UHGV virus genome: UHGV-0117634 | DNA length: 64,000 nucleotides | Source of the DNA: a virus | Strand: one strand, 5' to 3' | Part shown: piece after piece, positions 1 through 64,000 of the stretch | Layout of the letters: every line of letters begins with the position of its first letter | Position numbering within the stretch: position 1 is the first letter of the stretch | Position numbers and translations under genes: made by a program | The notes under the pieces: generated by a model | What the model was told of the DNA's origin: nothing | The model's database searches: none | The model's input: only the letters and a program-made list of their open reading frames with translations

Positions 1-234
1 TAATAAAGCTCTTTATCTGGGGCTTAAGATACTACCTTTTAAACCCCATGTAAAGCACTTTATGAAATAATTTTTATAAAATCTTTCATGGTTATTTTGT
101 CGCCATTTGTTAGGGCTATGCAGTCATTGCCCATCACTGACTTGTAAAGGTAGAAAACCTTCCCAATTTTTGGATAACCATCTAAACCCTTGTAATGTAT
201 TACATCGCTTTCTTTAACCATTGTCAAGCCCTTT

Positions 235-441
235 TTAAACGTTGTAATAATAAATTGCTGTATGTCTTGTAAACTTTCTTGTGTGAGTTGTCAAGTAACA
301 ATCCGAATTAATTGATGTGTCAACATAATTATCATAATCCTTTTCTGATATTCTTTGCCAAACGTCGCAGATTAGCATATAAAAACGGCGTTTCTTTGTT
401 TTGTTGTTGTCAACAATCATTAATTCACGTTGATATAACAT
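235..441 (-). CDS. hypothetical protein (68 aa)
   Basis: ORF-track ORF downstream of the repeat-containing non-coding gap; no recognisable motif. Confidence 0.3.
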   Translation of the reverse strand: MLYQRELMIVDNNKTKKRRFYMLICDVWQRISEKDYDNYVDTSINSDCYLTTHTRKFTRHTAIYYYNV

Positions 442-696
442 CTTAGATTCTCCAGTTTAGGATTGTTGGGGCTTGCTTACCCCGTTGATGCAAATACTAC
501 AAAACTGGATTCATAGAGTCAACAAAATTTTTAAAAATATTTTTGGCATGTTGTGAATGAAACGCGTGTACGCAACTAACAGAAAACAGAAAACTAGTCA
601 AGAATTATTTTTTAGTTCTCTACAAATTTTTCTCTTGACTTTTGGGAGGAAGGGGAGTAAGAGGGGATGGTGGGGCTGGCTTCCTATAGCTACCTA

Positions 697-890
697 CCTG
701 CACAAATTGAAAATGAATTTTCCCTTTGGAGTCCAACTGCATCTGCACAGATTGAAAATGAAAAAGCTCTTTGGAGTCTAGACCTGCACAAATTGAAAAT
801 GAATTTTCCCTTTGGAGTTCAGCTAAAGAAATCTGTCCAGAGTTCTATGCAATTGCACCTGCACAAATTTGAAATGAAAAAGCCCTCCTT
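697..890. repeat. array of four ~37-bp direct repeats (unit ~CTGCACAAATTGAAAATGAA[TTTTCCC/AAAAGCT]CTTTGGAGT), period ~42-44 bp, in a ~500-bp non-coding gap
   Basis: Copies read at ~697, ~741, ~783 and ~857, alternating between two variants; the last copy abuts a long-loop hairpin (GCCCTCC...GGAGGGC) downstream of the macro-domain gene. Confidence 0.7.
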
Positions 891-948
891 ACCTGAGATT
901 TTAAACTCAAACTTTGGAGGGCTTGTCTATGTCTATTTAGGTAACTTA

Positions 949-1743
949 TTAGTTACGTGCTTCAACATAGTTAACATTCTCATGTGTGATATAATCCTCT
1001 GCAAACTCTTCTGTAGCAGCACCGATATACACACTTGCATCATCACCAAATGTTACGGCTCTGTGGCAATGGCCTTGTAACGGGTGGGTAACTTGAGCGT
1101 TACTTTGATTGTACTTCTCAACCGGAGGGTAACTGGTGTGTACCTTGCCATTACGCTTCACCTTGAGGGTAACTTTATCCTTGCCTACCACGGCAACACC
1201 ATCAAAGTATTGAGGTTCACTAAAGTTTTCCCAACCAGTAACCGGATTAGTCAACTGACTGTACATCTTATCTTCATAGACATACATATAAACGTCAACA
1301 TCTTTCATGGTCTGATTGATGATAGACAGCACAGCCATGCTGTCAAGACCACCAATCCCTGCACCAATCATAGGAAGTCCAACTTTCTTAAGCTGGTTCA
1401 CTTTGCAGTAGTTATTAAGACGCTGCAAAGCTGCTTCTAAAGCATTGTATCGTGCATCTTTACCAGTGATAACCTGAGTGTAAAGGTTAGCAATTCGACC
1501 CTGCTTAAAACGTGCTACAGAGATGTTACCAAGCATAAGATGCTTAGGTTTATGACCTTCACCACCAACTGTAGCATAAACTTCAGCGTCAGTCTCATAA
1601 GCTTTTGGATAACGTTTAGCAATTGTTGCTGCAATACCTGCACCCATTAAGTTCATGCAGTTACAACCGTGACCAATGATATCAAACTTCTTATTATCAA
1701 AGTCTTTAAAGATATCACCTTTAATAATTTTTATGATACCCAT
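949..1743 (-). CDS. macro-domain protein (TARG1/DarG-like ADP-ribose-binding/hydrolase fold) fused to a ~100-aa C-terminal domain of unknown function
   Basis: N-terminal GDIF...DIIGHGCNCMNLMGAGIAATIAKRYP and later GLPMIGAGIGGLD match the two glycine-rich ADP-ribose-binding loops of macro domains; C-terminal part (HPLQGHCHRAV...) unrecognised. Confidence 0.65.
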   Translation of the reverse strand: MGIIKIIKGDIFKDFDNKKFDIIGHGCNCMNLMGAGIAATIAKRYPKAYETDAEVYATVGGEGHKPKHLMLGNISVARFKQGRIANLYTQVITGKDARYNALEAALQRLNNYCKVNQLKKVGLPMIGAGIGGLDSMAVLSIINQTMKDVDVYMYVYEDKMYSQLTNPVTGWENFSEPQYFDGVAVVGKDKVTLKVKRNGKVHTSYPPVEKYNQSNAQVTHPLQGHCHRAVTFGDDASVYIGAATEEFAEDYITHENVNYVEARN

Positions 1744-1744
1744 G

Positions 1745-1945
1745 TTACCATTCCTCCCACGATTCTTTATCTTCAGAAGGTTTTACACGTTGCCCTTCAT
1801 GGTCTACCCAGATTCCACCACAACCTTCACAGAGTGTTGGCATAGCATAACCAGCTTTGAAATCATCTTCAGTGATAAGACCTTTCAAGTCTCCTGTATC
1901 ACGTCCAAACATTTCAATAGAACAACTCTTGCAGAAATCAGCCAT
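1745..1945 (-). CDS. small Cys-rich protein, possible zinc ribbon (66 aa)
   Basis: CKSC ... CEGCGG cysteine pairs; start abuts upstream gene. Confidence 0.4.
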   Translation of the reverse strand: MADFCKSCSIEMFGRDTGDLKGLITEDDFKAGYAMPTLCEGCGGIWVDHEGQRVKPSEDKESWEEW

Positions 1946-2159
1946 TTAAGATTACCTCTTGAGTGACTGTACGATTACTGGTGAAAGTCTGTTTAAAACT
2001 TTCAACGTTTGAACGTAAGAAGCCTTCATCCAAATAATATTTGAAGGTTTCTTTATGTGAGAAAACCTCGGTAAACGGGATTACTTCACTTCTCCCTACA
2101 TAGATACCAGATGCTATAATTTGCCGTGTCTTTTTATTTCTGACGATTAGAACTTTCAT
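1938..2159 (-). CDS. hypothetical protein (73 aa)
   Basis: ORF-track ORF in tightly packed leftward operon. Confidence 0.3.
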   Translation of the reverse strand: MKVLIVRNKKTRQIIASGIYVGRSEVIPFTEVFSHKETFKYYLDEGFLRSNVESFKQTFTSNRTVTQEVILNG

Positions 2160-2460
2160 ACATTACCTTTTCAGTTAGTTGATATAAGTCTACATGTTCA
2201 ATGCCAACAATGTCAATACCAATTTTAGCGTAACGCTCTTTGATATCATTATCGTTCATCCAAACGAGACACCAATGATTTCTAACAGACTCTTCGAGCT
2301 TATGTACACAATCTTGGAATGTTGGGGTATCGCCTCTTGTACCAATCATGGCGATTACACCATATAGAAACTCACCATTGCCATATGTCACTTGGGCTAC
2401 ACCAATATCTTTCTCATTATCTGAGAAGACGGCTACAATGGTTTTACCATTAAGTTCCAT
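2134..2460 (-). CDS. hypothetical protein (108 aa)
   Basis: ORF-track ORF; its start overlaps the stop of the upstream small ORF. Confidence 0.4.
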   Translation of the reverse strand: MELNGKTIVAVFSDNEKDIGVAQVTYGNGEFLYGVIAMIGTRGDTPTFQDCVHKLEESVRNHWCLVWMNDNDIKERYAKIGIDIVGIEHVDLYQLTEKVMYESSNRQK

Positions 2461-2620
2461 TATAGATTACCTCTTTAATTTGTTGTAAGATTGCTTCTGA
2501 AGCTTCTTCCCATAAGGTAGAGTTTTCAATTGAATCTTTAACCTGTGCAATACCAATATTAAAACGGGTATCACCATACTCTTCAATCAAGTTAAGAAGC
2601 TTCTGTTTGTCCACAATCAT
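2453..2620 (-). CDS. small hypothetical protein (~55 aa, not in ORF track)
   Basis: ATG preceded by GAGGA Shine-Dalgarno (minus strand AAAAACGAGGAAATG); stop overlaps start of 2134..2460; fills an otherwise empty gap. Confidence 0.4.
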
Positions 2621-2630
2621 TTCCTCGTTT

Positions 2631-2885
2631 TTAACGTTGCGTAGATTTCTTTGGAGTTTTCACCGAACCAGATGTAAGATTCGTGTTGATTTCAGGATGA
2701 TTGTCAACACGAATCTTACATTCTCTTCCAACATGTTTTAACTGTGCTGTAATACCCTGAATAAACAGGTGACACATTACATCATCCATGATAGTTGGTA
2801 AGAAATCAATTCTCATATAAGTGTTACTTGGTCTTGGAAGAAGTAAGTAACCTTCTACATAAAACGTTTCACTCTTTTCTGTCAT
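2631..2885 (-). CDS. hypothetical protein (84 aa)
   Basis: ORF-track ORF. Confidence 0.4.
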   Translation of the reverse strand: MTEKSETFYVEGYLLLPRPSNTYMRIDFLPTIMDDVMCHLFIQGITAQLKHVGRECKIRVDNHPEINTNLTSGSVKTPKKSTQR

Positions 2886-3151
2886 TGCTGTTTATTCCCT
2901 AACAAAATCATATCAATCAAATTGTTTGCCTTGATAGCACATTCATAGAATCCATCACGATAAAACTCCATAGCACTAGCAAGGTCTTCACCCTTAGTAC
3001 CCTTGACAGTGTACCTAGTCTCTTCCTGAGTGTACTTGTCACTCTCACTTACTTGGGAGTTTTTGAAGGTACTGTTCACTTTGTTGGTTGAACACCCCGA
3101 TATAAGGCTCAGTAGCACAAATATTATAAAACTCTGTCTTAGTTTTTTCAT
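2882..3151 (-). CDS. lipoprotein, candidate o-spanin (overlapped with upstream gene)
   Basis: Signal peptide with lipobox (LSLISG-C); starts inside the 3' end of 3045..3392 in another frame and extends beyond it (Rz/Rz1-like overlapped architecture). Not proline-rich, so uncertain. Confidence 0.4.
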   Translation of the reverse strand: MKKLRQSFIIFVLLSLISGCSTNKVNSTFKNSQVSESDKYTQEETRYTVKGTKGEDLASAMEFYRDGFYECAIKANNLIDMILLGNKQQ

Positions 3152-3392
3152 AGGTCAATACCTCTTTTGTGTGTTTGTTTTTAGCAAGCACATCTTTCAA
3201 ATCATTTTTATAATTAGCACTAAGATTTGCTAAACCTTCTTGGTAAGCATCCTTAGCAACACTAACAAGCTTCTGATTAGTCAACTCTTTCTCGTTAACT
3301 TGGCTAGTCTTGTAAGTGTAACCGCCCCAAGCACCTACACCTAACAGAAAAATGATTACAAAAGCTGCTTGACAAAATTCTTTAAATGTCAT
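3045..3392 (-). CDS. type-II membrane protein, candidate i-spanin
   Basis: N-terminal TMD (FVIIFLLGVGAWGG) followed by charged, coiled-coil-like periplasmic region; embedded lipoprotein ORF in +1 frame. Confidence 0.4.
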   Translation of the reverse strand: MTFKEFCQAAFVIIFLLGVGAWGGYTYKTSQVNEKELTNQKLVSVAKDAYQEGLANLSANYKNDLKDVLAKNKHTKEVLTYEKTKTEFYNICATEPYIGVFNQQSEQYLQKLPSK

Positions 3393-3411
3393 TTAACTTC
3401 TCCTATAAATG

Positions 3412-3433
3412 AAAAAGGCTCCCGAAGGAGCCT
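3412..3433 (-). terminator. rho-independent terminator (minus strand GGCTCC-TTCG-GGAGCC then T-run)
   Basis: Plus strand AAAAAGGCTCCCGAAGGAGCCT; perfect stem, tetraloop, T-run on minus strand; follows 3445..3909. Confidence 0.6.
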
Positions 3434-3444
3434 CTATATTAACC

Positions 3445-3909
3445 TTAACCTAGAACTTTAGCAAGCACATTTGCAGCCATTGTTGAGGCTTTAGCAGCAG
3501 CGTTAACCCCAGATTTAATGGTGCTGTCCTTGATAGCTGATACCGTTGCAGCATCAGTAAACAGATAAGTGGTAGTCTTTTCACCACTTGTGAAGGAAAG
3601 CATAAGAGCAGTTTCCAGATTGAAGGAACGGTATGGTGCTCCCTGTTTTACAATCCCTGCTGCACCAAGTTCTGAAGCCATACCCATATCATAGATGGTC
3701 ATCAGATTTTCTTTGTGAGCAGTTGTAGAACCAACACCTTTAACGTGTTTAGAAACATTCAGCAGAGCACGATACTCACGAATCTCTCCGTCAGCTTTGA
3801 CGTTTACTGCTCGGAAGATTTTACCTTCAAAGTTGTCTTTGATGATACGACGAACAACTTCAGATTTGTTTCCGGTTGCATCGATAGCTACTGTTATAAT
3901 ATTTTGCAT
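3445..3909 (-). CDS. hypothetical protein (154 aa)
   Basis: ORF-track ORF with GAGAGAG-containing leader and its own terminator. Confidence 0.5.
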   Translation of the reverse strand: MQNIITVAIDATGNKSEVVRRIIKDNFEGKIFRAVNVKADGEIREYRALLNVSKHVKGVGSTTAHKENLMTIYDMGMASELGAAGIVKQGAPYRSFNLETALMLSFTSGEKTTTYLFTDAATVSAIKDSTIKSGVNAAAKASTMAANVLAKVLG

Positions 3910-3920
3910 GGTTTTCTCTC

Positions 3921-4616
3921 TCAGTTTTTAACTAACATTGTTTTAATGTGTGGAAGGATTCTTTCGACCTTTGCCACGTTCTTTACTGTATCTTCTATAA
4001 AGCATACTACATCATAGTAAGGTAGAATGCAAGACTGAAGCATACGAACTTTCAAACTTTCTGCACTAATCTCATTGTCACCAAATCCACGCATAAACAG
4101 TAAGAAATCACTGTCTACATTTTCATTCAGGAAGAGATGAGTGACCACTCTCTGTGATTCACCACGAGCAGTTAAGAATCCTATATCAGCATTTTGTGAT
4201 ATCCCACACAGGATGTTAAAAACATAAGTTGGTTTAGCTCTGCGAGAGTCCACCAAGTTAGTGTACTGTGAGTAAGTACCATCATCTAACAGAGTTGCAT
4301 TAAGTTTCTTATCAAAACTTGTAAGAACACCATCAATATCTGCTAAGACCATTTTACGTTTTTCTTCCAAGTTCTTTGCAACCAAGATAAGACTATTACG
4401 ACCCACATATACAGTCTTACCTGTTAGCAAATCTTGACAAGGAATCTGTGTCTTTGTTGAATGAAAGTCTTCAAAGCTACATGCAACACATCTTGCTGTA
4501 TCTGCAAAGTCAGCTTTAGCAACGTCTGACCAGCTTGCATAACTGATATCTAAATCAAGTGGTTTGATATCATAAGCATGACACAGAACCGTATCAAATT
4601 GTTTTGATTCGCTCAT
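3921..4616 (-). CDS. HAD-like phosphatase-domain protein (putative nucleotidase), N-terminal region unknown
   Basis: LADIDGVLT matches HAD motif I (DxDG[TV]); later GFGDNE resembles motif IV. Confidence 0.35.
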   Translation of the reverse strand: MSESKQFDTVLCHAYDIKPLDLDISYASWSDVAKADFADTARCVACSFEDFHSTKTQIPCQDLLTGKTVYVGRNSLILVAKNLEEKRKMVLADIDGVLTSFDKKLNATLLDDGTYSQYTNLVDSRRAKPTYVFNILCGISQNADIGFLTARGESQRVVTHLFLNENVDSDFLLFMRGFGDNEISAESLKVRMLQSCILPYYDVVCFIEDTVKNVAKVERILPHIKTMLVKN

Positions 4617-5142
4617 ATTTTACCTTTTTAATGTTTGTTGCAAACTCACATTGAGCAAGCAATTTCATGTTATTGTACACATCTTGAGAATATTGTCTAG
4701 CCTTTGGAATCTTATATTTGTAACCAGCATTATAAGAAGCTAGGACACGCTTCATAGAGTACTTTCCATCTGGGTTACCGTGAACCTTTGTCCAGAATAG
4801 CAACTCTTTATGAGCCTCTTTTGCTGAGTAATGGAAGTCACTTACCAACTTCTTCTTAGCAACCTTTGGAGATATTTTGTTACGCTTTACAACAGTCTTC
4901 AAGTGATTCTGGAAAACACCATAATCATGAGTCCTTTTATTTTCTAACATGACACCTAATTGTGACTCTTGTAAGGCTATAGCTGCTAAAGGGATTCCCC
5001 AACCTTTTCCCATCTGTCCTTCGCCATAGTTATATGCTTTTAACATATTTACTTTCTGACTGATTGTAAGTTCTGGACAGTCAGATGCTGTAGCTAAATG
5101 TGCTGTAAAGAATAAGCACAAACCTAAAACAAATTTCTTCAT
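4594..5142 (-). CDS. signal-peptide lytic transglycosylase (candidate secreted/SAR endolysin)
   Basis: Start moved to MKKFVLGLCLFF (AGGAG RBS); signal peptide; Slt-like motifs ALQESQLG, GVFQ, SYNAGY. Confidence 0.55.
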   Translation of the reverse strand: MKKFVLGLCLFFTAHLATASDCPELTISQKVNMLKAYNYGEGQMGKGWGIPLAAIALQESQLGVMLENKRTHDYGVFQNHLKTVVKRNKISPKVAKKKLVSDFHYSAKEAHKELLFWTKVHGNPDGKYSMKRVLASYNAGYKYKIPKARQYSQDVYNNMKLLAQCEFATNIKKVKYERIKTI

Positions 5143-5206
5143 TTGCACTCCTATTTTGTTAAACATGCAGACAATTATACATCATCCTGCACATTTTTCA
5201 AATAAA

Positions 5207-5229
5207 AAAGGCTGCCGAAGCAGCCCTTT
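5207..5229 (-). terminator. rho-independent terminator after rIIB
   Basis: Plus AAAAAAGGCTGCCGAAGCAGCCCTTT; stem GGCTGC/GCAGCC with CGAA loop, flanking A/T runs. Confidence 0.55.
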
Positions 5230-5242
5230 AGGAATTTACTTA

Positions 5243-6364
5243 TTATACTTCACGTTTACGCTGAGAAATCAGTTCACCAGCAGTTCCTACAACTACATGA
5301 AGTGCTTCTGAACCATCCCACTCTTTGATGACTTCACGGCGACTATTCACAATCGCTGCAACTTCATAACGTGAAGCTCGCATTTTCATATCGTTGTAGT
5401 CAGTTGGTACTGAAACAACATCACGAGGATGAACACGAACTTTCAGGATAGTGTCGCCAGAGAAGCTAGTTACATAGTCCCAAGCCCCAACATGCAGACC
5501 CTGAGAGCATGTTACATGACGGTTATTATCAACCATCCAACGTGGCATCTCAACAATGTTACCCAAATCGTTTGGAACTTTGCAGGTACGAGAGTCAAAC
5601 AGTTTACCACTACGAGTTGTGACTTTCTTCCAACCGATGATATAACCTTCTTCATCGATTTCAACATCAAGGTGTGACACAAAGCCCCAAAGTTGTTCTA
5701 CAGAGTCTTTTGATGGGTTTTCCATCAGTTTTTCGAAGAATGCAATCAGACGGGTAAAGCCTTCATCACCTTTCTTCATCATGTCCAGAATACGGTCTAC
5801 CAGAGTTGAACGCATTTGAACAGCACCGTAGTACAGGTTATCACCTTTAATGGTCACAGCACCCTGAGTAAAGTTCTCAATGGATTTGCGAATATTCATC
5901 AGTTCAAAGGCTTTCTTGTACTCACCTGATACAACAGCCATAACAATTTCAGTGTAGTTAGGGTGAGTTGATTCAACAATCTCTGACTCTGCACCGAAAG
6001 TCATGATAACCGAGTCACCAGTAATCATGTATTCAATCTGACTATTATTCTGCATTGCTTCGTGCAGAGCATTTACAGGTTCTGCTTTGACTGCTTCTTT
6101 AACAGCTTTTGCAACAGGTTTCTGAGTAGCTACCTTTTTAGTTGCTTTAGCTTTCTTAGCACCCTTTGCAATATCCTTCAGAGTCCTCGCAGGTTTTGCT
6201 TTGGTTTTCCCTGTCAGTAAAGTTGCTTCATGACGCTCTACAGCACGACCTACAGAACGAGTTGAAGTATTGTACTTCAGAGCAATTGCAGTTTTGGTAA
6301 GTTTACCTTCTTTAACCAGTGCGTAGATTTCTGCGTCGATTTGTGCTTTAGTCTTAGTAGTCAT
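5243..6364 (-). CDS. rIIB: rIIB-like protein
   Basis: C-terminal region (RSTLVDRILD..., CSQGLHVGAW, VRVHPRDVVSVPTDYNDMKMR) matches T4 RIIB as I recall it; lies immediately downstream of rIIA as in T4. Confidence 0.85.
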   Translation of the reverse strand: MTTKTKAQIDAEIYALVKEGKLTKTAIALKYNTSTRSVGRAVERHEATLLTGKTKAKPARTLKDIAKGAKKAKATKKVATQKPVAKAVKEAVKAEPVNALHEAMQNNSQIEYMITGDSVIMTFGAESEIVESTHPNYTEIVMAVVSGEYKKAFELMNIRKSIENFTQGAVTIKGDNLYYGAVQMRSTLVDRILDMMKKGDEGFTRLIAFFEKLMENPSKDSVEQLWGFVSHLDVEIDEEGYIIGWKKVTTRSGKLFDSRTCKVPNDLGNIVEMPRWMVDNNRHVTCSQGLHVGAWDYVTSFSGDTILKVRVHPRDVVSVPTDYNDMKMRASRYEVAAIVNSRREVIKEWDGSEALHVVVGTAGELISQRKREV

Positions 6365-6407
6365 TTTAATATCTCTCTTTGTTGTTTAAAGTTACTTAGT
6401 GGTTCGT

Positions 6408-6436
6408 ATTCTAAGGGGCTTTTCAGCCCCTGTCAA
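6408..6436 (-). promoter_or_regulatory. sigma70-like promoter for rIIB (TTGACA-N17-TAGAAT) with a GGGGCTGAAAAGCCCC hairpin in the spacer
   Basis: Minus strand TTGACA, 17-nt spacer made almost entirely of a perfect 6-bp-stem hairpin, then TAGAAT ~40 nt upstream of the rIIB ATG. Confidence 0.45.
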
Positions 6437-6443
6437 ACTATTT

Positions 6444-8816
6444 TTATTCCCAACAGTTGGTATCTTCTGGCAGACCTCTAACATCAAACCCTAAGAATCT
6501 ACCAACTTCAACAGGTGACACTTTATTCCAATCCAGATTAGAAAGCAAGAAGTTTTCTTTACGGCGTTTTTCAAAGTAATCTTTGAACTTGCTTTCAAGA
6601 CGCTTCTTAGCATTGTCCAGAATCTTTCTTGGCTTACAAGAGCTTCTCATATTCCTGCGAATGGTGTCAAGAGTACTGTAGATTTCTTTGTAAGCAATTG
6701 GTGCAGCAGTGTATGCCAAGCGACCAAACATTGCTTCTACAGCGTCTTCGTTCCCTTCTAACAGGATTGTTGAGTCAAAGTCTTTGTTATATACATGACC
6801 CCTTGACTTCTTCTTACCAGCAAAGTTGAAGTTACGAGCAACAACATTACAATCTGTGATATCATGCTTATCAGTCATGTACTGATATGTCAAGTAACGA
6901 TGATACTCAATCCAGTGAGTGTTATCAATAAAATCTTTCATCACCTGTGCATTGACTTCTGTCCAATCTTCAGGAATCTTCTTCCAGTTTGCTTTACGGA
7001 AGACATAAACTGTTTGTCCAGTTAATTCTGTCATCAACGTTGCAGCACGTTCTGGTGAGCATGAGAAGATACCACCAAGAACTTCATCACTCTGTGCTTT
7101 GATATACAGTTGTGGTTCTTCAATCTCATCAAAGTTTTCCTTAACTTCCGTATAACGGATTATGCCGGAGTTTGGGCATATAAATGCTTTGTACAGCTTC
7201 ACCACTCCACGTACAATGGTACGTTTCTCATAGTGGTGCTCTTTAGATGACATTGTATGCACACTTAACAGAGTCTTGTCAAGCATATGCAGAGCTACAA
7301 ATTCATCAAATTGCTGCTGACTGCTGAACAAGAAAGCAATACCATTGTAGCGACGGAAGTTGGAATCTTCCTGTTCACGGTCACGGCAAGCTCCACGGAT
7401 AATCTGATTTTTACCAGTCGTCTTTTCAGACCCGTTCTTGTTTCGACGGTCATTGATAAGGAACAAATAGTTGCTCAACTTATCTTTACTCATTGCACCA
7501 AAGATACTAAACATGGCAGCATCTTGTGAATATGTTGCTGAAGTTGCTCGAATACGATTCTCCAGACTGCTGTACTTGTAATATGCTACAGGTTCATACA
7601 GATTACCAATATTAGGAACTGGATTACCGTCTTTGTCAAGCCTTAAGTTACCTGCATCATCTTTTAAGAATGATGGAGAACCATCTGCTTCAGTTAACTG
7701 ACCACGACGAATACCCAACAGCTTTTGTTCAAGCTTTTTCAAGTTCTGACCTTGCCACTCCAGAGAATCTTGGACGTGATTAAAGATTTCACGAGCCTCT
7801 TTCCTCATGGTATCATAAGCCTGAGCAGCATCAATCAGCGTTGGCTTATTAGCAATCTCTTTAACCACATCTTCAACGATTGTCTTAGTGATTTTCTTCA
7901 CGGCTTCAACAATCTTTGTCTTAGTGGTCTCATTCATCTGTAATGCTTCACGAGATGCAGCAATAGCCACTGAACCAATTGGCATGTAGATATTAACAAG
8001 GTCTACAGCACTACGGAAGAACTGAGGCAGAATACTTGTAAACTCTGAACCAAGCAACTCACCCATTTCAACAGGATAAGCAATATTACCCATGATTACG
8101 TTGAAATGGACACTATTACTATTTGAGCGCCAGTTCTCTTTGTACTTCATTGCATCATAGACACCATCTTCACGAGAAATGGAAGTCATTGCTTCAAGAA
8201 TGTCATAGTACTCAACATTACACTCTGGCTTAACTTTAAAGTACGAGTATACATTGCTCGCTTCTTCATGAAACTTGTTAATACGGTTATCAGATACCGC
8301 TACTCGAACAGCTAAACCATTTGGCTCTGTAGTTGGGTTAGTAGTCAACTTAGTGACTTGAGGGATACCATTCTCAAGATATACAGAGTACTTGTTAACA
8401 ACACCATCAACATAGCTTGATACAGTAAATGATTGAGCAATCGCAAACGGTGACTTTGAACCGATACCCATAGCACCGATGTAGTCATTTGAATCGTTCT
8501 TTGTAGATTCTCCATAGGTCATATAAAGCTTCATGACTTTTTCATGAGTCAGACCTGTACCAAAATCACGAACTTCAAAGAAAGGCTCAAAACGAGTTGG
8601 CAAGTGAACCAAGAAAGGCTTATCAACATTACCAGAATCAATGTGAGCATCTACTGCGTTACAAGATAACTCACGAATAACAGCACGTTCTTTGTATGTG
8701 TAAACACCTGAGCTTAGAAGACTGAACATTTCAGGTGTCATCTTAATCTGAGCCTGAGAGGTTTCCAGTGTACTTGAGCTTTTAATTACCGTTGCGTGGT
8801 CATTTACCATGCGCAT
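6444..8816 (-). CDS. rIIA: rIIA-like protein (GHKL/Bergerat-fold ATPase N-terminus)
   Basis: N-terminal YKERAVIRELSCNAVDAH...RDFGTGL...DYIGAMGIGSKSPF aligns with T4 RIIA ATPase-fold motifs from memory; 790 aa. Confidence 0.9.
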   Translation of the reverse strand: MRMVNDHATVIKSSSTLETSQAQIKMTPEMFSLLSSGVYTYKERAVIRELSCNAVDAHIDSGNVDKPFLVHLPTRFEPFFEVRDFGTGLTHEKVMKLYMTYGESTKNDSNDYIGAMGIGSKSPFAIAQSFTVSSYVDGVVNKYSVYLENGIPQVTKLTTNPTTEPNGLAVRVAVSDNRINKFHEEASNVYSYFKVKPECNVEYYDILEAMTSISREDGVYDAMKYKENWRSNSNSVHFNVIMGNIAYPVEMGELLGSEFTSILPQFFRSAVDLVNIYMPIGSVAIAASREALQMNETTKTKIVEAVKKITKTIVEDVVKEIANKPTLIDAAQAYDTMRKEAREIFNHVQDSLEWQGQNLKKLEQKLLGIRRGQLTEADGSPSFLKDDAGNLRLDKDGNPVPNIGNLYEPVAYYKYSSLENRIRATSATYSQDAAMFSIFGAMSKDKLSNYLFLINDRRNKNGSEKTTGKNQIIRGACRDREQEDSNFRRYNGIAFLFSSQQQFDEFVALHMLDKTLLSVHTMSSKEHHYEKRTIVRGVVKLYKAFICPNSGIIRYTEVKENFDEIEEPQLYIKAQSDEVLGGIFSCSPERAATLMTELTGQTVYVFRKANWKKIPEDWTEVNAQVMKDFIDNTHWIEYHRYLTYQYMTDKHDITDCNVVARNFNFAGKKKSRGHVYNKDFDSTILLEGNEDAVEAMFGRLAYTAAPIAYKEIYSTLDTIRRNMRSSCKPRKILDNAKKRLESKFKDYFEKRRKENFLLSNLDWNKVSPVEVGRFLGFDVRGLPEDTNCWE

Positions 8817-8849
8817 AAGAATATCTCCTTAGTTGTCGATGTGGCAAAC

Positions 8850-8877
8850 TATATAATTTTATAGATGCCACTGTCAA
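8850..8877 (-). promoter_or_regulatory. sigma70-like promoter upstream of rIIA (TTGACA-N16-TATATA)
   Basis: Minus strand TTGACAgtggcatctataaaatTATATA about 30 nt upstream of the rIIA ATG. Confidence 0.4.
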
Positions 8878-8878
8878 G

Positions 8879-9058
8879 TTACTTTTTAAATTTCTTTCCA
8901 GTTCCGTTGCAGTAAGGGCAACAATGTCCCATACCAGCTATACCAGAACCTTCACACTCATCACAAGGTTCTGTCTCTGAGAAGTACTTGCATAGTAGCA
9001 CTGCAATGGCAACAATACAACCTAATGATAGAACAATCTCTAACCAATAACTTTGCAT
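8879..9058 (-). CDS. small membrane-anchored protein with two CxxCxGxG (DnaJ-type zinc-finger) motifs (~59 aa, not in ORF track)
   Basis: Translation MQSYWLEIVLSLGCIVAIAVLLCKYFSETEPCDECEGSGIAGMGHCCPYCNGTGKKFKK: one TMD then CDECEGSG and CPYCNGTG. Confidence 0.4.
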   Translation of the reverse strand: MQSYWLEIVLSLGCIVAIAVLLCKYFSETEPCDECEGSGIAGMGHCCPYCNGTGKKFKK

Positions 9059-9375
9059 ACATTTTCTCCTACAGTTCTAAATAGAACAAAACTTCTGTCA
9101 TGAACAATACTCGAAGATACTGCAAAACTATTCTCAAGTATATTTTTATTTGGATTGTAGAATCCTTCTTGGAACAAATCAAGTGCCTCTTGATGATTTT
9201 GTGGCAGACCTTTGATGTAAACCTTCAAAGTGACCGTTGTATAAATCTCAGAAGCTAACTCTGACTGTGCTGCTTGAAACAGTTCGTTGATAAACTTGTG
9301 ACCATCTTCAGGACGCTGAATGTTTTCCCAACGTTCTTCAATGATTACATTGACATTCATCTGTTTAATTTTCAT
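9040..9375 (-). CDS. hypothetical protein (111 aa)
   Basis: ORF-track ORF downstream of the NAMPT-family gene. Confidence 0.4.
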   Translation of the reverse strand: MKIKQMNVNVIIEERWENIQRPEDGHKFINELFQAAQSELASEIYTTVTLKVYIKGLPQNHQEALDLFQEGFYNPNKNILENSFAVSSSIVHDRSFVLFRTVGENVCKVIG

Positions 9376-9599
9376 AGTCTGTTAATTCCTTTGCAAGTTT
9401 TACGAAACTCTCTGCGAAGCTTTCTAATCTGACGTTTAGTAGGTTTTGTAGGGAATTTGTAATCATCCACAAAAACCTGCATATCATCTCTGTAGTCTTC
9501 TGCAAACCATAACTGCCAAGATGCTACACAATATCCACCAAAGAATCCAGTACTATCTGTATAAAATAAATCAGTGTTAAATCTCATAACATTCTCCAC
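9372..9599 (-). CDS. hypothetical protein (75 aa)
   Basis: ORF-track ORF; GGAG RBS; overlaps next gene start. Confidence 0.4.
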   Translation of the reverse strand: MENVMRFNTDLFYTDSTGFFGGYCVASWQLWFAEDYRDDMQVFVDDYKFPTKPTKRQIRKLRREFRKTCKGINRL

Positions 9600-9604
9600 A
9601 AATT

Positions 9605-9627
9605 AAAAAGGCTCCCGTAGGAGCCTC
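9605..9627 (-). terminator. rho-independent terminator after NAMPT-family gene
   Basis: Plus AAAAAGGCTCCCGTAGGAGCC; stem GGCTCC/GGAGCC, tetraloop, T-run on minus strand. Confidence 0.6.
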
Positions 9628-9640
9628 TTATCATACTATT

Positions 9641-11458
9641 TTACAGTTGCTTGTCAATAACTTTTCGTACATCACGAAGGTTAACGTAACCATATGGTTG
9701 TGAGTCACAGAAGACAAGCTTCAAAGCACACTGAGGGTTGTCAATGACACCTTCAAACTCTGCAAATCCTAAGCCATCTACAGCTTCCAGCTTATCACCA
9801 TCCCACATAGGAATGACACCACCAAAAGCAGATTTCTTAAGACCACTATCTGTTTTAGGGTCTTTAGCCAGCATGATTTCTTTACCATCCATCTGTGCAA
9901 GAGTTGCTTTAACAGCAAATGCAAAGGTATCGCGAGTCAAGTACTGATAAGTGTATGAACCTACACCAAACACTACGTTAGAACTTGCAAAACCCTTATC
10001 AGCAAGACGTGACAGGATATCATTAGCTCTTTCCAGAGTGATAGAATCACCGTAGATTAATCCAATGTGCTCATCCAGTACTTTGTACCCTTTGGAGTTA
10101 ACAGTGCCACCAAAGATGTTATACAGCGTGTGGATAGCCCCATCAATCTCTGCTGTCAGCATACGCTTCACAGTAAACTGTCCAGTTTTCTGAGCGGTAA
10201 TCAGGTTGATTGTATCAGCAGATTCAAAATCTTCCTTATCAACAACCATCTCATAACCTTCAGAGATTAGCCAAGCAGAGAACCCAAAGCCAATATCAGA
10301 CATTTCACAATTCAAGATTGTGTCATGCAGATGTGTATTGTTCGGTGCAAGCTCTTTCATGTGCTTGTAGAACATTGACTTAGCAGTTTCCCACTCAATG
10401 GCTTTGTAACCAGTAACAATGTGAACAGGGTCTCCAGAGTCTGGACGGATTACCAACTTACCATCACGATTCAGAATCACATTACGTAGCTCTGGTAAAA
10501 TCTGTGTAACAGTTCTCCAGAAGTTGTAAGTATCTGATACAACACTTGCAATACCAGTTGGGTAGACTTCTGTCAGAAGACGTTGGAAAGTTTCTACCTC
10601 ACCACGCCAACGCATTGCATCTAACAAGTTGTCAGACTGTAGCAGATGCCAATCACTTACTTCTTTTGCACAACTATTCCATGAGATGTTTGCACACATC
10701 ACAGAGTGTTCAGTTGCTGGTACAGAGTTCCCGATATCACTTACAGTCATAAACTGACCATATGCACGTTTAGCTGTGTATACAGCAGGGAAGCTGTCAG
10801 TACCTTTAAAACTTGTCAGGTGACCTACTGCGTTAAACGCATCATCTGTGAATCCAGACATACCACGCATTGCAAAGTCATGACACTGCCAAGGAAGATG
10901 GAAGTCGTTATCACAGGTCAAATCTGACCACTTCTTACAAATACGTTTGTAATGTAGTGCAATAGTTGCAATTGTACAAGCTTTCCAGATTTCAGCAGAG
11001 AAAGCATCTTCGAGATAACCAGCTACCCAATGGAAGCCCTCTACAGTGTTTTTGAATATAATCATCGGGACACGCATAGGGACAATTGTACCTTCCTCTA
11101 CAGAGTAGACTTCAACAGGCAGATAACCTAAGTCATGAAGTTCTTCCCAATGTTGGCGACCAATAGCATCTGCACCAAGAACACCATTCATGATTTCCAA
11201 GATTTCGTCAATGGCTTCTTTCTTATCGCGTTCAAAGAACGTTGCATTCCAGTGGTCTACCAGATAGTCTTTTACAAAACGCTGAATACCAAATGCTACA
11301 ACACCATCAATTTCTAATGGAGAGTTAAACCATTTGTCTCCACGAGGTGTTAAGTTCAGCATAAGATACTGAGTAGCATCTGGATACTGGTAGATATGAC
11401 CAGCTTTGTAAGCATCTGCGTTAAGTCCTGCTGGTACTGCATAGATTGATTTAGTCAT
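9641..11458 (-). CDS. nadV: nicotinamide phosphoribosyltransferase-family protein (NAMPT/NadV-like; candidate Namat of an NAD+ reconstitution pathway)
   Basis: Clear NAMPT motifs: DAYKAGHIYQYP, FAMRGMSGF...SFKGTDS, SVPATEHS, VVSDTYNFW, IRPDSGDP, IYGDS, FGVGSY...LTRD. Confidence 0.9.
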   Translation of the reverse strand: MTKSIYAVPAGLNADAYKAGHIYQYPDATQYLMLNLTPRGDKWFNSPLEIDGVVAFGIQRFVKDYLVDHWNATFFERDKKEAIDEILEIMNGVLGADAIGRQHWEELHDLGYLPVEVYSVEEGTIVPMRVPMIIFKNTVEGFHWVAGYLEDAFSAEIWKACTIATIALHYKRICKKWSDLTCDNDFHLPWQCHDFAMRGMSGFTDDAFNAVGHLTSFKGTDSFPAVYTAKRAYGQFMTVSDIGNSVPATEHSVMCANISWNSCAKEVSDWHLLQSDNLLDAMRWRGEVETFQRLLTEVYPTGIASVVSDTYNFWRTVTQILPELRNVILNRDGKLVIRPDSGDPVHIVTGYKAIEWETAKSMFYKHMKELAPNNTHLHDTILNCEMSDIGFGFSAWLISEGYEMVVDKEDFESADTINLITAQKTGQFTVKRMLTAEIDGAIHTLYNIFGGTVNSKGYKVLDEHIGLIYGDSITLERANDILSRLADKGFASSNVVFGVGSYTYQYLTRDTFAFAVKATLAQMDGKEIMLAKDPKTDSGLKKSAFGGVIPMWDGDKLEAVDGLGFAEFEGVIDNPQCALKLVFCDSQPYGYVNLRDVRKVIDKQL

Positions 11459-11478
11459 CTTTTTATCTCTCTCAAAGT

Positions 11479-11494
11479 GGGGCTTTTCAGCCCC
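11479..11494 (-). promoter_or_regulatory. second copy of GGGGCTTTTCAGCCCC hairpin (intergenic, between PRPP-synthetase-family and NAMPT-family genes)
   Basis: Identical 16-mer to the one in the rIIB promoter spacer; here no good -35/-10 flank it. Confidence 0.4.
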
Positions 11495-11502
11495 TAAAGT
11501 TT

Positions 11503-12402
11503 TTATTCAATATTTACTACAGTCACTTGTGAGAAGTGTGAAAGTCCACGCCATTTAGCACTTCCTAATGAATCTGTAGTGTAGATATGGTCAATACCGT
11601 TGTCAAGAAGATTTTCAACACCTTTAGAGAAAATCCCATGAGTGACATATAGTTCTACATGTTCTGCACCAGCTTCACGAAGATACTTTGCAGCCTCAAT
11701 GAAGGTACGACCACCGTCACAGATATCATCCAGAATCATGACAGTCTTACCTGTTAAGTCTACATCATCAAGGATTCGCATACCAGTTATTTCACCAGTT
11801 TTTAGGTTGCGTACCTTAGCCATTGTGATATATGGCTTTTCAACATCCTTAGCAGCTTCTTCTGTCTTCTTAGCTGCACCTGCATCTGGAGCCACTAAGT
11901 AATCAATTCGTGGGTCACTTGCAAAGTGTGATGCAACGGCTTTTTGTGGAACATTATAGAAGCACTTGAACAAATTTTCTGCTACGTTGCTGTGAACATC
12001 CAGAGCACATACAGAATCAAATTCCATAGCATTTACCAGATTGGCAAACACTTTCAATGCTGCTGCATCTCCTTTAAACATGTGTCGGTCATATCTTGCA
12101 TTTGGTAAGAAACCAAATAACACTGACTTCATTGTTGTTTGTTGAGGTATAAGGTTGTCAATTGCTTCTTTAGCCAAAGCTAATGCAAATAAGGTGTCTT
12201 TGTCATAACCTTGTACCGTGAAGATTACGTTTTCAATTTTTCCAGCAGCATGTTTAGCAAAATCTACTAAGTCTTCTGAAAAGTTACCACCAATTTCCCC
12301 TGAAGGGAACTGAATAATGTTGAAGGTCTCTTGGTGTGAACCTTTTGAATTTGAATTAAGCAGAACTTGAATAGTAGTTTCCATAGTATTTCTCTCAGTC
12401 AA
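11503..12402 (-). CDS. ribose-phosphate pyrophosphokinase (PRPP synthetase)-family protein (candidate Adps)
   Basis: PRTase-type binding loop VMILDDICDGGRTF and overall Prs-like layout; immediately upstream of the NAMPT-family gene. Confidence 0.8.
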   Translation of the reverse strand: MTERNTMETTIQVLLNSNSKGSHQETFNIIQFPSGEIGGNFSEDLVDFAKHAAGKIENVIFTVQGYDKDTLFALALAKEAIDNLIPQQTTMKSVLFGFLPNARYDRHMFKGDAAALKVFANLVNAMEFDSVCALDVHSNVAENLFKCFYNVPQKAVASHFASDPRIDYLVAPDAGAAKKTEEAAKDVEKPYITMAKVRNLKTGEITGMRILDDVDLTGKTVMILDDICDGGRTFIEAAKYLREAGAEHVELYVTHGIFSKGVENLLDNGIDHIYTTDSLGSAKWRGLSHFSQVTVVNIE

Positions 12403-12421
12403 AAGTTACGTTTGTAAATTA

Positions 12422-12871
12422 TTATTCCCAAATAATTTTCTTTCTTTTTAATTTAATGATGTTCTTTTTACAATACTCAACTGCCTCATCCATTGTATCA
12501 AACATCATCTCACCAATAAAGTACTTAACATTTGGGTTTTGCTCTTGTATTATTTGGATTTCTGTAGTTTTTACTTGGTCTTTTACACCAGTAACCAGTC
12601 TTGCTAGTCGTGGTTCATTTTCCATAAATGGTTTGCTTAACTGGTTGATATAAAGAACTCCACCATTTTTGCTACCATGCTTGACAGTCACGAGAACCCC
12701 AACTTTACGCAACGCTGATAAGTAATACCTTGAATTAGCTATCGGCATTTTCTTAAGATAATCACAATTACTTCTTAGAGCTTTCACCGCTTCATTGGAA
12801 TCAAATTCCTTATCAGTCCCGAACTTTTCGTGTAGTATCTCAACAAGCGTTACATAAAATGAGCTAATCAT
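12422..12871 (-). CDS. hypothetical protein, tandem paralog B (149 aa)
   Basis: Same length as and about 45% identical to 12898..13347 (shared EIL..KFGT..FDSNEA...YL.ALR..GVL.TV and C-terminal YFI...MF.T..EAVE.CKK.IIK.KR.KIIWE). Confidence 0.6.
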   Translation of the reverse strand: MISSFYVTLVEILHEKFGTDKEFDSNEAVKALRSNCDYLKKMPIANSRYYLSALRKVGVLVTVKHGSKNGGVLYINQLSKPFMENEPRLARLVTGVKDQVKTTEIQIIQEQNPNVKYFIGEMMFDTMDEAVEYCKKNIIKLKRKKIIWE

Positions 12872-12897
12872 AACTTTGTCTCTTTAGCTAGTGTAAA

Positions 12898-13347
12898 TTA
12901 TTCCCAAATAATCTTTGCACGTTTAATCTTAATGATGTGTTTTTTGCAATGCTCAACAGCCTCTTCTAAGGTATTAAACATCGCACTTTCAATAAAGTAC
13001 CTTACGTCAGGGTCTGTGTCAACAATTTTGTTCTCATCTTTATTTTTAGGTTCTTCATGTGATTCATCCAATAATGGTGATAGCTGGATGTGCTTTTCCA
13101 TGAAGGATTTATTTAACTGGTTAATGCTCAGTCTACCTTTACTTTTTATCTGGCCTACAGTCATTAGTACACCAGTTTGTCGTAATGCTGTCAAGTAACC
13201 ACGAGCATTATTAATTGATTGACCTCTAATGTATAGGCTTTTCTTTCGAAGTACATCAATAGCCTCATTAGAATCAAATGTCCCCTCTGTTCCAAACTCT
13301 TTATACAAAATTTCTATTACATGTTTTTGTAAATTACAAAAAATCAT
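12898..13347 (-). CDS. hypothetical protein, tandem paralog A (149 aa)
   Basis: Paralog of 12422..12871; conserved GTAACTTTTGACTGAGAGAAA leader upstream. Confidence 0.6.
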   Translation of the reverse strand: MIFCNLQKHVIEILYKEFGTEGTFDSNEAIDVLRKKSLYIRGQSINNARGYLTALRQTGVLMTVGQIKSKGRLSINQLNKSFMEKHIQLSPLLDESHEEPKNKDENKIVDTDPDVRYFIESAMFNTLEEAVEHCKKHIIKIKRAKIIWE

Positions 13348-13358
13348 AATATTTTCTC

Positions 13359-13652
13359 TCAGTCAAAAGTTACAAATGTTACAGCCATAGCTGTTTTACA
13401 TTTCTTTGGGTCTACAGTGTGATAAATAACTAAACAGTTACCTGTTCCATCTGGTACTGGTTTTGTCCAAGTACGTTCAATATTTGGCTCTCCAAATTCT
13501 TTATAGAATCCGTTGGAGTAGTGGTCAATCATCTCAATAGCAAGTGCATCTGGGACGTGACCACGTATCATATACATCTCACTACCGTTTCCAGCTTCAC
13601 TAATAAGTTCTTTGATATCCCATTGTTCTCTAGACATGATAAGTTGCCTCAT
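13359..13652 (-). CDS. hypothetical protein (97 aa)
   Basis: ORF-track ORF. Confidence 0.4.
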   Translation of the reverse strand: MRQLIMSREQWDIKELISEAGNGSEMYMIRGHVPDALAIEMIDHYSNGFYKEFGEPNIERTWTKPVPDGTGNCLVIYHTVDPKKCKTAMAVTFVTFD

Positions 13653-14145
13653 AAACTTCCCTAAACTTCAACAAGAGAGATATTGCCAGAACTGCATAGC
13701 TCCTGTCAAGCATTGGTGGCATATTATTTTTAAGATATGCTTTCTGTTCTTCCCAAGTCATCTTAGGAGTCTCAGGAAGTTTCTCACCTTGCTTCTGATT
13801 ATCTTCTTGTGTCTGGATAAACCAGTTTGAGCAATGGTGCTCTCCACCTTTTGTCACAGGCTTATGGTGGCCTAATGTGAAAGCTTTCTTTCCAGAATAT
13901 CTACAAAGCTTATTAAGGGTTGCAATAGTGTTCTTGACAACGCAGTATTCATAGAGGTTGTCAATAGTGTAATGAGGGTAGTACTGGAACAAGGCACTAT
14001 CACGGAACTTACCACGATTCCAAAGCACCATGTGATTAGAATTTGAAGGGTCATACTTATGTGACTCGATGAACTCTTGACGCTCATCAAAATCAAGACG
14101 AAGAACAGACATTGCAGCAGCACGTTTCATATTTGAATGGTACAT
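13630..14145 (-). CDS. hypothetical protein with possible HNH-like nuclease motif
   Basis: LGHHKPVTKGGEHHCSNW resembles the HH..P..GG....N HNH core; weak. Confidence 0.35.
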   Translation of the reverse strand: MYHSNMKRAAAMSVLRLDFDERQEFIESHKYDPSNSNHMVLWNRGKFRDSALFQYYPHYTIDNLYEYCVVKNTIATLNKLCRYSGKKAFTLGHHKPVTKGGEHHCSNWFIQTQEDNQKQGEKLPETPKMTWEEQKAYLKNNMPPMLDRSYAVLAISLLLKFREVYEATYHV

Positions 14146-14164
14146 GATTTCTCCAAAATAAAAA

Positions 14165-14186
14165 AGGGAACCTTTTACAGTTCCCT
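14165..14186 (-). terminator. rho-independent terminator
   Basis: Plus AAAAAGGGAACCTTTTACAGTTCCCT; stem AGGGAAC/GTTCCCT, T-run on minus strand. Confidence 0.5.
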
Positions 14187-14198
14187 AATCATATACGT

Positions 14199-14510
14199 TT
14201 ACTGAGCTATTTTCAAGACTTTTAAGAAACCTCCCTCACCAATTGCATCATAAACGTTTTCAGTTGGCTTGATAAGGTTGTTCAAGCATACAATTTTCTT
14301 ACGCTTCTTGTCATAAGTAAGCTTCAGTTGTTTCAACTCTTTGTCATCTTCAGGGTGCTCGTTGTACATCTTCACAGCTTCTTTAAAGCTAATGTAGCCA
14401 CCACCTAAAGTAAGGAAACCTGTACCACAATAGTGGGAGTTGTGTTTATCAGCCATAAACTGGCACAGGATAGAAATCTGAATTTTACGAGTGTTATAAA
14501 TCTTTTCCAT
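14199..14510 (-). CDS. hypothetical protein (103 aa)
   Basis: ORF-track ORF; AAGGATTATTAAAATG leader. Confidence 0.45.
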   Translation of the reverse strand: MEKIYNTRKIQISILCQFMADKHNSHYCGTGFLTLGGGYISFKEAVKMYNEHPEDDKELKQLKLTYDKKRKKIVCLNNLIKPTENVYDAIGEGGFLKVLKIAQ

Positions 14511-14521
14511 TTTAATAATCC

Positions 14522-14779
14522 TTACTTGCTACGTTTGCGGTTGCGAGCTTTTTTAGCTGCACGTTTAATTGCTGCTGCACCAGTTTGGCGATGAGCTTGC
14601 TTCTTACCACCTTTACCACGTCCAACATGGATGTAAGGTTGCTGTTCAATCTGACTTGCAAGAACCTGTGCAACTGCTGAAGCATCTACACCAACTTGTT
14701 TACCAGTCATTGAAACGATAGCTGCTGCTTTCGCCAGAGCCGCTAAGAAACCTGCTTTCATGTTTGAAAAAATTCCCAT
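14522..14779 (-). CDS. small protein with Lys/Arg-rich C-terminal tail (85 aa)
   Basis: C-terminus KRAAKKARNRKRSK; leader AAAGAGAGATATTAAAATG identical to the rIIB leader. Confidence 0.45.
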   Translation of the reverse strand: MGIFSNMKAGFLAALAKAAAIVSMTGKQVGVDASAVAQVLASQIEQQPYIHVGRGKGGKKQAHRQTGAAAIKRAAKKARNRKRSK

Positions 14780-14794
14780 TTTAATATCTCTCTT

Positions 14795-15073
14795 TTAAAG
14801 TTTAATACAGAACTGGTCTAGTTCTTCTTTTTCTATGATAACCGTAACATTGTCATATGTTACATCTGTGAAAAGCATTTGTCCATCACCAAGCGTTGAT
14901 TTTTCATCAACTGTGAATGTAACCTGCTTAACAAGCGCAGCTAAAGCTGTTAAGCCACTTTCTCCAAACTTTTCATGAGTTTTCACCATCCACTCATCGA
15001 GTGAGTTAATGTTATAAGTCCACTTACCGGAGTAGCTACTCTGCTCTCCATTGACAGTCGCCTTGCCAGCCAT
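14795..15073 (-). CDS. hypothetical protein
   Basis: ORF-track ORF 14795..15151 trimmed to internal Met (MAGKATVNG) preceded by GGAGAAAAGAG RBS; overlaps nrdG 3' end. Confidence 0.35.
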   Translation of the reverse strand: MAGKATVNGEQSSYSGKWTYNINSLDEWMVKTHEKFGESGLTALAALVKQVTFTVDEKSTLGDGQMLFTDVTYDNVTVIIEKEELDQFCIKL

Positions 15074-15521
15074 ACTCTTTTCTCCACAGTATTTGATTGT
15101 CAGACCCACGATACGGTTTGTGTGTCGGTTTAGAAGCATCATACTTACCATCTACTACCACGTCAACATATTTCATCACTTCTAAGTGAATTTTTTCATG
15201 TAGCTGGTAACCTGTCCACAACCATATAGTTTTATCTGGATAGACAGTCTTAATCCGCTTACAGATATTTGTCACTTCCTGTACGTTTCGGTCATCAAGA
15301 GGTTCTCCACCTAATATAGAGAATCCACTGATAGCATCATCGTTCATTAGTTGCATAATGCCATAAAGGTTTGCATAAGTAAACTCCTTGCCAGCATTAA
15401 ACTTCCAAGACTCCCTGTTAAAGCATCCTTCACAGTGGTGTTTGCAGCCAGCTACAAAAAGACTAACACGAGCACCTTCACCGTTTGCTGTATCGAATTT
15501 TCGTATTTCCATGTAATTCAT
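15036..15521 (-). CDS. nrdG: anaerobic ribonucleotide reductase activating protein (radical SAM)
   Basis: CKHHCEGC radical-SAM cysteine motif; adjacent to nrdD. Confidence 0.8.
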   Translation of the reverse strand: MNYMEIRKFDTANGEGARVSLFVAGCKHHCEGCFNRESWKFNAGKEFTYANLYGIMQLMNDDAISGFSILGGEPLDDRNVQEVTNICKRIKTVYPDKTIWLWTGYQLHEKIHLEVMKYVDVVVDGKYDASKPTHKPYRGSDNQILWRKEYGWQGDCQWRAE

Positions 15522-15913
15522 TAAATCACCTCAACTTCAAACCTTACATGTTTTGTGACGTACTCTTCACAGTGTTCTTTAATAAATTCCTGAAGGAGTT
15601 CATCTTCCTGAGCACGAGTCATCAGAGCAACATACTTTGGATTCATCGTTTGTTCAATGCTGTAGAAGGATAGGTCACCAATCTCTGTGCCATATGAGTC
15701 TGACCATGTACCAGTTGCTACCAAAACTTTACCACATAGTGATGGAGGGATACTAATACCTTCTTCCTCAGATTCACCAATGACAGCTTCATCAATCATC
15801 AGTGTGCAAGTGAGGTAAAACTCTGAGTATTTTCTGTGAGTCTTCTCACAAGAACCGCACTCTAAAGCATAATCTTTAAGCCAATCTCTCTGAGCTTTAT
15901 TTAATTTAGTCAT
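15521..15913 (-). CDS. hypothetical protein (130 aa)
   Basis: ORF-track ORF between nrdD and nrdG. Confidence 0.45.
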   Translation of the reverse strand: MTKLNKAQRDWLKDYALECGSCEKTHRKYSEFYLTCTLMIDEAVIGESEEEGISIPPSLCGKVLVATGTWSDSYGTEIGDLSFYSIEQTMNPKYVALMTRAQEDELLQEFIKEHCEEYVTKHVRFEVEVI

Positions 15914-16007
15914 CTTTCTTTCCTTTCAATGTGTTGTATAAAAGACCTAACAAAAAGCCTAGTAGAACAGAACCTACTAAGGTAACTAATAAGAATGTCT
16001 TAATCAT
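15906..16007 (-). CDS. tiny hydrophobic peptide (~33 aa, not in ORF track)
   Basis: MIKTFLLVTLVGSVLLGFLLGLLYNTLKGKKDD; ATGA start/stop overlap with upstream gene and overlap with downstream ATG. Confidence 0.25.
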   Translation of the reverse strand: MIKTFLLVTLVGSVLLGFLLGLLYNTLKGKKDD

Positions 16008-16267
16008 TCGCCATACCACCATATAGTTTGGTTATTGTCACAAGTATATAGGTACTCTGTACCAATTTGAGGAACAACAATTGTCGTATTCCCTGAGATT
16101 ACTGTCATGTAGTACATGTATTCTCTACTTTGTGATGTTTGCTGACAATTGTTTGCATTCATCCAAATTCTTGTTTGATAAGTGTCATATATGAGTAATC
16201 CAACCATGATTGCTAATGCAATTCCAAGGAACCATAACCAAAATTTAGGCCAAAAATCGTAACTCAT
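16004..16267 (-). CDS. small membrane protein (87 aa)
   Basis: N-terminal hydrophobic helix (FWLWFLGIALAIMVGLLIY). Confidence 0.45.
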   Translation of the reverse strand: MSYDFWPKFWLWFLGIALAIMVGLLIYDTYQTRIWMNANNCQQTSQSREYMYYMTVISGNTTIVVPQIGTEYLYTCDNNQTIWWYGE

Positions 16268-16336
16268 ATTTTAATACTCTGCTCCAATAAAAAGGTGATG
16301 CAAGCCTATCAAGACCTACACCACCTTGTCAACTAC

Positions 16337-18478
16337 TTACATAGATTTTCTATCCTGAATCTCAGCAATTTTTGCATCGTTCATTCTGGAAGTGCCTTTA
16401 ATCTTAGTCCAGCCAAGATAACCACAAACACGGTTAATCACAGAGATATCGTGTGAGTTGCACTTAGTGCATAATTCAACATCTGCACTTGGACGGTGAC
16501 CACAATTTTCACAGATTGCTAAATCAAAGTTAACACCTTGATAGAAACCTTTACCCATACCTCTTGTCACACAAGCCCTGATAGCTTTATGGTTCTCTGG
16601 GTTAGCAATACGAACGTACTGGATATGACCACCATTACAAGAGTGGAAGAAAGGTTCTTCTAAGTCTTGCTTTTCAAACGGTGTAATGTCTGCACCAACA
16701 TTCATGTGGAAACTGTTTGTGAAGTATTCTTTATCAGAAACACCTTTAACAACTCCGAACATATTTCTAAACTGCTTCAATTGCGTACCACAAAGACTCT
16801 CAGCAGGTGTACCATAAAGTGCATACAGGAAGCCGTCTTCCTGCTTAAACTGCTCCAGCTTGCTATTCAGATAGCTTAAAACCTTGCTTGCAATATCACC
16901 ATCAGACTCATGCAATCTTCTACCTTGAGCAAGCACTGTTAATTCATCTAATGCAGTCACGCCAAAAGATGCTGTAAAAGACTTAACAGTATCCCAACCA
17001 ATCTTATCAGTTGGCTTCTTATGTCCTTTATACAATCCACCTTGTGTGAAAGCTAAAGGGTTAGAACTTGCTGGCATATTAGCAATCATCTCATATCGCT
17101 TCTTATGGAAGCTTCGAATCATTTCAAGGTATTTGTCAAGCTCTTTCCAGAAGTCTAAACCATTCTCTTCAGAGTATTTGTAAATCATCGGCAGATTAAG
17201 AGACACTGCACCGATGTTTGCTCTACCTGTGTAGAACTCTTTACCTTCCTCATCATAGTAAGGAGATAAGAAAGCCCTACAACCCATTGGAGAGATAACT
17301 GCACCTGAACGTTCAAAAGCTTCTGCAACAGAACCGTGACCAGACACACTTAAGAAGTCTGGATACATAGCTTTAGAGCAACACTCAATAGCTTTATCAT
17401 AAAGCTGCCCCTGCCAAGGGTCTAACATGTGTCTTGTTTCATCATAGATATAAACCAGTTTAGGGAACACAACAGGCTTCTTAGATTTACCTTGACCATT
17501 CATCCTAACATCTAGAATAGTCTTAGCAATCATAAATTGCAAACGGTTATCTCCACTAGCCATGTCTGGTTCAAGTAAACCAAATGTTAATGTTGTGAAT
17601 GCAAAGTCACCACGACTGCAAGGAACAGTGTTCAGTTTCATTTCCAGAGATTGGAATCCCTGAGTTAGTTCAATCTGAAGTTGCTCTTTAGCGTAGTGGT
17701 ATACTTCCTTGCTTGGAATATTGTATTGCTTTGCTTTTTCCAGATGATACTCAAAAGACTTCTTAGCATATGGCACAAGAACCTTGTCAATCTCTGGGAT
17801 AGTGAATCCACCAAACTGCTGTGCAGTTGCTGAGAGTACAACATCACCGATAACCTGTAAGGCTGATAGTACAGACTTAGGTTCACAGTATTCGATGCCG
17901 GACATTTCAAAACCACCTTCTAAGACACTCCCAATGTCAAATAAGCAGCAGTTAATACCACCGAAGATTAAGTCTCTTAAGTCATGGATATAAATGAATC
18001 CATCTTCAATAGCACTTGCTTCTTCTGGTGTCAAGTGATACTGCTTAAAGATTTCTTTTGTCAAATATCCACGGATGATTGAACCTTTTGTAGAGATTAA
18101 GCTGCTGTCAAAGTTAGCATTCTCACGGTCACCTAAGAAGAGTGTGTCTTTAGTTTTCTGGTAAAGTTCATCCCAATTCTGTGCAACCTCTTTACGATAG
18201 TTTCTGTAGGTTGAATATGACTCATAGATTTCATGGTTTACCTCTGCCAGAGTCCCTTCTACAATACTGTGAACATCATCTACAGAGATGAGCATAGCAT
18301 TCTGATTAGTTGCTCTGACAAGCAGTCTCATAAAGGCTGATTCAAGAGCATGGATAACTTCTAGTGGTAACTCTTTGTAGCCAACTCTATTAGCTGACTT
18401 GGTAACTGCTTCGACGATTTTATTTACGTTTGGCTTTTCCAGTGAACCGTCTTTCTTAATAATTTGTACTTTAACCAT
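16337..18478 (-). CDS. nrdD: anaerobic ribonucleoside-triphosphate reductase (class III)
   Basis: ATP-cone start (MVKVQIIKKDGSLEK), C-terminal glycyl-radical motif RVCGY and Cys-rich zinc site; start moved from 18568 to the Met with AGGAG RBS just downstream of a terminator. Confidence 0.85.
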   Translation of the reverse strand: MVKVQIIKKDGSLEKPNVNKIVEAVTKSANRVGYKELPLEVIHALESAFMRLLVRATNQNAMLISVDDVHSIVEGTLAEVNHEIYESYSTYRNYRKEVAQNWDELYQKTKDTLFLGDRENANFDSSLISTKGSIIRGYLTKEIFKQYHLTPEEASAIEDGFIYIHDLRDLIFGGINCCLFDIGSVLEGGFEMSGIEYCEPKSVLSALQVIGDVVLSATAQQFGGFTIPEIDKVLVPYAKKSFEYHLEKAKQYNIPSKEVYHYAKEQLQIELTQGFQSLEMKLNTVPCSRGDFAFTTLTFGLLEPDMASGDNRLQFMIAKTILDVRMNGQGKSKKPVVFPKLVYIYDETRHMLDPWQGQLYDKAIECCSKAMYPDFLSVSGHGSVAEAFERSGAVISPMGCRAFLSPYYDEEGKEFYTGRANIGAVSLNLPMIYKYSEENGLDFWKELDKYLEMIRSFHKKRYEMIANMPASSNPLAFTQGGLYKGHKKPTDKIGWDTVKSFTASFGVTALDELTVLAQGRRLHESDGDIASKVLSYLNSKLEQFKQEDGFLYALYGTPAESLCGTQLKQFRNMFGVVKGVSDKEYFTNSFHMNVGADITPFEKQDLEEPFFHSCNGGHIQYVRIANPENHKAIRACVTRGMGKGFYQGVNFDLAICENCGHRPSADVELCTKCNSHDISVINRVCGYLGWTKIKGTSRMNDAKIAEIQDRKSM

Positions 18479-18496
18479 TCTGACTCCTAATGCAAA

Positions 18497-18518
18497 AAAG
18501 GTCTCCGAAGAGACCCTT
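18497..18518 (-). terminator. rho-independent terminator upstream of nrdD
   Basis: Plus AAAAAAGGTCTCCGAAGAGACCCTT; stem GGTCTC/GAGACC, CGAA loop. Confidence 0.55.
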
Positions 18519-18527
18519 ATATTAATT

Positions 18528-18728
18528 CTACTTAGAAAACTTTTCAATAAGCTTTTTAAGCTTTCCACTCAAATCATGTTTGATATCTAATATCTCAAAG
18601 ATAACCCATACTAGCATAGCTCCAAAGAGAGCACCTTGTTTTAAATCAGTAAACAGGCTAGTAACCATGAATGCCAGAGCAATCATCGGAGCATCTTCAA
18701 CAAAACCATCCCATAAACGTTTAAGCAT
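18528..18728 (-). CDS. small membrane protein (66 aa, two predicted TM helices)
   Basis: Hydrophobic segments MIALAFMVTSLF and ALFGAMLVWVIF; GAGGTG RBS. Confidence 0.45.
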   Translation of the reverse strand: MLKRLWDGFVEDAPMIALAFMVTSLFTDLKQGALFGAMLVWVIFEILDIKHDLSGKLKKLIEKFSK

Positions 18729-18963
18729 TATTCACCTCTGCCATAAAGTTCTGTAGTGTTCCAACAGGTTTCATTTCATTGTCTTCAACCTTCATAATGA
18801 AAGGCATCTGACGAACAGGTATCTTTGCAATATCCATCAGGTCACTTAGCTCATAATCTTTCCCAAGCATTCTTACAACATGGTCTAAGCCACGAGCCTG
18901 AGCAAAGTTTTTAGCAGTCACACACTGTGGGCATCCATCTTTTGAGTAAATTACATAAGTCAT
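18721..18963 (-). CDS. nrdH: glutaredoxin-like protein NrdH
   Basis: CPQC redox motif near N-terminus, ~80 aa, next to nrdB. Confidence 0.7.
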   Translation of the reverse strand: MTYVIYSKDGCPQCVTAKNFAQARGLDHVVRMLGKDYELSDLMDIAKIPVRQMPFIMKVEDNEMKPVGTLQNFMAEVNNA

Positions 18964-20036
18964 TAAGGAACCTCTAAAAATCCTGAATTTAAATCATCAA
19001 CAACAGTATTCAAAAGATACGCACCATTTTGTTGTTCTTGGTTAGCGTTTTGCTCTTTATCAATTTCCATCTTCTTAATCATATATTTCAAAGGTGGTTC
19101 TTTAGGAGCTACGAAGTCTCTTGGAATACCAAACATATCATACAATGGAGCAGCATTGTAGTAAACCCATTCATGAAGAAGTTTTGTATTCAAGCCTACA
19201 ACAGCACGTCCTTCAGAGAAGATATAATAAGACCATTTCTCTTCACTTTCAACTACTTCATCCAGAATTACTTTAATCTCTGGGAGTACTTGACGGAAAG
19301 CTTCTTGCCACTCTTCATCTTTCAAAGTTTCTTTTAATGCTTCGATATCAATCTTTGTGTGAATGATTTCGTCAAGCATAATTTTCTGTACTGCTTGTGC
19401 AATCCCTTGGAATTTATCTTGTGCATCAAGTGCAAAGGTACATGCAAAGGATGCCATGAAGGAAATACCCTCAAGTGCTGTTACTGCAAAGAGACCTTTC
19501 AAGATTACTTTGTGGAAGTGTAAAGGGTCTTTCTCCATTAACTCTTGACGAACATAGTTTAAACGATAGTTAATACCTTCGTCAAGTAATTCTGCCAGTG
19601 CTCTGTTTACAGTCTTCAATCTGTCCTGAACAGCAGTGTTCTGGTTAATCTCATCAAGGATTGTTTCAGGGTTCTTGATACACTGACGAACAATCTCTGA
19701 ATAAGTTAGTGCATGAAGGTTCTCAATTTCTGATTGCTTCATGATAGCAGTTGCATAGATATCATCAGAGATGAATGGTGCAAATGCAAAAGCTAAACTC
19801 TTAGCAACCTGTGTATCTGCTTCCCATTGCCATTTCAGAATCTCAAGCATTACACCAGACATTGACTGAGGGACACTCTCAAAGTCTAAGCGTGATTGCT
19901 CAAATGGAAATTCCTCTTCAGACCAGTCTTGAGCTTTCTGCTGCTTATACAGTTCAAAGATTTTTGGATAGTGTTTATTAAGTGAATCAAAAGTCTTACG
20001 TTCTTCACCTAAGAAGATTGGATGTGAATTAATCAT
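18963..20036 (-). CDS. nrdB: ribonucleotide reductase class I small subunit
   Basis: Ferritin-like di-iron ligand pattern (e.g. LDEIIH), 357 aa, downstream of nrdA. Confidence 0.8.
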   Translation of the reverse strand: MINSHPIFLGEERKTFDSLNKHYPKIFELYKQQKAQDWSEEEFPFEQSRLDFESVPQSMSGVMLEILKWQWEADTQVAKSLAFAFAPFISDDIYATAIMKQSEIENLHALTYSEIVRQCIKNPETILDEINQNTAVQDRLKTVNRALAELLDEGINYRLNYVRQELMEKDPLHFHKVILKGLFAVTALEGISFMASFACTFALDAQDKFQGIAQAVQKIMLDEIIHTKIDIEALKETLKDEEWQEAFRQVLPEIKVILDEVVESEEKWSYYIFSEGRAVVGLNTKLLHEWVYYNAAPLYDMFGIPRDFVAPKEPPLKYMIKKMEIDKEQNANQEQQNGAYLLNTVVDDLNSGFLEVP

Positions 20037-20308
20037 TCTGGTAATTTTCCTGTTCTGAACATATCTCTCGCAGCTTGTCTTGTAAGGACTAGCCAGTTTT
20101 CCATATTAAATAACTCAGGTGCTCTAACATATTCTTTGCCGCCATTAAAGCAGTCAATATATCTCACACATTTCTTCCAAGAATCATCATCCTGCTTTAC
20201 CATTACCTCTGTACTGGCAACATAGTAAAGTGTATTTCTTGGCTTATACATCAGATAAACAGATTTACCTTCTGCTTTATTTCTTGCGGATTCTATTAAG
20301 TCTATCAT
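20033..20308 (-). CDS. hypothetical protein inserted between nrdA and nrdB (~91 aa)
   Basis: ORF-track ORF trimmed to internal Met with GGAGAG RBS and TAACTTT leader; longer version would overlap nrdA. Confidence 0.4.
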   Translation of the reverse strand: MIDLIESARNKAEGKSVYLMYKPRNTLYYVASTEVMVKQDDDSWKKCVRYIDCFNGGKEYVRAPELFNMENWLVLTRQAARDMFRTGKLPE

Positions 20309-20363
20309 AGACTCTCCAAAGTTAATTTTAGAGGGTCTTTTACGACCCTCATAGTTATTGAAA

Positions 20364-22598
20364 CTAAACACCACAACCTTCGCAGTAAGCATCTTGAAGT
20401 GCTGATTTACCAACACCAATACGACTGTTTAGGTAGTACATGGTTTTCATACCTACAGAGTTTGCATAAATCATGTACTTCAAAGCTTGCTCTAATGATA
20501 CCTTCTTAGACTTCGAGTAGTCAACATAGAAATCTGAAGAGATAGCTTGACCAGTGAATTTTTGAACAATTGCATAGCAATCAATCATATCAAATGTGTC
20601 AATATCCCAAGCAATTTCATAGACATACTTCAACTCTTCGTAGTCTGGTACGATAAACAGTACGTTACCAGTGGCAGACTTTTTAGTTAAAATAAAGTCA
20701 CGGATTGGGTACAAGCCATTTGTCGTATTAGTTGCTAGTGAAGAACTCTCGTTAGGCATGTAAGCTTCTAATACAGAGTTTCGGATTCCACCATTTTCTT
20801 TGATACGTTGTGCTAAGTCATCCCAATCATATCTTAGTTTTGCATCATGTTTTTCATCAATCTTCTTGTTAGCTGTCTTAGTTGGAACCCAACCATCAGG
20901 GTACTTAGTAAACTTCATGTACTCAGGCACACCACGCTCTTTAGACAGTCTCAGTGAAGCCTCATGCAGATAGAATGAGTGCATCTCTGCAAGTTCATGT
21001 AGCTTCGTTTTACCAGCCCTTGAAGAGTAGTTCACGTAGTTCTTTGCAAGGTAATGAGCCACATTTGTAAGGCCAATCCCAACAGAGCGACGTTTCTGTA
21101 CATGGTTACGCATCGACGGATACGGGTAGTCCATGAGGTCAATAACGGAGTCAACCATTGCAAGAGCATAATAAGCAACGTCAGCGTATTCATCTTCTGA
21201 AATTCTCCCTGCAACCAAACTAGCTAGGAAGCAAAGAGCTACTTCACCATCTTCTTTAGCAGCATTGTAGCTGTAAAGGTCTGTCTCTTTCTCAAATCCA
21301 TAAACTGGCAATATAATTTCCATGCACAGGTTAGACATTTTCAAAGGTTCTTTGAACGGCGTATGTGTGTTTGCGTTGTTCGTAAAGAACGGATAAACAC
21401 GACCAGTTGCATAACGTTGCTGGATAAACAACTTAGCAATCTCACGAGCTTTTACTCGCTTATGTTTAACACCAGTGTGAACCGCATGTCCAACAGCCAT
21501 TGCAAACTCATCTGCACTTGCTGTGTAGAACATATCATACAATTTTGGAGCGTCCTTGTAAGAGAATAGTAGCCAATCTGTATCGTACTGCACACATTGC
21601 CAGAAGTAATCGTTTGTTCCAAATGAGTAATCCATCTCATTAATACGCTTTGAAGTAACCGTTGTAGGGTGCTTCAGACGAAGTAAATCTTCAATCTGAG
21701 GGTCAAGAGCAGTGTAGAAGTTGTTCGCTGAACCACCACGACTCTTCTGCTTATTAGCCTCTACAGCAGCACGTACCAGCTTATAATAAGGGAGTTTTCC
21801 CATATGCTCAATAGTGTTTTGTCGGATACCGTCACCAATTGTTCTGGTCTCCATCAGCATACCAATACCTGCTTGCTTAGTGGTCATGTCATAAGCTACT
21901 TTTGTAGCAATGCCAAGAGATTCAGCAGTATCATTTGCTTTAATTAGGCAGCATGAAGCGTAGCCAGATTTTGTAGCTCTCAGACCATTCAGATACGGTG
22001 TAGGAGCATTAATCTTCAGGTCAGATAGATATGTGTAGAGCTTAATAACATCATCTAAACGCCGCTGTTTAGGCTGTCTTTCAAAGGCTTTCATAGCCAT
22101 ACCCATGAACATAAACTGTGGAGACTCAAACAGCTTACCACTTTTAATGTCACGGATTCCATACTTATCACGGAACTGCTTCAGCACTGCATACCCATAA
22201 GAGATATCTTTCGAATGTACGATGTGACCTTGTAAGTAGTCAATCTCTTCAGGTGTGTAATCCATGTGTTCCCAAAGTCCCATCTGCTCCATCTTCATCA
22301 CAAATGGAAGTAACTGAGGAACCTTTGTAAATCCACCAAAAGCTTCTTTGTAGATAATGCCAAGAAGTAGTCTCCCAGCCATATCAGAGTACTCTTGAGT
22401 TTGTTTATCAATACAAACGTCAATCATAGCTTGGTGCATTTCTTTTGTTGTACAACCTTCATAGACACGCTTCATAGCTTCCATTACAACTTCTGACCAG
22501 ATAATTCCTCTCTTGTCAGCCCATGAAGCCCATTTATTTAAACGTTCTGGTTCGAATGGTACGATTGTACCGTCTGATTTGCGAATAGTAGTAATCAT
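20364..22598 (-). CDS. nrdA: ribonucleotide reductase class I large subunit
   Basis: N-terminal ATP-cone (MITTIRKSDGTIVPFEPERL), 744 aa, C-terminal Cys pair (CEGCGV). Confidence 0.85.
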   Translation of the reverse strand: MITTIRKSDGTIVPFEPERLNKWASWADKRGIIWSEVVMEAMKRVYEGCTTKEMHQAMIDVCIDKQTQEYSDMAGRLLLGIIYKEAFGGFTKVPQLLPFVMKMEQMGLWEHMDYTPEEIDYLQGHIVHSKDISYGYAVLKQFRDKYGIRDIKSGKLFESPQFMFMGMAMKAFERQPKQRRLDDVIKLYTYLSDLKINAPTPYLNGLRATKSGYASCCLIKANDTAESLGIATKVAYDMTTKQAGIGMLMETRTIGDGIRQNTIEHMGKLPYYKLVRAAVEANKQKSRGGSANNFYTALDPQIEDLLRLKHPTTVTSKRINEMDYSFGTNDYFWQCVQYDTDWLLFSYKDAPKLYDMFYTASADEFAMAVGHAVHTGVKHKRVKAREIAKLFIQQRYATGRVYPFFTNNANTHTPFKEPLKMSNLCMEIILPVYGFEKETDLYSYNAAKEDGEVALCFLASLVAGRISEDEYADVAYYALAMVDSVIDLMDYPYPSMRNHVQKRRSVGIGLTNVAHYLAKNYVNYSSRAGKTKLHELAEMHSFYLHEASLRLSKERGVPEYMKFTKYPDGWVPTKTANKKIDEKHDAKLRYDWDDLAQRIKENGGIRNSVLEAYMPNESSSLATNTTNGLYPIRDFILTKKSATGNVLFIVPDYEELKYVYEIAWDIDTFDMIDCYAIVQKFTGQAISSDFYVDYSKSKKVSLEQALKYMIYANSVGMKTMYYLNSRIGVGKSALQDAYCEGCGV

Positions 22599-22610
22599 TA
22601 TATTAAATCC

Positions 22611-22634
22611 TACAGGTGAAAAAGGGTCTCCGAA
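22611..22634 (-). terminator. rho-independent terminator upstream of nrdA
   Basis: Plus AAAAGGGTCTCCGAAGAGACCCCTT; stem GGGTCTC/GAGACCC, CGAA loop, T-run on minus. Confidence 0.6.
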
Positions 22635-22649
22635 GAGACCCCTTAGAGA

Positions 22650-22985
22650 TTAAATGCTAAAAATCTTTTTACTTTCCCAGAGTTCAATGAACTTCTGTGA
22701 CACTTTTGTTAGTGAACCTTTAGACATTGTATTCATATACCAGTAACGTTTACCTTCATCGAATGCCATGTCAAGTTTCTCACTAATATCTTCTTCAAGT
22801 CTTGCAATTGAAAAGTTACCACGTACTTTGCAGACAACTCGTCCAAATTTGATATCGCTGCGGCCTTTGCAATCTTCAGTGTACATTACAAAGTCACCAT
22901 GATGTAATGTCTCACCAAACTTATCATTGCCTAGTTCTTCACCAGCTTTGATTTCTTCTTTAGTTAACTTTTTAATTTTAGACAT
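22650..22985 (-). CDS. hypothetical protein (111 aa)
   Basis: ORF-track ORF. Confidence 0.4.
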   Translation of the reverse strand: MSKIKKLTKEEIKAGEELGNDKFGETLHHGDFVMYTEDCKGRSDIKFGRVVCKVRGNFSIARLEEDISEKLDMAFDEGKRYWYMNTMSKGSLTKVSQKFIELWESKKIFSI

Positions 22986-23304
22986 GGTATCTATCCAAGT
23001 TTCGTTTCAAGTAAATCCACTGGTCATCTGTGCGCTCTACACCCATGAACAGGGGGGCTACAACAACTTTACCAAAAGTATTTCTGTGCTGGCAAATCTC
23101 GTAAGAGTACGGTTTATCAATATTTAAGCCATACTTATACAACACTGCTGCTAATACTTGTTCATTATCCAGAATCGTTTCTGGCTTCTCTCCGTACTTG
23201 TCTAACAGTGAATCATTCATAAACACTGTCATAGAGAGGTTGTAGTTGGAGAAGTGGCTTTTTGCCACCACTTCTTCACCTTTATTAATGTTCTGTGAAT
23301 CCAT
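22978..23304 (-). CDS. hypothetical protein (108 aa)
   Basis: ORF-track ORF. Confidence 0.4.
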   Translation of the reverse strand: MDSQNINKGEEVVAKSHFSNYNLSMTVFMNDSLLDKYGEKPETILDNEQVLAAVLYKYGLNIDKPYSYEICQHRNTFGKVVVAPLFMGVERTDDQWIYLKRNLDRYHV

Positions 23305-24040
23305 TATAACCGACTCCTTTCAACCACTGCTTGAGGTTGATTGCATCATAATTCAATTTCGGATATGAGGTTACATGGAACTTCTCACCATCATAGTACA
23401 CAATATCCGCAAGCCATAATCCATTCTCACGGCAGAAATCTTTATCTGCTTTTGAAGAGATTGGTTCAACTTTAGAAAAGTTTTTAATGCCAAGACTACC
23501 AAGACTTCCAATCAGTCCTTGGCAGATAACGCATGTGTCAGATGTTACCACAAATAATTCTTTTGCGTCAACTTCTGCAACAAAACTTTCAAGTTGAACT
23601 TTTGGAAGATTAGACTGTTTCATAACCTTACCATCAGACTTGCGAATAATTGCAAACCACTCTTTGCCTTCGATGATTGATTGGCGCAGGTAGCATTCAT
23701 CACCAGTACGTTTCTCAATATCAAACATTCGCTGTACAGCTTCTTGATAGTCATCTGTGTATTTGAGGTTGTTGTTTTCACAAACAGCCTTGATAGCACC
23801 ATCATGGTCATGCTGTGTTAGGAAAATTAAACCGTCAAGTACATACTGCAAATCAGCTTGAGCATCAAGAGTTTCAATGGGGTCTTTGGCTTCTACTGCT
23901 GCGACTAACTCTCTAGCTTCTTCAAGCATGCACAGAGATTGACTTTTCAGTGATTCCCAATACTCTGTGCTGTATGGCTCTTTTGGGTTATTGCCACAAC
24001 GTAGATTCCAATTTCTTACGGATTCTCTGGAATTAAACAT
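23285..24040 (-). CDS. hypothetical protein; N-terminal region weakly MazG-like (all-alpha NTP pyrophosphohydrolase)
   Basis: EEARELV...ETLDAQADLQYVLDG fits the ExxE...ExxD spacing of MazG/HisE-type pyrophosphatases; tentative. Confidence 0.3.
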   Translation of the reverse strand: MFNSRESVRNWNLRCGNNPKEPYSTEYWESLKSQSLCMLEEARELVAAVEAKDPIETLDAQADLQYVLDGLIFLTQHDHDGAIKAVCENNNLKYTDDYQEAVQRMFDIEKRTGDECYLRQSIIEGKEWFAIIRKSDGKVMKQSNLPKVQLESFVAEVDAKELFVVTSDTCVICQGLIGSLGSLGIKNFSKVEPISSKADKDFCRENGLWLADIVYYDGEKFHVTSYPKLNYDAINLKQWLKGVGYNGFTEH

Positions 24041-24270
24041 TAAGCCTCCTTATCTTCAAACAACTTTTGTTGAGACTCAATATATTCCATTCGTTCTTTG
24101 AGTTCAACACGTTTGCTTAACAGATGTTGAATTTGTGATTCCAGAGCATCCATCTCAGCTTCTGTAGCTGACTTAGCTTTACTGATAGTTTCCTTCAGTG
24201 CTGCTACGCCACTCTGGATTTTAGAAACATGGTCATTTTTGATTTTATTAAACATTTTAAACTCTCTCAT
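24040..24270 (-). CDS. small coiled-coil protein (76 aa)
   Basis: Heptad-like charged sequence. Confidence 0.4.
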   Translation of the reverse strand: MREFKMFNKIKNDHVSKIQSGVAALKETISKAKSATEAEMDALESQIQHLLSKRVELKERMEYIESQQKLFEDKEA

Positions 24271-24757
24271 TAAGTTTCATGATTTTAGTGATTCTCTTCT
24301 CAGCTTCATCATAAGTCTCTTTTGTAAGAAACTTGATTGCTGCAATGTTTGCATTGTAGAAGAGTCGAAGCTTAGAGTCAATCCTTTTTGTCATGACGTC
24401 AAACTTATGCTGTAGGTTAGCTTCGCCATAAACTAAGCCACCTCGCGTATAGTAAGTCTGGATGATGTAGAAGTCAAACTCTTTTTCACCAAAAGATTCA
24501 ATATCCTTCTTAATGTATTCAGAAGATGTTTGATAAGTCATCCAATCACTTTCTTTTGTCACGACTTTACGTCTGGTCTTTCCAGCAACCTTTCTCTTAG
24601 TGACATTATTAAATTGTTTCTTTCCAATATAATATTGCCCAGTTTTCTTACAGTATACTAAATAGACAAAACCAAAATAGTTAGCGGGGTCAATTTCCCC
24701 GCACAGTGAAATCCAATGTCCATAAACAGGGCAATTTCCAAATCCTTTAATCTTCAT
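24257..24757 (-). CDS. GIY-YIG domain protein (candidate homing endonuclease)
   Basis: FGFVYLVYCKKTGQYYIGKK matches the GIY-(x10)-YIG signature; basic linker follows. Confidence 0.45.
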   Translation of the reverse strand: MKIKGFGNCPVYGHWISLCGEIDPANYFGFVYLVYCKKTGQYYIGKKQFNNVTKRKVAGKTRRKVVTKESDWMTYQTSSEYIKKDIESFGEKEFDFYIIQTYYTRGGLVYGEANLQHKFDVMTKRIDSKLRLFYNANIAAIKFLTKETYDEAEKRITKIMKLNERV

Positions 24758-25814
24758 TCATAACTGGCTCCCAATTGTATTTTTTAAACGTAAAATCATC
24801 TTTAGGATTTCGTTCTTGATAAGCAATCCAGAAGTGCTGCTCCATTAGTTCTAGTGGAGTTCTTGTCACAATCTGACCATCCCACGATTCATAAGTATAT
24901 GACTCTTTCTTAGCATAAAGTTCATAGATTGCGTCTAAGCACTCTTTGTAGGTAGTTTTACCTTCCAGTGCATTCATCACTGCAACCTTACCAGCACCTT
25001 TTAAACCGAAGTAGTTATCTGCATTATCACCTGCTACAGCTTGATAGCAGAGGAATTTAAAACCTACTCCAACTGTCTTCTTAGCTTTCGGTTTAGATTT
25101 GATAGGGCAATCCCAAATCTCACCAACGTTATTATCTGCAATGAAAATTAATGGAGCTTTCTCATAAGTCATATCAATACAGTAAGTTCCTTCAGCTTGA
25201 CGAAGGTCTTTATCAATACTCATCAGAGCAGCTTTTTTACCCATCTTCTCAGCTTTTGCAATAACGATAGAGTCTGCTTCGAAGCCCCCCTTTAGGAGCT
25301 TAAACTCTGGTCGTGACAGAAGATACTCACGACAAGCAACTAGGTGTGTAGGTGTTACAGCTTCTTTTCTGTTACCTTGGTATTGGTGTTCAAGACCTTT
25401 GATATCCTTGTGTTTGTGAACACCTTTCTCAGTAAGGTAACCCATCCATTTGCGTTCTTTACCAACGACTTTCAACCACTCCTGAAGAACTTGCTGTGTA
25501 GCCATAATTGCTTCAGCTTCACTCTTAGCCTCCTTCCAAGTCTGTCTTTCCCATTCATCTTCATCAAAGTCAAGTCCTAACTCTTCAGTTAAAACTCTTT
25601 GGTCAGACAGCCATTGTGCTGCCAGTTTTGCACTATCAAAAGCGTCGGATTCTTCAGCAGTGATTTTATTCACATACTTGTACTTTGCTTTTTCAACTAC
25701 ACAAGCACCTTTGTAAGCAATGCTATCAGAGTCAATAAAGACGTGTGTAACGCTCTCTGGGAGCTTTGTTAAGGTGTATTGTTCCATTGTACTCTCCATA
25801 CGAAAAAGCCCCAT
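24747..25814 (-). CDS. 5'-3' exonuclease, T7 gp6-like
   Basis: Segments ALMSIDKDL, GDNADNYFGLKGAG, EIWDC align with T7 gene 6 exonuclease as recalled. Confidence 0.6.
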   Translation of the reverse strand: MGLFRMESTMEQYTLTKLPESVTHVFIDSDSIAYKGACVVEKAKYKYVNKITAEESDAFDSAKLAAQWLSDQRVLTEELGLDFDEDEWERQTWKEAKSEAEAIMATQQVLQEWLKVVGKERKWMGYLTEKGVHKHKDIKGLEHQYQGNRKEAVTPTHLVACREYLLSRPEFKLLKGGFEADSIVIAKAEKMGKKAALMSIDKDLRQAEGTYCIDMTYEKAPLIFIADNNVGEIWDCPIKSKPKAKKTVGVGFKFLCYQAVAGDNADNYFGLKGAGKVAVMNALEGKTTYKECLDAIYELYAKKESYTYESWDGQIVTRTPLELMEQHFWIAYQERNPKDDFTFKKYNWEPVMNED

Positions 25815-25831
25815 ACGTCTGTACAGGGCTT
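25804..25831 (-). terminator. terminator-like hairpin after SSB-like gene
   Basis: Plus AAAAGCCCCATACGTCTGTACAGGGCTTT; stem with longer loop, T-run on minus strand. Confidence 0.4.
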
Positions 25832-25849
25832 TGTAGTAGTTACTGACTA

Positions 25850-26710
25850 TTACTCGTCGTCAGTTTCGAAATCATCTTCGTCATCATCATCTGGGTTTGG
25901 CAGGTCGTCGTCATCGTCATCACCACCTTTACCTTCATCACCAGAATCTTTTGCATCTTCTTCAGTGATTTCGCCGTTGTCTTCAACACCTGCAAGACCA
26001 AGCATTGCCAGTTCATCTTCATCCAGTTCAGTCTCAGTAGCACCACCAGTACCACCAGTGTAAGGAACCAGAGTATCAATGATAAATTGTTCCTGAATTG
26101 GCTTGGTCAGAACGTTACCTTCAAATGTGTAGAAGTGAGTCGCCAGAATCACACTACCAAATGAGCCGTTACCAACTGCAATATCTGGATGAATTACATC
26201 GTAAGTCTTATCATCATCGTGCTTATCAGATTTTGCTGCCTTGATTTTCTTCATAGGCTGCTTAACTGCAACACGCTTACCGTTGATTTCTTCAACCAGC
26301 ATTACAGGGAAACTCTGTTTTGCTGACCACACAGCACCGTCTTTATATGCTGCTGAACGGCTAACCTTCAGGATGTGATAGGTGTCAGCTTCAAACGGAG
26401 GCTCACAACCAAACTTCTCTTCGAAGTCATCTGCATCAACAGCCTCTGTAGTAACTTTATCCCAACCTTCAGGACTCTTTTTAGACTTGGTGAACTCTTT
26501 AAAGAGCTTGTTACCATCTTTTGCCAGAATTGAAACGCTGTAGTTACAATCTTTGCCCGGAAAATGCTTATCCACAGATTTACCCTTTTGAGGACGTGGA
26601 ATAGTGTTCAGGTAATAGAACCAAACATCTTTCAGCAGGTAACGAAGAGTCTCACGTTCTTGACCATTGTACTTCTCTACCGGAGCTTTCATTTTAACAC
26701 CTTTAGACAT
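25850..26710 (-). CDS. putative ssDNA-binding protein with acidic C-terminal tail (T7 gp2.5-like architecture)
   Basis: ~40-residue Asp/Glu-rich tail (...DDDDDDLPNPDDDDEDDFETDDE) and position within the T7-like replication module; body not aligned. Confidence 0.45.
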   Translation of the reverse strand: MSKGVKMKAPVEKYNGQERETLRYLLKDVWFYYLNTIPRPQKGKSVDKHFPGKDCNYSVSILAKDGNKLFKEFTKSKKSPEGWDKVTTEAVDADDFEEKFGCEPPFEADTYHILKVSRSAAYKDGAVWSAKQSFPVMLVEEINGKRVAVKQPMKKIKAAKSDKHDDDKTYDVIHPDIAVGNGSFGSVILATHFYTFEGNVLTKPIQEQFIIDTLVPYTGGTGGATETELDEDELAMLGLAGVEDNGEITEEDAKDSGDEGKGGDDDDDDLPNPDDDDEDDFETDDE

Positions 26711-26761
26711 TTTAATACCTCTTTCTCAAATTAACTTTCAACTCAATTATCAAGGAGTACA

Positions 26762-26790
26762 ATCTTACAGACTTCGTACTCCATTGTCAA
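26762..26790 (-). promoter_or_regulatory. sigma70-like promoter upstream of SSB-like gene (TTGACA-N17-TAAGAT)
   Basis: Minus strand TTGACAatggagtacgaagtctgTAAGAT, ~50 nt upstream of the ATG. Confidence 0.4.
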
Positions 26791-26796
26791 ACATTT

Positions 26797-26934
26797 TTAA
26801 GCAGATTTTTTAGCTGCTTTACGAGCTGTCTTACCTGTGCGAACTCGCTTCTGTACATAGTGTTCAGCAGACTTACCAGCAGTTGCTTTCATGGAATCGC
26901 CAAATACTTTCTCAAATGCTTTAGAATGTTTCAT
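26797..26934 (-). CDS. small basic protein (~45 aa, not in ORF track)
   Basis: MKHSKAFEKVFGDSMKATAGKSAEHYVQKRVRTGKTARKAAKKSA; ATGA overlap with stop of 26931..27212. Confidence 0.35.
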   Translation of the reverse strand: MKHSKAFEKVFGDSMKATAGKSAEHYVQKRVRTGKTARKAAKKSA

Positions 26935-27212
26935 GAATCTCTCCGATATATTTCATATTCAAAATGTTTATTTGTCAAGGTAAACATGTAAACTGTGGAC
27001 AAATTATCAATTGCTAATGCAAACATCTCAACATTGTCTTTTGATATATGTTCAAACTTTACTTCATGTCCCTTGTTGATGAGTACTTTACCGAACTGTT
27101 CTATCTTAGTCAAGCACTCATTTACAAATTTTTCTCTACTTTTTTCTGAATAGAAGGGTGTAAAACACTCCTTCAGATAGCTATCAATCAGTTTCGAACG
27201 GACAGTCATCAT
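26931..27212 (-). CDS. hypothetical protein (93 aa)
   Basis: ORF-track ORF overlapping the 3' end of the primase-helicase gene. Confidence 0.4.
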   Translation of the reverse strand: MMTVRSKLIDSYLKECFTPFYSEKSREKFVNECLTKIEQFGKVLINKGHEVKFEHISKDNVEMFALAIDNLSTVYMFTLTNKHFEYEIYRRDS

Positions 27213-29175
27213 TATCCTCGTTAATCACAGGTGGAATGGTGGAACTTTCACGTTGTTCTTGTGTGTAAATCTCTCCAGATTCACGGTCAAAATCAACATC
27301 TTCATAGTGTGGCATAGAGTCATCGTAATGGTCTTCAGCCTCACCAATACCAAACTGCTGACGAATATTCTCTGCTGCACCATCAATATCAACACCACAT
27401 CCAGCAGCCTTTACAAGACGACCTGTATCTGGATTATACCAAGTGTGACCAGCAATACCAGTTGACTTACCATGACGGCGACATTTTGTTAGCTTGATTT
27501 TTGTCAAGTTCTTTTTAACAGGGTCTGGGTCAACCTTGTTACGCATAAGCAAAATGTTGTTCATGGAAATCTGGAAGTATGCACCAGAACCCTTGATATC
27601 TTCTTCAGAAATATCACCACCTTCAGAGTTGGCCTTTTGACCACCTGCACTCTTACGAACGTGACATACGTTTACCTGAGCATACTGATAACGCTTACAG
27701 CGACGAAGTAACTCAGACAGAACTTCTTCTTCATCTGTATCAGAGCGTGACAGTGCCAATGTAATAGGGTCAAGGATGATAATCTTACAATCGAGACTGT
27801 TAACAAGATAGTCAACAAACTCCAGCAGGTTATCTTGGTCAATTGCCCCTTGGTGGTCTACGATGTGAATACGACGACCTTTTGATAACTCAGCATGTGC
27901 AACCTTAATCTCATCCCAATTACGCTCATCGTAAGGAATCTCTGAAATCTGCTTACTAAGATGGATTGCACAGAGCATTTCCATAAGTTCTTCGTAAGTA
28001 TCCTCTACAGGAATCACACCGATGTTGTACTCAGTATCTTTCCATGCTTTGTAAATCATCTCACGAGTATATGCAGATTTACCTACAGATGAAGGTGCAG
28101 CAAGGGTTGTAATCTCGCCTAAACCATACCCGCCATAAGTCAGCTTATTCAAATCCCCGAAAGAATCTGGGAAAGGAATTAAAGGAATCTGACCACGATT
28201 CTTCATAGCATCGAAACCGTCTGCAAAGTTCTTGATACCAGCAGGACAGTAACGAGGTGCATTGTAGATTCGTTGTTTAAATCCTTCTAAGACTGTATCT
28301 TTGTCTTTGAAGAACTTAGTCCACCACTCACTAAGGTCTTTAATACCTTCAGGATACTGGAACAGTCTTACTTTCTCAATAGGTAAGATACCAGCAGCTT
28401 CCTTAGTTGCTTTAGCCCCTGCTTCATCATTATCAAAGCACAGGTAGATTTCATCAAAGGAAGTAATATACTGATAGTTCTCTTTGATAGACTTAACATT
28501 AGCACCAGATGGTACAGAAACGTGGCAGTAATTCTTACGTCTAGACTTATCTTTAATTGCTAAAGAAGTCATGTAGATTGCTGTAGCACATTCCATCTCA
28601 CCTTCCCAGATGAAAAGACGGTTACCACCTTCTGGAGCAATCCATGAACCGAACATAGCCAGTTCACCTTTAATATCTCCGACACCACCAGAAAAGTCTT
28701 TCAACTTCCCACGTAAGTGCTCTTTGTGATAGTCATCTGGATATTTGTGACGAACACGATAACCTACATGTTGCAACTTACCATCTTCATCTTTTTTGTA
28801 TGTTGGATAGAAATGTGCATCAATGTCGCCATTATCGTCAATATCAACTTTAATACCAAGACGCTCAAGGACTTTTGCAGGAATCTTCCTGTCTTTTAAA
28901 TCCATTGCTTCTAGGTTTTCTTTCACATCATCCAAATCCATACCACGAAATGTACGGTTTTTATTCTCTGAACCTGAAGTATGAGTACTCACAATCTGCC
29001 CTTTATCAAAATCCCACTCTGGAAAACCTTTTCCACAACTGAAACATGTCATTGAATATGAACCGTCATCATGACGATATATAGAACCTGCATCTGAAGA
29101 TAAACATTGAGGGCGTGGACATGCACAGTGACCTACAAATGTTCCAGCATCTTTCAGTTTTCTCTGTTTAGCCAT
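27184..29175 (-). CDS. DNA primase-helicase (T7 gp4-like)
   Basis: N-terminal Cys4 zinc finger (CACPRPQC...CFSCGKG), primase core, DnaB-type helicase with Walker A (AAPSSVGKS). Confidence 0.85.
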   Translation of the reverse strand: MAKQRKLKDAGTFVGHCACPRPQCLSSDAGSIYRHDDGSYSMTCFSCGKGFPEWDFDKGQIVSTHTSGSENKNRTFRGMDLDDVKENLEAMDLKDRKIPAKVLERLGIKVDIDDNGDIDAHFYPTYKKDEDGKLQHVGYRVRHKYPDDYHKEHLRGKLKDFSGGVGDIKGELAMFGSWIAPEGGNRLFIWEGEMECATAIYMTSLAIKDKSRRKNYCHVSVPSGANVKSIKENYQYITSFDEIYLCFDNDEAGAKATKEAAGILPIEKVRLFQYPEGIKDLSEWWTKFFKDKDTVLEGFKQRIYNAPRYCPAGIKNFADGFDAMKNRGQIPLIPFPDSFGDLNKLTYGGYGLGEITTLAAPSSVGKSAYTREMIYKAWKDTEYNIGVIPVEDTYEELMEMLCAIHLSKQISEIPYDERNWDEIKVAHAELSKGRRIHIVDHQGAIDQDNLLEFVDYLVNSLDCKIIILDPITLALSRSDTDEEEVLSELLRRCKRYQYAQVNVCHVRKSAGGQKANSEGGDISEEDIKGSGAYFQISMNNILLMRNKVDPDPVKKNLTKIKLTKCRRHGKSTGIAGHTWYNPDTGRLVKAAGCGVDIDGAAENIRQQFGIGEAEDHYDDSMPHYEDVDFDRESGEIYTQEQRESSTIPPVINEDNDDCPFETD

Positions 29176-29368
29176 TCACACCTCTTCGTTGTAGTTCTGC
29201 CTTAAGACCGTTTTCAATCTTATCAAGCTCATGGATTTCTTCTGCAATCTCTTTCCTTCTTGAAGCGACCCTTTCAAGTCGCTCCATCATAACTTCTTTG
29301 GAAAGAGATGAGAGTTCCACTGTACGGTGGTCAATTACTTTAAAGTTATTCTCTCTCATCTTCAACAC
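29168..29368 (-). CDS. small coiled-coil protein (66 aa)
   Basis: ORF-track ORF. Confidence 0.4.
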   Translation of the reverse strand: MLKMRENNFKVIDHRTVELSSLSKEVMMERLERVASRRKEIAEEIHELDKIENGLKAELQRRGVNG

Positions 29369-29371
29369 CTT

Positions 29372-30112
29372 TTACAGATTGATAATGGTTTTAAGTTTAC
29401 TCTCTAATTCTTCCATCGTTCCATTATTCTGGATAATATCACGAGAGAAGTTAGTGGAAATACCACGTTCAGAGCTATGGGAAGCCACCTGAATAGCATC
29501 TTTTCTTGTAATCTCAATTATCTGGCTATCATAGCTTTGAAGGAACTCAGCTTCAATATCAAACCTTAAATCACATATCAGTGCAATACCTATGTGACTT
29601 TTCTTAACACAATCACCATAGAATTTTTCAATACGTTCTGCTAAGTCTGTAATCCAGAAACGCTCTCCAAGAATTTTACGGATAACCTCACTACCCCAGA
29701 CTTGCTGTATTTGTCTTGAGGAAATCATATATTCATTTTTCAAACCAAGCTTTGTAAGCAATGTTGGCTTACCAACTTTCTTTAACTCTTTGATAAGTCT
29801 GTCTGTGATTTCCCCACAAAGTTTTGCATCATCTTGTATACCCTTGCTTTTCATGTTTATATTGAAAGCCCATGCCACACGAGAGTTAAGGTTGTCAAAA
29901 TCTAAGCTAAACTTTTTAGGCGTTTCTTTCGTATCACCATATAGGTCGTGCCAGTTTAAGTCAAAGATAAACCCAGCAGTTGCTTTTAAGTTATCGGCAA
30001 ACGCAAACACTTTAACAGTGTATCCAGCCTCATTCAATAGATTTTTTACAATGCTGCAAGACGTATCCTTTCCAGAACGAGCTTTTCCAGTAAATGCAAT
30101 AACACTTTTCAT
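29372..30112 (-). CDS. deoxynucleoside monophosphate kinase (T4 gp1-like)
   Basis: MKSVIAFTGKARSGKDT P-loop and C-terminal GTMEELESKLKTIINL match T4 dNMP kinase ends; start trimmed to internal Met. Confidence 0.75.
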   Translation of the reverse strand: MKSVIAFTGKARSGKDTSCSIVKNLLNEAGYTVKVFAFADNLKATAGFIFDLNWHDLYGDTKETPKKFSLDFDNLNSRVAWAFNINMKSKGIQDDAKLCGEITDRLIKELKKVGKPTLLTKLGLKNEYMISSRQIQQVWGSEVIRKILGERFWITDLAERIEKFYGDCVKKSHIGIALICDLRFDIEAEFLQSYDSQIIEITRKDAIQVASHSSERGISTNFSRDIIQNNGTMEELESKLKTIINL

Positions 30113-30169
30113 ATAAGTCACTCCATAATAAAAAGCCCCCAATTAAGGAGGCTGAAGGGTATGCCACAA

Positions 30170-30964
30170 TTATTGTAGTTGAGAACCAGTGAGTTCACGC
30201 TCAGACATTGCTTCTAGCTGCTGAACAAACTCTTCACCGAAGTTGATTGCAATTTTGGTGCTAAGAACTGCTGCACCAGTTTGACTAAATACTTCTCCGA
30301 GTGCTGCTGTATGAGCACCTTGTGACATGCTCTCTACAAAGCTTGGGTCAGACTCTAACATTTTTGACACTTCAAGTAAAGCATGAATACCCATGATACT
30401 AAAGATGGCATTTAACATTGAAGTTACTTTAACCTGAATAGGGTCTAGAGAGAGACCATTAGTAATCTCTGACAGCTTATTCATTGTCTCATCAGCATAC
30501 TGAATTGCCTTGTCAGATACTTCATCAAAGCCCCAATCCAGTTTTACATAACGTGGTGACTTATCATTCATACGCTTCTCTAGTGATGCCATTACAGCAG
30601 CAACTGGCGTACAAATACCTTTCAGAAGGTCTTCATCACTCATGTTATCAAGCTCTTTAATACCCTGCTCAGTAATCTGGATGTATCCACCTGAATACAT
30701 TTCATCAAAGATATATGTTGCAAAAGCATCAACACCAATGAGGATGGTTTTCAGAGCATCAGTCTTATTAGATAGCAGGTATTCAACCTCTTTACGGAAA
30801 TCTTCGTCATTCTCTACAGCGTTTTTTACAACACGCAGAGATTCAGGGATAAATTTTCCTGACAGTGAGTTGCTACGCATAATGATAGCAAGAGTCTCAA
30901 CAGTGTTCAGCATGAATGCTTCGTCAATACCTTTTTCTTCCAGAATCTCATTTACAGTTTTCAT
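30170..30964 (-). CDS. hypothetical protein (264 aa)
   Basis: ORF-track ORF. Confidence 0.45.
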   Translation of the reverse strand: MKTVNEILEEKGIDEAFMLNTVETLAIIMRSNSLSGKFIPESLRVVKNAVENDEDFRKEVEYLLSNKTDALKTILIGVDAFATYIFDEMYSGGYIQITEQGIKELDNMSDEDLLKGICTPVAAVMASLEKRMNDKSPRYVKLDWGFDEVSDKAIQYADETMNKLSEITNGLSLDPIQVKVTSMLNAIFSIMGIHALLEVSKMLESDPSFVESMSQGAHTAALGEVFSQTGAAVLSTKIAINFGEEFVQQLEAMSERELTGSQLQ

Positions 30965-31388
30965 CTTTAATCTCTCTCATTTTGTTAATAGTAAGTCGTG
31001 ATAATCTTAAGCTTTCTTGTGAAGAGAAGTCAAGTCCTTTTTCAGACCGTGGGAAGTAATTTCTGTCCCACGTATTCTCTGCATCCTGAAGCAGTTGGGA
31101 TAGACTATCTAAGTCCGTTCCATTTTGCAACTTATTTTTTAAGGTATCTATCAAAAAGATTGTGTCTTTCGCTTTACGTCTTTCTGAAGATATCTCTTTC
31201 ATGTGCTCAAATACCGAGCACTTTAAACCTTCGTCGTATCCACTTGATAGTTCTATCTCATGCTGAACATCAACCATTCGACGATGTTGATAAGCATACT
31301 CCTTCTGAGCCTCAATGTAAAGTGCTTCAACTCTTTCTAAAGCTTGGACAAGGTTATTGATATCTGGGTGAACGTACATCCTCTGCAT
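30948..31388 (-). CDS. hypothetical protein (146 aa)
   Basis: First gene of the leftward block next to the divergent control region. Confidence 0.45.
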   Translation of the reverse strand: MQRMYVHPDINNLVQALERVEALYIEAQKEYAYQHRRMVDVQHEIELSSGYDEGLKCSVFEHMKEISSERRKAKDTIFLIDTLKNKLQNGTDLDSLSQLLQDAENTWDRNYFPRSEKGLDFSSQESLRLSRLTINKMREIKDENCK

Positions 31389-31648
31389 AATTGCCTCTGT
31401 TAAGTATCTATAAAGATTTTAATCTCTTATCTTTATGTATGTTATACATATAACTTTAAAGCTTTTTTAAAAGCTATTAAAAATCTTTTGAGACTTTTAA
31501 AGAAACTGTATAGTTAATCTATAAAGGGAGTCTATTAAGATAAAACCCACTTCGAAAAGACTAACACCTTGTCAAGCAGTTTGTCAACTTGCTTTTTGCA
31601 GAAAATTGCTGTAGGGTATTATCCAGAATGATTTGAGAGGGAGTAAAA
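31389..31648. promoter_or_regulatory. divergent AT-rich control region with palindromes (AGCTTTTTTAAAAGCT; TATGTATgttATACATA) and TTGTCAA direct repeats
   Basis: 260-bp gene-free gap between oppositely oriented blocks; a 16-bp perfect palindrome at ~31466..31481; candidate operators and promoters, exact -35/-10 not resolved. Confidence 0.45.
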
Positions 31649-34348
31649 ATGGACAATGTAGATTTCGAAAAATTACATTTGGTTGGTGATACAGAAACTG
31701 ATGGGTTGCTCCTTGAGTTTACAAAAGCACACGTAATGGCTTTCGCAGACTATAAAGATGACAGTGATGAACCTGCTGTGTGGGTTTTCACTGATGAGCC
31801 TATTCTTGGTCACAAGTATACAAAATACATCAAAGGTGGTCTGCGTGAAGGTGTTGAGTTTGCACTGAAAGCTAAACGTCTTTGTATCCACAATGGTCTT
31901 GGTTATGACTGGTGGGTGTTTAATCACATTGCACCTGACCTGTGGAACTTTGAGAATCCTAAGTGTAAGCCTTGGAGTGACTTCTTTCAGGATTCACTTA
32001 TCCAATCTCGCGTACAGTGGATGGATAGAACTACACCAAAAGGTTACAAAGGTGCTCATGGTTTGGCTGCATGGGGTGCTCGTGTTGGTGTTCGTAAACC
32101 AGAGATTGAAGAGTGGGGTGTCTGGAATGCAGAGATTCTTACTCGTGTTGTAGAAGATATTAAGATTAACGCCAAAACTAAACGTGCTCTTGACAATGAG
32201 TATCTCAAGCTTAAGAAGTGTGGCGTGGATACTTATGAAACCTACATGCGAGCTAAAGAAACATCTTTCTGGATGAGTCAGCAAGCTATCAACGGTTGGA
32301 AAGCTGATGTAGAGCTTATGCAGTTCCACGTTAAAGAGCTTGACAAGTTAACTAATGAGTTGGCTGCTGAGGTTGAACCACACCTTCCACCAACTATTAA
32401 GACAAAAGGTAAAGTCACAGGTGAAGAATTTGCCAAGTCTTGGAACGAGTATGTAGATACATTTGGTCACGTTGACGGCTTAAAAAGGATTACCAAGTAC
32501 CCTAAGACAAAGTATCGTGAACAGATGCGTGAAGGTGAGTTGAAGCAGTACCCTATTAAGCCATATGGTAAGCCAACTACAAAGATTTTTAATGTTGAGA
32601 AACGCAACTGCTACACTCCAACTAACACGGTCACAAAAGAAGAGTACCCTGAAGGTTTTGTAGCAATGAAAGATGCTCGTGCAGTTTGTAATGAACTGAA
32701 TGAGAAGATTGGCAAGAAGTGTAAAGATTGGAAGCCAGTTAAGACTGTGAAAACTGTGAAGTACTACAATGTTCACGTTGTTAATCACTTTGAGTTAGAG
32801 TCTAGTCGCTACACTGGTTTGATTGATGCACCATTTACACCAATTGAGTTTGAAGTTTCACGAATGACTCAGGTAGCTGTGGTGAAGGATTACTTAAAAT
32901 CTGTTGGTTGGATTCCTGATGATTGGAACTATAAAAAAGATTCTGATGGTCGTCCTATCAAGGTTTGCAGATTCAAAGACAACAAAAAGATGATTCGCAA
33001 ACATCCTAAGTGGGATGAGATGGTTGAGCGTTGTGGGTTGAACTATATTGAGCATGAAGGTGTCTATTACATCGAGCATAACTGGTCTGTTAAGAAGTAC
33101 ACAGATGTGCTTGAACCTTGCTTGATTAGGACTTCACCAAAGCTTACAGAGTCTTCTTATGATACAATCGAAGGTGAGCTTGGACAGAAGATTGCGAAGT
33201 ACTATACTTTGATGCACCGACGCAGGACTATTGAGAACTCAAAGGATGATGAGAAAGGTTGGCTGAACCAGATTCGTCCAGATGGTCGTTTGAGTGCAGG
33301 TGCAATGGTGTTTGGTACTTCTACTGGACGTATGACTCAGTATGGTATTGTAAACGTACCTTCTGGTGCTGCTGTTTACGGTGAGCCAATGAGGGCAGTG
33401 TGGATTTGTGAAGAGGGAACCAACGTAGTATCTGTTGATATGAACTCTGCACAGCTTGTACTACTCTGTAACTTCATGGGTGATAAAGACTTCACCAAAG
33501 CGGTAACAGAGGGTAAAGAAGAGATTGAGTTTGTTCGTCAAGAGGATGGAAGATACTACTGCAAACACTTTGACCAGTATCTGAATCCAGAGATTGACAA
33601 GTATCTGCGTTATGACTCTGAAAACGATTTGTACGTAGTTTACTCAGGGACTGATGCTCACACTCTGAACAGTATCTACTTCAGCCTTAATGATGAGCAA
33701 GATATCTTGACTTGTCGTGCTACTCAGGATGAGAATCTTCTTCATGAGATTAGCAAGGGACGTAAGAAAGCTAAGAATGGTATCTATGCCCTGTTGTTCG
33801 GTGCAGGTGATGAGAAGTTTGCTAAAACAATTAAAGCAGCAACTACTCAGGAAGGTGCATTGACTAAGCAGACTTACTTTGTGCGTTTACCGAAGATTAA
33901 GAAACTGTTAGACAACTTGGAAGCTGATTTCAAAGCAACTAAGAAAGCACTTGAAGAGGTGTTTGGTAAGACTGCTGCAATCTCTAAAGGTGGTTTTGTG
34001 AAGGTTGCTGGGGCTTGGCTGTGGTGTAAGTCTCCACACAAACTCTTGAACTATTTGTTAATGGGTTCAGAAGCACAAGTTCAGAATGAAGCAATCAACC
34101 TTGCATGTCGTCGTATGATTGATGAGGGTTTGATGAAGTTGAATGGTCGTAAACCAGCTATTGGTGCTCGCTTACTCTGTGCTTACCACGATGAAACAAG
34201 CTGGGAATGTCCAGAGAGCATGACAGCAGATGTGAAAGCAGTAACTGACTGGTATTATGGTCAAGCATCTAAGAACCTTGGACTAAGAAAAGAGACACTA
34301 GTCACAGGTGCAGGGAAAGTTGGTAAATCGTGGCTTGAAGTCCACTAA
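31649..34348 (+). CDS. DNA polymerase, family A, with 3'-5' exonuclease domain
   Basis: Exo I motif DTETDGLL; Pol A motif B RKKAKNGIYALLFG and motif C YHDE; 899 aa. Confidence 0.9.
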   Translation: MDNVDFEKLHLVGDTETDGLLLEFTKAHVMAFADYKDDSDEPAVWVFTDEPILGHKYTKYIKGGLREGVEFALKAKRLCIHNGLGYDWWVFNHIAPDLWNFENPKCKPWSDFFQDSLIQSRVQWMDRTTPKGYKGAHGLAAWGARVGVRKPEIEEWGVWNAEILTRVVEDIKINAKTKRALDNEYLKLKKCGVDTYETYMRAKETSFWMSQQAINGWKADVELMQFHVKELDKLTNELAAEVEPHLPPTIKTKGKVTGEEFAKSWNEYVDTFGHVDGLKRITKYPKTKYREQMREGELKQYPIKPYGKPTTKIFNVEKRNCYTPTNTVTKEEYPEGFVAMKDARAVCNELNEKIGKKCKDWKPVKTVKTVKYYNVHVVNHFELESSRYTGLIDAPFTPIEFEVSRMTQVAVVKDYLKSVGWIPDDWNYKKDSDGRPIKVCRFKDNKKMIRKHPKWDEMVERCGLNYIEHEGVYYIEHNWSVKKYTDVLEPCLIRTSPKLTESSYDTIEGELGQKIAKYYTLMHRRRTIENSKDDEKGWLNQIRPDGRLSAGAMVFGTSTGRMTQYGIVNVPSGAAVYGEPMRAVWICEEGTNVVSVDMNSAQLVLLCNFMGDKDFTKAVTEGKEEIEFVRQEDGRYYCKHFDQYLNPEIDKYLRYDSENDLYVVYSGTDAHTLNSIYFSLNDEQDILTCRATQDENLLHEISKGRKKAKNGIYALLFGAGDEKFAKTIKAATTQEGALTKQTYFVRLPKIKKLLDNLEADFKATKKALEEVFGKTAAISKGGFVKVAGAWLWCKSPHKLLNYLLMGSEAQVQNEAINLACRRMIDEGLMKLNGRKPAIGARLLCAYHDETSWECPESMTADVKAVTDWYYGQASKNLGLRKETLVTGAGKVGKSWLEVH

Positions 34349-34409
34349 TAGTGTTGACAAGGTGCTCATGGAAGAGTACCTTATACTATATATTATATAG
34401 GAGACTTGT

Positions 34410-34610
34410 ATGACTATTTCAGAAATTGAAGTTCAACTGCAATGTGCTGGATATTCTCAAAGTGAGATTGAGGCTATGTGCATCATCATTTGCAGTAGCC
34501 ATAAGCACCTCAAGCTTTCTAATGAAAATCTTCGCAAGGTTGATATTTTTATTGCTGGAGGTAAGATTATCAAGGATAAGACAGGATACCTTAAAGGTGA
34601 ACGTCTATGA
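34410..34610 (+). CDS. hypothetical protein (66 aa)
   Basis: ORF-track ORF with RBS. Confidence 0.4.
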   Translation: MTISEIEVQLQCAGYSQSEIEAMCIIICSSHKHLKLSNENLRKVDIFIAGGKIIKDKTGYLKGERL

Positions 34611-34816
34611 GCCATCGTGGAAGAACTCATCTCGCTATGATGCAAGGTGCTTCAAAAGAGACTATCAAGAATCGGAAGAAAACTCTTTTTGACAGAATGA
34701 ATAGACTCATTGATAATGCGAGCCTACCTAACTCTGAAAAGGTTTTCTTGAAAGGAAATCTGAAGAGTATTGCACAGGAACTTATTGACATTGAATTTTG
34801 GAGACACCAAAAATGA
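34607..34816 (+). CDS. hypothetical protein (69 aa)
   Basis: ATGA overlap with upstream gene. Confidence 0.4.
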   Translation: MSHRGRTHLAMMQGASKETIKNRKKTLFDRMNRLIDNASLPNSEKVFLKGNLKSIAQELIDIEFWRHQK

Positions 34817-35070
34817 GCAGCAAAGAAGAAGAAGGTTTAGCAATAATCCGTCACAAAAACCCTCAGATATCATTCGTTTCTGAAGCATGGTGTCGTGGTT
34901 TAGACTATCAATGGTACTTAGATTTGTGTAAAATGAAATCTGTAGAGCCAGTAAAAGAAGGGACTTTCAAGGAACTTTACAAGACCGTCCAAGAAGGTTA
35001 CGAAGAAAACTGTGAAAAAGGAAATCAACTATGTGGAAAACAATCATTGCACTTGGAGTGCTTTTTCTAA
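34813..35070 (+). CDS. hypothetical protein (~85 aa)
   Basis: Start moved to second Met (GGAGA RBS, ATGA overlap with the upstream stop). Confidence 0.4.
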   Translation: MSSKEEEGLAIIRHKNPQISFVSEAWCRGLDYQWYLDLCKMKSVEPVKEGTFKELYKTVQEGYEENCEKGNQLCGKQSLHLECFF

Positions 35071-35276
35071 CTGGCTGTAACCCAAGCTACGATAACAAAG
35101 AAGGGAGCTACACACTACCTCCAGAGATGAGAGATTGCTCAATCTATCGGCTGAATGGTTCCATGATTAATAGGGACTTGGTAGTTGTTCGTTGTCCAAA
35201 TTCACAGACTACAACTACCTCTAAAGTTGGTAGAAGTAGTACCCAAAGTGTAACAGTTATCAACGAAGGATATTAA
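35031..35276 (+). CDS. small lipoprotein (candidate superinfection-exclusion protein)
   Basis: Signal peptide plus lipobox (VLFLTG-C), ~60-aa mature part with two further Cys. Confidence 0.45.
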   Translation: MWKTIIALGVLFLTGCNPSYDNKEGSYTLPPEMRDCSIYRLNGSMINRDLVVVRCPNSQTTTTSKVGRSSTQSVTVINEGY

Positions 35277-35277
35277 G

Positions 35278-35484
35278 ATGCAAGTACTGGTAAACTTTAT
35301 TCACCTATATGACGTTATACACTCAACTACTACAGTTGCCCAACGTAACCCTATCGTACCACGAGAAGGTGAGTGGGTAAGGATTGATGGTTGGACTTAC
35401 ACTGTAGAAAATGTCATTCACAAGTTTGATGTTTGTGGAGACACTCAAGTTATCGACGTAGAAATTGGTGGTAAGAGAAAATGA
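35278..35484 (+). CDS. hypothetical protein (68 aa)
   Basis: ORF-track ORF; overlaps ligase start. Confidence 0.4.
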   Translation: MQVLVNFIHLYDVIHSTTTVAQRNPIVPREGEWVRIDGWTYTVENVIHKFDVCGDTQVIDVEIGGKRK

Positions 35485-36581
35485 CAATTCTGTACAAACA
35501 AAACAAAGATGGTTCTTTCAACGTTTGGTCATGTGTTGCTGTAGGTGATAAAGTTGTTACAACCTACGGTAAAGAAAATGGCAAGATGATGTTCGAAGAG
35601 TACACAGCAGAACCAAAGAACATTGGTAAGAAGAATGAGCGTAATGCTGAACAGCAAGCTCTCTTTGAAGTTGCTGCTAAGTACAAGAAGCAAGTTGACC
35701 GTAAAGGATACGCTTACACAAAATCTGAAGCAGAGAATGTTGAGAAGGTTGGTGTACAGCTTGCTCAAGATGCTTCCAAGATAAGTCATAAGAAATATTT
35801 GAAGTTCCCTGCTGACGCTCAACCAAAACTTGATGGTGTTCGTTGCAGGATTTCAAGGAATACTGATACTGTAAGCTTCACAGCTTATTCTCGTGAGAAT
35901 ACGGTATATAGCATACCTGAAGAGTTAATTCCTGATGTTCTTCTCATGTTGAAGCTTCACAAAGATGTTAAAGACTTCGATGGTGAGATTTATGCTCATG
36001 GTTGGGACTTAGAAGATATTGTTTCGATGATTAAGAATGCTGACAATCCAGACCGTCACCTTCTTAAATTCTACTGGTATGATATCTGTGACAAGACCAA
36101 ATCTTGGCCTGAGCGTCGTGAAGTTATTGACAATTCGCCAATCGTTGAACTCGGTGATGCTTGCAGGGTTGTACCTGTTCAGACAATACGTGTCAACTCT
36201 TGGGAAGAGTTTGATACTGCTCATGACAATTGGGTTAAGCTTAAGTTTGAAGGGGCAATGTATCGCTCAATCTCACCAGATTCGTTCTATGAGTGTAGTC
36301 ACCGTTCATACTTCCTGATTAAGCATAAGAAGATGCACACACAGGAATTTAAAGTAACTGGTGTAAAGACTGATAAGCGTGGTCATGGCAAGTTCGTTGT
36401 AGAAACACTTCCTAATGTCTTTGTAGATGTTTCATGGAAGACTACACACGAGAAGAAACAGTATCTTGCTGAACATCCTGAAGAGTTTATCGGGAAACCT
36501 TTGACTGTTCAGTTCCAGAAGATGACTCGTAAGGGTTCTTTACAGTTCCCTGTTGGGCTAGTAATTCGAGACTATGAATAG
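35481..36581 (+). CDS. ATP-dependent DNA ligase (T7-like)
   Basis: Adenylation motif I KLDGVR; size 366 aa. Confidence 0.85.
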   Translation: MTILYKQNKDGSFNVWSCVAVGDKVVTTYGKENGKMMFEEYTAEPKNIGKKNERNAEQQALFEVAAKYKKQVDRKGYAYTKSEAENVEKVGVQLAQDASKISHKKYLKFPADAQPKLDGVRCRISRNTDTVSFTAYSRENTVYSIPEELIPDVLLMLKLHKDVKDFDGEIYAHGWDLEDIVSMIKNADNPDRHLLKFYWYDICDKTKSWPERREVIDNSPIVELGDACRVVPVQTIRVNSWEEFDTAHDNWVKLKFEGAMYRSISPDSFYECSHRSYFLIKHKKMHTQEFKVTGVKTDKRGHGKFVVETLPNVFVDVSWKTTHEKKQYLAEHPEEFIGKPLTVQFQKMTRKGSLQFPVGLVIRDYE

Positions 36582-36589
36582 AGGCCAGT

Positions 36590-36739
36590 ATGTTTAGTGC
36601 AATTGTTCTGTTTATATTTGTTGTTTTATCATTGGCTTACTTCACAAGTAAACTCTTAAGTATAACATACAAAGCAGCCTTAGCCTTTACTCTGTTGTCA
36701 TTTGTAGTAAATGCAGTAGTCAGAGAATTTTTAGTATAA
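36590..36739 (+). CDS. small hydrophobic protein (~49 aa, not in ORF track)
   Basis: MFSAIVLFIFVVLSLAYFTSKLLSITYKAALAFTLLSFVVNAVVREFLV; GAGG RBS. Confidence 0.35.
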   Translation: MFSAIVLFIFVVLSLAYFTSKLLSITYKAALAFTLLSFVVNAVVREFLV

Positions 36740-36744
36740 AGTTG

Positions 36745-36772
36745 TTGACATGAAGAATCTGACGGGTATACT
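36745..36772 (+). promoter_or_regulatory. sigma70-like promoter (TTGACA-N16-TATACT)
   Basis: Near-consensus hexamers ~50 nt upstream of 36823 ORF; inverted repeat TCTGACGGG...CCCGTCAGA brackets the -10 and leader. Confidence 0.55.
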
Positions 36773-36822
36773 GCCTATATAGAAAATTATATATTAACCC
36801 GTCAGAAATCTCGGAGGTAGTT

Positions 36823-37203
36823 ATGAAAAAGTTACTTGTTGGTGTCATTGCTCTTGGTATGAGTTTTAGTGCAGTGGCTATGAAGATGCCTGAAGCAAAC
36901 TTTAATGGTGTTGCTTTAGAGTCTTGTAAGATTGTACAGAAAATTGCATCAAATGCTGGAGAGTTAACTAAACCGTTATCTGCTCCAACTGTTCAAGAAA
37001 TGACTGATAAGATGGTTGACTACAATTACCATTTTATGGGTGATTACTATGACAGATTAGCAGATGAGATGGTCACCCAGAATGTCGATGTTCTTGACAG
37101 CAAAGGTATCGAAACTGTAGAAGATGTGAAAGATAATTTTATGCGTGAGTCTTTCAAAGGTGTCCAATATTTTATTGAAAATCGTAACTGCATAGGTTTA
37201 TAA
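36823..37203 (+). CDS. secreted/periplasmic protein (signal peptide), function unknown
   Basis: MKKLLVGVIALGMSFSAVA signal peptide; GGAGG RBS. Confidence 0.5.
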   Translation: MKKLLVGVIALGMSFSAVAMKMPEANFNGVALESCKIVQKIASNAGELTKPLSAPTVQEMTDKMVDYNYHFMGDYYDRLADEMVTQNVDVLDSKGIETVEDVKDNFMRESFKGVQYFIENRNCIGL

Positions 37204-37205
37204 TC

Positions 37206-37409
37206 ATGAAGAAGAACATCTGTAGAACAGACTATGGTGAAGTGGTCGATGATGACGGAGTAGTTATTTACAGAGTTTGGGCTAATGATTTTTCAACCCT
37301 TGTAGAGTCTTTAGATAACTACATCAACGGGACTCGTGAAAACGTCAGAGCAACTAATCTTGATTCGTTAATAGACACTTCTCGAAAGCGGAGAAAGAAA
37401 GATGAATGA
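37206..37409 (+). CDS. hypothetical protein (67 aa)
   Basis: ORF-track ORF. Confidence 0.4.
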   Translation: MKKNICRTDYGEVVDDDGVVIYRVWANDFSTLVESLDNYINGTRENVRATNLDSLIDTSRKRRKKDE

Positions 37410-37701
37410 AGTCTTCGACCCTTATGCACCTCAAGATTCTTGGGAGGCTGATAGAGAGGCTGAAATGGAGAGTTATGTCTGTCCAATGGATATAGAAGAG
37501 ATGAAAGACTTTGTATCTTTCAGATTCTCTAAAGAGATTGAGAAGCTAAAACTTTCTCAGGCTCAAGTAGCAACTGTTTGTGAAATCTCACAGAGTCGTG
37601 TATCAAATATCATTAACGACCCTCAAAAGATTTCTTTAGAGTACATGCTTAATGCTTGTACAAAACTTGGTGTAAATTTTAACTTAAGGCTGGCAGATTA
37701 A
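37402..37701 (+). CDS. helix-turn-helix (XRE/Cro-like) DNA-binding protein with acidic N-terminus
   Basis: LSQAQVATVCEISQSRVSNI resembles XRE-family HTH. Confidence 0.45.
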   Translation: MNEVFDPYAPQDSWEADREAEMESYVCPMDIEEMKDFVSFRFSKEIEKLKLSQAQVATVCEISQSRVSNIINDPQKISLEYMLNACTKLGVNFNLRLAD

Positions 37702-37702
37702 T

Positions 37703-38062
37703 ATGAAACGTGAAAATGCAATCTTTAACGATAACTTTGCAATTGGCTTCTATGGTAAACCAACTCCAGCAGAGAAGCTTTATGGTAATGCAATTCTGGA
37801 GACCTTGAAAGAGGTTTACACAACTGGTGGTATGAAGCATACTGAAGCAAACCGTGTAAGAGGTTATATGGCAATTGGCTCTGCAATCTCTAACATCAAA
37901 CTTGAAACCACCAGTGCCAAAAAGGTACGAGACCACTTCATCAAAGAGTTGTCAGAGAATCTAGATGGTGTTGATGTTAAGGCTGTCTGGTTAGATGTTG
38001 ATGGTCACAACTACACAACTTTTGTGTTTAAAAATGAGGATATCAAATGTCTCTTCCCTTAA
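37703..38062 (+). CDS. hypothetical protein (119 aa)
   Basis: ORF-track ORF. Confidence 0.4.
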   Translation: MKRENAIFNDNFAIGFYGKPTPAEKLYGNAILETLKEVYTTGGMKHTEANRVRGYMAIGSAISNIKLETTSAKKVRDHFIKELSENLDGVDVKAVWLDVDGHNYTTFVFKNEDIKCLFP

Positions 38063-38550
38063 AACTCGATTTATACTTTGGGTACAGTGTATTGCAAGGC
38101 AGCATACTATCACTACCAAAGTCAGATTATCGTTGTGATTTAGGTTCTGTGAAACGTGCATCACACTTTAACAACAACATCTTAGGCTTGCAGACACTTC
38201 ACAGGTGGCTTGAGGAAGATGGACGGTTGAATGAGTATCTTCACCAACTCGAACTAGCCAAAGAAGAAGGTCATATGGGCTATGAAATGCTTCCACGTCT
38301 TTACAAACCTGTAAGCCCAAATGAGATTCGTTGGAATGAGCAAGCTGTTGAGAGCTATAATAAATTTAATATAACTATTTGCTCCAGAGCTTGGAAGGAG
38401 TATATGAAACTCCGTGAAATCATCATACAGACTATTGGAAAGCGTGTAGCAAAAGGTCTTGCTTATGATGAAAAGGTTGACTGGAATACACAAAAGTGTA
38501 TAAAATTCTTCAAGTACGATAATGACAAGGATACTTTTGTAGAGGTTTAA
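38047..38550 (+). CDS. hypothetical protein (167 aa)
   Basis: ORF-track ORF. Confidence 0.4.
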   Translation: MSLPLKLDLYFGYSVLQGSILSLPKSDYRCDLGSVKRASHFNNNILGLQTLHRWLEEDGRLNEYLHQLELAKEEGHMGYEMLPRLYKPVSPNEIRWNEQAVESYNKFNITICSRAWKEYMKLREIIIQTIGKRVAKGLAYDEKVDWNTQKCIKFFKYDNDKDTFVEV

Positions 38551-38551
38551 C

Positions 38552-39067
38552 ATGAAAATTGGAATTACCCTTTGCCAGCCTGAAGCAGAGTTCTTGAAAT
38601 CAATGTTGTCTGAGCATATGAAAGCTACAAATCATACTGAGAAGACATTCTTGATTGATACAAACTATGATGCAGGAACTATTGAGTTCATCGATGAAGA
38701 CACTGCTGACTCTCTGTGTGTTCTTCCTGCTCACTTATTTACTCCAGAGCTACGGGATAGTCGTTCTATTGAAGTTAATCTGGAGCCAAGTATTGAACTG
38801 TACTCAGATACACAGTATCCAAGAAGTTTTAAAGCATTGCTAAACATCTTCATAGCTGATATTGTAGAGATTGTTAAGCAGACTGAAGGTGGTCATGTAG
38901 TAACTGCTGAGTATGAACAAGGAACTATCAAACTGACAGGTGACTTTGGTTCTATGAGTTTCTTAGACTTTGTGCCAAAACACTTTGAAGATTTTCTGTC
39001 AAGTGAAGTTGATGACCTTGATTTCATACTAAAATTTGAACGCACTTTTAAGGTAAACAAAAAATGA
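38552..39067 (+). CDS. acidic hypothetical protein (171 aa)
   Basis: Strong Asp/Glu excess; no motif recognised. Confidence 0.4.
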   Translation: MKIGITLCQPEAEFLKSMLSEHMKATNHTEKTFLIDTNYDAGTIEFIDEDTADSLCVLPAHLFTPELRDSRSIEVNLEPSIELYSDTQYPRSFKALLNIFIADIVEIVKQTEGGHVVTAEYEQGTIKLTGDFGSMSFLDFVPKHFEDFLSSEVDDLDFILKFERTFKVNKK

Positions 39068-39336
39068 AAATCTTAAGCGGAGTATCACAGTGTTACATGA
39101 ATAATGGTGAGCCAGTTAAATGCTGCCATTGTGGAGGTGAGAACTTCCAAGGTGAAGTTTCAGAGATTGTCTCTGGCAATATCGCTGAAGAGTACACCCG
39201 TTGCTGTGGATGTGGAAAGATTTTATCTTTTTGGGCTTATGGAAGTTATGAACCACAGCCTCACCTTATTTACCATCCGAACAGGATTGTGAAGCGTGTT
39301 CTAAACTGGTTCATTATCAAAGGATTTACAAAATGA
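39064..39336 (+). CDS. small Cys-rich protein (zinc-binding?)
   Basis: CCHCGG and CCGCGK cysteine clusters. Confidence 0.4.
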   Translation: MKILSGVSQCYMNNGEPVKCCHCGGENFQGEVSEIVSGNIAEEYTRCCGCGKILSFWAYGSYEPQPHLIYHPNRIVKRVLNWFIIKGFTK

Positions 39337-39878
39337 TTAAGTTAATTTTTGCAAGTGGTATTAACGGGGAGTTTGGCACAGCTACTGGAATGCCTTGGCC
39401 TCGTAATAAACAAGATATGGCAGAGTTTAAGAAGCAGACTGTTAACCAGTTAGTCTTGATGGGTAGCGAAACTTGGAAGACTCTTGGGAGCAAACCTTTG
39501 CCAAACCGTGAGAACCTTGTCTTAACAAACTCTCTTGACTTTTATGGTCTGGACTTTAAAGATGACTCTCATTGCAAAGCAAGAGTTAAGTCTGAAGCTT
39601 TTGGGGCTTTCCTAAAGTATATTGATAGTTCTATTGAGGAAGATGTTTTAGTAATCGGTGGAGCCAATATCTTAATCTCAGCTTTGCCGTATGCTGACGT
39701 AGTTTTCCACAGTGTTATTAAGGAAGTTACTGAAGAGGCTACTGTCAAGCTACCTTATGAGGGTTTCTTCCAGTGCTTGTATGACACAGAGTTATTTGCT
39801 AAAGTACAGTCCAAACCCTCAGAAGATAAGTCTGTGGTGTTTGATACCTATGTTCCACAAGTAAGAGGACGTTTCTAA
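39333..39878 (+). CDS. folA: dihydrofolate reductase
   Basis: MIKLIFASG...TGMPWPR...LVLMG DHFR N-terminal motifs; directly upstream of thyA. Confidence 0.8.
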   Translation: MIKLIFASGINGEFGTATGMPWPRNKQDMAEFKKQTVNQLVLMGSETWKTLGSKPLPNRENLVLTNSLDFYGLDFKDDSHCKARVKSEAFGAFLKYIDSSIEEDVLVIGGANILISALPYADVVFHSVIKEVTEEATVKLPYEGFFQCLYDTELFAKVQSKPSEDKSVVFDTYVPQVRGRF

Positions 39879-39879
39879 T

Positions 39880-40779
39880 ATGTCACAAGCAGATGTAAGC
39901 TACAAAGCTATTTTAAACCATGTTTTATCAGTTGGTGAGTTGCGTAAAACCCGAACTGGCTCAGTGATTTCGACCTTTGCTCCACCTGAGTTCCGTTTTG
40001 ATATGCGTAGTGGATTCCCATTAATCACCTCAAAACAAACATTTATGCGTCAAGTCCTCGGTGAAGCATTATGGTTTATGAACGGTGAAAACCAACTAGG
40101 CCATTTGCGTTACAGAACTTGGGGGGAGAACGACGGAGAGCGTTGGACTATCTGGACAGATGATTTTAAACGTTGGTTGAAAACAACCTATGCTACAGAG
40201 AATGATTGGCTGGAGGACGCTGGAGGAAGAATCTATGGGGTCCAATGGAGAGCCTACGAAGGTCATGGTGGCGTTGTTGTAGACCAGTTGAGTAATCTTG
40301 TAGAGAAGATGAGAAAGTCCCCTACAGACCGTTACATGCTCGTTAACGCATGGAATGCAGCAGATATCTCAAGTAACTCTATGGCATTAGCACCTTGTCA
40401 TGTACTTTTTCAGATTTATATCTCGAATACTAATGAGGTGGATTTAAAATGGTATCAGCGTTCTTGTGATACGTTCTTAGGGTTACCGTTTAACATCGCT
40501 TCCTATGCCTTTATCTTGGAAGTGTTGTGTAAACTGACGGGATATACACCGAGATATCTGATAGGTACTTATGGTGATACTCAAATCTACCAGAACCATA
40601 TGTCGCAGGTTTTTCAACTTCTTGGTAATGAAGAGTTTCCAGCACCTAAGTTTGAAATTCATCAAGATTTGAAGTCTCTTGAAGACTTGAGACATATGAC
40701 AGCAGATGACTTTCTAGGTGGGTTGAAAGGGTATAAACATGCTGGTAAGATTGAAGCGCCTTTATCAGTAGGTAAGTAG
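39880..40779 (+). CDS. thyA: thymidylate synthase
   Basis: Catalytic-Cys context LAPCHVLFQ, 299 aa. Confidence 0.9.
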   Translation: MSQADVSYKAILNHVLSVGELRKTRTGSVISTFAPPEFRFDMRSGFPLITSKQTFMRQVLGEALWFMNGENQLGHLRYRTWGENDGERWTIWTDDFKRWLKTTYATENDWLEDAGGRIYGVQWRAYEGHGGVVVDQLSNLVEKMRKSPTDRYMLVNAWNAADISSNSMALAPCHVLFQIYISNTNEVDLKWYQRSCDTFLGLPFNIASYAFILEVLCKLTGYTPRYLIGTYGDTQIYQNHMSQVFQLLGNEEFPAPKFEIHQDLKSLEDLRHMTADDFLGGLKGYKHAGKIEAPLSVGK

Positions 40780-40785
40780 AAACAA

Positions 40786-40812
40786 AAAAGGCTCCCGTAA
40801 AAAGGAGCCTTA
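40786..40812. terminator. bidirectional rho-independent terminator between converging operons
   Basis: AAAAAAGGCTCCCGTAAAAAGGAGCCTT flanked by A-run and T-run; lies between thyA (+) and 40816..41190 (-). Confidence 0.65.
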
Positions 40813-40815
40813 TAG

Positions 40816-41190
40816 TTATTTCTTTTTAGTGCTTTGGGTATTTTGTTCTGTAATTGCCTGCAAAGCTGATACAGATTGTGCTAAGTTGTTAACACTGTCA
40901 GAGAACTTATCAAGGGTCTTAGTCAACTTAGCGTTTTCTCCCTTAACATTCTCTAGCTGAACTTTCTGGTTCTCCATCCCTAATTGTAGGAGCTTCATAT
41001 CAGATTGTAAGTCACGAATAGCTGAATAGTTACCTTTTGAGTAACCATCCAACTGCTGTAACTTATTTGTGATAGACACTTCCTGTTTACCATCAGAGAC
41101 CTGCATTGTAGTGTACATACCAATTACACTGAAAATACCTACAACGATTGCACCAATATTATTCTTAAAAGCATCTTCAAGCCACTTCAT
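40816..41190 (-). CDS. membrane-anchored coiled-coil protein (124 aa)
   Basis: N-terminal TMD (IGAIVVGIFSVIGMY) then heptad-rich region; no embedded lipoprotein ORF seen. Confidence 0.45.
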   Translation of the reverse strand: MKWLEDAFKNNIGAIVVGIFSVIGMYTTMQVSDGKQEVSITNKLQQLDGYSKGNYSAIRDLQSDMKLLQLGMENQKVQLENVKGENAKLTKTLDKFSDSVNNLAQSVSALQAITEQNTQSTKKK

Positions 41191-41384
41191 TATTTCTCAC
41201 CTTTAAAAGCCTTTTCCAAGGTATCTACAAATTCATCATCAATAGGTGTATCTGTTTTACTCGCAAGGTATCTTGCAAGCTTAAAGAACACTTTTTCAAT
41301 CATGTATTCGCTAAGAAGAGAAAGTAGAAGCTTCCAGAAGAATGCCCCAAGATTTTTCAAGAGGATTGCTAGAATGGTTGGCAT
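41190..41384 (-). CDS. small single-TMD protein (64 aa), holin-like
   Basis: Hydrophobic N-terminus, charged C-terminus; located after tail fiber genes with its own promoter. Confidence 0.4.
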   Translation of the reverse strand: MPTILAILLKNLGAFFWKLLLSLLSEYMIEKVFFKLARYLASKTDTPIDDEFVDTLEKAFKGEK

Positions 41385-41433
41385 TTAATCACCTTACTTC
41401 TTGAGCCAAGATGGTGAGAATACCTACTAAGAA

Positions 41434-41462
41434 ATATTAACACCATCTTGACAGTTAGTCAA
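41434..41462 (-). promoter_or_regulatory. sigma70-like promoter (TTGACT-N17-TAATAT) for 41384..40816 genes
   Basis: Minus strand hexamers with 17-nt spacer; overlaps palindrome TTGACagttaGTCAA. Confidence 0.4.
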
Positions 41463-41470
41463 CAAGGTAA

Positions 41471-43846
41471 TTATGCAGTTCTTACCCAAGCCATTAGTTT
41501 AATGTAAGTGTTAAGAACACTGAATGCTGCACCAGAACCAGTTGCCCTAGTGTTACCACTGAATGTGTGGTTGTGTCTACCAATACCTACACCGTGACCA
41601 TGAGCACCTACCCAACTAGTTCTACCTGTCCAAGTTCTGGAAGCATAGAAGTTAACTGGCGCACCATAAGTGAAGTTAGAACCAGTGAAACTATGACCAC
41701 CTTGGCTACCACTCATTGCAAAAGCACCGTCTGCAAGGTAAAATGACTCATTATCACTTCTAAACCATCCAAAGTTACCAGAGATTTCCATATTACCTCT
41801 GTCGTGGTCGTGAGCACCATTAACATCTGTGTACTTAGTACCATAGTCAAACCAAGAAGTTGTTCCAGAGAAGCTGTGAGTGTGTGCAGGGATGTGACCA
41901 ACACTTAATGCAACCGTATCAGCACCACCAAGACCCTTCACATCAGAACCATTTTCAGAACCAATCCTAATAGTTCTGTTTGCACCCTCAGTTAAGTAAG
42001 TCCAAGTAGTGCCTGGGAAAGCTGTATTTGGGTTGACATTAGAAGCAAAGAACGCCACAATACCAACCGGATACACTTTCTTAAGGTCTGTAGCATCAGT
42101 TACAGCGGAAGCAATACGTTGGTCCACTTCAGCCTTGGTGTAAGCACCAAGTTCAGAGGGTGTAGGTTTGTCTTTGTCGGTGTAGATTTTAGCCCAAGCC
42201 TCTTCAAAACCAAACCCATCCCTTGCTGTTCTATAATAGATTCCAGTATTCTTGTAGTTAAATTTAAACTGTGCAGTTGGTGTAGATGCACCAACTCCAA
42301 GGTACATTTGGTAAACTAAGTGAGTAGACCCACCAGTTGAATTTGTAACACTGTACAAACCTGTTTTTGCATCCCAAGCAACACCTGTGCCATCACCTAC
42401 TTCTGTTCCAGTTCCAGATACACCAGACAACATATATCTTGAGTTTGCAGCAGATTGTGTGTAGTATCTTGAGTCAAAGTTTGACCAATCGCTTGGTCTT
42501 ACTTGTCCAACAATATTCATATGTGTATTCACATCTAAATCAGTACCAATATTGATTGCCTTTCCTGTTACATCATTGTTAAGTACCACATTGTTTTGAC
42601 CAGCATCACCAATACCCAACCACCATCTCCTGCTCCCATTAGCATTATGTGCAGACATGTAGATTCCAGAGTCTTGTACTGTTGCCTGTAGTCTAAAAGG
42701 ATTGTCGCTGTCAGTATTGATAGTCTGTGGACTAGTAAAAACGTTTGCAGCATTAGTTCTTGCAAGAACGTTCGTCAAAGAGCTTGGAACATATCTTGTA
42801 TCAAAGTTAGAAAAGTCACTTGGTTTTACCTGACCAGCTACATTGATAGCTTTGTTAAATGAAAACTCTGTAGCAATTTTCAAGTTAACATTTGTCATCT
42901 GGTTTGCTAAAACAATCTCAGACTGCGTACCATCTGGTTGACCTACATACCAAGCACCTGTCCCAGCACTGTTGTAACCACGCATAAATAATGCAGCATT
43001 CTCTGAAGCCGCTCTTAAGTTAAGTGCATTCCTATCTGCAATAACATAAGTCTTCCCGTTGAAGTTGTTAACCCCAACAAAGTTATTACTTGCATTAAGT
43101 CTTGCAAATCTCTGGTCAGCAGCAGTCTGTGTAAAGAATCTTGCATCAAGGTTGTTCCAGTTATTAGGCTGAACCTGACCATTGATTTTAAAGTTCTTGT
43201 CAACACTAACAGAGTTTGTACCAAGAGTCAACGTAGCACCTTTGCTGTTAACTAATGTAACATCAGTCCCAGAAGTCAAGTTACCAACTGTGAATCTCAA
43301 AGCATTATTTGAGTCTCTTGCTTCAATATATGCTCCACCATCTGGTAAGATGCTTTTAAGTGTCAAACCAACACCGTTGATATTAATGATTTGTCTTGCC
43401 AAGAAGGTATTTTCAGTTTCCTTCATAGCGTATCTTGCATCATTTTCAGTATTAGTTCTCATACCTAATTCATTAGGAGATGGTTTATTAAGTGTGTGAT
43501 AAACTGTTGCAGACCTTGTGGCATCATTTACAGTTAATCTTAAAGCACTTGCATTAATTCTAAAGGTCTTGGCAGTGTCACCGAGAATAACCTCAGAAGA
43601 ACCTGTTGGGTCTAATAAGTCTTTTCCACCGTATCTTAATTTGACGATGCCAAGATTCCCTGTCATATCCCCACCAGTTAGTTGTAAGAATCTTTCTAGT
43701 TTGAAAGAGGCAAGGAAATTTGCATAGGTCATTTTACGGTCTTCATCACCTAGCATATCAGACCTTTTGATAATTCTTAGGTGAAGTAAATCTTCTGAGC
43801 GAACTGTATCAATACTGTTTAGCTCACTTAGCTTATATTCAGCCAT
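41471..43846 (-). CDS. tail fiber protein (long) with C-terminal HxH-motif domain
   Basis: 791 aa; C-terminal HTHSF..FDYGTK..GAHDHD..GAHGHGVGIGRHNHTF; N-terminus similar to the adjacent fiber. Confidence 0.65.
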   Translation of the reverse strand: MAEYKLSELNSIDTVRSEDLLHLRIIKRSDMLGDEDRKMTYANFLASFKLERFLQLTGGDMTGNLGIVKLRYGGKDLLDPTGSSEVILGDTAKTFRINASALRLTVNDATRSATVYHTLNKPSPNELGMRTNTENDARYAMKETENTFLARQIININGVGLTLKSILPDGGAYIEARDSNNALRFTVGNLTSGTDVTLVNSKGATLTLGTNSVSVDKNFKINGQVQPNNWNNLDARFFTQTAADQRFARLNASNNFVGVNNFNGKTYVIADRNALNLRAASENAALFMRGYNSAGTGAWYVGQPDGTQSEIVLANQMTNVNLKIATEFSFNKAINVAGQVKPSDFSNFDTRYVPSSLTNVLARTNAANVFTSPQTINTDSDNPFRLQATVQDSGIYMSAHNANGSRRWWLGIGDAGQNNVVLNNDVTGKAINIGTDLDVNTHMNIVGQVRPSDWSNFDSRYYTQSAANSRYMLSGVSGTGTEVGDGTGVAWDAKTGLYSVTNSTGGSTHLVYQMYLGVGASTPTAQFKFNYKNTGIYYRTARDGFGFEEAWAKIYTDKDKPTPSELGAYTKAEVDQRIASAVTDATDLKKVYPVGIVAFFASNVNPNTAFPGTTWTYLTEGANRTIRIGSENGSDVKGLGGADTVALSVGHIPAHTHSFSGTTSWFDYGTKYTDVNGAHDHDRGNMEISGNFGWFRSDNESFYLADGAFAMSGSQGGHSFTGSNFTYGAPVNFYASRTWTGRTSWVGAHGHGVGIGRHNHTFSGNTRATGSGAAFSVLNTYIKLMAWVRTA

Positions 43847-43890
43847 TTATAAATCCTCTTTCTAGGGGCTGTGTAGCCCCTTATAAATAA

Positions 43891-45066
43891 TTACGCAGTT
43901 CTCTTCCAAACATATACAACATAAGAAGGTTGCTCAATATTAAATGCTTGTCCAGCACCAAATGCACCAGTTGTACCTGAGTGAGTGTGCTCAGAAGATT
44001 GAACTGTCACAGTACCTGAGTGTCCATGTGAACCAATTGCAACGCTGTGTCCATGTGCTCCGATATACACACTGTGAGAGTGGTTACCACCAACTGAAGA
44101 GTTAACGTTGAAGGTATGTGTGTGAACCCCATCAAAGTCTGTATATGACGCATTACCAACACCTGCATCAGCCGTTGCCGTAATAGCGTTTACACCACCC
44201 CTGTCAGAACCCCTCAATGGAATCCTGTGGCTGTGACTACCAGCACTGCTTACAGAACCATTAACATTATGAGCGTGGCTTCCAGAGTCGTTTGTGGCCT
44301 TAGAACCATAATCAAAACTTGATGTGCTCTTAGTCCCATAGTCAAAGCTAGAAATTACTACTGTTGCATTATGGGAGTGTCCACCACCAGTTAACAACAC
44401 AGAGTGTGTGTGACTTGGAATGTTATTTTGTGTAAGTGTTACAGTAGCAGAACCAAATACTGATTCTACAGGTCTTGTATCTGTGTCATAACCGACAAGA
44501 GACCTTCCTTTAGAAACTAACTCCCAAGTACCACCACAAAGTAAATATGTAGATGGGTTTGCAGGGTTAACTGACAAATGAATAGTACCAATTGGATAGC
44601 TATTCTGGATAGCTCTATATAAAGCATTCACAGCTTTTGCAGTAGCATACTTATCAGCATCTTCAGAGTAAGAGTTTGAATATGTCCAGTTTTGAATATT
44701 AGACAAACCTACTTGAATCTTGTTAGTGTTGTGAGGGTTATTCTTGTCATTAATGTGATTTTGAATAAGGGCATTAACTTCATCACTTGATAGAATATTA
44801 AGGTTCTGTCTAGCCTCTTCAACACTAACCACGTCTGACAAGTTATTAGCAGCCACTAATTGGAGTGCGTTAACAACATTACCAAGTTCTACGTGAACCT
44901 TTGTAACACCGTGTGGGTTATTTCTTAAAGATGCGTGTGGAGCAAGTAATTGCTCAAGTGTGCATCGTTTATCCTCAATACCTTGCTTCAGGTGAAAGAT
45001 ATCACTTAAATCAATCGGTAATGAGGCTTGAGGCAATGCACTAATTTGAATTTCACCGACTGCCAT
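43891..45066 (-). CDS. tail fiber protein with HxH-repeat receptor-binding domain
   Basis: Repeated HTHS, GHSHN, SHAHN, SHSHR, HTHTF, NHSHS, AHGHS, SHGHS, HTHS motifs; FDYGTK repeats. Confidence 0.65.
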   Translation of the reverse strand: MAVGEIQISALPQASLPIDLSDIFHLKQGIEDKRCTLEQLLAPHASLRNNPHGVTKVHVELGNVVNALQLVAANNLSDVVSVEEARQNLNILSSDEVNALIQNHINDKNNPHNTNKIQVGLSNIQNWTYSNSYSEDADKYATAKAVNALYRAIQNSYPIGTIHLSVNPANPSTYLLCGGTWELVSKGRSLVGYDTDTRPVESVFGSATVTLTQNNIPSHTHSVLLTGGGHSHNATVVISSFDYGTKSTSSFDYGSKATNDSGSHAHNVNGSVSSAGSHSHRIPLRGSDRGGVNAITATADAGVGNASYTDFDGVHTHTFNVNSSVGGNHSHSVYIGAHGHSVAIGSHGHSGTVTVQSSEHTHSGTTGAFGAGQAFNIEQPSYVVYVWKRTA

Positions 45067-45068
45067 TA

Positions 45069-45368
45069 TTAGCTCCCTTTATATTCATATGTGTAAAGGT
45101 TAGTCGTGCTGGTGTGTGCAGTTCCTGTTACTGTTTCAATTAATTCCCAACCATTGGAAACTAAATCAGGTTGCTCCGTAGCAAATGAACGAACCTCTCC
45201 AACCGTACCATTTACTTTGTTAAGCAAATAGTTGATAATATAGTTAAACCACTGACGACCCATAGGTTCACCCCTTAATAGGCCAGTGGCTTGAATTTCT
45301 GGAGGTGGTAAAACTTTAAGCTGGTTACCGTCAGCATCAACTGTATCTGTAGACCATGAAAGAGACAT
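45069..45368 (-). CDS. small tail/baseplate-associated protein (99 aa)
   Basis: Position between baseplate genes and fibers. Confidence 0.35.
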
Positions 45369-46264
45369 TATGAACTTCCTTCTTGTTGAGATTTATCTTT
45401 TCTGCCTTTGACGATTTGGGCGACTTCTGCCATAATCCCATAATCACCACCTGCTACTGTTTCTTTACCAGCAATGAAATAGTCGTTGCTATTGTTTGTT
45501 TTGCTGACTTTTAAATAATCTTTACTGGTACTTCCACCAGTTTTATCCACTCTTACATAACCATCCCTTACACCTGCATCTGCAAAACTACCTAATTTGT
45601 TTGCTTCTAGAGAGCCACCTGTGTTGTTCGTAATAAGACCCTTGTTAGTGTTTGTTACAAACCAGTTATTGTTCTCATCAGTAATTGCCAGAGATGAATC
45701 AGCAACCTCTACAGGAGTCCAAGCAGTACCATTTAAGGTAACATCTCTAAGGATAACTGCTGAACCAATAGTTGTTGCAGCAATCTTAGAAAGTGTGTAT
45801 GCTGTATCTAACACGTTATTACGAGTGTTTACACGGATAACAATTCCACCAGTCATTGGCGTAATGTGCTCAAAAATCTGACTGAATGATGCGTTGTAAA
45901 GGGTCATAACAGCCCTTTGTAAGAAGCTTGGTGTGGTGTCAGAACGTCTTAAGAAAATTTGAATGTAGAGGATAGCTCTGTAAGTGTCATCATCAGCACC
46001 AATAGGTCTAGGGACTTTAATCAAAGCCCCGATGTTATCAAGTTGTGTGCCAACACCTACACGAATATTCCTTTCAGTATATAACTGATTACTGATATCC
46101 TCTAATAATTGTAACTCATCTGTGATAGATTTCAATAGACTTGTGTAAATAAACTTATCTTTGAATTGAGTTACAGTTCTTTCGTCCAATGTTTTCTCAT
46201 AAAAGTTTTCAATCTTTTTAAACATTGTTACTCCTTGGTAATTGTATACTGTGAGCTTTCCCAA
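45368..46264 (-). CDS. baseplate protein (P2 gpI-like position)
   Basis: Synteny only. Confidence 0.35.
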
Positions 46265-47697
46265 ACAGTGTACTGGTCACCATCAATAGTGATTCTTGAA
46301 GTTGTGTACTGCCCCTCAGCAGGTGGAATTGCTTGGTTATTTGAAAGTGCAACCTTAATCTCATTAATCTCGATACCTTGAATCACATCATAGATATGTC
46401 CATAGATTCTGTTAGGGATTACATCATTACCAACTTTCAAAGTTCTACCGTAGGCATTAATACCTTGAACAATTCTGTCATGAATATCCTGTTCAGGGAT
46501 GTTAAGAGTTTCTTCATCGTAAAGAGAGTAAGTAACCTTGACAAAAACGTATTTAGGCATTGGTCTACTAAAGTAAACGTCGTGAGGAAGAGAACCTAAG
46601 TCATATGCAGTACCAAAGATTGTACCAAATGGGCGAATACCAGCAGGTTTCGTGTCCCAGATTGCCTGTGCAATATTATCATTCTGACCACCAACTACAA
46701 CAATCTTAAAAGACTTCGGAGGAAGACCGTCAGCGTTTGTTGTCTCAGTATCATTTTCTACACCAGAAGCATCAGACACACCTTGCACTCTCTTGACAGC
46801 AGCTACAATAGCATCTAGAGTACCTACACCAGTAACAGCCAGAGATTCTAAGTAACGCTGTCTCAGTTCTGTGTCAGTTTCCTCATCACGACCTGTTGTC
46901 AAGTCATATCTGTTGAAAACACTATCAAGACCATCTACAGTTGTTTCAATCTCAATCAAGGTTCCTGCAAGAGTCTGGATAGCTCCAGTTTCATCTGCTA
47001 CAACGTCACTGATTGAAGTAATCTTTGTAAATGTTAAGAATGTCGTTGCAGTAACAACCATAGGGTTAGTTCTGGCAATGATATCTCCAGTGTCTTTATA
47101 GATTCTTAGGACTGAACCATCATTAATAACTTCAGCCTTTGCAATAATACCACCATTGATAGCATCTGCAAGTTTCTGTAGCAATGTTGTAATGGTGTCA
47201 GAGCTAGTCGGCTGATATGAATACTCAATGTTGTCAATGATAATAACATAGTTTGCATCTGTTCGTAAAGAGTTAACTTCTAAGTTTGCCTCTACACAGT
47301 AAGATGGAGTCAGCGTGAAAGTTGACACAGGGTAAAAGATGTTACCTGCTGTGCTTCTTAGTCTTGTAGTGGCTGGTACAGGAGCACCAGAATTACCAGT
47401 GAACTCAGCTTGACCTCTTGTAGCCTGCGCCACATATCTGTATACAGCATTCAAAGCTGTTACATCATCTAAACTGAATCCTTCAGCTTTGTCAATAGTA
47501 CCACCGTCATAAATTTCTGACAAGATTTCATGAACGTCTGCAAGACCTCGGCAAACAGAAGCTAAGAATAACCCAAGTTCGCTATCTTCAGAAACATCAA
47601 GGTTTGGTGAGATATCTCTATACAGACTTGCTTTAACATCATCCAAGATTTCTTGATATCTTTTTGTTTGTAAACCTGTAGTTGTTAATCCAGCCAT
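46228..47697 (-). CDS. baseplate J-like protein
   Basis: Synteny (V-W-J-I order), 489 aa. Confidence 0.4.
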
Positions 47698-48112
47698 TAA
47701 ATGTTTACCTCTGTATTAATTTCAACATCGTCAGCAGTTGTCGTTGCATTAAATCTTACTGACACTTTCCTCATTGCATTATCCATTGTTGAAGAGTAGT
47801 TGTAGATGTTTGTTACATCTCTCGTTTCAACAAGGTAACCTTTCATATAATTATCAAAAATAGAGGTCTTCTGCTTGAACTTAGCAAGCTGTAAATAAGG
47901 GAATCCAGCAGATGTATTAAAGAATACCTCTCCAGCCCTTAGAAGACACCTAATATGTAATCTTTGAGCTACCTGAGTAGCTTTATCGTCTTCTGGGATA
48001 ATTCTAATCTGATTACCCGTAATTTTTAAATCTCCGTGAGCAACGTATACAGAATCATTTCCTAATTTAGCTACGTAGTCACCACCAAGATTAATTGCAA
48101 AATCTGTTTTCA

Positions 48113-48113
<1 letters not shown>
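47697..48113 (-). CDS. baseplate wedge protein (gpW/gp25-like)
   Basis: 138 aa, position between spike-like and J-like genes. Confidence 0.4.
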
Positions 48114-50874
<2,761 letters not shown>

Positions 50875-50875
<1 letters not shown>

Positions 50876-53112
50876 TATTCATCCTCTGGGTAGCTAGAGT
50901 TTAACAGAATATCTTCCTGACTCTTATCAGTGATATCCACCATCTTAGTAGCAATCTGCTTACCATCCAGATTAAAGGAAACGTTAAGCGTCTGCTTAGT
51001 TTGCAATGGTAGTCCAGAAGGAGTCATCATCATAGGTGTCTGGTTAAACTTGTTTGCAAAGTTATTTAGAGACTCAGACAGGTTGTTCATGATAATATCC
51101 CAATTTGACAAACCATTATCAACTCTCTGAATATTTCCAGAAGTGTCTGTGGTATATTGTGCAAACTGAAGTTGCCCATTCTGGTCAAAGAACATTGGAC
51201 GTTTTGGATTAGTGATTCCTGAGATAGCTTCATTGAAAGGATTAGGTGTGTTAACCTCGTTAAATCTCTTTCCAGCATTCTTGTCAACTGAACCAGATAA
51301 CATTAATGCAGAACCACCTACACCAAGAGCCATTCTGGTTGCTGATACACCAGCCGTTGTAGCTGCTGTTTCTGCTGCTGTAGTTAACCCAAACTTCTGT
51401 GCAATCTTAGCTAAGATACCTTCTTCAAAAATACTCTTGACAAATGCTACAGTACCACCAAAGATTTTAGCAACTTTTGTAATAGCTGCAATTGAGACAC
51501 CAATAGCAGTGAACGTAGCAACTAACTCAGCAGAATCCTTGATTAGTTTCTGTTGACTAGCATCTAATTCCTTGAAATAGCCCATTGAGGTATAGTACAA
51601 TGAAGAAATGCGGTACATGATATCTGTCACGAAGTCTAGAAGGTTACTAGCACCTTTTAAAAGGTAACCAATACCTGTACCAAGTGCTTCAGATGTACCA
51701 AGGGAACCTTGCAAGAACATTGCAACTGAGTTAGAGAGTTGTGAGATACCTTCACTAGAGTTGTTAAACAAAGCTACAAGGGTGTTATCCCACATTGCCT
51801 TTGCTTGACCCATAGAGGTAGCTGTCTGCTTAGAAACTGCATTCATACCACCTGCTGCTTCAACAAGCTCTCTCATTTTTTCTGAGACTTTTGGTAGAAC
51901 GTCTTTTGCAAGAAGCTGACCATCTTTCATCATCTTGTCAAGTTCTTGTGGAGTTTTACCAATAGCATCAGCAAATAACTGAACAGCACCTGCCAAACGG
52001 TCACCTAACTGTCCACGAAGTTCTTCAGCCTGAATCTTACCTTTAGATGCCATTTGCTGGAAAGCAACCATGATACCTTTCAAGTCTTCATCAGAAGCAC
52101 CACGAATACGTGAGAACATAGCAGCATTCTTATAGAACTCTTGAGTTCCTTTAAAACCTAACTCTGGTTGAGCACCAGCAGCGAAGTTTGAGTACTGCTT
52201 CATAGTGTCTGTGTAGTTCTGACCAATCTGGTGAGAGAACGTAGCAGCGAACATTCTAGCTTGCTGTGTATCCCCTCCAAAGATAGCTGTTGAGGCTAAC
52301 TGTGCAGACTGTCTCTTTACACCTGCATCAATAGTCTTCTGAGCTAATTCCAGCATAGCATACGCTGAAACAAAACCACCTACAAGCTGTCTTAGTGAAG
52401 AGTTTGCTCTGTCTTGTAACCAAGCTGACTCTCTGACTGCCTTAAGTCTAGCATTTTCTGCAATAACCCAACGTTTGGTAGTGTCAATGAGTTTCTTGAC
52501 TTCCATCTCATACTCACCAACTTTACCACTACCTTTGTACTTATTATAGATTCCTTGTAAGCTTCCTCTGAAGGAAGTAGCCATTTGGTTACCTTGTCCA
52601 CCAATTGTTTCAAGACGACGAGTCAAACCAGAATAGAAGTTGTTATTAAACATTCTTTCCATTTGTCTTTGAGCAATATCAGGTCTAACTCTAGGTGAAC
52701 CACCACCTCCAACCGGAGGGATAGTATTACCACGGCCTCTACCAACTCCACCACGAACATTGACTTTACCTTCAACATTCATAGCTTGTCTTAGAGCCTT
52801 ATTAATTTCTTTGGCTGTTTTCTTACCCTGTGTTTCTAATCTACGAAGTGATTTTACACCTTGTGAATCTAAATTCATAGCATTGTTTAGGGATTTATTG
52901 ATTCTGCCTGAAGCAGTCTGAGCGTTTTTTACAAGTCTGTTTAGAGCGTCTTGTGAACTTCTATTAGGCTTCACATCAAAGGCTTTATTGATATTGCGTT
53001 CGATACGTTGAGCAGACTGCATAGCCATTTTCTCAACTCTTTGCAAACCCTTAATAACCTTTTCACTGAATCCAAGTTCAACAACAAAACTATCAACTGT
53101 ATATTGTGCCAT
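50875..53112 (-). CDS. tail tape measure protein
   Basis: 745 aa, N-terminal coiled-coil-like charged repeats, central Gly/Ala-rich hydrophobic segments, located after the chaperone pair. Confidence 0.7.
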
Positions 53113-53339
53113 TAAATTTTACCTGCTTTTCTGAGTTCGTTGTAAGCCATTTCTTCTTTATATGACTTCTGGATTTCTAAATATTGACGTAGAGATAATA
53201 AATCAACGAAGGTCATATCAAAAAGTTGGTTGAGTGTTTCTTTACACCCATCCATACCATAAATAGCAAGCACAAATTTCATCTCATCTGCTTCATCATA
53301 AGTTGCCTTTACAGCCCCGTCAGTCAGCGGGGTCTGCAT
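53112..53339 (-). CDS. tail assembly chaperone, frameshift-extension ORF (GT-like)
   Basis: Frame is open ~30 codons upstream of its ATG, overlapping the 3' end of 53348..53749 in the -1 frame. Confidence 0.5.
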   Translation of the reverse strand: MQTPLTDGAVKATYDEADEMKFVLAIYGMDGCKETLNQLFDMTFVDLLSLRQYLEIQKSYKEEMAYNELRKAGKI

Positions 53340-53347
53340 AGAATAAC

Positions 53348-53749
53348 TTAAGCTTCCTGCTGAGAAGTTAGGCTTTTGAAAATGCTTGCCTCGAAAAAAC
53401 TTCCGAAGTTTGCCTCCAAAGCAAAAGCTAAGAAGTCAATAAATTCACCGTAGTTCGCTTGGAAGTAACTATCAATTTTCAGTGGGAAGTCATTAACTGT
53501 TGCCCCCTGAAATAGTGTCTCTGCCATTGCATCAATATCTAGTTCGTCAACCTTTTCAAAGCAAGCTTCAACGAGTTCTTTAAATGGAATTTTAGCTTCC
53601 CCATCTTTAGAGGTTAAACCAGAGAGCATCTGTGCAAATGCTGGTACAACTGCTTTACCAAGTTTCATAGAGATACGGATACCATCTCTTGCTCCAAGAA
53701 GAATAATAGTTACCTTCTTGCCATTAATCATTTTAGTTTCAGTCTTCAT
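53348..53749 (-). CDS. tail assembly chaperone (G-like)
   Basis: 133 aa acidic protein between tube and tape measure genes; contains slippery heptamer near its 3' end. Confidence 0.55.
   Translation of the reverse strand: MKTETKMINGKKVTIILLGARDGIRISMKLGKAVVPAFAQMLSGLTSKDGEAKIPFKELVEACFEKVDELDIDAMAETLFQGATVNDFPLKIDSYFQANYGEFIDFLAFALEANFGSFFEASIFKSLTSQQEA
53393..53400 (-). other. candidate -1 programmed ribosomal frameshift site (T_TTT_TTC slippery heptamer)
   Basis: In the chaperone frame ...GGA AGT TTT TTC GAG...; a -1 slip reads TTT TTT CGA GGC AAG... which is the frame of 53112..53339. Confidence 0.45.
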
Positions 53750-53782
53750 TGTGATTCCTTAAAAGTTATGCTATAAAAACAC

Positions 53783-53815
53783 AAAAGGGGAAGACCTTTT
53801 ACAGTCTCCCCCTTA
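53783..53815 (-). terminator. terminator-like hairpin after tail tube gene
   Basis: Plus AAAAGGGGAAGACCTTTTACAGTCTCCCCCTTATT; stem with one bulge, T-rich tail on minus strand. Confidence 0.4.
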
Positions 53816-53825
53816 TTAGGATTTG

Positions 53826-54272
53826 TTAAACGCTTGACGCAGGGATTGTTGAAGTGTAGTCTAACTTCTCACAACCGAAAATCCAAGTTTTCGAGTTCTG
53901 GTCACGACCTAGCTCAATCTGTGGAAGCTCTTGCAACCAAGCATTAATACCTGTTGCCAGAACTGAACCAGATGGGTCGTAAATTACAAAGTTAGATGAG
54001 ATATCTTCTTCAAGTTCCATGTCATCTTGTTTAGCTTGAATTGCAGAAAGCATCTGGTTTGATAGAGAAGTCTGCATTAGCTCAATCTCAATCGTACCTG
54101 TCTTGTCTGCATTTCTTGTCAGAGCTACTTGACCACCTGCACCTACAACTGGCGTAACAAGTGGAGAAGTTCTCTGAAGACGCAAGAATGAGTCTGGTGC
54201 AAAACCTTCAATGGCAATGCCATTCCAGCTACAAACTACATCTTTAGGGGAATATTGCTGATACATAGCCAT
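53826..54272 (-). CDS. tail tube protein
   Basis: 148 aa, immediately after the sheath-like gene. Confidence 0.5.
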   Translation of the reverse strand: MAMYQQYSPKDVVCSWNGIAIEGFAPDSFLRLQRTSPLVTPVVGAGGQVALTRNADKTGTIEIELMQTSLSNQMLSAIQAKQDDMELEEDISSNFVIYDPSGSVLATGINAWLQELPQIELGRDQNSKTWIFGCEKLDYTSTIPASSV

Positions 54273-54286
54273 TCCTAATTACTCCT

Positions 54287-55639
54287 TTATTCGTAAGCCA
54301 CTGTGCCTTTCAAGTCAACATCCAAGATAGCCCCTGCAAGAATACCGTGGAAGGTAACGTCTTTCAGGATACGTGCTTTCTTATCTGCCAATGCAACTTG
54401 TGAGGCTTTAGGAACAGTAACAGTGTAAGTTGACAAAAAGTTTCTGTTAACTGCTCGCTGAAGAGATGTTTCAATGACCTGACGAATACGGGTAATACCA
54501 GTATCATCATAAGTAATCTTACCACCCTTCTGATTAATTAGCAAGTCTCTCAGAGATGTTTTCAAATCAGATTCAAGCCAATCAACACCACGTACAATAT
54601 CAATCCATTCACCACCAGAAGTGATACCTCTACGCACTACAGGAACCCCACCATCGAGGTCAATGAAATTACAGCTACGGGTATCCAAAGCTGACTTCTG
54701 AATGCTTGTCAGTGGTCTCTGGTTAGCAGGTTGTAGAGATGCTGCAACACCAGTTAATTGAGCGTTACCCCAAGCAATTGAACCTGCATCATATGGAGCA
54801 CCATATGCGATGTAAGCCATTTCTGGGTAGTCATACTCGGCTGTGTGATGCCACAAGCAAACTGTACGAGTGTACTTTCTCTTAGCTAACTGTGCCGGAA
54901 CATCTGTTGCAGAGGTCAAATCAGTGCCTTGCAGAGCCTTAACGTCAGCATTAGCTGTGAAGAAAATCTTCTTACGAGCCTGAATCTCTGAAGCCATTGC
55001 CAAGACAAACTGTTGAGTTCTGTCTTCTGCTGAGATGAAGTACCAATCTGTTGAATATGCTTCAATGGATGCCAGAGCAGCGGAAGCCGTGTCAGCAGTT
55101 GTTGCTGCAATAGATGTTGTAGGTGTAATAGACGTTACTTTTACGAAGTCATTATCACCAGCTTTAGTAATAATCATCGTCGCAGAAGCACCAGTACCTG
55201 TTACACTAACATTAACACCATCTTTAATTGTTGGGCTTGCTTCAATCTGTGATTTAAACTCATTCAAGACAATAAGTGCTGTGTCGTTTTCTTTTGCAGT
55301 GTACTGGAATGGCTGAGAAACACCACCACCGATAGCAACTGTCAATGAATATTCATTTCCTTCAGCCACTGTGTCAGGAATAGAAACAGTATATTGCATA
55401 GTTCTTCTACCAATATACAGTTGAGTTACTTTTGGAGTTTGGCTCCATAGCTGTTTTGCAGCTTTATACGCAGCAGTACTTTCATCAAAGTCTTCAGCTA
55501 CTTCTGTTAATGAAGTATAACCACGGATTCTTTCTTCAAAGTTATCTGTTGAAGCAAGGAATAATGGTAAACCAAAACCTTCTCTTGTAGTTCCTGCTGT
55601 GTTCAATGTAATATCTACATTAACAATTGGATTCCACAT
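54287..55639 (-). CDS. tail sheath protein
   Basis: 450 aa, position between head-completion genes and tube gene. Confidence 0.55.
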   Translation of the reverse strand: MWNPIVNVDITLNTAGTTREGFGLPLFLASTDNFEERIRGYTSLTEVAEDFDESTAAYKAAKQLWSQTPKVTQLYIGRRTMQYTVSIPDTVAEGNEYSLTVAIGGGVSQPFQYTAKENDTALIVLNEFKSQIEASPTIKDGVNVSVTGTGASATMIITKAGDNDFVKVTSITPTTSIAATTADTASAALASIEAYSTDWYFISAEDRTQQFVLAMASEIQARKKIFFTANADVKALQGTDLTSATDVPAQLAKRKYTRTVCLWHHTAEYDYPEMAYIAYGAPYDAGSIAWGNAQLTGVAASLQPANQRPLTSIQKSALDTRSCNFIDLDGGVPVVRRGITSGGEWIDIVRGVDWLESDLKTSLRDLLINQKGGKITYDDTGITRIRQVIETSLQRAVNRNFLSTYTVTVPKASQVALADKKARILKDVTFHGILAGAILDVDLKGTVAYE

Positions 55640-56239
55640 TTATTTTACCCCTTTGGAGTCTACATCTAGATGGATAGTATATTCTGGTGGCTCCTGTCCT
55701 TCCTCGTAAACCAATTCACCATCCACAATGACACGTTCAATAATACTTCCACGTTCATCTTTTAATACTGAATTTTTTACAAGGGTTACAACAAGAGGTG
55801 CAGAATTTTCAAAATCTGTGTTGAGATAAGTATAATCATTTGGGATAGCCCCTGTATCAAGTACTGAAGCACCTGTCATGTCAGCTAGATAATCTCTTGT
55901 AGTACTCATCTCTAATCTTTGTTTTAGCTCAAGCATAATACTGTGAGCACCTTTACCATTTACAGTAATCAGTACAGGAATCTGAAAAGCAATTCTATAA
56001 CAAACTACATCATCTTCCACGAACTTATCAAGAACCCAACCATAAGGTGTGGTAGCATCTTGACAGTATACTGTAATAAAAGGCTGGTCTGGTTTTAGAC
56101 CTTTATCATTGGAATTATCTGAAGGGTAAGCCCTAATAACATTTGGTCTGTTATTCTTGTCTCTCGCTAAACGGTGACCAATAACATCAACCAAAACTCG
56201 GACAATACCTTTCTCAAGTTCTGCTGTTTCTAACTGCAT
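55640..56239 (-). CDS. head-tail joining / tail terminator-like protein
   Basis: Synteny between head and sheath genes. Confidence 0.35.
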   Translation of the reverse strand: MQLETAELEKGIVRVLVDVIGHRLARDKNNRPNVIRAYPSDNSNDKGLKPDQPFITVYCQDATTPYGWVLDKFVEDDVVCYRIAFQIPVLITVNGKGAHSIMLELKQRLEMSTTRDYLADMTGASVLDTGAIPNDYTYLNTDFENSAPLVVTLVKNSVLKDERGSIIERVIVDGELVYEEGQEPPEYTIHLDVDSKGVK

Positions 56240-56615
56240 TCATCTTATCCCTTCTAATAATGATATACTCATAATGGGATGTGTGAGCTAATTGTTCAGA
56301 CCAATCCATTGTCATAAAGACTTCGTATTCGTGTCCCTTAATCATGACAATATCCGCTTCAGTCCAATCAACATCATCAGACGTTCTTAACTCAGCTACA
56401 GTGAAAAGGATTCTTGTATCTGTCAATCTGATACCTTCAGGTAAAACAATCTGTGTACCATTCTTTACAGAACCCTTAATATAAGGTTGAATATTACCTT
56501 TACAGTTAATTGATACAATATCCTGTGAAGCTACCCAATCACCATCTTCATTGTAATAACCATCTTCAGATACCTTTCTTTTAACTACAAAGCTGTGTCT
56601 ATTTAAGAGTCTCAT
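56214..56615 (-). CDS. head-tail connector protein (133 aa)
   Basis: Synteny. Confidence 0.35.
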   Translation of the reverse strand: MRLLNRHSFVVKRKVSEDGYYNEDGDWVASQDIVSINCKGNIQPYIKGSVKNGTQIVLPEGIRLTDTRILFTVAELRTSDDVDWTEADIVMIKGHEYEVFMTMDWSEQLAHTSHYEYIIIRRDKMNAVRNSRT

Positions 56616-57094
56616 TTTTTAATACCTTTCTTAGTAGAGATTTTATAAGCAAGGTTATCTCGTAAATCTCCAGTTTCCACAAGAGGGGCATTGAAGCCTT
56701 TCTTTTTAACTGTAGATGGAGCGTTAGGAGGCAATATAGCCGTATTACCAAAACCTCTTTTAATTGCTTTCTGAGCACTCTTTGCAAATGCTTCTAAAGT
56801 ATCTGAGGGGTCAGTATTAAGACTGTTTAATTGCTTATAGAGATTCTTCTTAGTCTGCTCTAACAAGGTCTGTCTGTGTAACATCATAGTAATTTCAAAC
56901 AACCTACGATATACTTTACCTGAAGCTGCTGGTACACCAATAACTTCATGCAAGTACATTAAAGCAGAGTAAGAAAAACCAGAGCTATGTTGACCTTGTT
57001 CCTGAAAATACCCAACTTGAGCATTAGCCGTATGCAAGTTCTTCATAGCCCCGACTAATTTAGCTCTAGCGGGGTGAATAACCCTTTTAACCAT
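56612..57094 (-). CDS. head completion / minor head protein (160 aa)
   Basis: Synteny. Confidence 0.35.
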   Translation of the reverse strand: MVKRVIHPARAKLVGAMKNLHTANAQVGYFQEQGQHSSGFSYSALMYLHEVIGVPAASGKVYRRLFEITMMLHRQTLLEQTKKNLYKQLNSLNTDPSDTLEAFAKSAQKAIKRGFGNTAILPPNAPSTVKKKGFNAPLVETGDLRDNLAYKISTKKGIKK

Positions 57095-57543
57095 TATTCA
57101 TCTCGCTCGATAATAAATACACCATTGACACGTTCACAGTAATCTCTACCATTGTATCTAACAGCATCGCCATATTCAGTATATTTCTTGACAGAGCAAG
57201 GATTTTGACGACGCATATTAATATCACACTGGTTAATACCACCCGCATAAGGGAGGCCACTAACAGAGCTTTTAACTAGGTCGTCATAGACAGCTTTCAG
57301 AGATTTGAATCTGGAAGAGTTTCGTAAATAAACACCACCAACTTTCTCATCTCCCATCTTGGCTACTTGAAAGAGTAAATATTTAAGAGCTTTGATGGCT
57401 GCTTTCTTTTCATCCTTTCCAGATTCTTGGTAGAACCACTCTAGCACCGATTGGTCAATGAGGATTTCATTGTTGTCAGTATCGGTGCAGAGGATTCGAA
57501 CTCTATCAAGAGGGTTATTAGCGGGGTCGCCTGTATAACACAT
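57094..57543 (-). CDS. head completion protein (149 aa)
   Basis: Synteny; ATGA overlap with next gene. Confidence 0.35.
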   Translation of the reverse strand: MCYTGDPANNPLDRVRILCTDTDNNEILIDQSVLEWFYQESGKDEKKAAIKALKYLLFQVAKMGDEKVGGVYLRNSSRFKSLKAVYDDLVKSSVSGLPYAGGINQCDINMRRQNPCSVKKYTEYGDAVRYNGRDYCERVNGVFIIERDE

Positions 57544-57565
57544 TTATAACCCTCCTTTCAAGTTA

Positions 57566-58669
57566 TTACTCAGCGTCTGAACGAACGTCAACAAGCAGTT
57601 GAGGACGTGTGCAGTATGGCAGCATGTAAGAGTGGGCTTCGAAGTCAATACCTTCGTCACGGTCTTTCTCATATTCGAACACATACAGTTCCTGACCCAG
57701 AGTGTTTGCATAACCCATCTTAGGACATGGAGCGTAAGCAACTTCGAAGATGTTGTTAGCTTCACCCAACATTGCTACGTTAGGGAATGCGTGACCTACA
57801 CCAATATTAGTGTCAGATACACCGTCAATGCTAACCAGAGTATGAGTCTTACCACGCTTGTCTTTGAACTTACCGTTGTACTGTACGAATACAACACCAC
57901 CGTAGTAGAAGCGGTTCATGTGAGCCTGAACACCATCAGTACCACCAGTTCTCAGAGAACCAGTAATCTGTTGCCAAGCCAGCGGAGTCTGCTGTGCAAG
58001 GTATGCGTCACGAATCTTAGGATGCTTGATAAGCTTGCTGAAAAAAGTTCTGTCAACAACGATGTGAATTTCTTCACCGTTAATTACAGTACCTGTCTTA
58101 GCTTCATCTTCCATGTGCATACGCAGGTCTTCAATGTGCGCATCGATATCAGAGTTCGGGTTGTCCAAGTCGAAGTAGATAGTCTTCTTAGTTACATCGA
58201 ACTGCTTGTACAGGTCTGCGTACAGAACACCGTTAGCGTCGATAACTTTACCCTTCAGGGCTTGCATAAACAAGAACTCACGAGTAATATCAAACTTGGT
58301 ACGAATCTTCATCAGCTTCTTAGCACGTACAACTGCTTCAGTAGTCAGTTCATTTGCAGTGCCTGGCTGACGAACACCCTGAATCTCATCAGGAGTGATG
58401 CTTTCAACTTCCTTGAAGTACATCATCGGGAAGCTAATCTGACGAACACGCTCAGGAGCGCTAGTCTCAGCTTTACGGCTGGTACGGTCTACCGCATCCA
58501 GTAAGCTGATATCCCAATCAGTCAAGTCCATCAGGAAAGTAGTCTGTGTTTGTGGGGCAGAACGGAACAGTCCCAGACCAGAGATATATCCGTAAGTATT
58601 TGGAATAGACTGGACTTCACCAGTTAAGTCAGCAAGGAAAAATCTGCTTTTTTCAGAATTAGTCAACAT
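57566..58669 (-). CDS. major capsid protein (lambda gpE-like)
   Basis: 367 aa; local similarity to lambda E as recalled (e.g. ...MQALKGK...); position after protease and decoration-like genes. Confidence 0.7.
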   Translation of the reverse strand: MLTNSEKSRFFLADLTGEVQSIPNTYGYISGLGLFRSAPQTQTTFLMDLTDWDISLLDAVDRTSRKAETSAPERVRQISFPMMYFKEVESITPDEIQGVRQPGTANELTTEAVVRAKKLMKIRTKFDITREFLFMQALKGKVIDANGVLYADLYKQFDVTKKTIYFDLDNPNSDIDAHIEDLRMHMEDEAKTGTVINGEEIHIVVDRTFFSKLIKHPKIRDAYLAQQTPLAWQQITGSLRTGGTDGVQAHMNRFYYGGVVFVQYNGKFKDKRGKTHTLVSIDGVSDTNIGVGHAFPNVAMLGEANNIFEVAYAPCPKMGYANTLGQELYVFEYEKDRDEGIDFEAHSYMLPYCTRPQLLVDVRSDAE

Positions 58670-58700
58670 TGTAAAATTCTCCAGAATGTCTTATTATTAA

Positions 58701-59078
58701 TTACAGGCCAGTTGGGACGAAATCAATACCTTTCGCCTTAAGAGCAGACTTGACAGCAGCAGCATCAACGCCACTCTCTAGCTTCAGCAAGTCTTTCAGT
58801 TCAGCGTCACGGTAGATACCAACGACTTTCAACTGACCATGATAAGACAGTTGTAGGTCTGCATAGAAGTTAACGATACATACAGAATCTGCCTGAGCTT
58901 CTTGACCAGCAGCTACTTTAGAGCCGTCAGCCTTCAGAACTTCACCAACACGGTATTCTGTGCTTGCTACTGGAGCATACTCTTTACGAGAGTGACCAGT
59001 TGGGGTAATTTCTTCCCAAAGGATGATATCGTTAAGAGGTTCTCTTTCACCTAATTTAGTAAAACCTTGATATGCCAT
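58701..59078 (-). CDS. head decoration-like protein
   Basis: 125 aa, between protease-scaffold and major capsid genes as for lambda D. Confidence 0.45.
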   Translation of the reverse strand: MAYQGFTKLGEREPLNDIILWEEITPTGHSRKEYAPVASTEYRVGEVLKADGSKVAAGQEAQADSVCIVNFYADLQLSYHGQLKVVGIYRDAELKDLLKLESGVDAAAVKSALKAKGIDFVPTGL

Positions 59079-59090
59079 TATTTGTGTTCC

Positions 59091-60440
59091 TTATTTCTTG
59101 ATAAGAGTATTCAAAGCATTCTGGAGAGCCAGTTTGCGTTGGTCAGCGTTAGCATTAACATTTGCTTCTGGAGTGGTATCTTTACCATCATCCACTTCTG
59201 CTTCGCCGTCATTGCCAAGTTCTTCCATAGCGTTTGAGTGTTCCAGAACAGCACCAGCAGCTTCTTTCAGCTTAGTGATTTCAGAATCCTTCTCAGACAT
59301 GGCAGAAGCATGGGACGCGATAGTTTCATTAAGTTTCTGGTTAGCACCTTCCATAGCATTCATAAACAGAACACTCAGAGGGTTGTCAAGACCAGCACCT
59401 AAAATAGCTGTTGCAGCTTCTTTTGCATCAAACCCAAAAGCTTCAGCAGATGCAGAAATCTTACCAGTTAAATCTGTAAGAACTGTTTCCTGTTCCTTAG
59501 CTTTCATTTGAGCAACCTGAAGACGCAGAGCTTCTAGTTCTTGCTTTTCTTGTTCAGTCATTTCTTCACCTGAATTGTTTGTGTTTAAACTTACAGGAGC
59601 TTCTTCAGAACCTTGTAAGTAATTTAAGAAATCATCTTGAGACATGATAGAGTTAATTAAACCAAGTTCAAGAGCTTCCTGAGCAGAATAAACATTCGCC
59701 TCAGTATTCTTTACAGCTTCTTCAGAGATATTACGTGAGTCTGCAACAAAACTAGTAAAAGTCTTGTAAGTGTCATCAATTCTCTTTTGAAGTCTATTCT
59801 TGCTTTCTTCTGATAATGCTTGGAATGGGGAACCCATACCTTTAAATTCACCAGCTTTAATAACGTTAATAGTTACGCCATTCTTTTCAAATGCTTTAGT
59901 TAATTCTTGGTGAACCATAATCACACCAATTGAACCAACATCTGCATCTGGTGATGCAATAATTTCTTCAGCGGAAGATGCAAGAGCGTATGCAGCAGAG
60001 CAAGCAAACTCATCTACATAAGCAATAATTTTCTTTTGGCCTCTTGAAGCCATGATGTGACGTGCCAACTCAAAACAACCTGACGCTTCACCACCACCTG
60101 AATCAACGTGCAGCACGATAGTCTTAATAGACTCATCTGCTAGGGCTTCGTCAAAGCCTCTGCGTAAACCTTCATAAGAACTTAGTCCACCAGTACACAT
60201 TGCATCCATGAAGGTCATACGATGTGTTAGGCCACCCATAATAGGGATGATAGCAATGTCTTCTTTAACTTTTAAAAGACTCCTTGCTTCACCTTTTGGC
60301 TTATCGAAGTTTACTGCTGCTTGTACCTCACCTAACAAGCGGTTATTAACATAAGTCGCTGCTGAGTGGGCTAATGATTCTGTAGCTAGTAAAGGTTGGT
60401 TGAATAATCTGTCAGCAAGTCTGAAGATATTCGAACTCAT
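59091..60440 (-). CDS. head maturation protease (S49/ClpP-like) fused to scaffold-like C-terminal domain
   Basis: IVLHVDSGGGEASG and CSAAYALAS resemble S49 peptidase oxyanion and Ser-nucleophile regions; C-terminal charged coiled coil. Confidence 0.75.
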   Translation of the reverse strand: MSSNIFRLADRLFNQPLLATESLAHSAATYVNNRLLGEVQAAVNFDKPKGEARSLLKVKEDIAIIPIMGGLTHRMTFMDAMCTGGLSSYEGLRRGFDEALADESIKTIVLHVDSGGGEASGCFELARHIMASRGQKKIIAYVDEFACSAAYALASSAEEIIASPDADVGSIGVIMVHQELTKAFEKNGVTINVIKAGEFKGMGSPFQALSEESKNRLQKRIDDTYKTFTSFVADSRNISEEAVKNTEANVYSAQEALELGLINSIMSQDDFLNYLQGSEEAPVSLNTNNSGEEMTEQEKQELEALRLQVAQMKAKEQETVLTDLTGKISASAEAFGFDAKEAATAILGAGLDNPLSVLFMNAMEGANQKLNETIASHASAMSEKDSEITKLKEAAGAVLEHSNAMEELGNDGEAEVDDGKDTTPEANVNANADQRKLALQNALNTLIKK

Positions 60441-60451
60441 TTTTACTCACC

Positions 60452-60784
60452 CTATTTATTTAAGTCAATGGATACTGAAGAGATAACATAAATTCCTTCT
60501 TCAGCAAAGAACTGAGGGCTACTTAGAGCACCTGTTGCCACGCACTTAGAGTTGTCATCCCATAAGCTAAAATGAGAAACTGTAGCAGAAGCCGGAACAG
60601 TAATATTAACTGTGTCTTCTGAGGCAATTAATCCATTATTAGGTTCTGAGAAGAAGATAGCCACTGGCTGAGTAACCTTGTTTGCTGTAGGGTCTGCCGT
60701 TGGGTCTACATTGTGTAATACAATAGTTGTCGGGGTTAGTGTGGCTAGGATTTTATTCTTACCATCAATCGTTAATGTTCCCAT
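60452..60784 (-). CDS. hypothetical protein (110 aa) between portal and protease
   Basis: ORF-track ORF; Thr/Pro-rich N-terminal half. Confidence 0.4.
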   Translation of the reverse strand: MGTLTIDGKNKILATLTPTTIVLHNVDPTADPTANKVTQPVAIFFSEPNNGLIASEDTVNITVPASATVSHFSLWDDNSKCVATGALSSPQFFAEEGIYVISSVSIDLNK

Positions 60785-61284
60785 TAATTAAACCTTACTT
60801 TTTGTTTAAGGATTGTTGAATGGTTACCAGATTCATCTACCACATTTACAATCATATCATAAACTTTACCTTTGACAAGTACTTTGTAATCATTTTGTGA
60901 AAAAATGTACTCAAGTCTGTTAGACTCTTTATTTACTGTCATTGGAGATTGAAATGCTGTATCAATGGTAATGAATGCAGCTTCAACACTATTAACGTTA
61001 ACACGTTTATTCTCACAGTTATATAACTTTACACCCAAAAGGCATGAACTGTCAAATGGAATTTTAACAATTTCGTTACAATTGTTTGAAATAAACTGTT
61101 TTCCGCTCATTGGAGCATCAAGTAACCTGCAAATAGTGAAAACGTCAGAGGTTCCACCATCACTAACATACCCTGAAAGGCTGACCCTTGAGCCAGCCTC
61201 TACAGTTAATTCATCAGTGATAATTAAGACACCTCTATAAGAATGCACTCGCGTAGCATTGGAAATAGAGATAACTTCTGCCAT
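60784..61284 (-). CDS. hypothetical protein (166 aa) between portal and protease
   Basis: ORF-track ORF. Confidence 0.4.
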   Translation of the reverse strand: MAEVISISNATRVHSYRGVLIITDELTVEAGSRVSLSGYVSDGGTSDVFTICRLLDAPMSGKQFISNNCNEIVKIPFDSSCLLGVKLYNCENKRVNVNSVEAAFITIDTAFQSPMTVNKESNRLEYIFSQNDYKVLVKGKVYDMIVNVVDESGNHSTILKQKVRFN

Positions 61285-62750
61285 TATTTGTTTGCCTTAT
61301 TAGCTGTACTTGGGTCTTTAGCTGAAGGAGTATTAGCAGTCCCTTCTCCAGCAGTTTTATAACCATCACCAGAACGACTTTGAGTGTTTGGAGATAGTTT
61401 CTCAGATACTGGTTTAGACTCATCAGCAGGTTCAAGGTCAAGATATTCTCTAAGCTTGTCAGACAATGGCTTGTCAACTTCCAGAGCACCAACTGCAACT
61501 GTTTTCTGAATGAATGATGCAATAGCTTCAAGGTCTGGTGTCTCAATATCATCATACACAATTTCTACGTGTTCTTCATCATCCCACATATTTAGTGCAT
61601 AAGTCTGAGCAACCAAATCACGGTTAATTACATTCTTCACTTGCTTCAGAAGAATATCAACTGACATTGCCAGTAAGCTTGTCTTAGAATCTGCCAGAGA
61701 GAATGAGCCATACTTTGACTGTCCCATAGCAAGAACATCAGACATAAACGCCATCATAATTTGCTTAGAGTATCTATCAATGATAGAACCTGTATCATAA
61801 GCTTTAGCACCCTGTCGAGAAACTAATGAGAACTCAAAGATATCTTCTTTAGTTTCTGGGTCGATAAATCTAGGCCAAATTAAACCTGCTCTGTCATTAG
61901 CAATTAAATCATTTACTACTTCTTGGCAGTATTTAACAAAAGCTTTCTTTTCAGGTTCTGCATCTTCACCTAAGTAATCAGGTGGAAGACCAATCTTTGG
62001 CATACCTACTAAGTCTCTGGAAACACCAACTGCTTCAAACTCTTCAATTTGAACTTTGTATTTCCAAGGAACATAAGCATTAAGTAATGGTGAACGTCCC
62101 TCTGGGTTACCATATTCATCGTCATACTTGAACAATAAGAATTTACTTCTAGGAAGCTTTCTTGTCAATGGTTGTTCACCAAGATTAATTGCTCCTGCAA
62201 TATGGGAAACATTACGCAGGTTCTGTCTAACACCAATGACTTTTCTATAGTCAGAGTCAAAGTACCATTTGTCTAATGTAGTCTGATTACGGATTGGTAA
62301 TTTAGCCCAACCAATTAAACCATCATTATATTTTGAAGGGTACTTACCTTTCTTGCCTTGACGTTTCTTATAAACTTTTTCGTTTACACAGAAACCGTAA
62401 GTACAGAATGACATTACAGAGTTAATAAAGTCAGCCCAATCGTGCTCCATGTCATTCATTAGTGAGTTAAAGAAATTAGCCCTTTCAATCATCTTGGCAT
62501 CTTTCTCTTTTCCCTTCGGTGGTACGAATCTCCAGTTAACCTTTCTGACAAACATCTTAATAATATTTACAGAGGCTGCTACTGAAGGGTCTCTCATCAT
62601 AAGTTGGAAAGTCTTAATACTTTCTGGGAATCTTAAAGCCTGTCTAGGTTCTTCATAGATTCTTCCTGAGCGAACTTTAAGGCCAAGACTCCCAACCTCA
62701 CCCATTCTGAATGGAGGAAGGCTTTCTTGTGTTTCTGTGATATCTGCCAT
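61284..62750 (-). CDS. portal protein
   Basis: 488 aa, immediately downstream of the terminase large subunit gene; disordered basic C-terminus. Confidence 0.6.
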   Translation of the reverse strand: MADITETQESLPPFRMGEVGSLGLKVRSGRIYEEPRQALRFPESIKTFQLMMRDPSVAASVNIIKMFVRKVNWRFVPPKGKEKDAKMIERANFFNSLMNDMEHDWADFINSVMSFCTYGFCVNEKVYKKRQGKKGKYPSKYNDGLIGWAKLPIRNQTTLDKWYFDSDYRKVIGVRQNLRNVSHIAGAINLGEQPLTRKLPRSKFLLFKYDDEYGNPEGRSPLLNAYVPWKYKVQIEEFEAVGVSRDLVGMPKIGLPPDYLGEDAEPEKKAFVKYCQEVVNDLIANDRAGLIWPRFIDPETKEDIFEFSLVSRQGAKAYDTGSIIDRYSKQIMMAFMSDVLAMGQSKYGSFSLADSKTSLLAMSVDILLKQVKNVINRDLVAQTYALNMWDDEEHVEIVYDDIETPDLEAIASFIQKTVAVGALEVDKPLSDKLREYLDLEPADESKPVSEKLSPNTQSRSGDGYKTAGEGTANTPSAKDPSTANKANK

Positions 62751-62762
62751 TCTTTCTACCTA

Positions 62763-64000
62763 TTAGCGTCTTAGCCCCTGATATGGATTACTCTTCATAA
62801 TATCTGTATGAGCACCCATTGAAGGTGGCTTGAATAGTTTAACTTCGTTTAGACTGTTGAAAGCATCACTGGTAGCATCCACTTGGTCATCCTTAGTACG
62901 ACCATCGCCACAAAAACCTTCTAGTTCTTGGAAATATGCTTCATTCCAAGAGCCTCTAACAATTTTGACAAGTCCTGCCTCAGAAGCAGCAGAGAAACCC
63001 GCAAAACGGGTGACTTTATCTTTATTTGTTGGTTTAGCTCTTGCTCGGAAACCTTTCTCAGCAAGTTTTCTAATAAGGGAGGTTGCGTAGGATTTACCAG
63101 CAGCGCCGGGGTCTTGAGGGATAAAAATACCTGTGCGCTTACCATCACCTTCAGCAGTTTGGTTAATTTGTGTTTCAACTCCAGAAGGTCTATCTCTAAA
63201 TCTTACTACGTTAATCACATAATAGCAACCATCTTTTTTAGATTTACCCATTTTAACACCTGCTGTCCAGTCAGGGTTAGGGTTAACCTCAGAAGGTAAT
63301 GTTGCTGCTAAGTCCCATGCTCTTACGTCAAATACGTCTGCTGGAACACTATCAACAATTTCACACCATTGTCTTTGCCAGTAGTTTGAACCTTCAGCAC
63401 GAGCTTTCCAGTTACCAAAACGTAAACGTGCAACGTTAACTGGTGTGTTGTTTTCTAATTTACCACGATACTTAGGTTCAAGGAAATCTAGAATAGGGTT
63501 GTCATCAATTGTACCGGAAATAAAGGTATATGTTTGAGGAATCTCAAGAGGGAACATTTCAAGAATTTTATCCCTATCCCAATCAGAAACCATGACACCA
63601 TCATTCATAACATACCAACGAATCCTACCGCACTTCTCTGGGTCTGGATATCCAGCATCATCTAGGAAAGGTTCTACCCAATCATAAATAAAGTGGTCTC
63701 TATCTGGGTTCATTGAGATTTTCATATATGAGTCACCTTCAGCACCAGAACGTAAACGTGTCTGAAGATATGAAATCTGTGAAGCCGAGAAGTGTGTACC
63801 TTCGTCGAAATAAATAGCTGAGTATTCGATACCTTGGTGACCTTCTGAGTGTTTCTCAAGTTCCAAATAAGTAAACTTGATAGTTGCTCCAGAAGGGAAA
63901 GTGATAGTCATTTTCTGTTCATGTGGAACTCCACCAAACTTACCAAATAACTTCTTAGCCGCAGGCCACAGACCACCTTGTAACTGTGTTGTATTTCGAC
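62763..64000 (-). CDS. terL: terminase large subunit (partial; 5' end beyond window edge)
   Basis: Open frame runs to the window edge; C-terminal nuclease-like region (...KDDQVDATSDAFNSLN); first gene of the head operon. Confidence 0.75.
   Translation of the reverse strand, partial: RNTTQLQGGLWPAAKKLFGKFGGVPHEQKMTITFPSGATIKFTYLELEKHSEGHQGIEYSAIYFDEGTHFSASQISYLQTRLRSGAEGDSYMKISMNPDRDHFIYDWVEPFLDDAGYPDPEKCGRIRWYVMNDGVMVSDWDRDKILEMFPLEIPQTYTFISGTIDDNPILDFLEPKYRGKLENNTPVNVARLRFGNWKARAEGSNYWQRQWCEIVDSVPADVFDVRAWDLAATLPSEVNPNPDWTAGVKMGKSKKDGCYYVINVVRFRDRPSGVETQINQTAEGDGKRTGIFIPQDPGAAGKSYATSLIRKLAEKGFRARAKPTNKDKVTRFAGFSAASEAGLVKIVRGSWNEAYFQELEGFCGDGRTKDDQVDATSDAFNSLNEVKLFKPPSMGAHTDIMKSNPYQGLRR

Follow-up and report, generated by a model that had tools for sequence, protein, structure and literature searches.

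A conserved array of four direct repeats at the inner border of the early gene block of Felix-O1-like phages: candidate duplex-DNA binding sites

The DNA analyzed here, 64,000 nucleotides of the UHGV virus genome UHGV-0117634 (the window), belongs to a Felix-O1-like (Ounavirinae) phage. Its largest non-coding gap spans 507 bp (442-948) and contains four direct repeats at 696-899. A first-pass annotation had described about 500 bp at this locus without a convincing open reading frame. The size of the gap is as described and the frames within it fail coding tests, but it does hold plus-strand frames of 74 aa (557-781) and 137 aa (667-1080), which are annotated as genes in some relatives. The array lies between the intrinsic terminator of the rIIA-to-macro-domain operon and a divergent promoter pair, which starts a block of at least 12 early 'cassette' genes reaching the right terminal repeat. 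It is located exactly where the early 'host-takeover' block meets the remaining genome. Felix O1 and related phages are classical tools for typing Salmonella as well as phage-therapy candidates, and the Felix O1 genome paper explicitly says that temporal regulation of transcription is not understood (PMC3185647).

Copies 2 (741-783), 3 (782-824), and 4 (857-899) are 74%, 95%, and 63% identical to copy 1 (696-738), respectively. Their start-to-start distances are 45, 41, and 75 bp, which replaces the initial estimate of a uniform ~42-44 bp spacing, and Tandem Repeats Finder reports 696-818 with a period of 41 and a score of 160. The count of four direct repeats holds up: the 21-nt core CCTGCACAAATTGAAAATGAA, with no more than three mismatches, matches four places in 64 kb that are precisely the four repeats, against 0.03 matches expected by chance and four or more in 0 of 100 shuffles. 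Each copy carries one asymmetric element of ~24 bp that consists of TGCAC, seven semi-variable bases, AAATGA, and a five-base tract of A or T. All copies have the same orientation, and two sub-types alternate, as had been noticed at first inspection, with ...AAATGA-ATTTTC in copies 1 and 3 and ...AAATGA-AAAAGC in copies 2 and 4.

The T-tract sites on the plus strand are site 1 (699-722), with TGCAC at 699-703, a 7-nt spacer, AAATGA at 711-716, and then ATTTTC, and site 3 (785-808), with TGCAC at 785-789 and AAATGA at 797-802 before ATTTTC; over 37 of 37 bases copy 3 is identical to copy 1. The A-tract sites are site 2 (744-767), with TGCAC at 744-748, AAATGA at 756-761, and then AAAAAG, and site 4 (860-883), with TGCAC at 860-864 and AAATGA at 872-877 before AAAAAG. 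No further copies of the composite element occur elsewhere in the ~89-kb genome.

The array ends at a long-loop hairpin (880-924, with G-U pairs) behind the macro-domain gene. This hairpin had been recognized before and is real: it is the intrinsic terminator of the macro-domain operon on the minus strand, where the run CUUUUUCAUUUC follows it in the minus-strand RNA only. Its predicted energy in the window is -21.3 kcal/mol as minus-strand RNA versus -20.3 kcal/mol as plus-strand RNA, and the same bias is found in the Felix-type phage SP3 (-23.6 versus -10.5 kcal/mol) and in Kolesnikvirus (-11.8 versus -9.3 kcal/mol). The segment 868-924 has the properties of an intrinsic (Rho-independent) terminator on the minus strand, and its hairpin and T-tract correspond to Felix O1 terminator t13 (PMC3185647, Table 2). 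A terminator scan gives matches at the homologous place in SP3 and Roscha1 and no match in positions 1-3000 of the window. Copy 4 overlaps the T-tract of this terminator, such that the A-tract of site 4 is the reverse complement of the terminator U-tract. Both this overlap and the conservation of the array across the subfamily had been overlooked in the first-pass annotation. Of the whole feature, only the t13 hairpin and T-tract have been published previously. Whichard et al. 2010 (PMC3185647) list t13 and repeats of at least 24 bp elsewhere, not the four-copy array beside t13, and our literature searches found no description of the array.

Several promoter-like elements precede the repeats. 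A putative promoter directed into the array, P(+), can be read from the sequence at 635-663 on the plus strand as TTGACT-N17-TAAGAG, with an upstream AT-rich, UP-like stretch of a kind that may raise promoter strength. Its -10 hexamer has G at position 6 instead of the conserved T, and a sigma-70 scan gives no match. The homologous site in Roscha1, a Kolesnikvirus, is near-consensus (TTGACG-N18-TATACT, 10/12), and among Kolesnikviruses both hexamers are invariant while the spacer has five substitutions. In Felix-type phages the site is TTGACT-N17-TAGCCT with TG just before it. Back-to-back with the -35 of P(+) is a minus-strand -35-like TTGACT (the reverse complement of 596-601), with a 33-bp spacer of 79% A+T (596-634 in total). 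This element is 87-93% identical to loci retrieved by BLAST, and Roscha1 has the same back-to-back -35 layout. The first early 'cassette' gene has a sigma-70-type promoter at 494-522 on the minus strand (TTGACT-N17-TAGTAT). At 450-467 on that strand lies a leader plus Shine-Dalgarno sequence, AACAATCCTAAACTGGAG, which recurs in front of early-block genes; there are at least 12 copies, of which this one comes first. A plus-strand tract with four runs of three to four G residues separated by loops of 5-7 nt (644-675) lies within and just after P(+) and is restricted to the Moogle and Susp types.

The array is kept in every Felix-O1-like phage examined. Conservation of repeat number and sequence in related phages had been proposed as a check, and a set of 69 distinct copies from ~35 phages, covering Moogle-, Susp-, Felixouna-, and Kolesnikviruses and including Erwinia Kolesnikviruses, is invariant at the T-G-C-A-C and A-A-A-T-(G)-A positions. 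The seven-base spacer has a fixed length and a sequence held only to purine/pyrimidine classes, and the tract after AAATGA can be either A5 or T5. Repeat spacing differs by lineage, being 45/41/75 bp in the window, 45/39/73 bp in the Felix type, and 38-39 bp in Kolesnikvirus, which has four sites and a degenerate fifth. Between genera the four sites retain 85-91% identity versus 43-71% for adjacent coding DNA. The macro-domain protein beside the Kolesnikvirus array is only 35% identical to its counterpart in the window, and the array is the sole part of the Kolesnikvirus gap that can still be aligned with those of E. coli and Salmonella phages. The ~24-bp element is under strong nucleotide-level selection throughout the Ounavirinae, and the array is the most conserved non-coding DNA found within the subfamily.

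An array of protein-binding sites was one of the functions first proposed for this region, and it is the reading best supported by the sequence features: an invariant bipartite motif, a fixed spacer, acceptance of both A5 and T5, and confinement to one locus. The fixed spacer length with bases held to purine/pyrimidine classes fits recognition of duplex DNA, as does the interchange of A5 and T5, which are equivalent as a duplex A-tract and not as RNA. Occurrence of the composite motif at one locus of the ~89-kb genome fits a single-locus cis-acting site rather than a general promoter. The common orientation of the copies and the A+T-rich spacer between the -35 boxes, flanked by promoters, also fit, and matrix scores for two to three copies per array, given below, approach the median of real marboxes. 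Our tentative but preferred interpretation is that the repeats are candidate duplex-DNA sites for a monomeric protein that makes two contacts in a marbox-like geometry. Together they would form a control complex that acts in cis where the early block has its inner border, and this complex might be an origin. A sequence-specific protein would contact two neighboring major grooves of the element as a monomer, in the manner of AraC/XylS-type proteins with two helix-turn-helix motifs on marboxes (GCAC, AT-rich spacer, AAA), and this large non-coding region, the only one in the genome, might be occupied by four such proteins. Its conservation, single-locus motif, and border position make the array a concrete, mutable starting point in the search for an origin, for a boundary or insulator, or for an entry-control site, as well as for isolating the binding protein.

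The irregular spacing of the copies, which is out of phase with the DNA helix, counts against a binding complex. Pfam searches for a candidate binder recovered no recognizable DNA-binding or initiator domain among 20 small early-region proteins or among ten large ORFs of the nucleotide-metabolism/replication region, two of which lack any Pfam match. The phage has the half-motif AAATGA-AAAAG as its generic terminator tail too (3407-3418; Felix O1 t5 and t13), and part of its conservation could therefore reflect termination. The argument from A5 and T5 presupposes that the four copies are functionally equivalent.

An unstructured non-coding RNA is the main rival to the binding-site interpretation and represents a smaller, though appreciable, possibility. 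P(+) would produce a plus-strand transcript of ~260-330 nt in which the repeats serve as linear binding modules, for example to capture, as a sponge or decoy, an RNA-binding factor of the host or the phage, or the transcript could be antisense to, or interfere with, the 3' end of the macro-domain operon. This rival stays live because a promoter is directed into the array in the relatives examined, with good sigma-70 hexamers in Kolesnikvirus and acceptable ones in Felix-type phages, and because the copies share its orientation. The conserved promoter fits an RNA product equally well as a DNA site. In Kolesnikvirus the stretch from promoter to hairpin is better conserved than its flanks, including a 140-nt repeat-free leader with one compensatory pair, and the RNA is predicted to be rich in A and U and to stay mostly unfolded (-36.6 kcal/mol over 275 nt in SP3). 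However, the -10 hexamer in the window lacks the final T, and the plus-strand hairpin is a poor terminator in Felix-type phages and Kolesnikvirus with no U-tract after it, which makes a discrete 3' end doubtful. On an RNA, an A5 flank would not be the equivalent of a U5 flank, and a spacer of fixed length and variable sequence is more typical of DNA recognition.

The earlier suggestion of a structured non-coding RNA is not borne out. The best Rfam match at permissive thresholds has an E-value of 0.54, far below the gathering score, and identifies no family; folding z-scores of -0.72 and -0.37 (both strands folded) reveal no significant stability; and the minimum-energy folds of three lineages differ, with no fold common to them.

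Within the binding-site interpretation, the likeliest role of the complex, although of fairly low probability in itself, would be that of a cis-acting initiation or organizing site, in effect a replication origin activated by transcription from P(+). In this scheme the conserved promoter would activate the origin by firing into the array. The lambda origin has four O-protein sites with A-tract bends, plasmid origins have iterons, and the T7 primary origin and T4 oriF/oriG each consist of a promoter and a downstream AT-rich unwinding region. Like the lambda and plasmid origins, the locus combines four direct repeats of ~19-24 bp, each beside an A/T tract, with an AT-rich segment, and the promoters flanking this large non-coding region might serve to activate an origin. 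Iterons of an origin had been among the functions first suggested. Four sites of ~24 bp agree with the iteron pattern of at least three direct repeats of a 17-24-bp site, but the spacing is irregular and not helix-phased as in iterons, and there is no recognizable initiator gene: among the 10 large and 20 small proteins scanned with Pfam, none shows a Rep-, O-, or DnaA-like domain, and many have no match of any kind. A conserved 33-bp stretch of 79% A+T (602-634) lies ~65 bp from site 1, although it is equally explicable as the UP elements of the back-to-back promoters. Like T7, the phage has a primase-helicase and a family-A polymerase, and a putative promoter fires into a non-coding segment rich in A/T tracts. 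Unlike the T7 and T4 origins, which are not known to have a repeated sequence-specific motif, the locus has a four-copy motif, and its promoter would use host RNA polymerase with a -10 that is weak in this lineage. Such a T7-like replisome counts against iterons, since in T7 it needs none. The cumulative GC skew curve does not turn at the array; as the curve is governed mainly by the direction of transcription, this test is a weak one.

The repeats might instead derive from the terminator itself, an explanation that we regard as unlikely. The copies would be tandem duplicates of the t13 tail (the T-tract and ~20 bp downstream) that act as termination or pause modules and, together with the opposing P(+), block read-through from the rIIA-to-macro-domain operon into the early cassettes. 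The array is exactly on the boundary between transcription units, the last copy adjoins the hairpin in every lineage, and the T-tract in copy 4 is that of a real terminator. AAAT(G/A)AAAAAG also occurs beside the hairpin at two other terminators of the phage (3407-3432 and 5205-5225), and copy 2 resembles copy 4 without the hairpin interior (AAAAAGCTC-TTTGGAG). Against this origin of the repeats, copies 1-3 have no credible hairpin, their stems being limited to 3-4 bp, a minus-strand T-tract is missing from copies 1 and 3, and the terminator scan of 1-3000 is empty. TGCAC, the most conserved block, would lie downstream of transcript release, and no terminator model accounts for it. A look-alike at 5186-5205 by the rIIB terminator is apparently not conserved in Felix O1, judging from the printed portion of t2 (PMC3185647).

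A specific version of the binding-site interpretation, in which the repeats are genuine sites for host MarA, SoxS, Rob, or RamA and the phage recruits or titrates these stress regulators, appears distinctly improbable. These proteins are common to enterobacterial hosts (PMC5684230), and the phage element shares with the marbox an asymmetric bipartite form of ~20 bp, a fixed-length AT-rich spacer between GCAC and an A-run, and a single reading orientation. We scored the arrays with a matrix built on 111 ChIP-seq MarA/SoxS/Rob/RamA sites (15-bp motif GCACnnnnTGnnAAA, with G10 and A13-A15 near-invariant), and two to three copies in each array reach 8.6-10.3 bits, compared with a median of 10.8 and a lower quartile of 7.4 for real sites. 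Window copies 1-3 score 9.8-10.3 bits and rank 32, 33, and 42 among ~128,000 window positions, and copy 2 of the Felix type (GCACGTTTTGAAAAT) agrees at 11 of 15 bases with the marRAB marbox of E. coli (ccacgttttgctaaa). However, ~30 unrelated positions in the window outscore the array copies, which places the match within chance for so degenerate a motif, and each array includes one or two copies that reach no more than 1.6-5 bits (3.5 for window copy 4). Only about half of the phage copies have G10, which is the best conserved position of the marbox (98 of 111 sites), and A15 (96 of 111 sites) is replaced by T in every one. The phage-invariant T0, T15, G16, and A17 have no marbox counterpart, reflecting an extra T before GCAC and TGA after the A-run. 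Unlike marboxes, the phage element has four tandem copies with none at an activating distance (class I or II) from any promoter.

It is still less probable that the array and P(+), which is directed from the right end toward the genome interior, are an entry-control element. The right end would enter first, so that a segment of ~8.7% with at least 12 outward-pointing early 'cassette' genes goes in ahead; the array could then act as a T5-like injection-stop signal through a host or early phage protein, or could also or instead mark where host RNA polymerase, starting from P(+), pulls in the remaining genome as in T7. The position is compatible with a T5-type injection-stop region, lying 7.7-7.9 kb (~8.7%) from the right end of phage HP1, whose annotated terminal repeats are 570 bp; those of UAB_Phi87 were shown experimentally to be 608 bp (PMC4837284). 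Like the T5 injection-stop (iss) region analyzed in silico (bioRxiv 10.1101/866236), the locus is the largest untranslated repeat-rich region of its genome and is better conserved than neighboring genes. In both, the distance to one physical end is ~8-9% of genome length, and the region marks the inner limit of a block of early genes directed toward that end. The T5 region differs in its length of ~1.2-1.7 kb, its palindromes and paired DnaA boxes, and its location within a 10-kb terminal repeat (bioRxiv 10.1101/866236), whereas the array consists of 200 bp of direct repeats, lies 7.7 kb inward of a 570-bp repeat, and has cores that fit the DnaA box at only 6-7 of 9 positions. If true, this would be two-step DNA entry in a myovirus family with none known.

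A small plus-strand protein gene across the repeats, as annotated in relatives (Moogle gp115, Silverhawkium gp124, mistaenkt_18, Mordin_126, and Roscha1_00126), is the least credible of these explanations. Open frames of 201-499 nt do cover three to four copies in every genome, the 45- and 39-bp spacings are divisible by three, and a Shine-Dalgarno-like GGAG occurs 9 nt upstream of ATG 667. However, variable columns are distributed 23/22/25 over the codon positions versus 38/32/60 in a neighboring control gene, with no third-position excess, and CTG, CAC, AAA, and ATG are without any synonymous variation in 69 copies. Lengths of 2, 4, and 10 nt are found among the indels, translation from the aligned ATG passes through copy 1 in different frames in the Moogle and Felix types, and frame patterns vary by clade ([1,1,0,0], [0,0,0,1], and [1,1,1,1]), with copy 4 out of frame in most genomes. 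L032 has an in-frame stop, a defect that in one phage goes with a 10-nt deletion, the EaTu10 frame ends ahead of the array, and ATG 557 of the window is upstream of P(+). Many GenBank records place plus-strand 'hypothetical proteins' over the array, and these annotations probably do not correspond to genes.

Other known elements fit poorly. The early dismissal of CRISPR is upheld by gaps between the 43-nt units of 2, -2 (a 2-nt overlap), and 32 nt, and by inter-copy sequence that is conserved between phages rather than unique. Read from the sequence, the GG-N10-GC register of a sigma-54 promoter misfits, and the IHF and Fis consensus does not match the invariant bases. Compared with the DnaA-box consensus TT(A/T)TNCACA quoted in 10.1101/866236, window copies ACCTGCACA and ATCTGCACA fit only 6-7 of 9 positions; Kolesnikvirus copies CTATGCACA and TTATGCACG fit at 8 of 9. 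Tandem sigma-70 promoters with a -10-like (T/G)AAAAT are disfavored by A at position 2 in only 71% of copies, an invariant TGA that follows, -35-like hexamers at only some unit junctions, and absence of the motif upstream of any other gene. A packaging site is incompatible with the location of the array, as the terminal repeat is 7.7 kb away and the terminase gene is distant too. For a translational operator like that of T4 RegA, a tblastn search with a RegA query, which is a weak test, returned no homologue.

Searching bacterial genomes for the motif gave 17 unrelated matches in metagenome-assembled genomes, none in Enterobacterales, and no array. A metagenome pattern search was too loose and returned mostly unrelated tandem repeats, with true arrays only on Ounavirinae-type contigs. 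Other viral contigs yielded no array; in one that is unrelated (L040), the same core occurs in two 50-bp repeats upstream of a terminase operon, a resemblance that we judge to be due to chance.

The window phage is a Felix-O1-like myovirus of the subfamily Ounavirinae; Citrobacter phage HP1 (Mooglevirus) is 99.1% identical to it over 300-1100, and 256 phage records match the region. The gap that separates a 68-aa ORF (235-441, minus strand) from the macro-domain gene (949-1743, minus strand) measures 507 bp and is the largest in the window. Four direct repeats had been placed here by the first-pass annotation, and all four can be located, at 696-738, 741-783, 782-824 and 857-899. Their 21-nt core occurs at no other place in the 64 kb (0.03 matches are expected by chance, and none of 100 shuffles contained four). 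The uniform spacing of ~42-44 bp that had been proposed does not hold, since the start-to-start distances are 45, 41 and 75 bp. Neither self-comparison of the window nor a search through the other 25 kb of HP1 gave further copies, and the papers searched contain no description of the array.

Conservation in related phages, which had been suggested as a check, is extensive. The array is found at the same place and in the same orientation in Mooglevirus, Suspvirus and Felixounavirus genomes, usually with copy spacings of 45/39/73 or 45/41/75 bp, and a few phages have three-copy arrays that apparently arose through deletion by unequal crossover. Kolesnikviruses of Erwinia and Hafnia also keep it, as a regular tandem of four copies plus a degenerate fifth with a 38-39-bp period and the core (C/T)TATGCAC-N6-AAAAT(G/A)A. 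Their macro-domain protein is only 35% identical to that of the window, and the array is the sole portion of their gap that can still be aligned with the E. coli and Salmonella phages. Identity between genera is 85-91% for the four 24-bp sites, 55-60% for the adjoining hairpin and 43-71% for adjacent coding DNA. The feature is a real, strongly selected non-coding element that is subfamily-wide. No such array was detected in a pattern scan of 185,579 bacterial and archaeal genomes, and scans beyond Ounavirinae-type contigs returned only chance matches in unrelated tandem repeats. One 10-kb viral contig from outside this group (L040, 6246-6344) has two 49-50-bp direct repeats with CACTGCAC-N6-AAAATGA-TTG-TTTTT that directly precede a terminase small/large subunit and portal operon; a pair of 16-bp repeats (CATAAGCCCTACTTAT) lies nearby. 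This resemblance is probably a coincidence because the search pattern itself demanded the core.

An alignment of 128 copies (69 of them distinct) from about 35 phages defines the element. Its 5' block, T-G-C-A-C, is invariant among the distinct copies, as is its 3' block, A-A-A-T-(G)-A, which is followed by four or five A's or T's and then C. The seven spacer positions between them are restricted only to the classes R, W, W, Y, Y, K and R. In the window, the T-tract form (copies 1 and 3) alternates with the A-tract form (copies 2 and 4). This anatomy favors recognition as duplex DNA, since the invariant blocks lie about one helical turn apart across a spacer whose length is fixed and whose sequence is free, either an A5 or a T5 flank is accepted (as duplex the two form the same A-tract, whereas their RNAs differ greatly), and all copies share one orientation and lie at a single locus in the genome. 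Judged by its sequence, the array is most likely a protein-binding DNA array, with a site geometry that would suit monomeric two-helix-turn-helix proteins. No candidate array-binding protein emerged when 20 small early-region proteins and 10 large ones were scanned against Pfam.

Our best single guess for function is that the bound complex would form an origin-type site, a reading that we hold as tentative at most. It is prompted by the four A-tract-bearing sites, by the AT-rich segment and promoters around them, and by the location of all this in the sole large non-coding region. Counting against it are the irregular spacing, a T7-like replisome and the lack of a recognizable initiator, and GC skew gives no signal at the array. 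The other sizeable non-coding gaps are at 20037-20363, 31389-31648 and 45882-46227. One separates the two ribonucleotide-reductase genes, one is a divergent region with the primase-helicase block on one side and the family-A DNA polymerase on the other, and one precedes a 489-aa gene; all three lack the array motif and tandem repeats. The polymerase-adjoining divergent gap is an alternative spot to seek an origin.

It is possible, if doubtful, that an unstructured plus-strand RNA made from a conserved promoter is the relevant product. The gap layout is conserved and consists of a leader with a Shine-Dalgarno sequence (AACAATCCTAAACTGGAG, 18 nt; 450-467, minus), a minus-strand promoter TTGACT-N17-TAGTAT (494-522), a second minus-strand -35 box (596-601), a spacer of 79% A+T (602-634), a plus-strand promoter-like site TTGACT-N17-TAAGAG (635-663) placed back-to-back with that -35 box, the array and a terminator. 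The plus-strand -10 hexamer is poor in the window lineage because its final T is absent. The Kolesnikvirus homologue reads TTGACG-N18-TATACT, with both hexamers invariant and five substitutions in the spacer, and the Felix-type homologue reads TTGACT-N17-TAGCCT preceded by TG; these hexamers make predicted transcription into the array likely in at least two lineages. A structured RNA, which the first-pass annotation had listed as a candidate, is not supported: Rfam gives no match to the array, folding energies are indistinguishable from those of shuffled sequence (z-scores of -0.72 and -0.37), and predicted folds are not shared between lineages, the Felix-type RNA being nearly unfolded.

Several smaller features accompany the promoter. 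Four runs of three or four G with 5-7-nt loops, a G-quadruplex-type motif, lie within and just past the putative plus-strand promoter (644-675, plus); Moogle and Susp types carry the motif, some Susp-like contigs have an even richer version, and the Felix type lacks it, while Kolesnikviruses have a related GGGGCTGGCT after the promoter. In Kolesnikviruses, the leader that separates the promoter from the array is conserved above its flanks over its entire length. It contains a small hairpin, GCCGG...CGGC (~3945-3975, minus, in Roscha1, L046), that reads ACCGG...CGGT in Ea_Tu10 and vEam_PM_27 (L064, L065), which is one compensatory pair. In Roscha1 (3775-3840, minus), a unit's tail TTGCCA and the next unit's (T/G)AAAAT are 17 bp apart, so promoter scans report sigma-70-like sites; in this lineage alone, the unit junctions may act as weak promoters inside the array.

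That the array is an insulator derived from a terminator is improbable. Copy 4 has an A-tract complementary to the U-run in the intrinsic terminator of the macro-domain operon (880-924, minus). This terminator corresponds to Felix O1 t13, which the genome paper includes without mentioning the neighboring array (PMC3185647). Because it contains G-U pairs, the hairpin is stronger as minus-strand than as plus-strand RNA (-21.3 and -20.3 kcal/mol in the window, -23.6 and -10.5 in the Felix-type SP3, -11.8 and -9.3 in Roscha1). Its tail, AAATGAAAAAG together with a hairpin, recurs at two other window terminators, and the run CUUUUUCAUUU seems to serve as the usual tail of terminators in this phage (Felix O1 t5 and t13). 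The terminator at 3395-3432, GGCTCC-CGAA-GGAGCC, has a tail AAATGAAAAAGG identical to that of copies 2 and 4. A lone look-alike, CCTGCAC-N7-AAATAAAAAAGG (5186-5225), sits directly beside the hairpin GGCTGC-CGAA-GCAGCC that terminates after rIIB (Felix O1 t2) and overlaps a minus-strand promoter TTGAAA-N16-TATAAT. This look-alike is probably unconserved and due to chance, because the printed portion of Felix O1 t2, which stops short of the GTGCAG position, has TATTTT... in place of GAAAAATGTGCAGG (PMC3185647).

Genuine host marboxes (MarA/SoxS/Rob/RamA sites) are unlikely. On a matrix derived from 111 ChIP-seq sites of these regulators, copies 1-3 score 9.8-10.3 bits and copy 4 scores 3.5, compared with a median of 10.8 for real sites; in each lineage two or three copies score well and one or two score poorly. 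We conclude that the site may be marbox-like in its working, yet we do not class it as a marbox, since only about half of the phage copies have the near-invariant G10, A15 is T in all of them, the invariant leading T and trailing TGA fall outside the marbox, and ~30 unrelated window positions outscore the array copies.

Very unlikely is an entry-control element, which would resemble the T5 injection-stop region (bioRxiv 10.1101/866236) or the start of T7-like transcription-driven internalization. The leader AACAATCCTAAACTGGAG, part of which is annotated as a 14-bp repeat_region in the Mordin record, occurs once in the 64-kb window, and the adjoining 7.3 kb of HP1 contain it 11 times with 0-3 mismatches (L037, 340-6037). 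The array therefore marks the inner border of a block of early 'cassette' genes, at least 12 in number, reaching to the genome end and right terminal repeat. Terminal repeats of 570 bp are annotated in HP1 and repeats of 608 bp were demonstrated experimentally in UAB_Phi87 (PMC4837284); the Roscha1 record begins at the homologous position. The right end is 7.7-7.9 kb from the array, or ~8.7% of the genome, and the plus-strand promoter points away from it toward the genome interior.

A small protein gene is extremely unlikely, as every coding test failed, although several records annotate a plus-strand hypothetical protein across the array, opposite to all neighboring genes (Moogle gp115, L001 3258-3482; Mordin_126, L002 3364-3552; an ESh21 ORF, L006 1756-2049; Silverhawkium gp124, L009 1616-1969; mistaenkt_18, L010 1757-2065; Roscha1_00126, L046 3815-3979). 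The reading frame of the copies differs from clade to clade, with indels of 2, 4 and 10 nt; one phage has an in-frame stop, and in another the ORF ends ahead of the array. Translated from the aligned ATG, copy 1 gives PAQIENE in Moogle-type phages and LH.SKM in those of the Felix type. No codon position is favored among the variable columns (23/22/25, versus 38/32/60 for the macro-domain gene in the same genomes), and the codons CTG, CAC, AAA and ATG in the copies show zero synonymous change. These GenBank proteins are probably annotation artefacts.

What the first reader, a model, noticed from the sequence alone, without database searches (positions are those of the whole stretch)
949..1743. 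Phage macro-domain (TARG1/DarG-like) protein fused to an unknown C-terminal domain
The N-terminal ~160 aa carry both glycine-rich ADP-ribose-binding loops of a macro domain (GHGCNCMNLMGAGIAATIA; GLPMIGAGIGG), in the TARG1/DarG-like flavour. Such domains remove ADP-ribose from proteins or, in DarG, from ADP-ribosylated thymidine in DNA. A phage copy could reverse host ADP-ribosylation-based immunity (for example DarT) or process ADP-ribose-derived signals. The ~100-aa C-terminal domain is unrecognised, and the same genome carries a NAMPT/Prs pair that also handles ADP-ribose chemistry.
Basis: partly seen in the sequence, partly recalled or inferred. Interest (0 to 1): 0.7.

Follow-up and report, generated by a model that had tools for sequence, protein, structure and literature searches.

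The report
Phage macro-domain enzyme with orphan tail domain
This gene of a Felix O1-like phage encodes an ADP-ribose-processing "macro" enzyme whose closest phage relatives were recently shown to defeat bacterial immunity. It is fused to a fast-evolving extra domain found only in this phage group, so it is a real but only moderately novel variant of a known kind.

Summary
ORF 949-1743 (minus strand, 264 aa) is a real gene in a Mooglevirus-type phage, 98% identical in DNA to Citrobacter phage Moogle. Databases already annotate it as "phosphatase / macro domain protein".

Residues 1-165 form a macro domain. Its nearest solved folds are TARG1, Poa1p and DarG. The TARG1/DarG catalytic Lys and Asp are replaced by an invariant Gln90 and by Gly131. 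The Poa1p/Adpp His (H25) and the macro Asn (N28) are invariant.

The domain belongs to a phage Poa1p-like macro clade with two recently characterised members:
- T4 Tk.4 (AdfM), which counters DarTG2.
- Vibrio phage Gary Adpp, an ADPR-1''-phosphate phosphatase that feeds the NARP1 NAD+ pathway against aRES.

The window protein is about equally related to both (32-39% identity).

The NAMPT/Prs pair in the window is NARP1, 76-79% identical to the validated Bas63 genes. It lies 8 kb away, not in the same operon.

Residues ~166-264 form a beta-rich domain found only fused to this macro domain, and only in Ounavirinae. It has no structural relative. It is under purifying selection but evolves about five times faster than the macro half.

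My best reading is an anti-defence hydrolase acting at C1'' of ADP-ribose, with DarT2-modified DNA as the likeliest substrate and ADPR-1''P a close second. No activity was tested here. I class it as a new variant of a known kind, of moderate interest.

The parts
949..1743 (-). Complete CDS, 264 aa plus stop: macro domain fused to the Ounavirinae-specific C-terminal domain. Orthologue of Moogle gp116 and Bas63 bas63_0095.
   Evidence: ORF list. PHROG 335, E=3.9e-106. Moogle annotation. 64% identity to bas63_0095.
1249..1743 (-). Macro domain, aa 1-165, of the Poa1p/TARG1/DarG structural class.
   Evidence: Pfam Macro, E=7e-8. DarG model matched over aa 4-163 only. Foldseek to TARG1/Poa1p/DarG. 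AF2 secondary structure.
1618..1674 (-). First Gly-rich loop, GHGCNCMNLMGAGIAATIA (aa 24-42). It contains the invariant H25 (Poa1p H23, Adpp H24) and N28 (PhiKZ AdfM N23).
   Evidence: Alignments. The H24A mutant is listed in the Adpp preprint's supplement. The N23A mutant of PhiKZ AdfM is described in PMC13309987.
1474..1476 (-). Codon for Gln90 in the invariant NLYTQ motif. It occupies the position of the catalytic Lys of TARG1 (K84) and DarG (K80).
   Evidence: Profile alignment to TARG1. MAFFT alignment. Codon read from the sequence. Equivalence with SCO6735 Q85 taken from PMC9967889.
1348..1380 (-). Second Gly-rich, diphosphate-binding loop, GLPMIGAGIGG (aa 122-132). G131 sits where TARG1 has D125.
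952..1248 (-). Conserved linker (N173-x-S-x-P177-x-x-F-D-G182) plus a beta-rich C-terminal domain, with about six strands and a terminal helix. It is an orphan domain restricted to Ounavirinae macro proteins.
1753..1757 (-). Shine-Dalgarno GGAGG, 9 nt upstream of the ATG.
   Evidence: Read directly from the sequence. A ribosome-binding site is annotated at the same place in Moogle.
1745..1945 (-). Upstream 66-aa CxxC...CxxC ORF (phrog_2210). Its stop codon ends 1 nt before the macro ATG, so it is probably co-translated. This is context and a possible partner.
866..938 (-). Terminator-like hairpin (GCCCTCC, 27-nt loop, GGAGGGC, then a T-run) just after the stop codon. The macro gene appears to close its transcription unit.
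   Evidence: Inverted repeat I1. Minus-strand sequence. The simple terminator scan did not call it because of the long loop.
9641..11458 (-). Namat, the NAMPT-like enzyme of NARP1. It is a possible downstream consumer of the ADPR released; this is context.
   Evidence: Pfam NAPRTase/NAMPT_N. 76% identical to Bas63 gene 80, validated in bioRxiv 10.1101/2024.02.11.579819.
11503..12402 (-). Adps, the Prs-like enzyme of NARP1. The true start is probably the ATG at 12384. This is context.
   Evidence: Pfam Pribosyltran/Pribosyl_synth. 79% identical to Bas63 gene 79, with the alignment starting at residue 7.

Best explanation
The gene encodes an early-expressed anti-defence enzyme. Its macro domain binds ADP-ribose and hydrolyses whatever is attached to the C1'' carbon of the distal ribose.

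The active site lacks the TARG1/DarG lysine. It has Gln90 instead, as in SCO6735, together with the invariant H25 and N28.

The most likely physiological substrate is ADP-ribose placed on thymidine in single-stranded phage DNA by DarT2-type toxins. The protein would then act as an orphan, DarG-analogous 'antitoxin', like its homologue T4 Tk.4/AdfM.

The fast-evolving C-terminal domain is rigidly packed on the macro domain. I infer that it is a targeting or partner-binding module for a macromolecular substrate or for a host defence protein.

The free ADPR released could then be recycled into NAD+ by the phage's own NARP1 (Adps/Namat).

Shown here: the gene, the fold, the motif content, the family relationships, the restricted distribution and selection pattern of the C-terminal domain, and the presence of NARP1.

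Inferred: catalytic activity, substrate identity, the role of the C-terminal domain, and any coupling to NARP1.
For: - The macro fold is modelled with high confidence and its nearest solved folds are TARG1, Poa1p and DarG.
- T4 Tk.4 is 39% identical over 135 aa and shares the exact HGCNC and NLYTQ motifs and a short post-Gln loop. A tk.4 knockout sensitises T4 to DarTG2.
- Gln at the catalytic-Lys position is compatible with cleaving thymidine-linked ADPr. SCO6735 Q85 is essential for that activity (PMC9967889), and Q90 aligns with TARG1 K84.
- N28 corresponds to N23 of the biochemically proven DNA de-ADP-ribosylase PhiKZ AdfM.
- Most phages carrying this macro clade lack NARP1. There are 2676 records, dominated by T4-like phages.
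- Here the gene lies 15 genes from NARP1 and ends its own transcription unit. This argues for a NARP1-independent primary role.
- A two-domain layout, macro plus a second domain, parallels DarG. The C-terminal domain evolves about 5 times faster than the macro half at equal dS while keeping omega below 1, as expected for an interface with a host or defence partner.
- The gene sits in the early block with rIIA/rIIB.
Against: - No activity or phenotype is known for any Ounavirinae member (searches found no literature).
- The T4 evidence is genetic only and comes from one preprint.
- The protein is equally similar to the proven ADPR-1''P phosphatase Adpp (32% over 165 aa). The NJ tree does not resolve which it is closer to.
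- The DarG HMM hit does not discriminate. Adpp and Poa1p also hit it at 30-47 bits, whereas the DarG-like PhiKZ AdfM scores 138.
- The DarG catalytic Lys is absent, and the W83 base-stacking position has no aromatic counterpart: the residues after Q90 are V-I-T.
- The C-terminal domain has no similarity to the DarG C-terminal domain. It is neutral to slightly acidic, so it is not an obvious DNA binder.
Confidence: 0.4

Rival explanations
1. Adpp-type ADPR-1''-phosphate phosphatase. The macro domain dephosphorylates the ADPR-1''P made by RES-domain NAD+ phosphorylases (aRES). This yields ADPR, which the phage's own NARP1 (Adps and Namat) rebuilds into NAD+. The arrangement would be an unlinked version of the 'NARP1-AP' pathway, with the C-terminal domain as an accessory.
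For: - Gary Adpp is a proven ADPR-1''P phosphatase of the same clade. Its near-identical orthologue in Vibrio phage Wyman lies between the Prs and NAPRTase genes and is 32% identical to the window protein over 165 aa.
- The His targeted by the Adpp H24A mutation is invariant here, as H25.
- The window carries NARP1 that is 76-79% identical to the validated Bas63 genes.
- Every locus inspected with the macro-C-terminal-domain fusion has Namat 9-10 kb upstream on the same strand: the window, Bas63, L006 and L008.
- aRES homologues occur in Citrobacter, Salmonella and E. coli (supplementary table S2).
- The long-standing annotation is 'phosphatase'.
Against: - The gene is not within two genes of NARP1, which is the criterion the authors used, and Ounavirinae phages are absent from their table S1.
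- Proven and candidate Adpp proteins are single-domain, 150-170 aa. They mostly have HQ(C/A)NC and YGQ motifs with a longer post-Gln loop, whereas the window protein resembles T4 in these features.
- A small-molecule phosphatase has no obvious need for a fast-evolving extra domain.
- The co-occurrence with NARP1 is confounded by common descent within a single phage lineage.
Confidence: 0.3
2. A hydrolase for another ADP-ribose conjugate. Candidates are ADP-ribosylated host or phage proteins, ADP-ribosylated RNA, O-acetyl-ADPR, or ADPR-derived immune signals such as the Thoeris cyclic ADPR isomers. The C-terminal domain would confer that specificity.
For: - Macro domains of this class act on many substituents at the 1'' or 2'' position (PMC9503650). 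TARG1 and SCO6735 also de-ADP-ribosylate proteins.
- The extra domain and the aliphatic rather than aromatic residue after Gln90 set this subgroup apart from the single-domain relatives.
- A different phage protein family, RyDEP, is known to convert cADPR signals to ADPR for NARP1. This shows that the logic exists.
Against: No homologue of this clade has been shown to do any of these things. The weak ThsA_Macro Pfam hit is insignificant (E=0.52). Nothing in the neighbourhood points to a specific alternative substrate.
Confidence: 0.15
3. A non-catalytic ADP-ribose binder. The protein would act as a sponge or sensor for ADPR-containing molecules, or as a stoichiometric inhibitor of a defence protein through its C-terminal domain, with the macro domain serving only as a ligand-binding module.
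For: Both catalytic residues of TARG1 are missing. Non-enzymatic macro domains exist. DarG with a mutated catalytic Lys still counteracts DarT through a second mechanism.
Against: H25, N28 and Q90 are invariant across the family. They match residues whose mutation reduces or abolishes function in Adpp (H24A), PhiKZ AdfM (N23A, reduced activity) and SCO6735 (Q85). The macro half is under strong purifying selection, omega about 0.07-0.26.
Confidence: 0.07
4. A housekeeping role in RNA repair. The protein would remove ADPR-1''P produced by a Tpt1/KptA-type 2'-phosphotransferase during tRNA repair, alongside the nearby polynucleotide kinase. This is the classical Poa1p role.
For: The domain is Poa1p-like and retains H25. 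A Pnk gene lies 2.2 kb upstream at 3921-4616.
Against: No Tpt1/KptA, 2H phosphoesterase or RNA ligase is annotated in the first 45 kb or the 77.9-88 kb region of the Moogle record that were inspected. T4-type Pnkp repair does not generate 2'-phosphates; this last point is from general knowledge.
Confidence: 0.05

Closest known systems
T4 Tk.4 = AdfM (anti-DarT factor Macrodomain; bioRxiv 10.1101/2025.11.20.689424)
   Same: Same phage Poa1p-like macro clade. 39% identity over 135 aa. Identical HGCNC and NLYTQ motifs, a similar PxIGAGIG loop, and a short loop after the Gln. Both are early phage genes.
   Different: Tk.4 is a 155-aa single domain, while the window protein carries an extra ~100-aa C-terminal domain. 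T4 has no NARP1. The residue after the Gln is aromatic in Tk.4 and aliphatic here. The anti-DarTG2 phenotype is shown only for T4.
Adpp of Vibrio phage Gary (NARP1-AP pathway; bioRxiv 10.64898/2026.01.28.702374)
   Same: Same clade, 32-34% identity. Conserved catalytic His (H24 there, H25 here). Gln at the Lys position. The genome also encodes Adps and Namat.
   Different: Adpp is a 158-aa single domain encoded between Adps and Namat. Here the gene lies 15 genes away in another transcription unit. Adpp has HQCNC and VYGQ motifs and a longer post-Gln loop.
DarG antitoxin macro domain and PhiKZ gp104 AdfM (PMC13309987)
   Same: Same ALC1-like structural class of macro fold. Conserved Asn (N28 here, N23 in gp104). 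Two-domain logic of a macro domain plus a second domain in DarG. Plausibly the same substrate, thymidine-linked ADPr on ssDNA.
   Different: Only 21% identity to gp104. 55.7 bits against the DarG model, compared with 137.8 for gp104 and a cut-off of 250. The catalytic Lys is replaced by Gln. The C-terminal domain is unrelated to DarG's DarT-binding domain. There is no adjacent darT gene.
Streptomyces coelicolor SCO6735 (PDB 5E3B)
   Same: An ALC1-like macro domain with Gln instead of the catalytic Lys that still cleaves thymidine-linked ADPr-DNA. It is detected by the family profile at E=7e-7.
   Different: A bacterial, single-domain protein that also removes protein ADPr. The residue-by-residue alignment was not inspected here; the Gln equivalence is transitive through TARG1 K84.
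Yeast Poa1p (PDB 6LFQ) and human TARG1 (PDB 4J5S)
   Same: These are the best sequence and fold matches among solved structures. The HxCNC motif and its His are shared with Poa1p, and the overall fold is shared with TARG1.
   Different: TARG1's K84/D125 dyad is absent. Poa1p S30 and F152 are not conserved (L32 and G131 here). Both are eukaryotic single-domain proteins with housekeeping roles.

Membership tests
Macro domain superfamily (Pfam PF01661) | Profile match above the curated gathering score | tested here: met
   32.8 bits against a cut-off of 22, E=7.2e-8, aa 25-141.
Macro domain superfamily (Pfam PF01661) | Alpha/beta macro fold with the two Gly-rich ADP-ribose-binding loops | tested here: met
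   AF2 pLDDT 87. Foldseek to TARG1, Poa1p and DarG at E=5e-10 to 1e-8, with target TM 0.74-0.85. The loops lie at aa 33-36 and 127-132.
TARG1/DarG-type (ALC1-like) lysine-dependent hydrolases | Catalytic Lys (TARG1 K84, DarG K80) | tested here: not met
   Gln90 occupies this position and is invariant in all 21 family members.
TARG1/DarG-type (ALC1-like) lysine-dependent hydrolases | Resolving Asp (TARG1 D125) | tested here: not met
   Gly131 aligns with D125.
DarG antitoxin (NCBIfam NF048014 / PADLOC DarG) | Full-length model score above the cut-off, including the C-terminal DarT-binding domain | tested here: not met
   55.7 bits against a cut-off of 250. Only model positions 1-153 of 338 are matched. 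PhiKZ AdfM scores 137.8.
DarG antitoxin (NCBIfam NF048014 / PADLOC DarG) | Encoded next to a darT toxin gene | tested here: not met
   The neighbours are small phage ORFs of unknown function.
Phage Poa1p-like macro clade (T4 Tk.4/AdfM and Adpp) | Significant homology with shared Hx(C/A)NC and Y(T/G)Q motifs | tested here: met
   39% identity, E=1e-19 to Tk.4. 32% identity, E=9e-20 to Wyman Adpp. Motifs are aligned.
Adpp / NARP1-AP pathway | Catalytic His (Adpp H24, Poa1p H23) | tested here: met
   H25 is invariant. The H24A mutant is listed in the preprint's supplement.
Adpp / NARP1-AP pathway | Gene located inside or within two genes of the Adps-Namat operon | tested here: not met
   The gene is about 8 kb and about 15 genes away, after rIIA, rIIB and Pnk. 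The same is true in L006 and L008.
Adpp / NARP1-AP pathway | ADPR-1''P to ADPR phosphatase activity | not testable with these tools
   Needs an enzyme assay with LC-MS.
AdfM (anti-DarTG2 factor) | Loss of the gene sensitises the phage to DarTG2, and the enzyme removes ADPr from thymidine in ssDNA | not testable with these tools
   Needs plaque assays and an oligonucleotide de-ADP-ribosylation assay.
SCO6735-like Gln-dependent ALC1-like hydrolases | Gln at the catalytic-Lys position | tested here: met
   Q90 aligns with TARG1 K84. The review PMC9967889 places SCO6735 Q85 at the position equivalent to K84/K80. The equivalence is transitive; the direct alignment was not viewed.
PQQ/BamB-type beta-propeller repeats (considered for the C-terminal domain) | Significant repeat-profile match and a propeller-blade fold | tested here: inconclusive

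The most novel reading that the evidence does not exclude
The Ounavirinae-specific C-terminal domain is an independently evolved counterpart of DarG's second domain. It would be a fast-evolving module that directly binds and blocks a host ADP-ribose-handling defence enzyme such as DarT2 or aRES, or that docks the enzyme onto its macromolecular substrate. The protein would then be a two-pronged orphan antitoxin. One prong reverses the modification enzymatically, with the released ADPR recycled into NAD+ by the phage's NARP1. The other prong inhibits the toxin stoichiometrically.
Probability: 0.15. Interest if true: 0.65.

Novelty: new variant of a known kind. Interest (0 to 1): 0.4.

Why it matters
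Felix O1-like phages are common, used therapeutically and used for typing. One of them, Bas63, is the phage in which the NARP1 NAD+ reconstitution pathway was discovered.

Members of this macro clade have recently been linked to two different counter-defences, against DarTG2 and against aRES. The Ounavirinae version has not been tested, and it is the only one carrying an extra, rapidly evolving domain.

Working out its substrate would show whether one enzyme family covers both defences. It would also show whether ADP-ribose stripped from DNA or produced as ADPR-1''P is funnelled into NAD+ resynthesis. Finally, it would show whether the orphan domain is a new toxin-binding or targeting module.

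The experiments are straightforward in Bas63. The finding does not overturn anything. It fills in one lineage of a picture that is already emerging.

Tried and rejected
- **Phylogeny.** I built a neighbour-joining tree of 35 macro domains with 300 bootstraps to decide between the Tk.4 and Adpp types. The fused proteins are monophyletic (80%), but deeper nodes are unresolved, so it gave no decision. An earlier run timed out.
- **DarG HMM hit.** I rejected it as evidence for DarG-type function. The proven Adpp, Poa1p and Tk.4 all hit the same model at 30-47 bits.
- **Stand-alone C-terminal domain.** Protein P0036 (114 aa) looked like an independent copy. It is a frameshifted copy of the fusion on a 1.4-kb contig.
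- **Beta-propeller origin of the C-terminal domain.** There are recurrent weak PQQ/BamB hits. There is no fold support and no detectable internal repeat (hhalign E=0.38), so I left this as inconclusive.
- **DNA binding by the C-terminal domain.** The net charge ranges from -4 to +6 across homologues and is mostly near zero or negative, so there is no support.
- **tRNA-repair by-product role.** No Tpt1/KptA, 2H or RNA ligase is annotated in the parts of the Moogle record inspected.
- **Literature on the Ounavirinae macro protein.** Searches for Bas63 with DarTG, and for Felixounavirus with macro domain, found nothing. Two further searches were uninformative.
- **RNA families.** Rfam found nothing credible in the repeat-rich intergenic region.
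Full report
**What is there.**

The window comes from a Felix O1-like myovirus of the subfamily Ounavirinae. Its first 6 kb are 97.9% identical to Citrobacter phage Moogle.

The ORF at 949-1743 on the minus strand has an ATG start, encodes 264 aa and ends in TAA. A GGAGG Shine-Dalgarno sequence sits 9 nt upstream. The ORF is the orthologue of Moogle gp116, annotated 'phosphatase, FelixO1-like, contains Macro domain'.

The gene is the last in a run of small early genes that follows NARP1, rIIA, rIIB and Pnk. A terminator-like hairpin follows it, and then a promoter-like site for the next genes.

**The N-terminal half.**

- Pfam Macro matches aa 25-141 at E=7.2e-8, above the gathering score.
- PHROG 335 ('phosphatase') matches the full length at E=3.9e-106.
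- The AlphaFold2 model built on 21 homologues is confident, with pLDDT 87.4 and pTM 0.86.
- Its best Foldseek matches among solved structures are human TARG1, yeast Poa1p and the DarG macro domains of Thermus aquaticus and Mycobacterium tuberculosis. E-values are 5e-10 to 1e-8, and target-normalised TM reaches 0.85.

So the 'TARG1/DarG-like flavour' is right at the level of fold class. At the level of catalytic residues it is not.

- The family profile aligns the invariant NLYTQ motif with TARG1 LITKK. Gln90 therefore sits where TARG1 has K84 and DarG has K80.
- Gly131 sits where TARG1 has D125.
- The DarG models of NCBIfam and PADLOC match only the macro part. The score is 55.7 bits against a cut-off of 250.
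- That hit does not discriminate. PhiKZ AdfM, which is truly DarG-like, scores 137.8. Adpp, Poa1p and T4 Tk.4 score 30-47.
- The invariant residues include H25, N28, Q90 and the two Gly loops. H25 corresponds to Poa1p H23 and Adpp H24. N28 corresponds to N23 of PhiKZ AdfM.
- A Gln at the catalytic-Lys position is known from Streptomyces SCO6735. There Q85 is essential and the enzyme cleaves thymidine-linked ADP-ribose on DNA (PMC9967889).

**Relatives with known function.**

The macro half belongs to a large phage clade. A tblastn search found 2676 phage records, mostly T4-like, Klebsiella, Pseudomonas and Vibrio phages. Two members have been characterised very recently.

- T4 Tk.4 is 39% identical over 135 aa. 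It was the single hit in a transposon screen for genes needed on DarTG2 hosts and was named AdfM. The mechanism was inferred, not shown (bioRxiv 10.1101/2025.11.20.689424).
- Adpp of Vibrio phage Gary is encoded between Adps and Namat. Purified Adpp converts ADPR-1''-phosphate, the product of the aRES NAD+ phosphorylase, to ADPR. This lets NARP1 rebuild NAD+ (bioRxiv 10.64898/2026.01.28.702374).
- The near-identical orthologue in Vibrio phage Wyman lies between the Prs and NAPRTase genes. It is 32% identical to the window protein over 165 aa.
- A second protein also called AdfM, PhiKZ gp104, is a biochemically proven DNA de-ADP-ribosylase. It is a Lys-containing DarG-type domain and only 21% identical to the window protein.

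A neighbour-joining tree places the fused proteins in one clade with 80% bootstrap support. It cannot say whether they are closer to Tk.4 or to Adpp. At motif level the window protein resembles Tk.4, with HGCNC, LYTQ and a short post-Gln loop. The Vibrio and Pseudomonas Adpp group instead has HQ(C/A)NC, YGQ and a longer loop.

**The NAMPT/Prs pair.**

ORFs 9641-11458 and 11503-12402 carry NAPRTase/NAMPT_N and Prs-type domains. They are 76% and 79% identical to Bas63 genes 80 and 79. Those are the genes in which NARP1 (Adps plus Namat) was discovered and validated (bioRxiv 10.1101/2024.02.11.579819).

Bas63 also carries the orthologue of the gene under study, bas63_0095. It is 261 aa long and 64% identical. 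It lies 15 genes downstream of NARP1 on the same strand.

The same order, Namat then rIIA, rIIB, Pnk and the fused macro gene, holds in two much more divergent metagenomic phage contigs. The macro gene therefore always co-occurs with NARP1 in this lineage but is never in its operon.

**The C-terminal half.**

- Residues ~166-264 have no significant Pfam match.
- In the full-length model they form a conserved linker followed by about six beta-strands and a terminal helix. The linker motif is N173-x-S-x-P177-x-x-F-D-G182, and its first part is a short helix.
- The linker is confidently modelled only in the presence of the macro domain: block pLDDT 86-92, against 56-62 when the C-terminal part is modelled alone. 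Together with pTM 0.86, this suggests a rigid two-domain unit.
- An exhaustive profile search of 1.8 billion representative proteins finds the domain only fused to this macro domain. The single apparent stand-alone copy is a frameshifted fusion.
- In the phage collection the domain occurs in 243 records. All have genomes of Ounavirinae type, that is Felixounavirus, Mooglevirus and Suspvirus.
- Weak but recurrent sequence similarity to PQQ/BamB-type beta-propeller blades appears in three searches. The predicted fold does not support it, and no internal repeat was detected. I leave this point open.
- The domain is near-neutral to acidic. It shows no similarity to DarG's DarT-binding domain.
- It is under purifying selection but evolves much faster than the macro half. 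Comparing the window with Shigella phage Silverhawkium, which is in the same genus, at equal dS of about 0.7, the macro half has dN=0.048 (omega 0.07, 91% identity). The C-terminal half has dN=0.241 (omega 0.34, 62% identity).

**How it most likely works.**

The fold, ligand-binding loops, conserved candidate catalytic residues, family membership and genomic setting are shown. Everything about activity is inferred from homologues.

The chemistry common to both characterised relatives is hydrolysis of the substituent on C1'' of ADP-ribose. In one case the substituent is thymine N3 in DNA. In the other it is phosphate. I am about 85% confident that the protein is an active enzyme of this kind with a role in counter-defence.

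For the main substrate I favour DarT2-modified DNA, at 0.40, for four reasons:
- Most members of the clade live in phages without NARP1.
- The gene is not part of the NARP1 operon.
- The motifs are closest to those of Tk.4.
- A fast-evolving additional domain fits a macromolecular target or a defence-protein partner better than a small-molecule phosphatase. DarG has the same two-domain logic.

The Adpp-type role, at 0.30, is nearly as good. It is supported by the conserved His and the invariable presence of NARP1. The two roles are not mutually exclusive, because both release the ADPR that Adps uses. Other ADPr conjugates (0.15), a non-catalytic binder (0.07) and RNA-repair housekeeping (0.05) are less likely.

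**Comparison and novelty.**

The protein is a member of the macro superfamily and of the phage Poa1p-like clade. It is not a DarG, because the score, the catalytic Lys, the C-terminal domain and the gene context all fail. It also lacks the TARG1 dyad.

It works like AdfM or Adpp but differs from both in carrying an orphan, lineage-restricted domain. The domain call is already in public annotation, and the functional idea already has precedent in the 2025-2026 literature.

What is new is the fused variant and its unexplained domain. I found no paper on it. I rate it as a new variant of a known kind, with interest 0.4.

Noticed in passing
window 696-899, with a hairpin at 866-938: There are four 43-nt direct repeats (ACCTGCACAAATTGAAAATGAA...) spaced 41-75 nt apart in the ~500-bp intergenic region just after the macro gene. 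None of 100 shuffles reached 4 matches. The last copy overlaps the 3' arm and T-run of a terminator-like hairpin, so the repeats look like duplicated terminator halves. Moogle has about 2.2 kb of extra genes at this spot, so it is an indel hot spot.
   Followed up: partly
window 1745-1945 (minus strand): A 66-aa ORF with two CxxC pairs (phrog_2210, unknown function) has a stop codon ending 1 nt before the macro ATG. It is conserved directly upstream of the macro gene in Bas63, Silverhawkium, SUSP1, PC79-13 and contig L004. Unrelated genes replace it in the divergent loci L006 and L008. It could be a zinc-ribbon partner or just a neighbour.
   Followed up: partly
window 11459-11502, compared with Moogle record 5031-5522: Moogle has an HNH homing-endonuclease gene inserted between Namat and Adps. 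The window has only a 44-nt gap there. In metagenomic locus L006 an HNH/AP2 gene (9694-10023) overlaps the start of the macro gene. Homing endonucleases therefore move around this early region.
   Followed up: no
window 952-1248 compared with 1249-1743: The C-terminal domain accumulates amino-acid changes about five times faster than the macro domain at the same synonymous divergence. Within the genus Mooglevirus it drops to 62% identity while the macro half stays at 91%. This suggests diversifying pressure or domain swapping.
   Followed up: partly
window aa 91 (codon 1471-1473) and the alignment: The residue right after the conserved Gln is aliphatic (V, L or I) in all nine fused proteins examined. 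It is aromatic or His in most single-domain relatives, including T4 Tk.4 and the Adpp group. The C-terminal domain may pack on, or functionally replace, this substrate-facing loop. The comparison is confounded by shared ancestry.
   Followed up: no
window 23285-24040 and 24257-24757 (minus strand): By position these ORFs appear to correspond to Moogle genes annotated 'MazG-like pyrophosphatase' and 'NAD synthetase' (166 aa). They would be further nucleotide and NAD-related genes in the same genome that might belong to the same metabolic counter-defence theme.
   Followed up: no
window 11503-12402 (minus strand): The mechanical ORF for Adps starts at a TTG. Alignment with Bas63 Adps begins at residue 7 (Met), so the real start is probably the ATG at 12384.
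   Followed up: partly

Follow-up and report, generated by a model that had tools for sequence, protein, structure and literature searches.

In the Mooglevirus genome analysed here, the rII-proximal region very probably encodes two unrelated envelope functions about 1.2 kb apart: a predicted two-component spanin, and a Vs.1-like protein that would be an accessory enzyme and not the endolysin. The window (the whole stretch of DNA that was analysed, 64 kb) comes from the genome of a Mooglevirus (Ounavirinae, Felix O1-like) with 98.9% identity to Citrobacter phage Moogle, and 258 records are related to it. All of the open reading frames described in an initial annotation of this region are present on the minus strand at the same coordinates (Table 1).

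Table 1. Features of the rII-proximal region and the putative holin gene, in window coordinates
Feature	Position	Strand	Remarks
Overlapped o-spanin gene (predicted), 89 aa	2882..3151	-	lipoprotein signal; mature part of 70 aa without proline
Dual-coding overlap, 107 nt	3045..3151	-	i-spanin 3' end and o-spanin 5' end (signal peptide, lipobox)
i-spanin gene (predicted), 115 aa	3045..3392	-	transmembrane helix at the N-terminus; periplasmic domain predicted to be helical, with invariant Cys92
Intrinsic terminator-like hairpin, 9-bp stem and T run	3414..3435	-	separates the upstream unit from the start of the i-spanin gene
Conserved hypothetical gene, 154 aa, PHROG 2267	3445..3909	-	final gene of the Vs.1-like unit
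HAD/PNKP-phosphatase-like gene, 231 aa, annotated 'polynucleotide kinase'	3921..4616	-	PHROG 3970
Vs.1-family secreted GH23 (SLT-like) lytic transglycosylase candidate, 182 aa	4594..5142	-	signal peptide 1-19, catalytic Glu59-Ser60, Cys22/Cys165
Sigma70-like promoter, TTGAAA-16-TATAAT, 11/12	5174..5201	-	directly upstream of the Vs.1-like gene
Intrinsic terminator-like hairpin	5206..5229	-	after rIIB
Putative holin homologue, 124 aa, 96% identical to Moogle's	40819..41190	-	tblastn; Moogle annotation

Gene order and transcription units

The neighbours of the Vs.1-like gene are rIIA/rIIB and a macro-domain protein gene, all of the early host-takeover or exclusion type. Two genes and a terminator separate it from the spanins, which places it in a different transcription unit, and terminators are annotated in wV8 and Mordin at places matching both hairpins of Table 1. 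The HAD/PNKP-phosphatase-like gene overlaps the Vs.1-like stop by 23 nt; its product gives only weak local matches to T4 PseT, to the C-terminal phosphatase half, and the homologue of this product in a distant contig (L014) has a Pfam match to HAD_PNKP. The product of the next gene, the conserved hypothetical protein, is 40% identical to its own homologue in L014. An NCBIfam search with five genes of the region gave nothing useful for any of them.

The order rIIB, Vs.1-like gene, PNK-like gene, 154-aa hypothetical gene and spanins is kept from Mooglevirus to LPML1. Beyond this range the two functions come apart: T4 has Vs.1 together with spanins that are unrelated to those of the window and lie 73 kb away, Kuravirus EK5 has homologous spanins without Vs.1 (the family is absent from Kuravirus), and L014 keeps rIIB and the Vs.1-like gene with no detectable spanin homologue near by. 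The Vs.1-like gene and the spanins are thus not coupled across phages, and the synteny conserved inside the Ounavirinae still leaves room for a functional link there. As for expression, T4 vs.1 gives an early RNA and a middle protein, and the T4 spanins are also transcribed into early RNA. Felix O1 ORFs 3, 4 and 6 peak at 25 min, the numbers 3-7 having been mapped presumptively onto the window genes by gene order.

The overlapped spanin pair

On the evidence of their sequences, the genes at 3045..3392 and 2882..3151 form a predicted overlapped two-component spanin that is already annotated and catalogued. Consistent with the spanin-like pair proposed by the initial annotation, the i-spanin matches PHROG 1152 ('Rz-like spanin') with E=9.6e-35, and the genes are annotated as i-spanin and o-spanin in Moogle, Mordin, Michonne and others. 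The Moogle annotation is given in the Moogle paper (PMC4319497), and Felix01, FO1a and UAB_phi87 are among the overlapped spanins in the census of Kongari et al. 2018 (PMC6139136). The pair agrees with the Felix O1/Moogle spanins (CPT_Moogle122/121) in gene order, overlap, lipobox and the placing of Cys, with no difference of substance, and the o-spanin is 100% identical to that of Moogle. Some relatives carry a mis-annotated o-spanin with a truncated start (65-73 aa), by which the signal peptide is lost.

The i-spanin has an AGGAG ribosome-binding site 7 nt upstream of its ATG at 3392, and its best 17-residue hydrophobic window spans residues 6-22 (FCQAAFVIIFLLGVGAW, mean Kyte-Doolittle 2.12). 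Cys92 is invariant in the alignment and the conserved motifs are present. The AF2 model of this protein is helical throughout at low confidence, and no fold claim was retained from it because a pLDDT of 57.5 is too poor. The o-spanin gene has AAGAGG upstream of its ATG at 3151 and encodes a lipoprotein signal (MKKLRQSFIIFVLLSLISG, followed by C-S-T) with the lipobox LISG-C20; Cys20, Ser21 and Thr22 are invariant in the alignment, and the residue at +2 is Ser, not Asp, which predicts sorting of the outer-membrane type. Toward the C-terminus the motif EFYRDGFYxC is conserved, and its Cys71 is nearly invariant. Periplasmic cysteines, of which at least one occurs in 507 of the 528 known spanin systems (PMC6139136), are therefore represented in the pair by i-Cys92 and o-Cys71.

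Both frames behave as coding sequence. A six-frame scan of the 64-kb window found only 2 lipoprotein-signal ORFs of at least 50 aa, one of them the o-spanin gene, compared with 0.15 expected from shuffles. In a comparison of six Ounavirinae sequences, the fraction of codon differences that are synonymous is 0.56 for the i-frame in the i-only part and 0.63 for the o-frame in the o-only part, against 0.05-0.17 in the wrong frames; in the overlap it is intermediate in both frames, and site variability is lower there (0.196, versus 0.31 and 0.37). Purifying selection acts on both spanin frames. The arrangement is kept in 8/8 phages examined. The o-spanin ORF with its lipobox is present in wV8, Suspvirus, LPML1 and Kuravirus EK5; as far out as EK5 and LPML1, a distant member of the Ounavirinae, neither ORF has been lost, nor has the lipobox or the one periplasmic Cys of each subunit, and the Kuravirus homologues are likewise annotated as spanins.

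As in lambda Rz/Rz1 and T4 PseT.3/PseT.2, a type II inner-membrane protein is paired with an outer-membrane lipoprotein, the i-spanin gene comes first, and periplasmic cysteines are present. The architectures differ, the window pair being overlapped, the lambda pair embedded and the T4 pair separated. The initial annotation was right in seeing an Rz/Rz1-like pair of out-of-frame genes but not in calling it embedded, because the o-spanin starts inside the i-spanin gene and ends 163 nt beyond its stop. The window pair has one periplasmic Cys per subunit, whereas the T4 proteins have 0 and 2, and its mature o-spanin has zero prolines, in contrast to the conserved penta-proline stretch of lambda Rz1 (PMC6139136). 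This paucity of proline had been observed correctly and taken as a reason for doubt, which it is not: a proline-rich region is likewise missing from the o-spanin family of T4, which has been tested functionally (PMC6139136). The T4 spanins are moreover expressed early, as those of the window would also be, and in both phages the genes are unlinked to holin and endolysin and lie near a PNK-type gene. This last resemblance led us to examine homology to PseT.3/PseT.2, which was rejected, with no detectable similarity.

It is very unlikely that the pair is some other inner-membrane/lipoprotein system, for example one serving exclusion. Such an identity would be in keeping with the position of the genes after a terminator in the early/middle region, with an o-spanin that lacks proline and has only a weak match (E=0.006) to a named spanin PHROG, its top PHROG being of 'unknown function', and with the literature searched, in which no functional test of the Felix O1-type family was found. 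Yet every sequence-level hallmark of a spanin is found in the pair, the Moogle genome has no other annotated spanin candidate, the Kuravirus homologues bear the same annotation, and the functional spanins of T4 are themselves early, proline-poor and unlinked to holin and endolysin.

As a spanin, the pair would work by the steps of the lambda Rz/Rz1 and T4 PseT.3/PseT.2 paradigm, from which we infer them. The N-terminal helix would hold the i-spanin in the inner membrane; the o-spanin would receive its lipid at Cys20 and, having Ser at +2, would go to the outer membrane. Their periplasmic C-terminal parts would bind each other, and the resulting bridge, passing through the peptidoglycan mesh, would be stabilised by homotypic disulfides for which i-Cys92 and o-Cys71 are the probable sites. 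In the last step of lysis, after destruction of the wall by the endolysin, these complexes would fuse both membranes.

A predicted secreted Vs.1-family protein resembling SLT transglycosylases

As initially described, the product of the gene at 4594..5142 is a signal-peptide protein encoded two genes upstream of the spanins and carries Slt-type motifs: QES at residues 58-60, GVFQ at 75-78 and SYNAG at 136-140. The start first assumed, the ATG at 5142, also holds, with an AGGAG ribosome-binding site. The signal peptide, MKKFVLGLCLFFTAHLATA, is followed by SD. Its h-region, FVLGLCLFFTAHLATA, has a mean Kyte-Doolittle value of 1.92 and only 38% G/A/S/T, and is followed by an A-x-A signal-peptidase site before Ser, a predicted cleavage site whose small-x-small pattern is kept in relatives. 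Identity as a SAR endolysin was rejected on these grounds, the signal being strongly hydrophobic, not Gly/Ala-rich, and equipped with a predicted cleavage site.

The protein scores 17.6 bits against Pfam SLT (PF01464; E=0.0029), below the gathering score of 21.3, yet 52 of the 109 family members match this model at E<=0.001 (best 2.8e-12); the protein is therefore predicted to belong to a divergent SLT subfamily. In the alignment of the family, Glu59, Tyr137 and Tyr151 are invariant (109/109 each), and Ser60 (106/109), Gly75 (105/109), Asn138 (98/109) and Gly140 (108/109) nearly so. An N-terminal hydrophobic segment is found in 103 of the 109 members. Cys22 and Cys165 covary, both being present in 63 and neither in 41. 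The best match of the 109-sequence profile among solved structures in the PDB is EtgA (8urn, E=3.9e-5), and Glu59 falls on the glutamate of the EtgA sequence 'AWNES' in the HMM alignment, in support of a GH23 lysozyme-like fold. PDB sequence matches obtained from the single protein or from a 10-sequence profile (PRP4 kinase, for instance) were discarded as spurious, and a Foldseek search of the protein against the PDB returned nothing significant.

The homologue in T4 is Vs.1 (NP_049725), which aligns over its full length (BLASTP E=6e-14, 31% identity over 178 residues); the family HMM scores 1e-36 for T4 Vs.1 and 3e-55 for the window protein, and tblastn found a homologue in 1,870 phage records, some of which label the matched gene vs.1. 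The two proteins are of similar length (181 and 182 aa), each has an N-terminal signal peptide, and they have in common the motifs ES, YG(V/M)FQN and SYN(A/S)G as well as Y151; a macro-domain (Tk.4-like) gene lies near by in both genomes. They differ in that T4 Vs.1 lacks the Cys22/Cys165 pair, and in gene place: T4 vs.1 is flanked by regB and vs and is remote from rII and the spanins, whereas the window gene follows rIIB. A note in the Mordin record that the gene is 'similar to T4 RegB' was rejected and is an annotation carry-over, because the T4 homologue is vs.1, the gene adjoining regB. The SLT-like similarity of Vs.1 in T4-like phages was already noted in a 2006 comparative paper and, as cited there, in an earlier PSI-BLAST report for T4. 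The searchable literature yielded neither an enzymatic activity nor an experimental function for any member of the Vs.1 family, and nothing beyond this comparative paper.

The 'specialised' transglycosylases of the EtgA/IagB/IpgF type are also small (~150-180 aa), Sec-exported, single-domain GH23 proteins, but they are enzymes of secretion systems, whereas the phage protein is encoded outside any secretion-system operon. The Asp before the glycine of GxxQ is invariant in the close Ounavirinae subfamily alone; most members of the wider family have Ser or Ala instead. Among phage proteins, the Sec- or SAR-exported endolysins P1 Lyz, phage 21 R and fOg44 Lys44 likewise place an export signal before a muralytic domain. 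Unlike them, the present protein has what looks like a cleavable Sec-type signal and a gene with no adjoining holin or pinholin, and it occurs in a phage with a separate cytoplasmic GH24 endolysin.

Lysis genes and possible roles of the Vs.1-like protein

The lysis enzyme of this lineage is annotated at a distant locus, as a GH24 lysozyme at 69546..70010 in Moogle, and the GH24 lysozyme of the nearest relative, S.Kent 1-2-1, lies ~11 kb beyond the window start; the Felix O1 endolysin is gp35. A search of the 64-kb window for a canonical endolysin found none. The putative holin gene is far from the spanins, which indicates that the lysis genes are scattered, in agreement with the published view that they do not form a cassette (including the Moogle paper, PMC4319497). 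The sole strong PHROG of this putative holin is the unknown-function family 4038, and no family match confirms a holin. The observation that no canonical holin is adjacent to the spanins is borne out by the equivalent Moogle region, in which none is annotated.

These data bear on the proposal of a lysis cassette in which the SLT-like protein is the endolysin, Sec-exported without a holin or controlled by a pinholin, and works with the adjacent spanins. We regard it as extremely unlikely, even though a muralytic fold is combined with an export signal, the spanins are close and their synteny is kept within the Ounavirinae, several GenBank records say 'putative lysin', and the holin of the lineage is putative. 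Set against this are the canonical soluble GH24 endolysins of Moogle, S.Kent 1-2-1 and Felix O1, the published scattering of the lysis genes, the gene's own sigma70-like promoter with a terminator before the spanins, and a hydrophobic signal with an AxA site that is unlike a Gly/Ala-rich SAR domain. In addition, the homologous spanins of EK5 work with that phage's own holin-lysin cassette in the absence of Vs.1, and T4 carries vs.1 and nevertheless needs gene e for progeny release (PMC7650644). The earlier view of a lysis cluster with a secreted endolysin consequently does not hold, given the endolysin encoded elsewhere, the separate promoter and terminator and the lack of coupling across phages; nor does holin-independent or pinholin control, given the soluble GH24 endolysin of the lineage and the putative holin. 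The Vs.1-like enzyme is, as far as sequence comparison can tell, not the main lysis enzyme of the phage. A role as a virion-associated wall hydrolase was also rejected, on the basis of the Sec signal and of the absence of gp3 from the Felix O1 virion proteome.

In the preferred reading, a host-type promoter of its own would drive synthesis of the Vs.1-like protein before the late genes, early to middle in infection. Sec would export the protein, which would be cleaved after Ala19 (between ATA and SD), be oxidised to form a Cys22-Cys165 disulfide, and act in the periplasm as a single-glutamate lytic transglycosylase, an accessory wall-remodelling enzyme of limited activity and not an endolysin. 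Destruction of the wall at lysis would fall to the cytoplasmic GH24 lysozyme, a separate enzyme whose release would depend on a holin gene at another locus.

What such an enzyme might do is a more tentative matter. EtgA, its closest solved relative, belongs to the 'specialised' transglycosylases and makes a local opening in the wall for an envelope-spanning machine. The Vs.1-like enzyme may assist lysis or condition the envelope in cooperation with the spanins, widening peptidoglycan pores for the i-/o-spanin bridges or pre-weakening the wall to sharpen lysis; the linkage in the Ounavirinae would then be meaningful even though the enzyme is not the endolysin. Besides the EtgA match, this idea draws on the gene order conserved from rIIB to the spanins between Mooglevirus and LPML1, the periplasmic location predicted for both sets of products, the early RNA from which both Vs.1 and the spanins are made in T4, and the suggestion of Nolan et al. 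of 'some role in cell lysis'. It is nonetheless rather unlikely, as vs.1 and the spanin genes are unlinked in T4, Kuravirus has homologous spanins and no Vs.1 family, and L014 has rIIB and the Vs.1-like gene with no detectable spanin homologue near by.

Somewhat less doubtful, and still improbable on balance, is a periplasmic role unrelated to lysis, such as modification of the wall against superinfecting phage, production of anhydromuropeptide signals, or non-catalytic glycan binding. Expression before the late genes in T4 and Felix O1, the host-type promoter and the adjoining rIIA/rIIB and macro-domain genes, which are early and of the host-takeover or exclusion type, would suit it, and T4 Spackle, another early periplasmic protein, serves superinfection exclusion (PMC7677548). 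Against this stands the near-complete invariance of Glu59-Ser60, Tyr137 and Tyr151 across 109 diverse members, which argues for catalysis.

Taken together, these data describe an ordinary region, since the spanins are already catalogued and the Vs.1-like enzyme is predicted not to be the main lysis enzyme; with its SLT-likeness noted in 2006, the region carries little weight as a discovery. It does reveal misleading database labels: the Vs.1-like gene appears as 'putative lysin', 'RegB-like' or similar, and the o-spanin is often called with a truncated start that removes its signal peptide. The Vs.1-like protein, a candidate secreted transglycosylase whose predicted catalytic glutamate is invariant, is conserved in two large groups of virulent myoviruses (T4-like and Felix O1-like, about 1,870 phage records). 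A conjecture, and a rather unlikely one, is that large virulent myoviruses have in the Vs.1 family an envelope-conditioning factor that has so far escaped recognition. Such a factor could open peptidoglycan locally for spanin bridges or other trans-envelope structures, or tune lysis timing or superinfection exclusion, and, if the conjecture is true, an envelope-conditioning Vs.1 would add a further player to the holin-endolysin-spanin scheme.

An overlapped spanin pair

Over window positions 2500..5400 the genome is 98.9% identical to Citrobacter phage Moogle (Mooglevirus, Ounavirinae, Felix O1-like), and 258 phage records match this region, 248 of them with at least 80% query coverage. The two genomes are collinear, window 4..6443 corresponding to the right-hand end of Moogle and 6444 onward to its sequence from position 1, and every gene of the spanin/Vs.1-like region lies on the minus strand. 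The initial annotation had described a Rz/Rz1-like embedded pair here. Both of its ORFs are in place, with the o-spanin gene starting inside the i-spanin gene in the other frame, but the two share 107 nt and the o-spanin gene runs 163 nt past the i-spanin stop, so the architecture is overlapped rather than embedded.

Genes and transcription signals in the window
Feature	Coordinates	Strand	Details
i-spanin	3045..3392	-	115 aa; AGGAG RBS 7 nt 5' of ATG
o-spanin	2882..3151	-	89 aa; AAGAGG RBS 5' of ATG
Second terminator	3435..3414	-	between hyp154 gene and i-spanin start
Vs.1-like (SLT-like) gene	4594..5142	-	182 aa; signal peptide MKKFVLGLCLFFTAHLATA followed by SD; motifs QES, GVFQ, SYNAG
Sigma70-like promoter	5201..5174	-	11/12; directly precedes Vs.1-like gene
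rIIB terminator	5229..5206	-	5' of SLT-like gene
Sigma70-like promoter	6408..6436	-	11/12; 5' of rIIB
Sigma70-like promoter	8848..8877	-	11/12; 5' of rIIA
Putative holin homologue	40819..41190	-	124 aa; 96% identity to Moogle

The most hydrophobic 17-residue window of the i-spanin spans residues 6-22 (FCQAAFVIIFLLGVGAW), and the o-spanin opens with a textbook lipoprotein signal, MKKLRQSFIIFVLLSLISG followed by C, with Ser as the +2 residue. A six-frame scan of the whole 64 kb with all possible starts yielded only 2 lipoprotein-signal ORFs of at least 50 aa, against a chance level of 0.15 (mean over twenty shuffles). The two spanin ORFs, together with their lipobox Cys and C-terminal motifs, persist in HP1, Moogle, Mordin, wV8 and a pair of Suspvirus genomes, and also in the distant Ounavirinae phage LPML1 and Kuravirus EK5. 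When six equally long Ounavirinae sequences were compared, the share of codon differences that were synonymous was 0.56 in the i-frame (i-only part) and 0.63 in the o-frame (o-only part), against 0.05-0.17 in the wrong frames. Within the overlap the fraction is intermediate in both frames (0.23 and 0.32) and variable sites are fewer (0.196, versus 0.31 and 0.37 outside), which is a dual-coding signature. Both overlapping genes are real; selection acts in both frames, and the pair also shows the homology and topology signals of spanins.

For the i-spanin the PHROG match is family 1152 ('Rz-like spanin', E=9.6e-35). The o-spanin has a strong match to an unnamed PHROG and only a weak one to a spanin PHROG. 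Exactly these two genes are labeled i-spanin and o-spanin in Moogle (Center for Phage Technology), whose o-spanin is 100% identical to the one analyzed here and whose lysis proteins are given as a soluble lysozyme endolysin, two spanins and a putative holin (PMC4319497). Furthermore, the overlapped spanins of Kongari et al. include Felix01, FO1a and UAB_phi87 (PMC6139136). The pair is hence already annotated and catalogued, and the PHROG match, the Moogle labels and this listing of the Felix O1 group uphold the initial spanin call. The mature o-spanin (70 aa) contains zero proline, which is unusual with respect to lambda but not disqualifying, because the functionally validated T4 o-spanin family has no stretch rich in proline either (PMC6139136). 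Each subunit has one conserved periplasmic Cys (i-Cys92 and o-Cys71), consistent with the general rule that spanins bear periplasmic cysteines for intermolecular disulfides (PMC6139136). No sequence similarity to T4 PseT.3 or PseT.2 was found for the pair. AF2 models the i-spanin as wholly helical, with a confidence (pLDDT 57.5) so low that we make no fold claim.

Following the lambda/T4 paradigm, the i-spanin in the inner membrane and the lipoprotein o-spanin in the outer membrane would bind through their C-terminal regions, in complexes probably stabilized by homotypic disulfides. Peptidoglycan would cage these complexes until the GH24 endolysin destroys the wall, whereupon the two membranes would be fused.

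In many records and metagenome gene calls the o-spanin starts at internal codons (65-73 aa), losing the n- and h-regions of its signal; examples are 3265..3462 of the HP1 locus (L002), 2805..3011 of the CHB7 and PC79-13 loci (L008 and L009) and protein clusters P0185-P0200. The sole other lipoprotein-signal ORF, 35031..35276 (+; 81 aa, MWKTIIALGVLFLTG followed by CNPSY...), corresponds by window-to-Moogle offset to the 'hypothetical protein' CPT_Moogle40 (Moogle 28366..28602), which belongs to the plus-strand genes that follow the DNA polymerase gene; a role as an exclusion-type lipoprotein is conceivable.

A predicted exported member of the T4 Vs.1 family

The signal peptide and all three Slt-type motifs reported by the initial annotation are present in the Vs.1-like protein. 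An AGGAG site precedes its ATG at 5142, while another ATG, upstream at 5166, is just 8 nt past the -10 hexamer. A tblastn search of phage genomes found the protein in 1,870 records, which include Felix O1-like phages and approximately 1,600 remoter matches, located in large genomes of Escherichia, Klebsiella, Aeromonas, Vibrio and Acinetobacter phages, in some of which the matching gene is called vs.1. The full length of T4 Vs.1 (181 aa, NC_000866 61726..62271) is covered by the alignment, at 31% identity (E=6e-14), and the signal peptide and all motifs are shared. The gene is thus a member of the previously noted Vs.1 family, on which we found no experimental work in the literature searched. 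An SLT-like similarity of Vs.1 in T4-like phages has been in print since 2006, and Nolan et al. suggested some part in cell lysis. Some records label Vs.1 homologues 'RegB' or 'RegB domain-containing', names apparently taken over from the adjacent T4 gene.

Taken alone, the protein scores 17.6 bits against Pfam SLT, just below the 21.3 threshold, and it falls in PHROG 600, of 'unknown function'. A profile search of 1.84 billion representatives returned 603 relatives at E<=0.001, the best 150 being mostly 150-210 aa long. Across 109 diverse aligned members, Glu59, Tyr137 and Tyr151 never vary, and Ser60, Gly75 and Gly140 hardly do; 103 members have an N-terminal hydrophobic segment and 52 match Pfam SLT at E<=0.001. 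The best solved sequence for the family profile is EtgA (E=3.9e-5), with Glu59 aligning to the glutamate of its 'AWNES' motif; Foldseek of the AF2 model (pLDDT 75.5) against PDB gave no significant match. Cys22 and Cys165 occur together in 63 sequences and are both missing from 41, with 5 exceptions (counts uncorrected for phylogeny), suggesting a disulfide and hence an oxidizing periplasmic location. The Vs.1-like protein combines a GH23 fold, an invariant catalytic Glu, an export signal and a Cys pair with its own host-type promoter.

The strongly hydrophobic h-region, followed by A-T-A and then S, has the look of a cleavable Sec signal rather than a SAR anchor, and the protein would be exported by Sec and cleaved after Ala19. 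The position matching the second acidic residue of goose-type lysozymes is Asp73 here and Ser or Ala in most family members, which favors a transglycosylase-type single-acid mechanism; the predicted reaction is that of a single-Glu lytic transglycosylase.

Transcription units and gene order

Near-consensus sigma70-like promoters lie 5' of rIIA, rIIB and the Vs.1-like gene, apparently a separate host-type promoter for each gene or unit. Both terminators are also annotated in wV8 and Mordin. In Felix O1, with ORF numbers equated to the present genes from their order, as in wV8, RT-PCR signals peak at 25 min for ORFs 3, 4 and 6 and at 10 min for ORF 5, neither of which is late; gp3 is absent from the virion proteome (PMC3185647). 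In T4, the PMC9697503 supplement lists vs.1 as early RNA and middle protein, so Vs.1 is made, and pseT.2 and pseT.3 as early RNA too. Activity of the Vs.1-like protein may be limited or regulated, because an exported wall hydrolase made before the late stage must not lyse the cell prematurely.

Ounavirinae conserve the order rIIB, Vs.1-like, PNK-like, hyp154, spanins, macro. In T4 the spanins lie 73 kb from Vs.1 and are not homologous to those analyzed here. A homologous overlapped pair does occur in Kuravirus EK5, which also encodes a holin-lysin cassette of its own, and in its whole 77.8 kb the Vs.1-family HMM found no match at E<=10 (controls: 3e-55 for the window, 1e-36 for T4). In a distant 84-kb phage contig rIIB and the Vs.1-like gene are retained, but no spanin homologue was detected near them. 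Vs.1 and spanins are doubly dissociated between T4 and EK5. An accessory lysis or spanin-conditioning role, to which the conserved Ounavirinae order would lend itself and this dissociation would not, seems unlikely; a periplasmic role outside lysis, compatible with the pre-late timing and the host-type promoter, is somewhat more plausible, if still doubtful.

The product of the 'polynucleotide kinase' gene of relatives (3921..4616, -) resembles T4 PseT only weakly and locally, in the C-terminal HAD/phosphatase half (with a DIDGVL motif), and no P-loop kinase motif was seen in it; the label probably over-annotates a phosphatase-only protein with an 80-aa N-terminal part of no assigned function. 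The macro-domain protein (949..1743, -; PHROG 335, 'phosphatase') shares 31% identity with the T4 Tk.4 region (T4 locus L012, 2935..3327); a macro-domain gene lies near Vs.1 in both T4 (vs.1-vs-tk.4) and Ounavirinae, and directly 3' of the spanins in EK5. Directly downstream of the o-spanin, gene 2631..2885 (-) has a 1-nt deletion and adjacent substitutions at ~2677..2684 relative to Moogle and S.Kent 1-2-1, frameshifting its final ~19 codons (84 aa, versus 89 aa ending ...LKTRK in all relatives); the cause may be either an error in the sequence or a genuine mutation. A tandem repeat at 696..818 (period 41, 2.8 copies, 76% matches) sits in a ~500-bp non-coding gap (442..948) between minus-strand genes, and direct repeats (DR_1, DR_6 and others) are annotated in the wV8 equivalent. 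Upstream of rIIA, a 59-aa ORF (8879..9058, -) encodes a single transmembrane segment and, after it, two CxxCxGxG motifs that resemble a DnaJ-type zinc finger (MQSYWLEIVLSLGCIVAIAVLLCKYFSETEPCDECEGSGIAGMGHCCPYCNGTGKKFKK).

Endolysin, holin and the lysis-cluster proposal

The initial annotation had taken the signal-peptide Slt-type protein for a secreted endolysin in a lysis cluster under holin-independent or pinholin-type control. In Moogle the endolysin, a soluble GH24 lysozyme, maps to 69546..70010 and the putative holin to 36143..36517. No endolysin homologue was found within the window; in S.Kent 1-2-1, the nearest relative, the lysozyme lies ~11 kb beyond the window start. Felix O1 lysis is assigned to gp35, of the Phage_lysozyme family, and holin-lysin cassettes are described as absent (PMC3185647). 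According to PMC7650644, T4 progeny release requires gene e despite vs.1, and e and 5 are the only recognized T4 lysozyme genes. Its fold and export signal notwithstanding, the Vs.1-like protein is thus very improbable as the true endolysin, given the separate GH24 lysozyme of Moogle, S.Kent 1-2-1 and Felix O1 and the T4 requirement for e. Nor is a lysis cluster with holin-independent control supported, in view of the putative holin homologue, the promoter of the Vs.1-like gene and the terminator before the spanins.

The putative holin has one N-terminal TM segment and a long polar tail and adjoins a 64-aa hydrophobic protein (41193..41384, -). For both, the only PHROG matches are to families of unknown function; five other holin candidates are named for Felix O1 (PMC3185647).

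Taken together, these data confirm the initial observation and show its interpretation to be partly right: the spanins and the Vs.1 family were already known, and a secreted-endolysin, holin-independent lysis cluster is not supported. We read the Ounavirinae gene order as inherited synteny of a pre-late (early/middle) block rather than as an operon-level functional unit.
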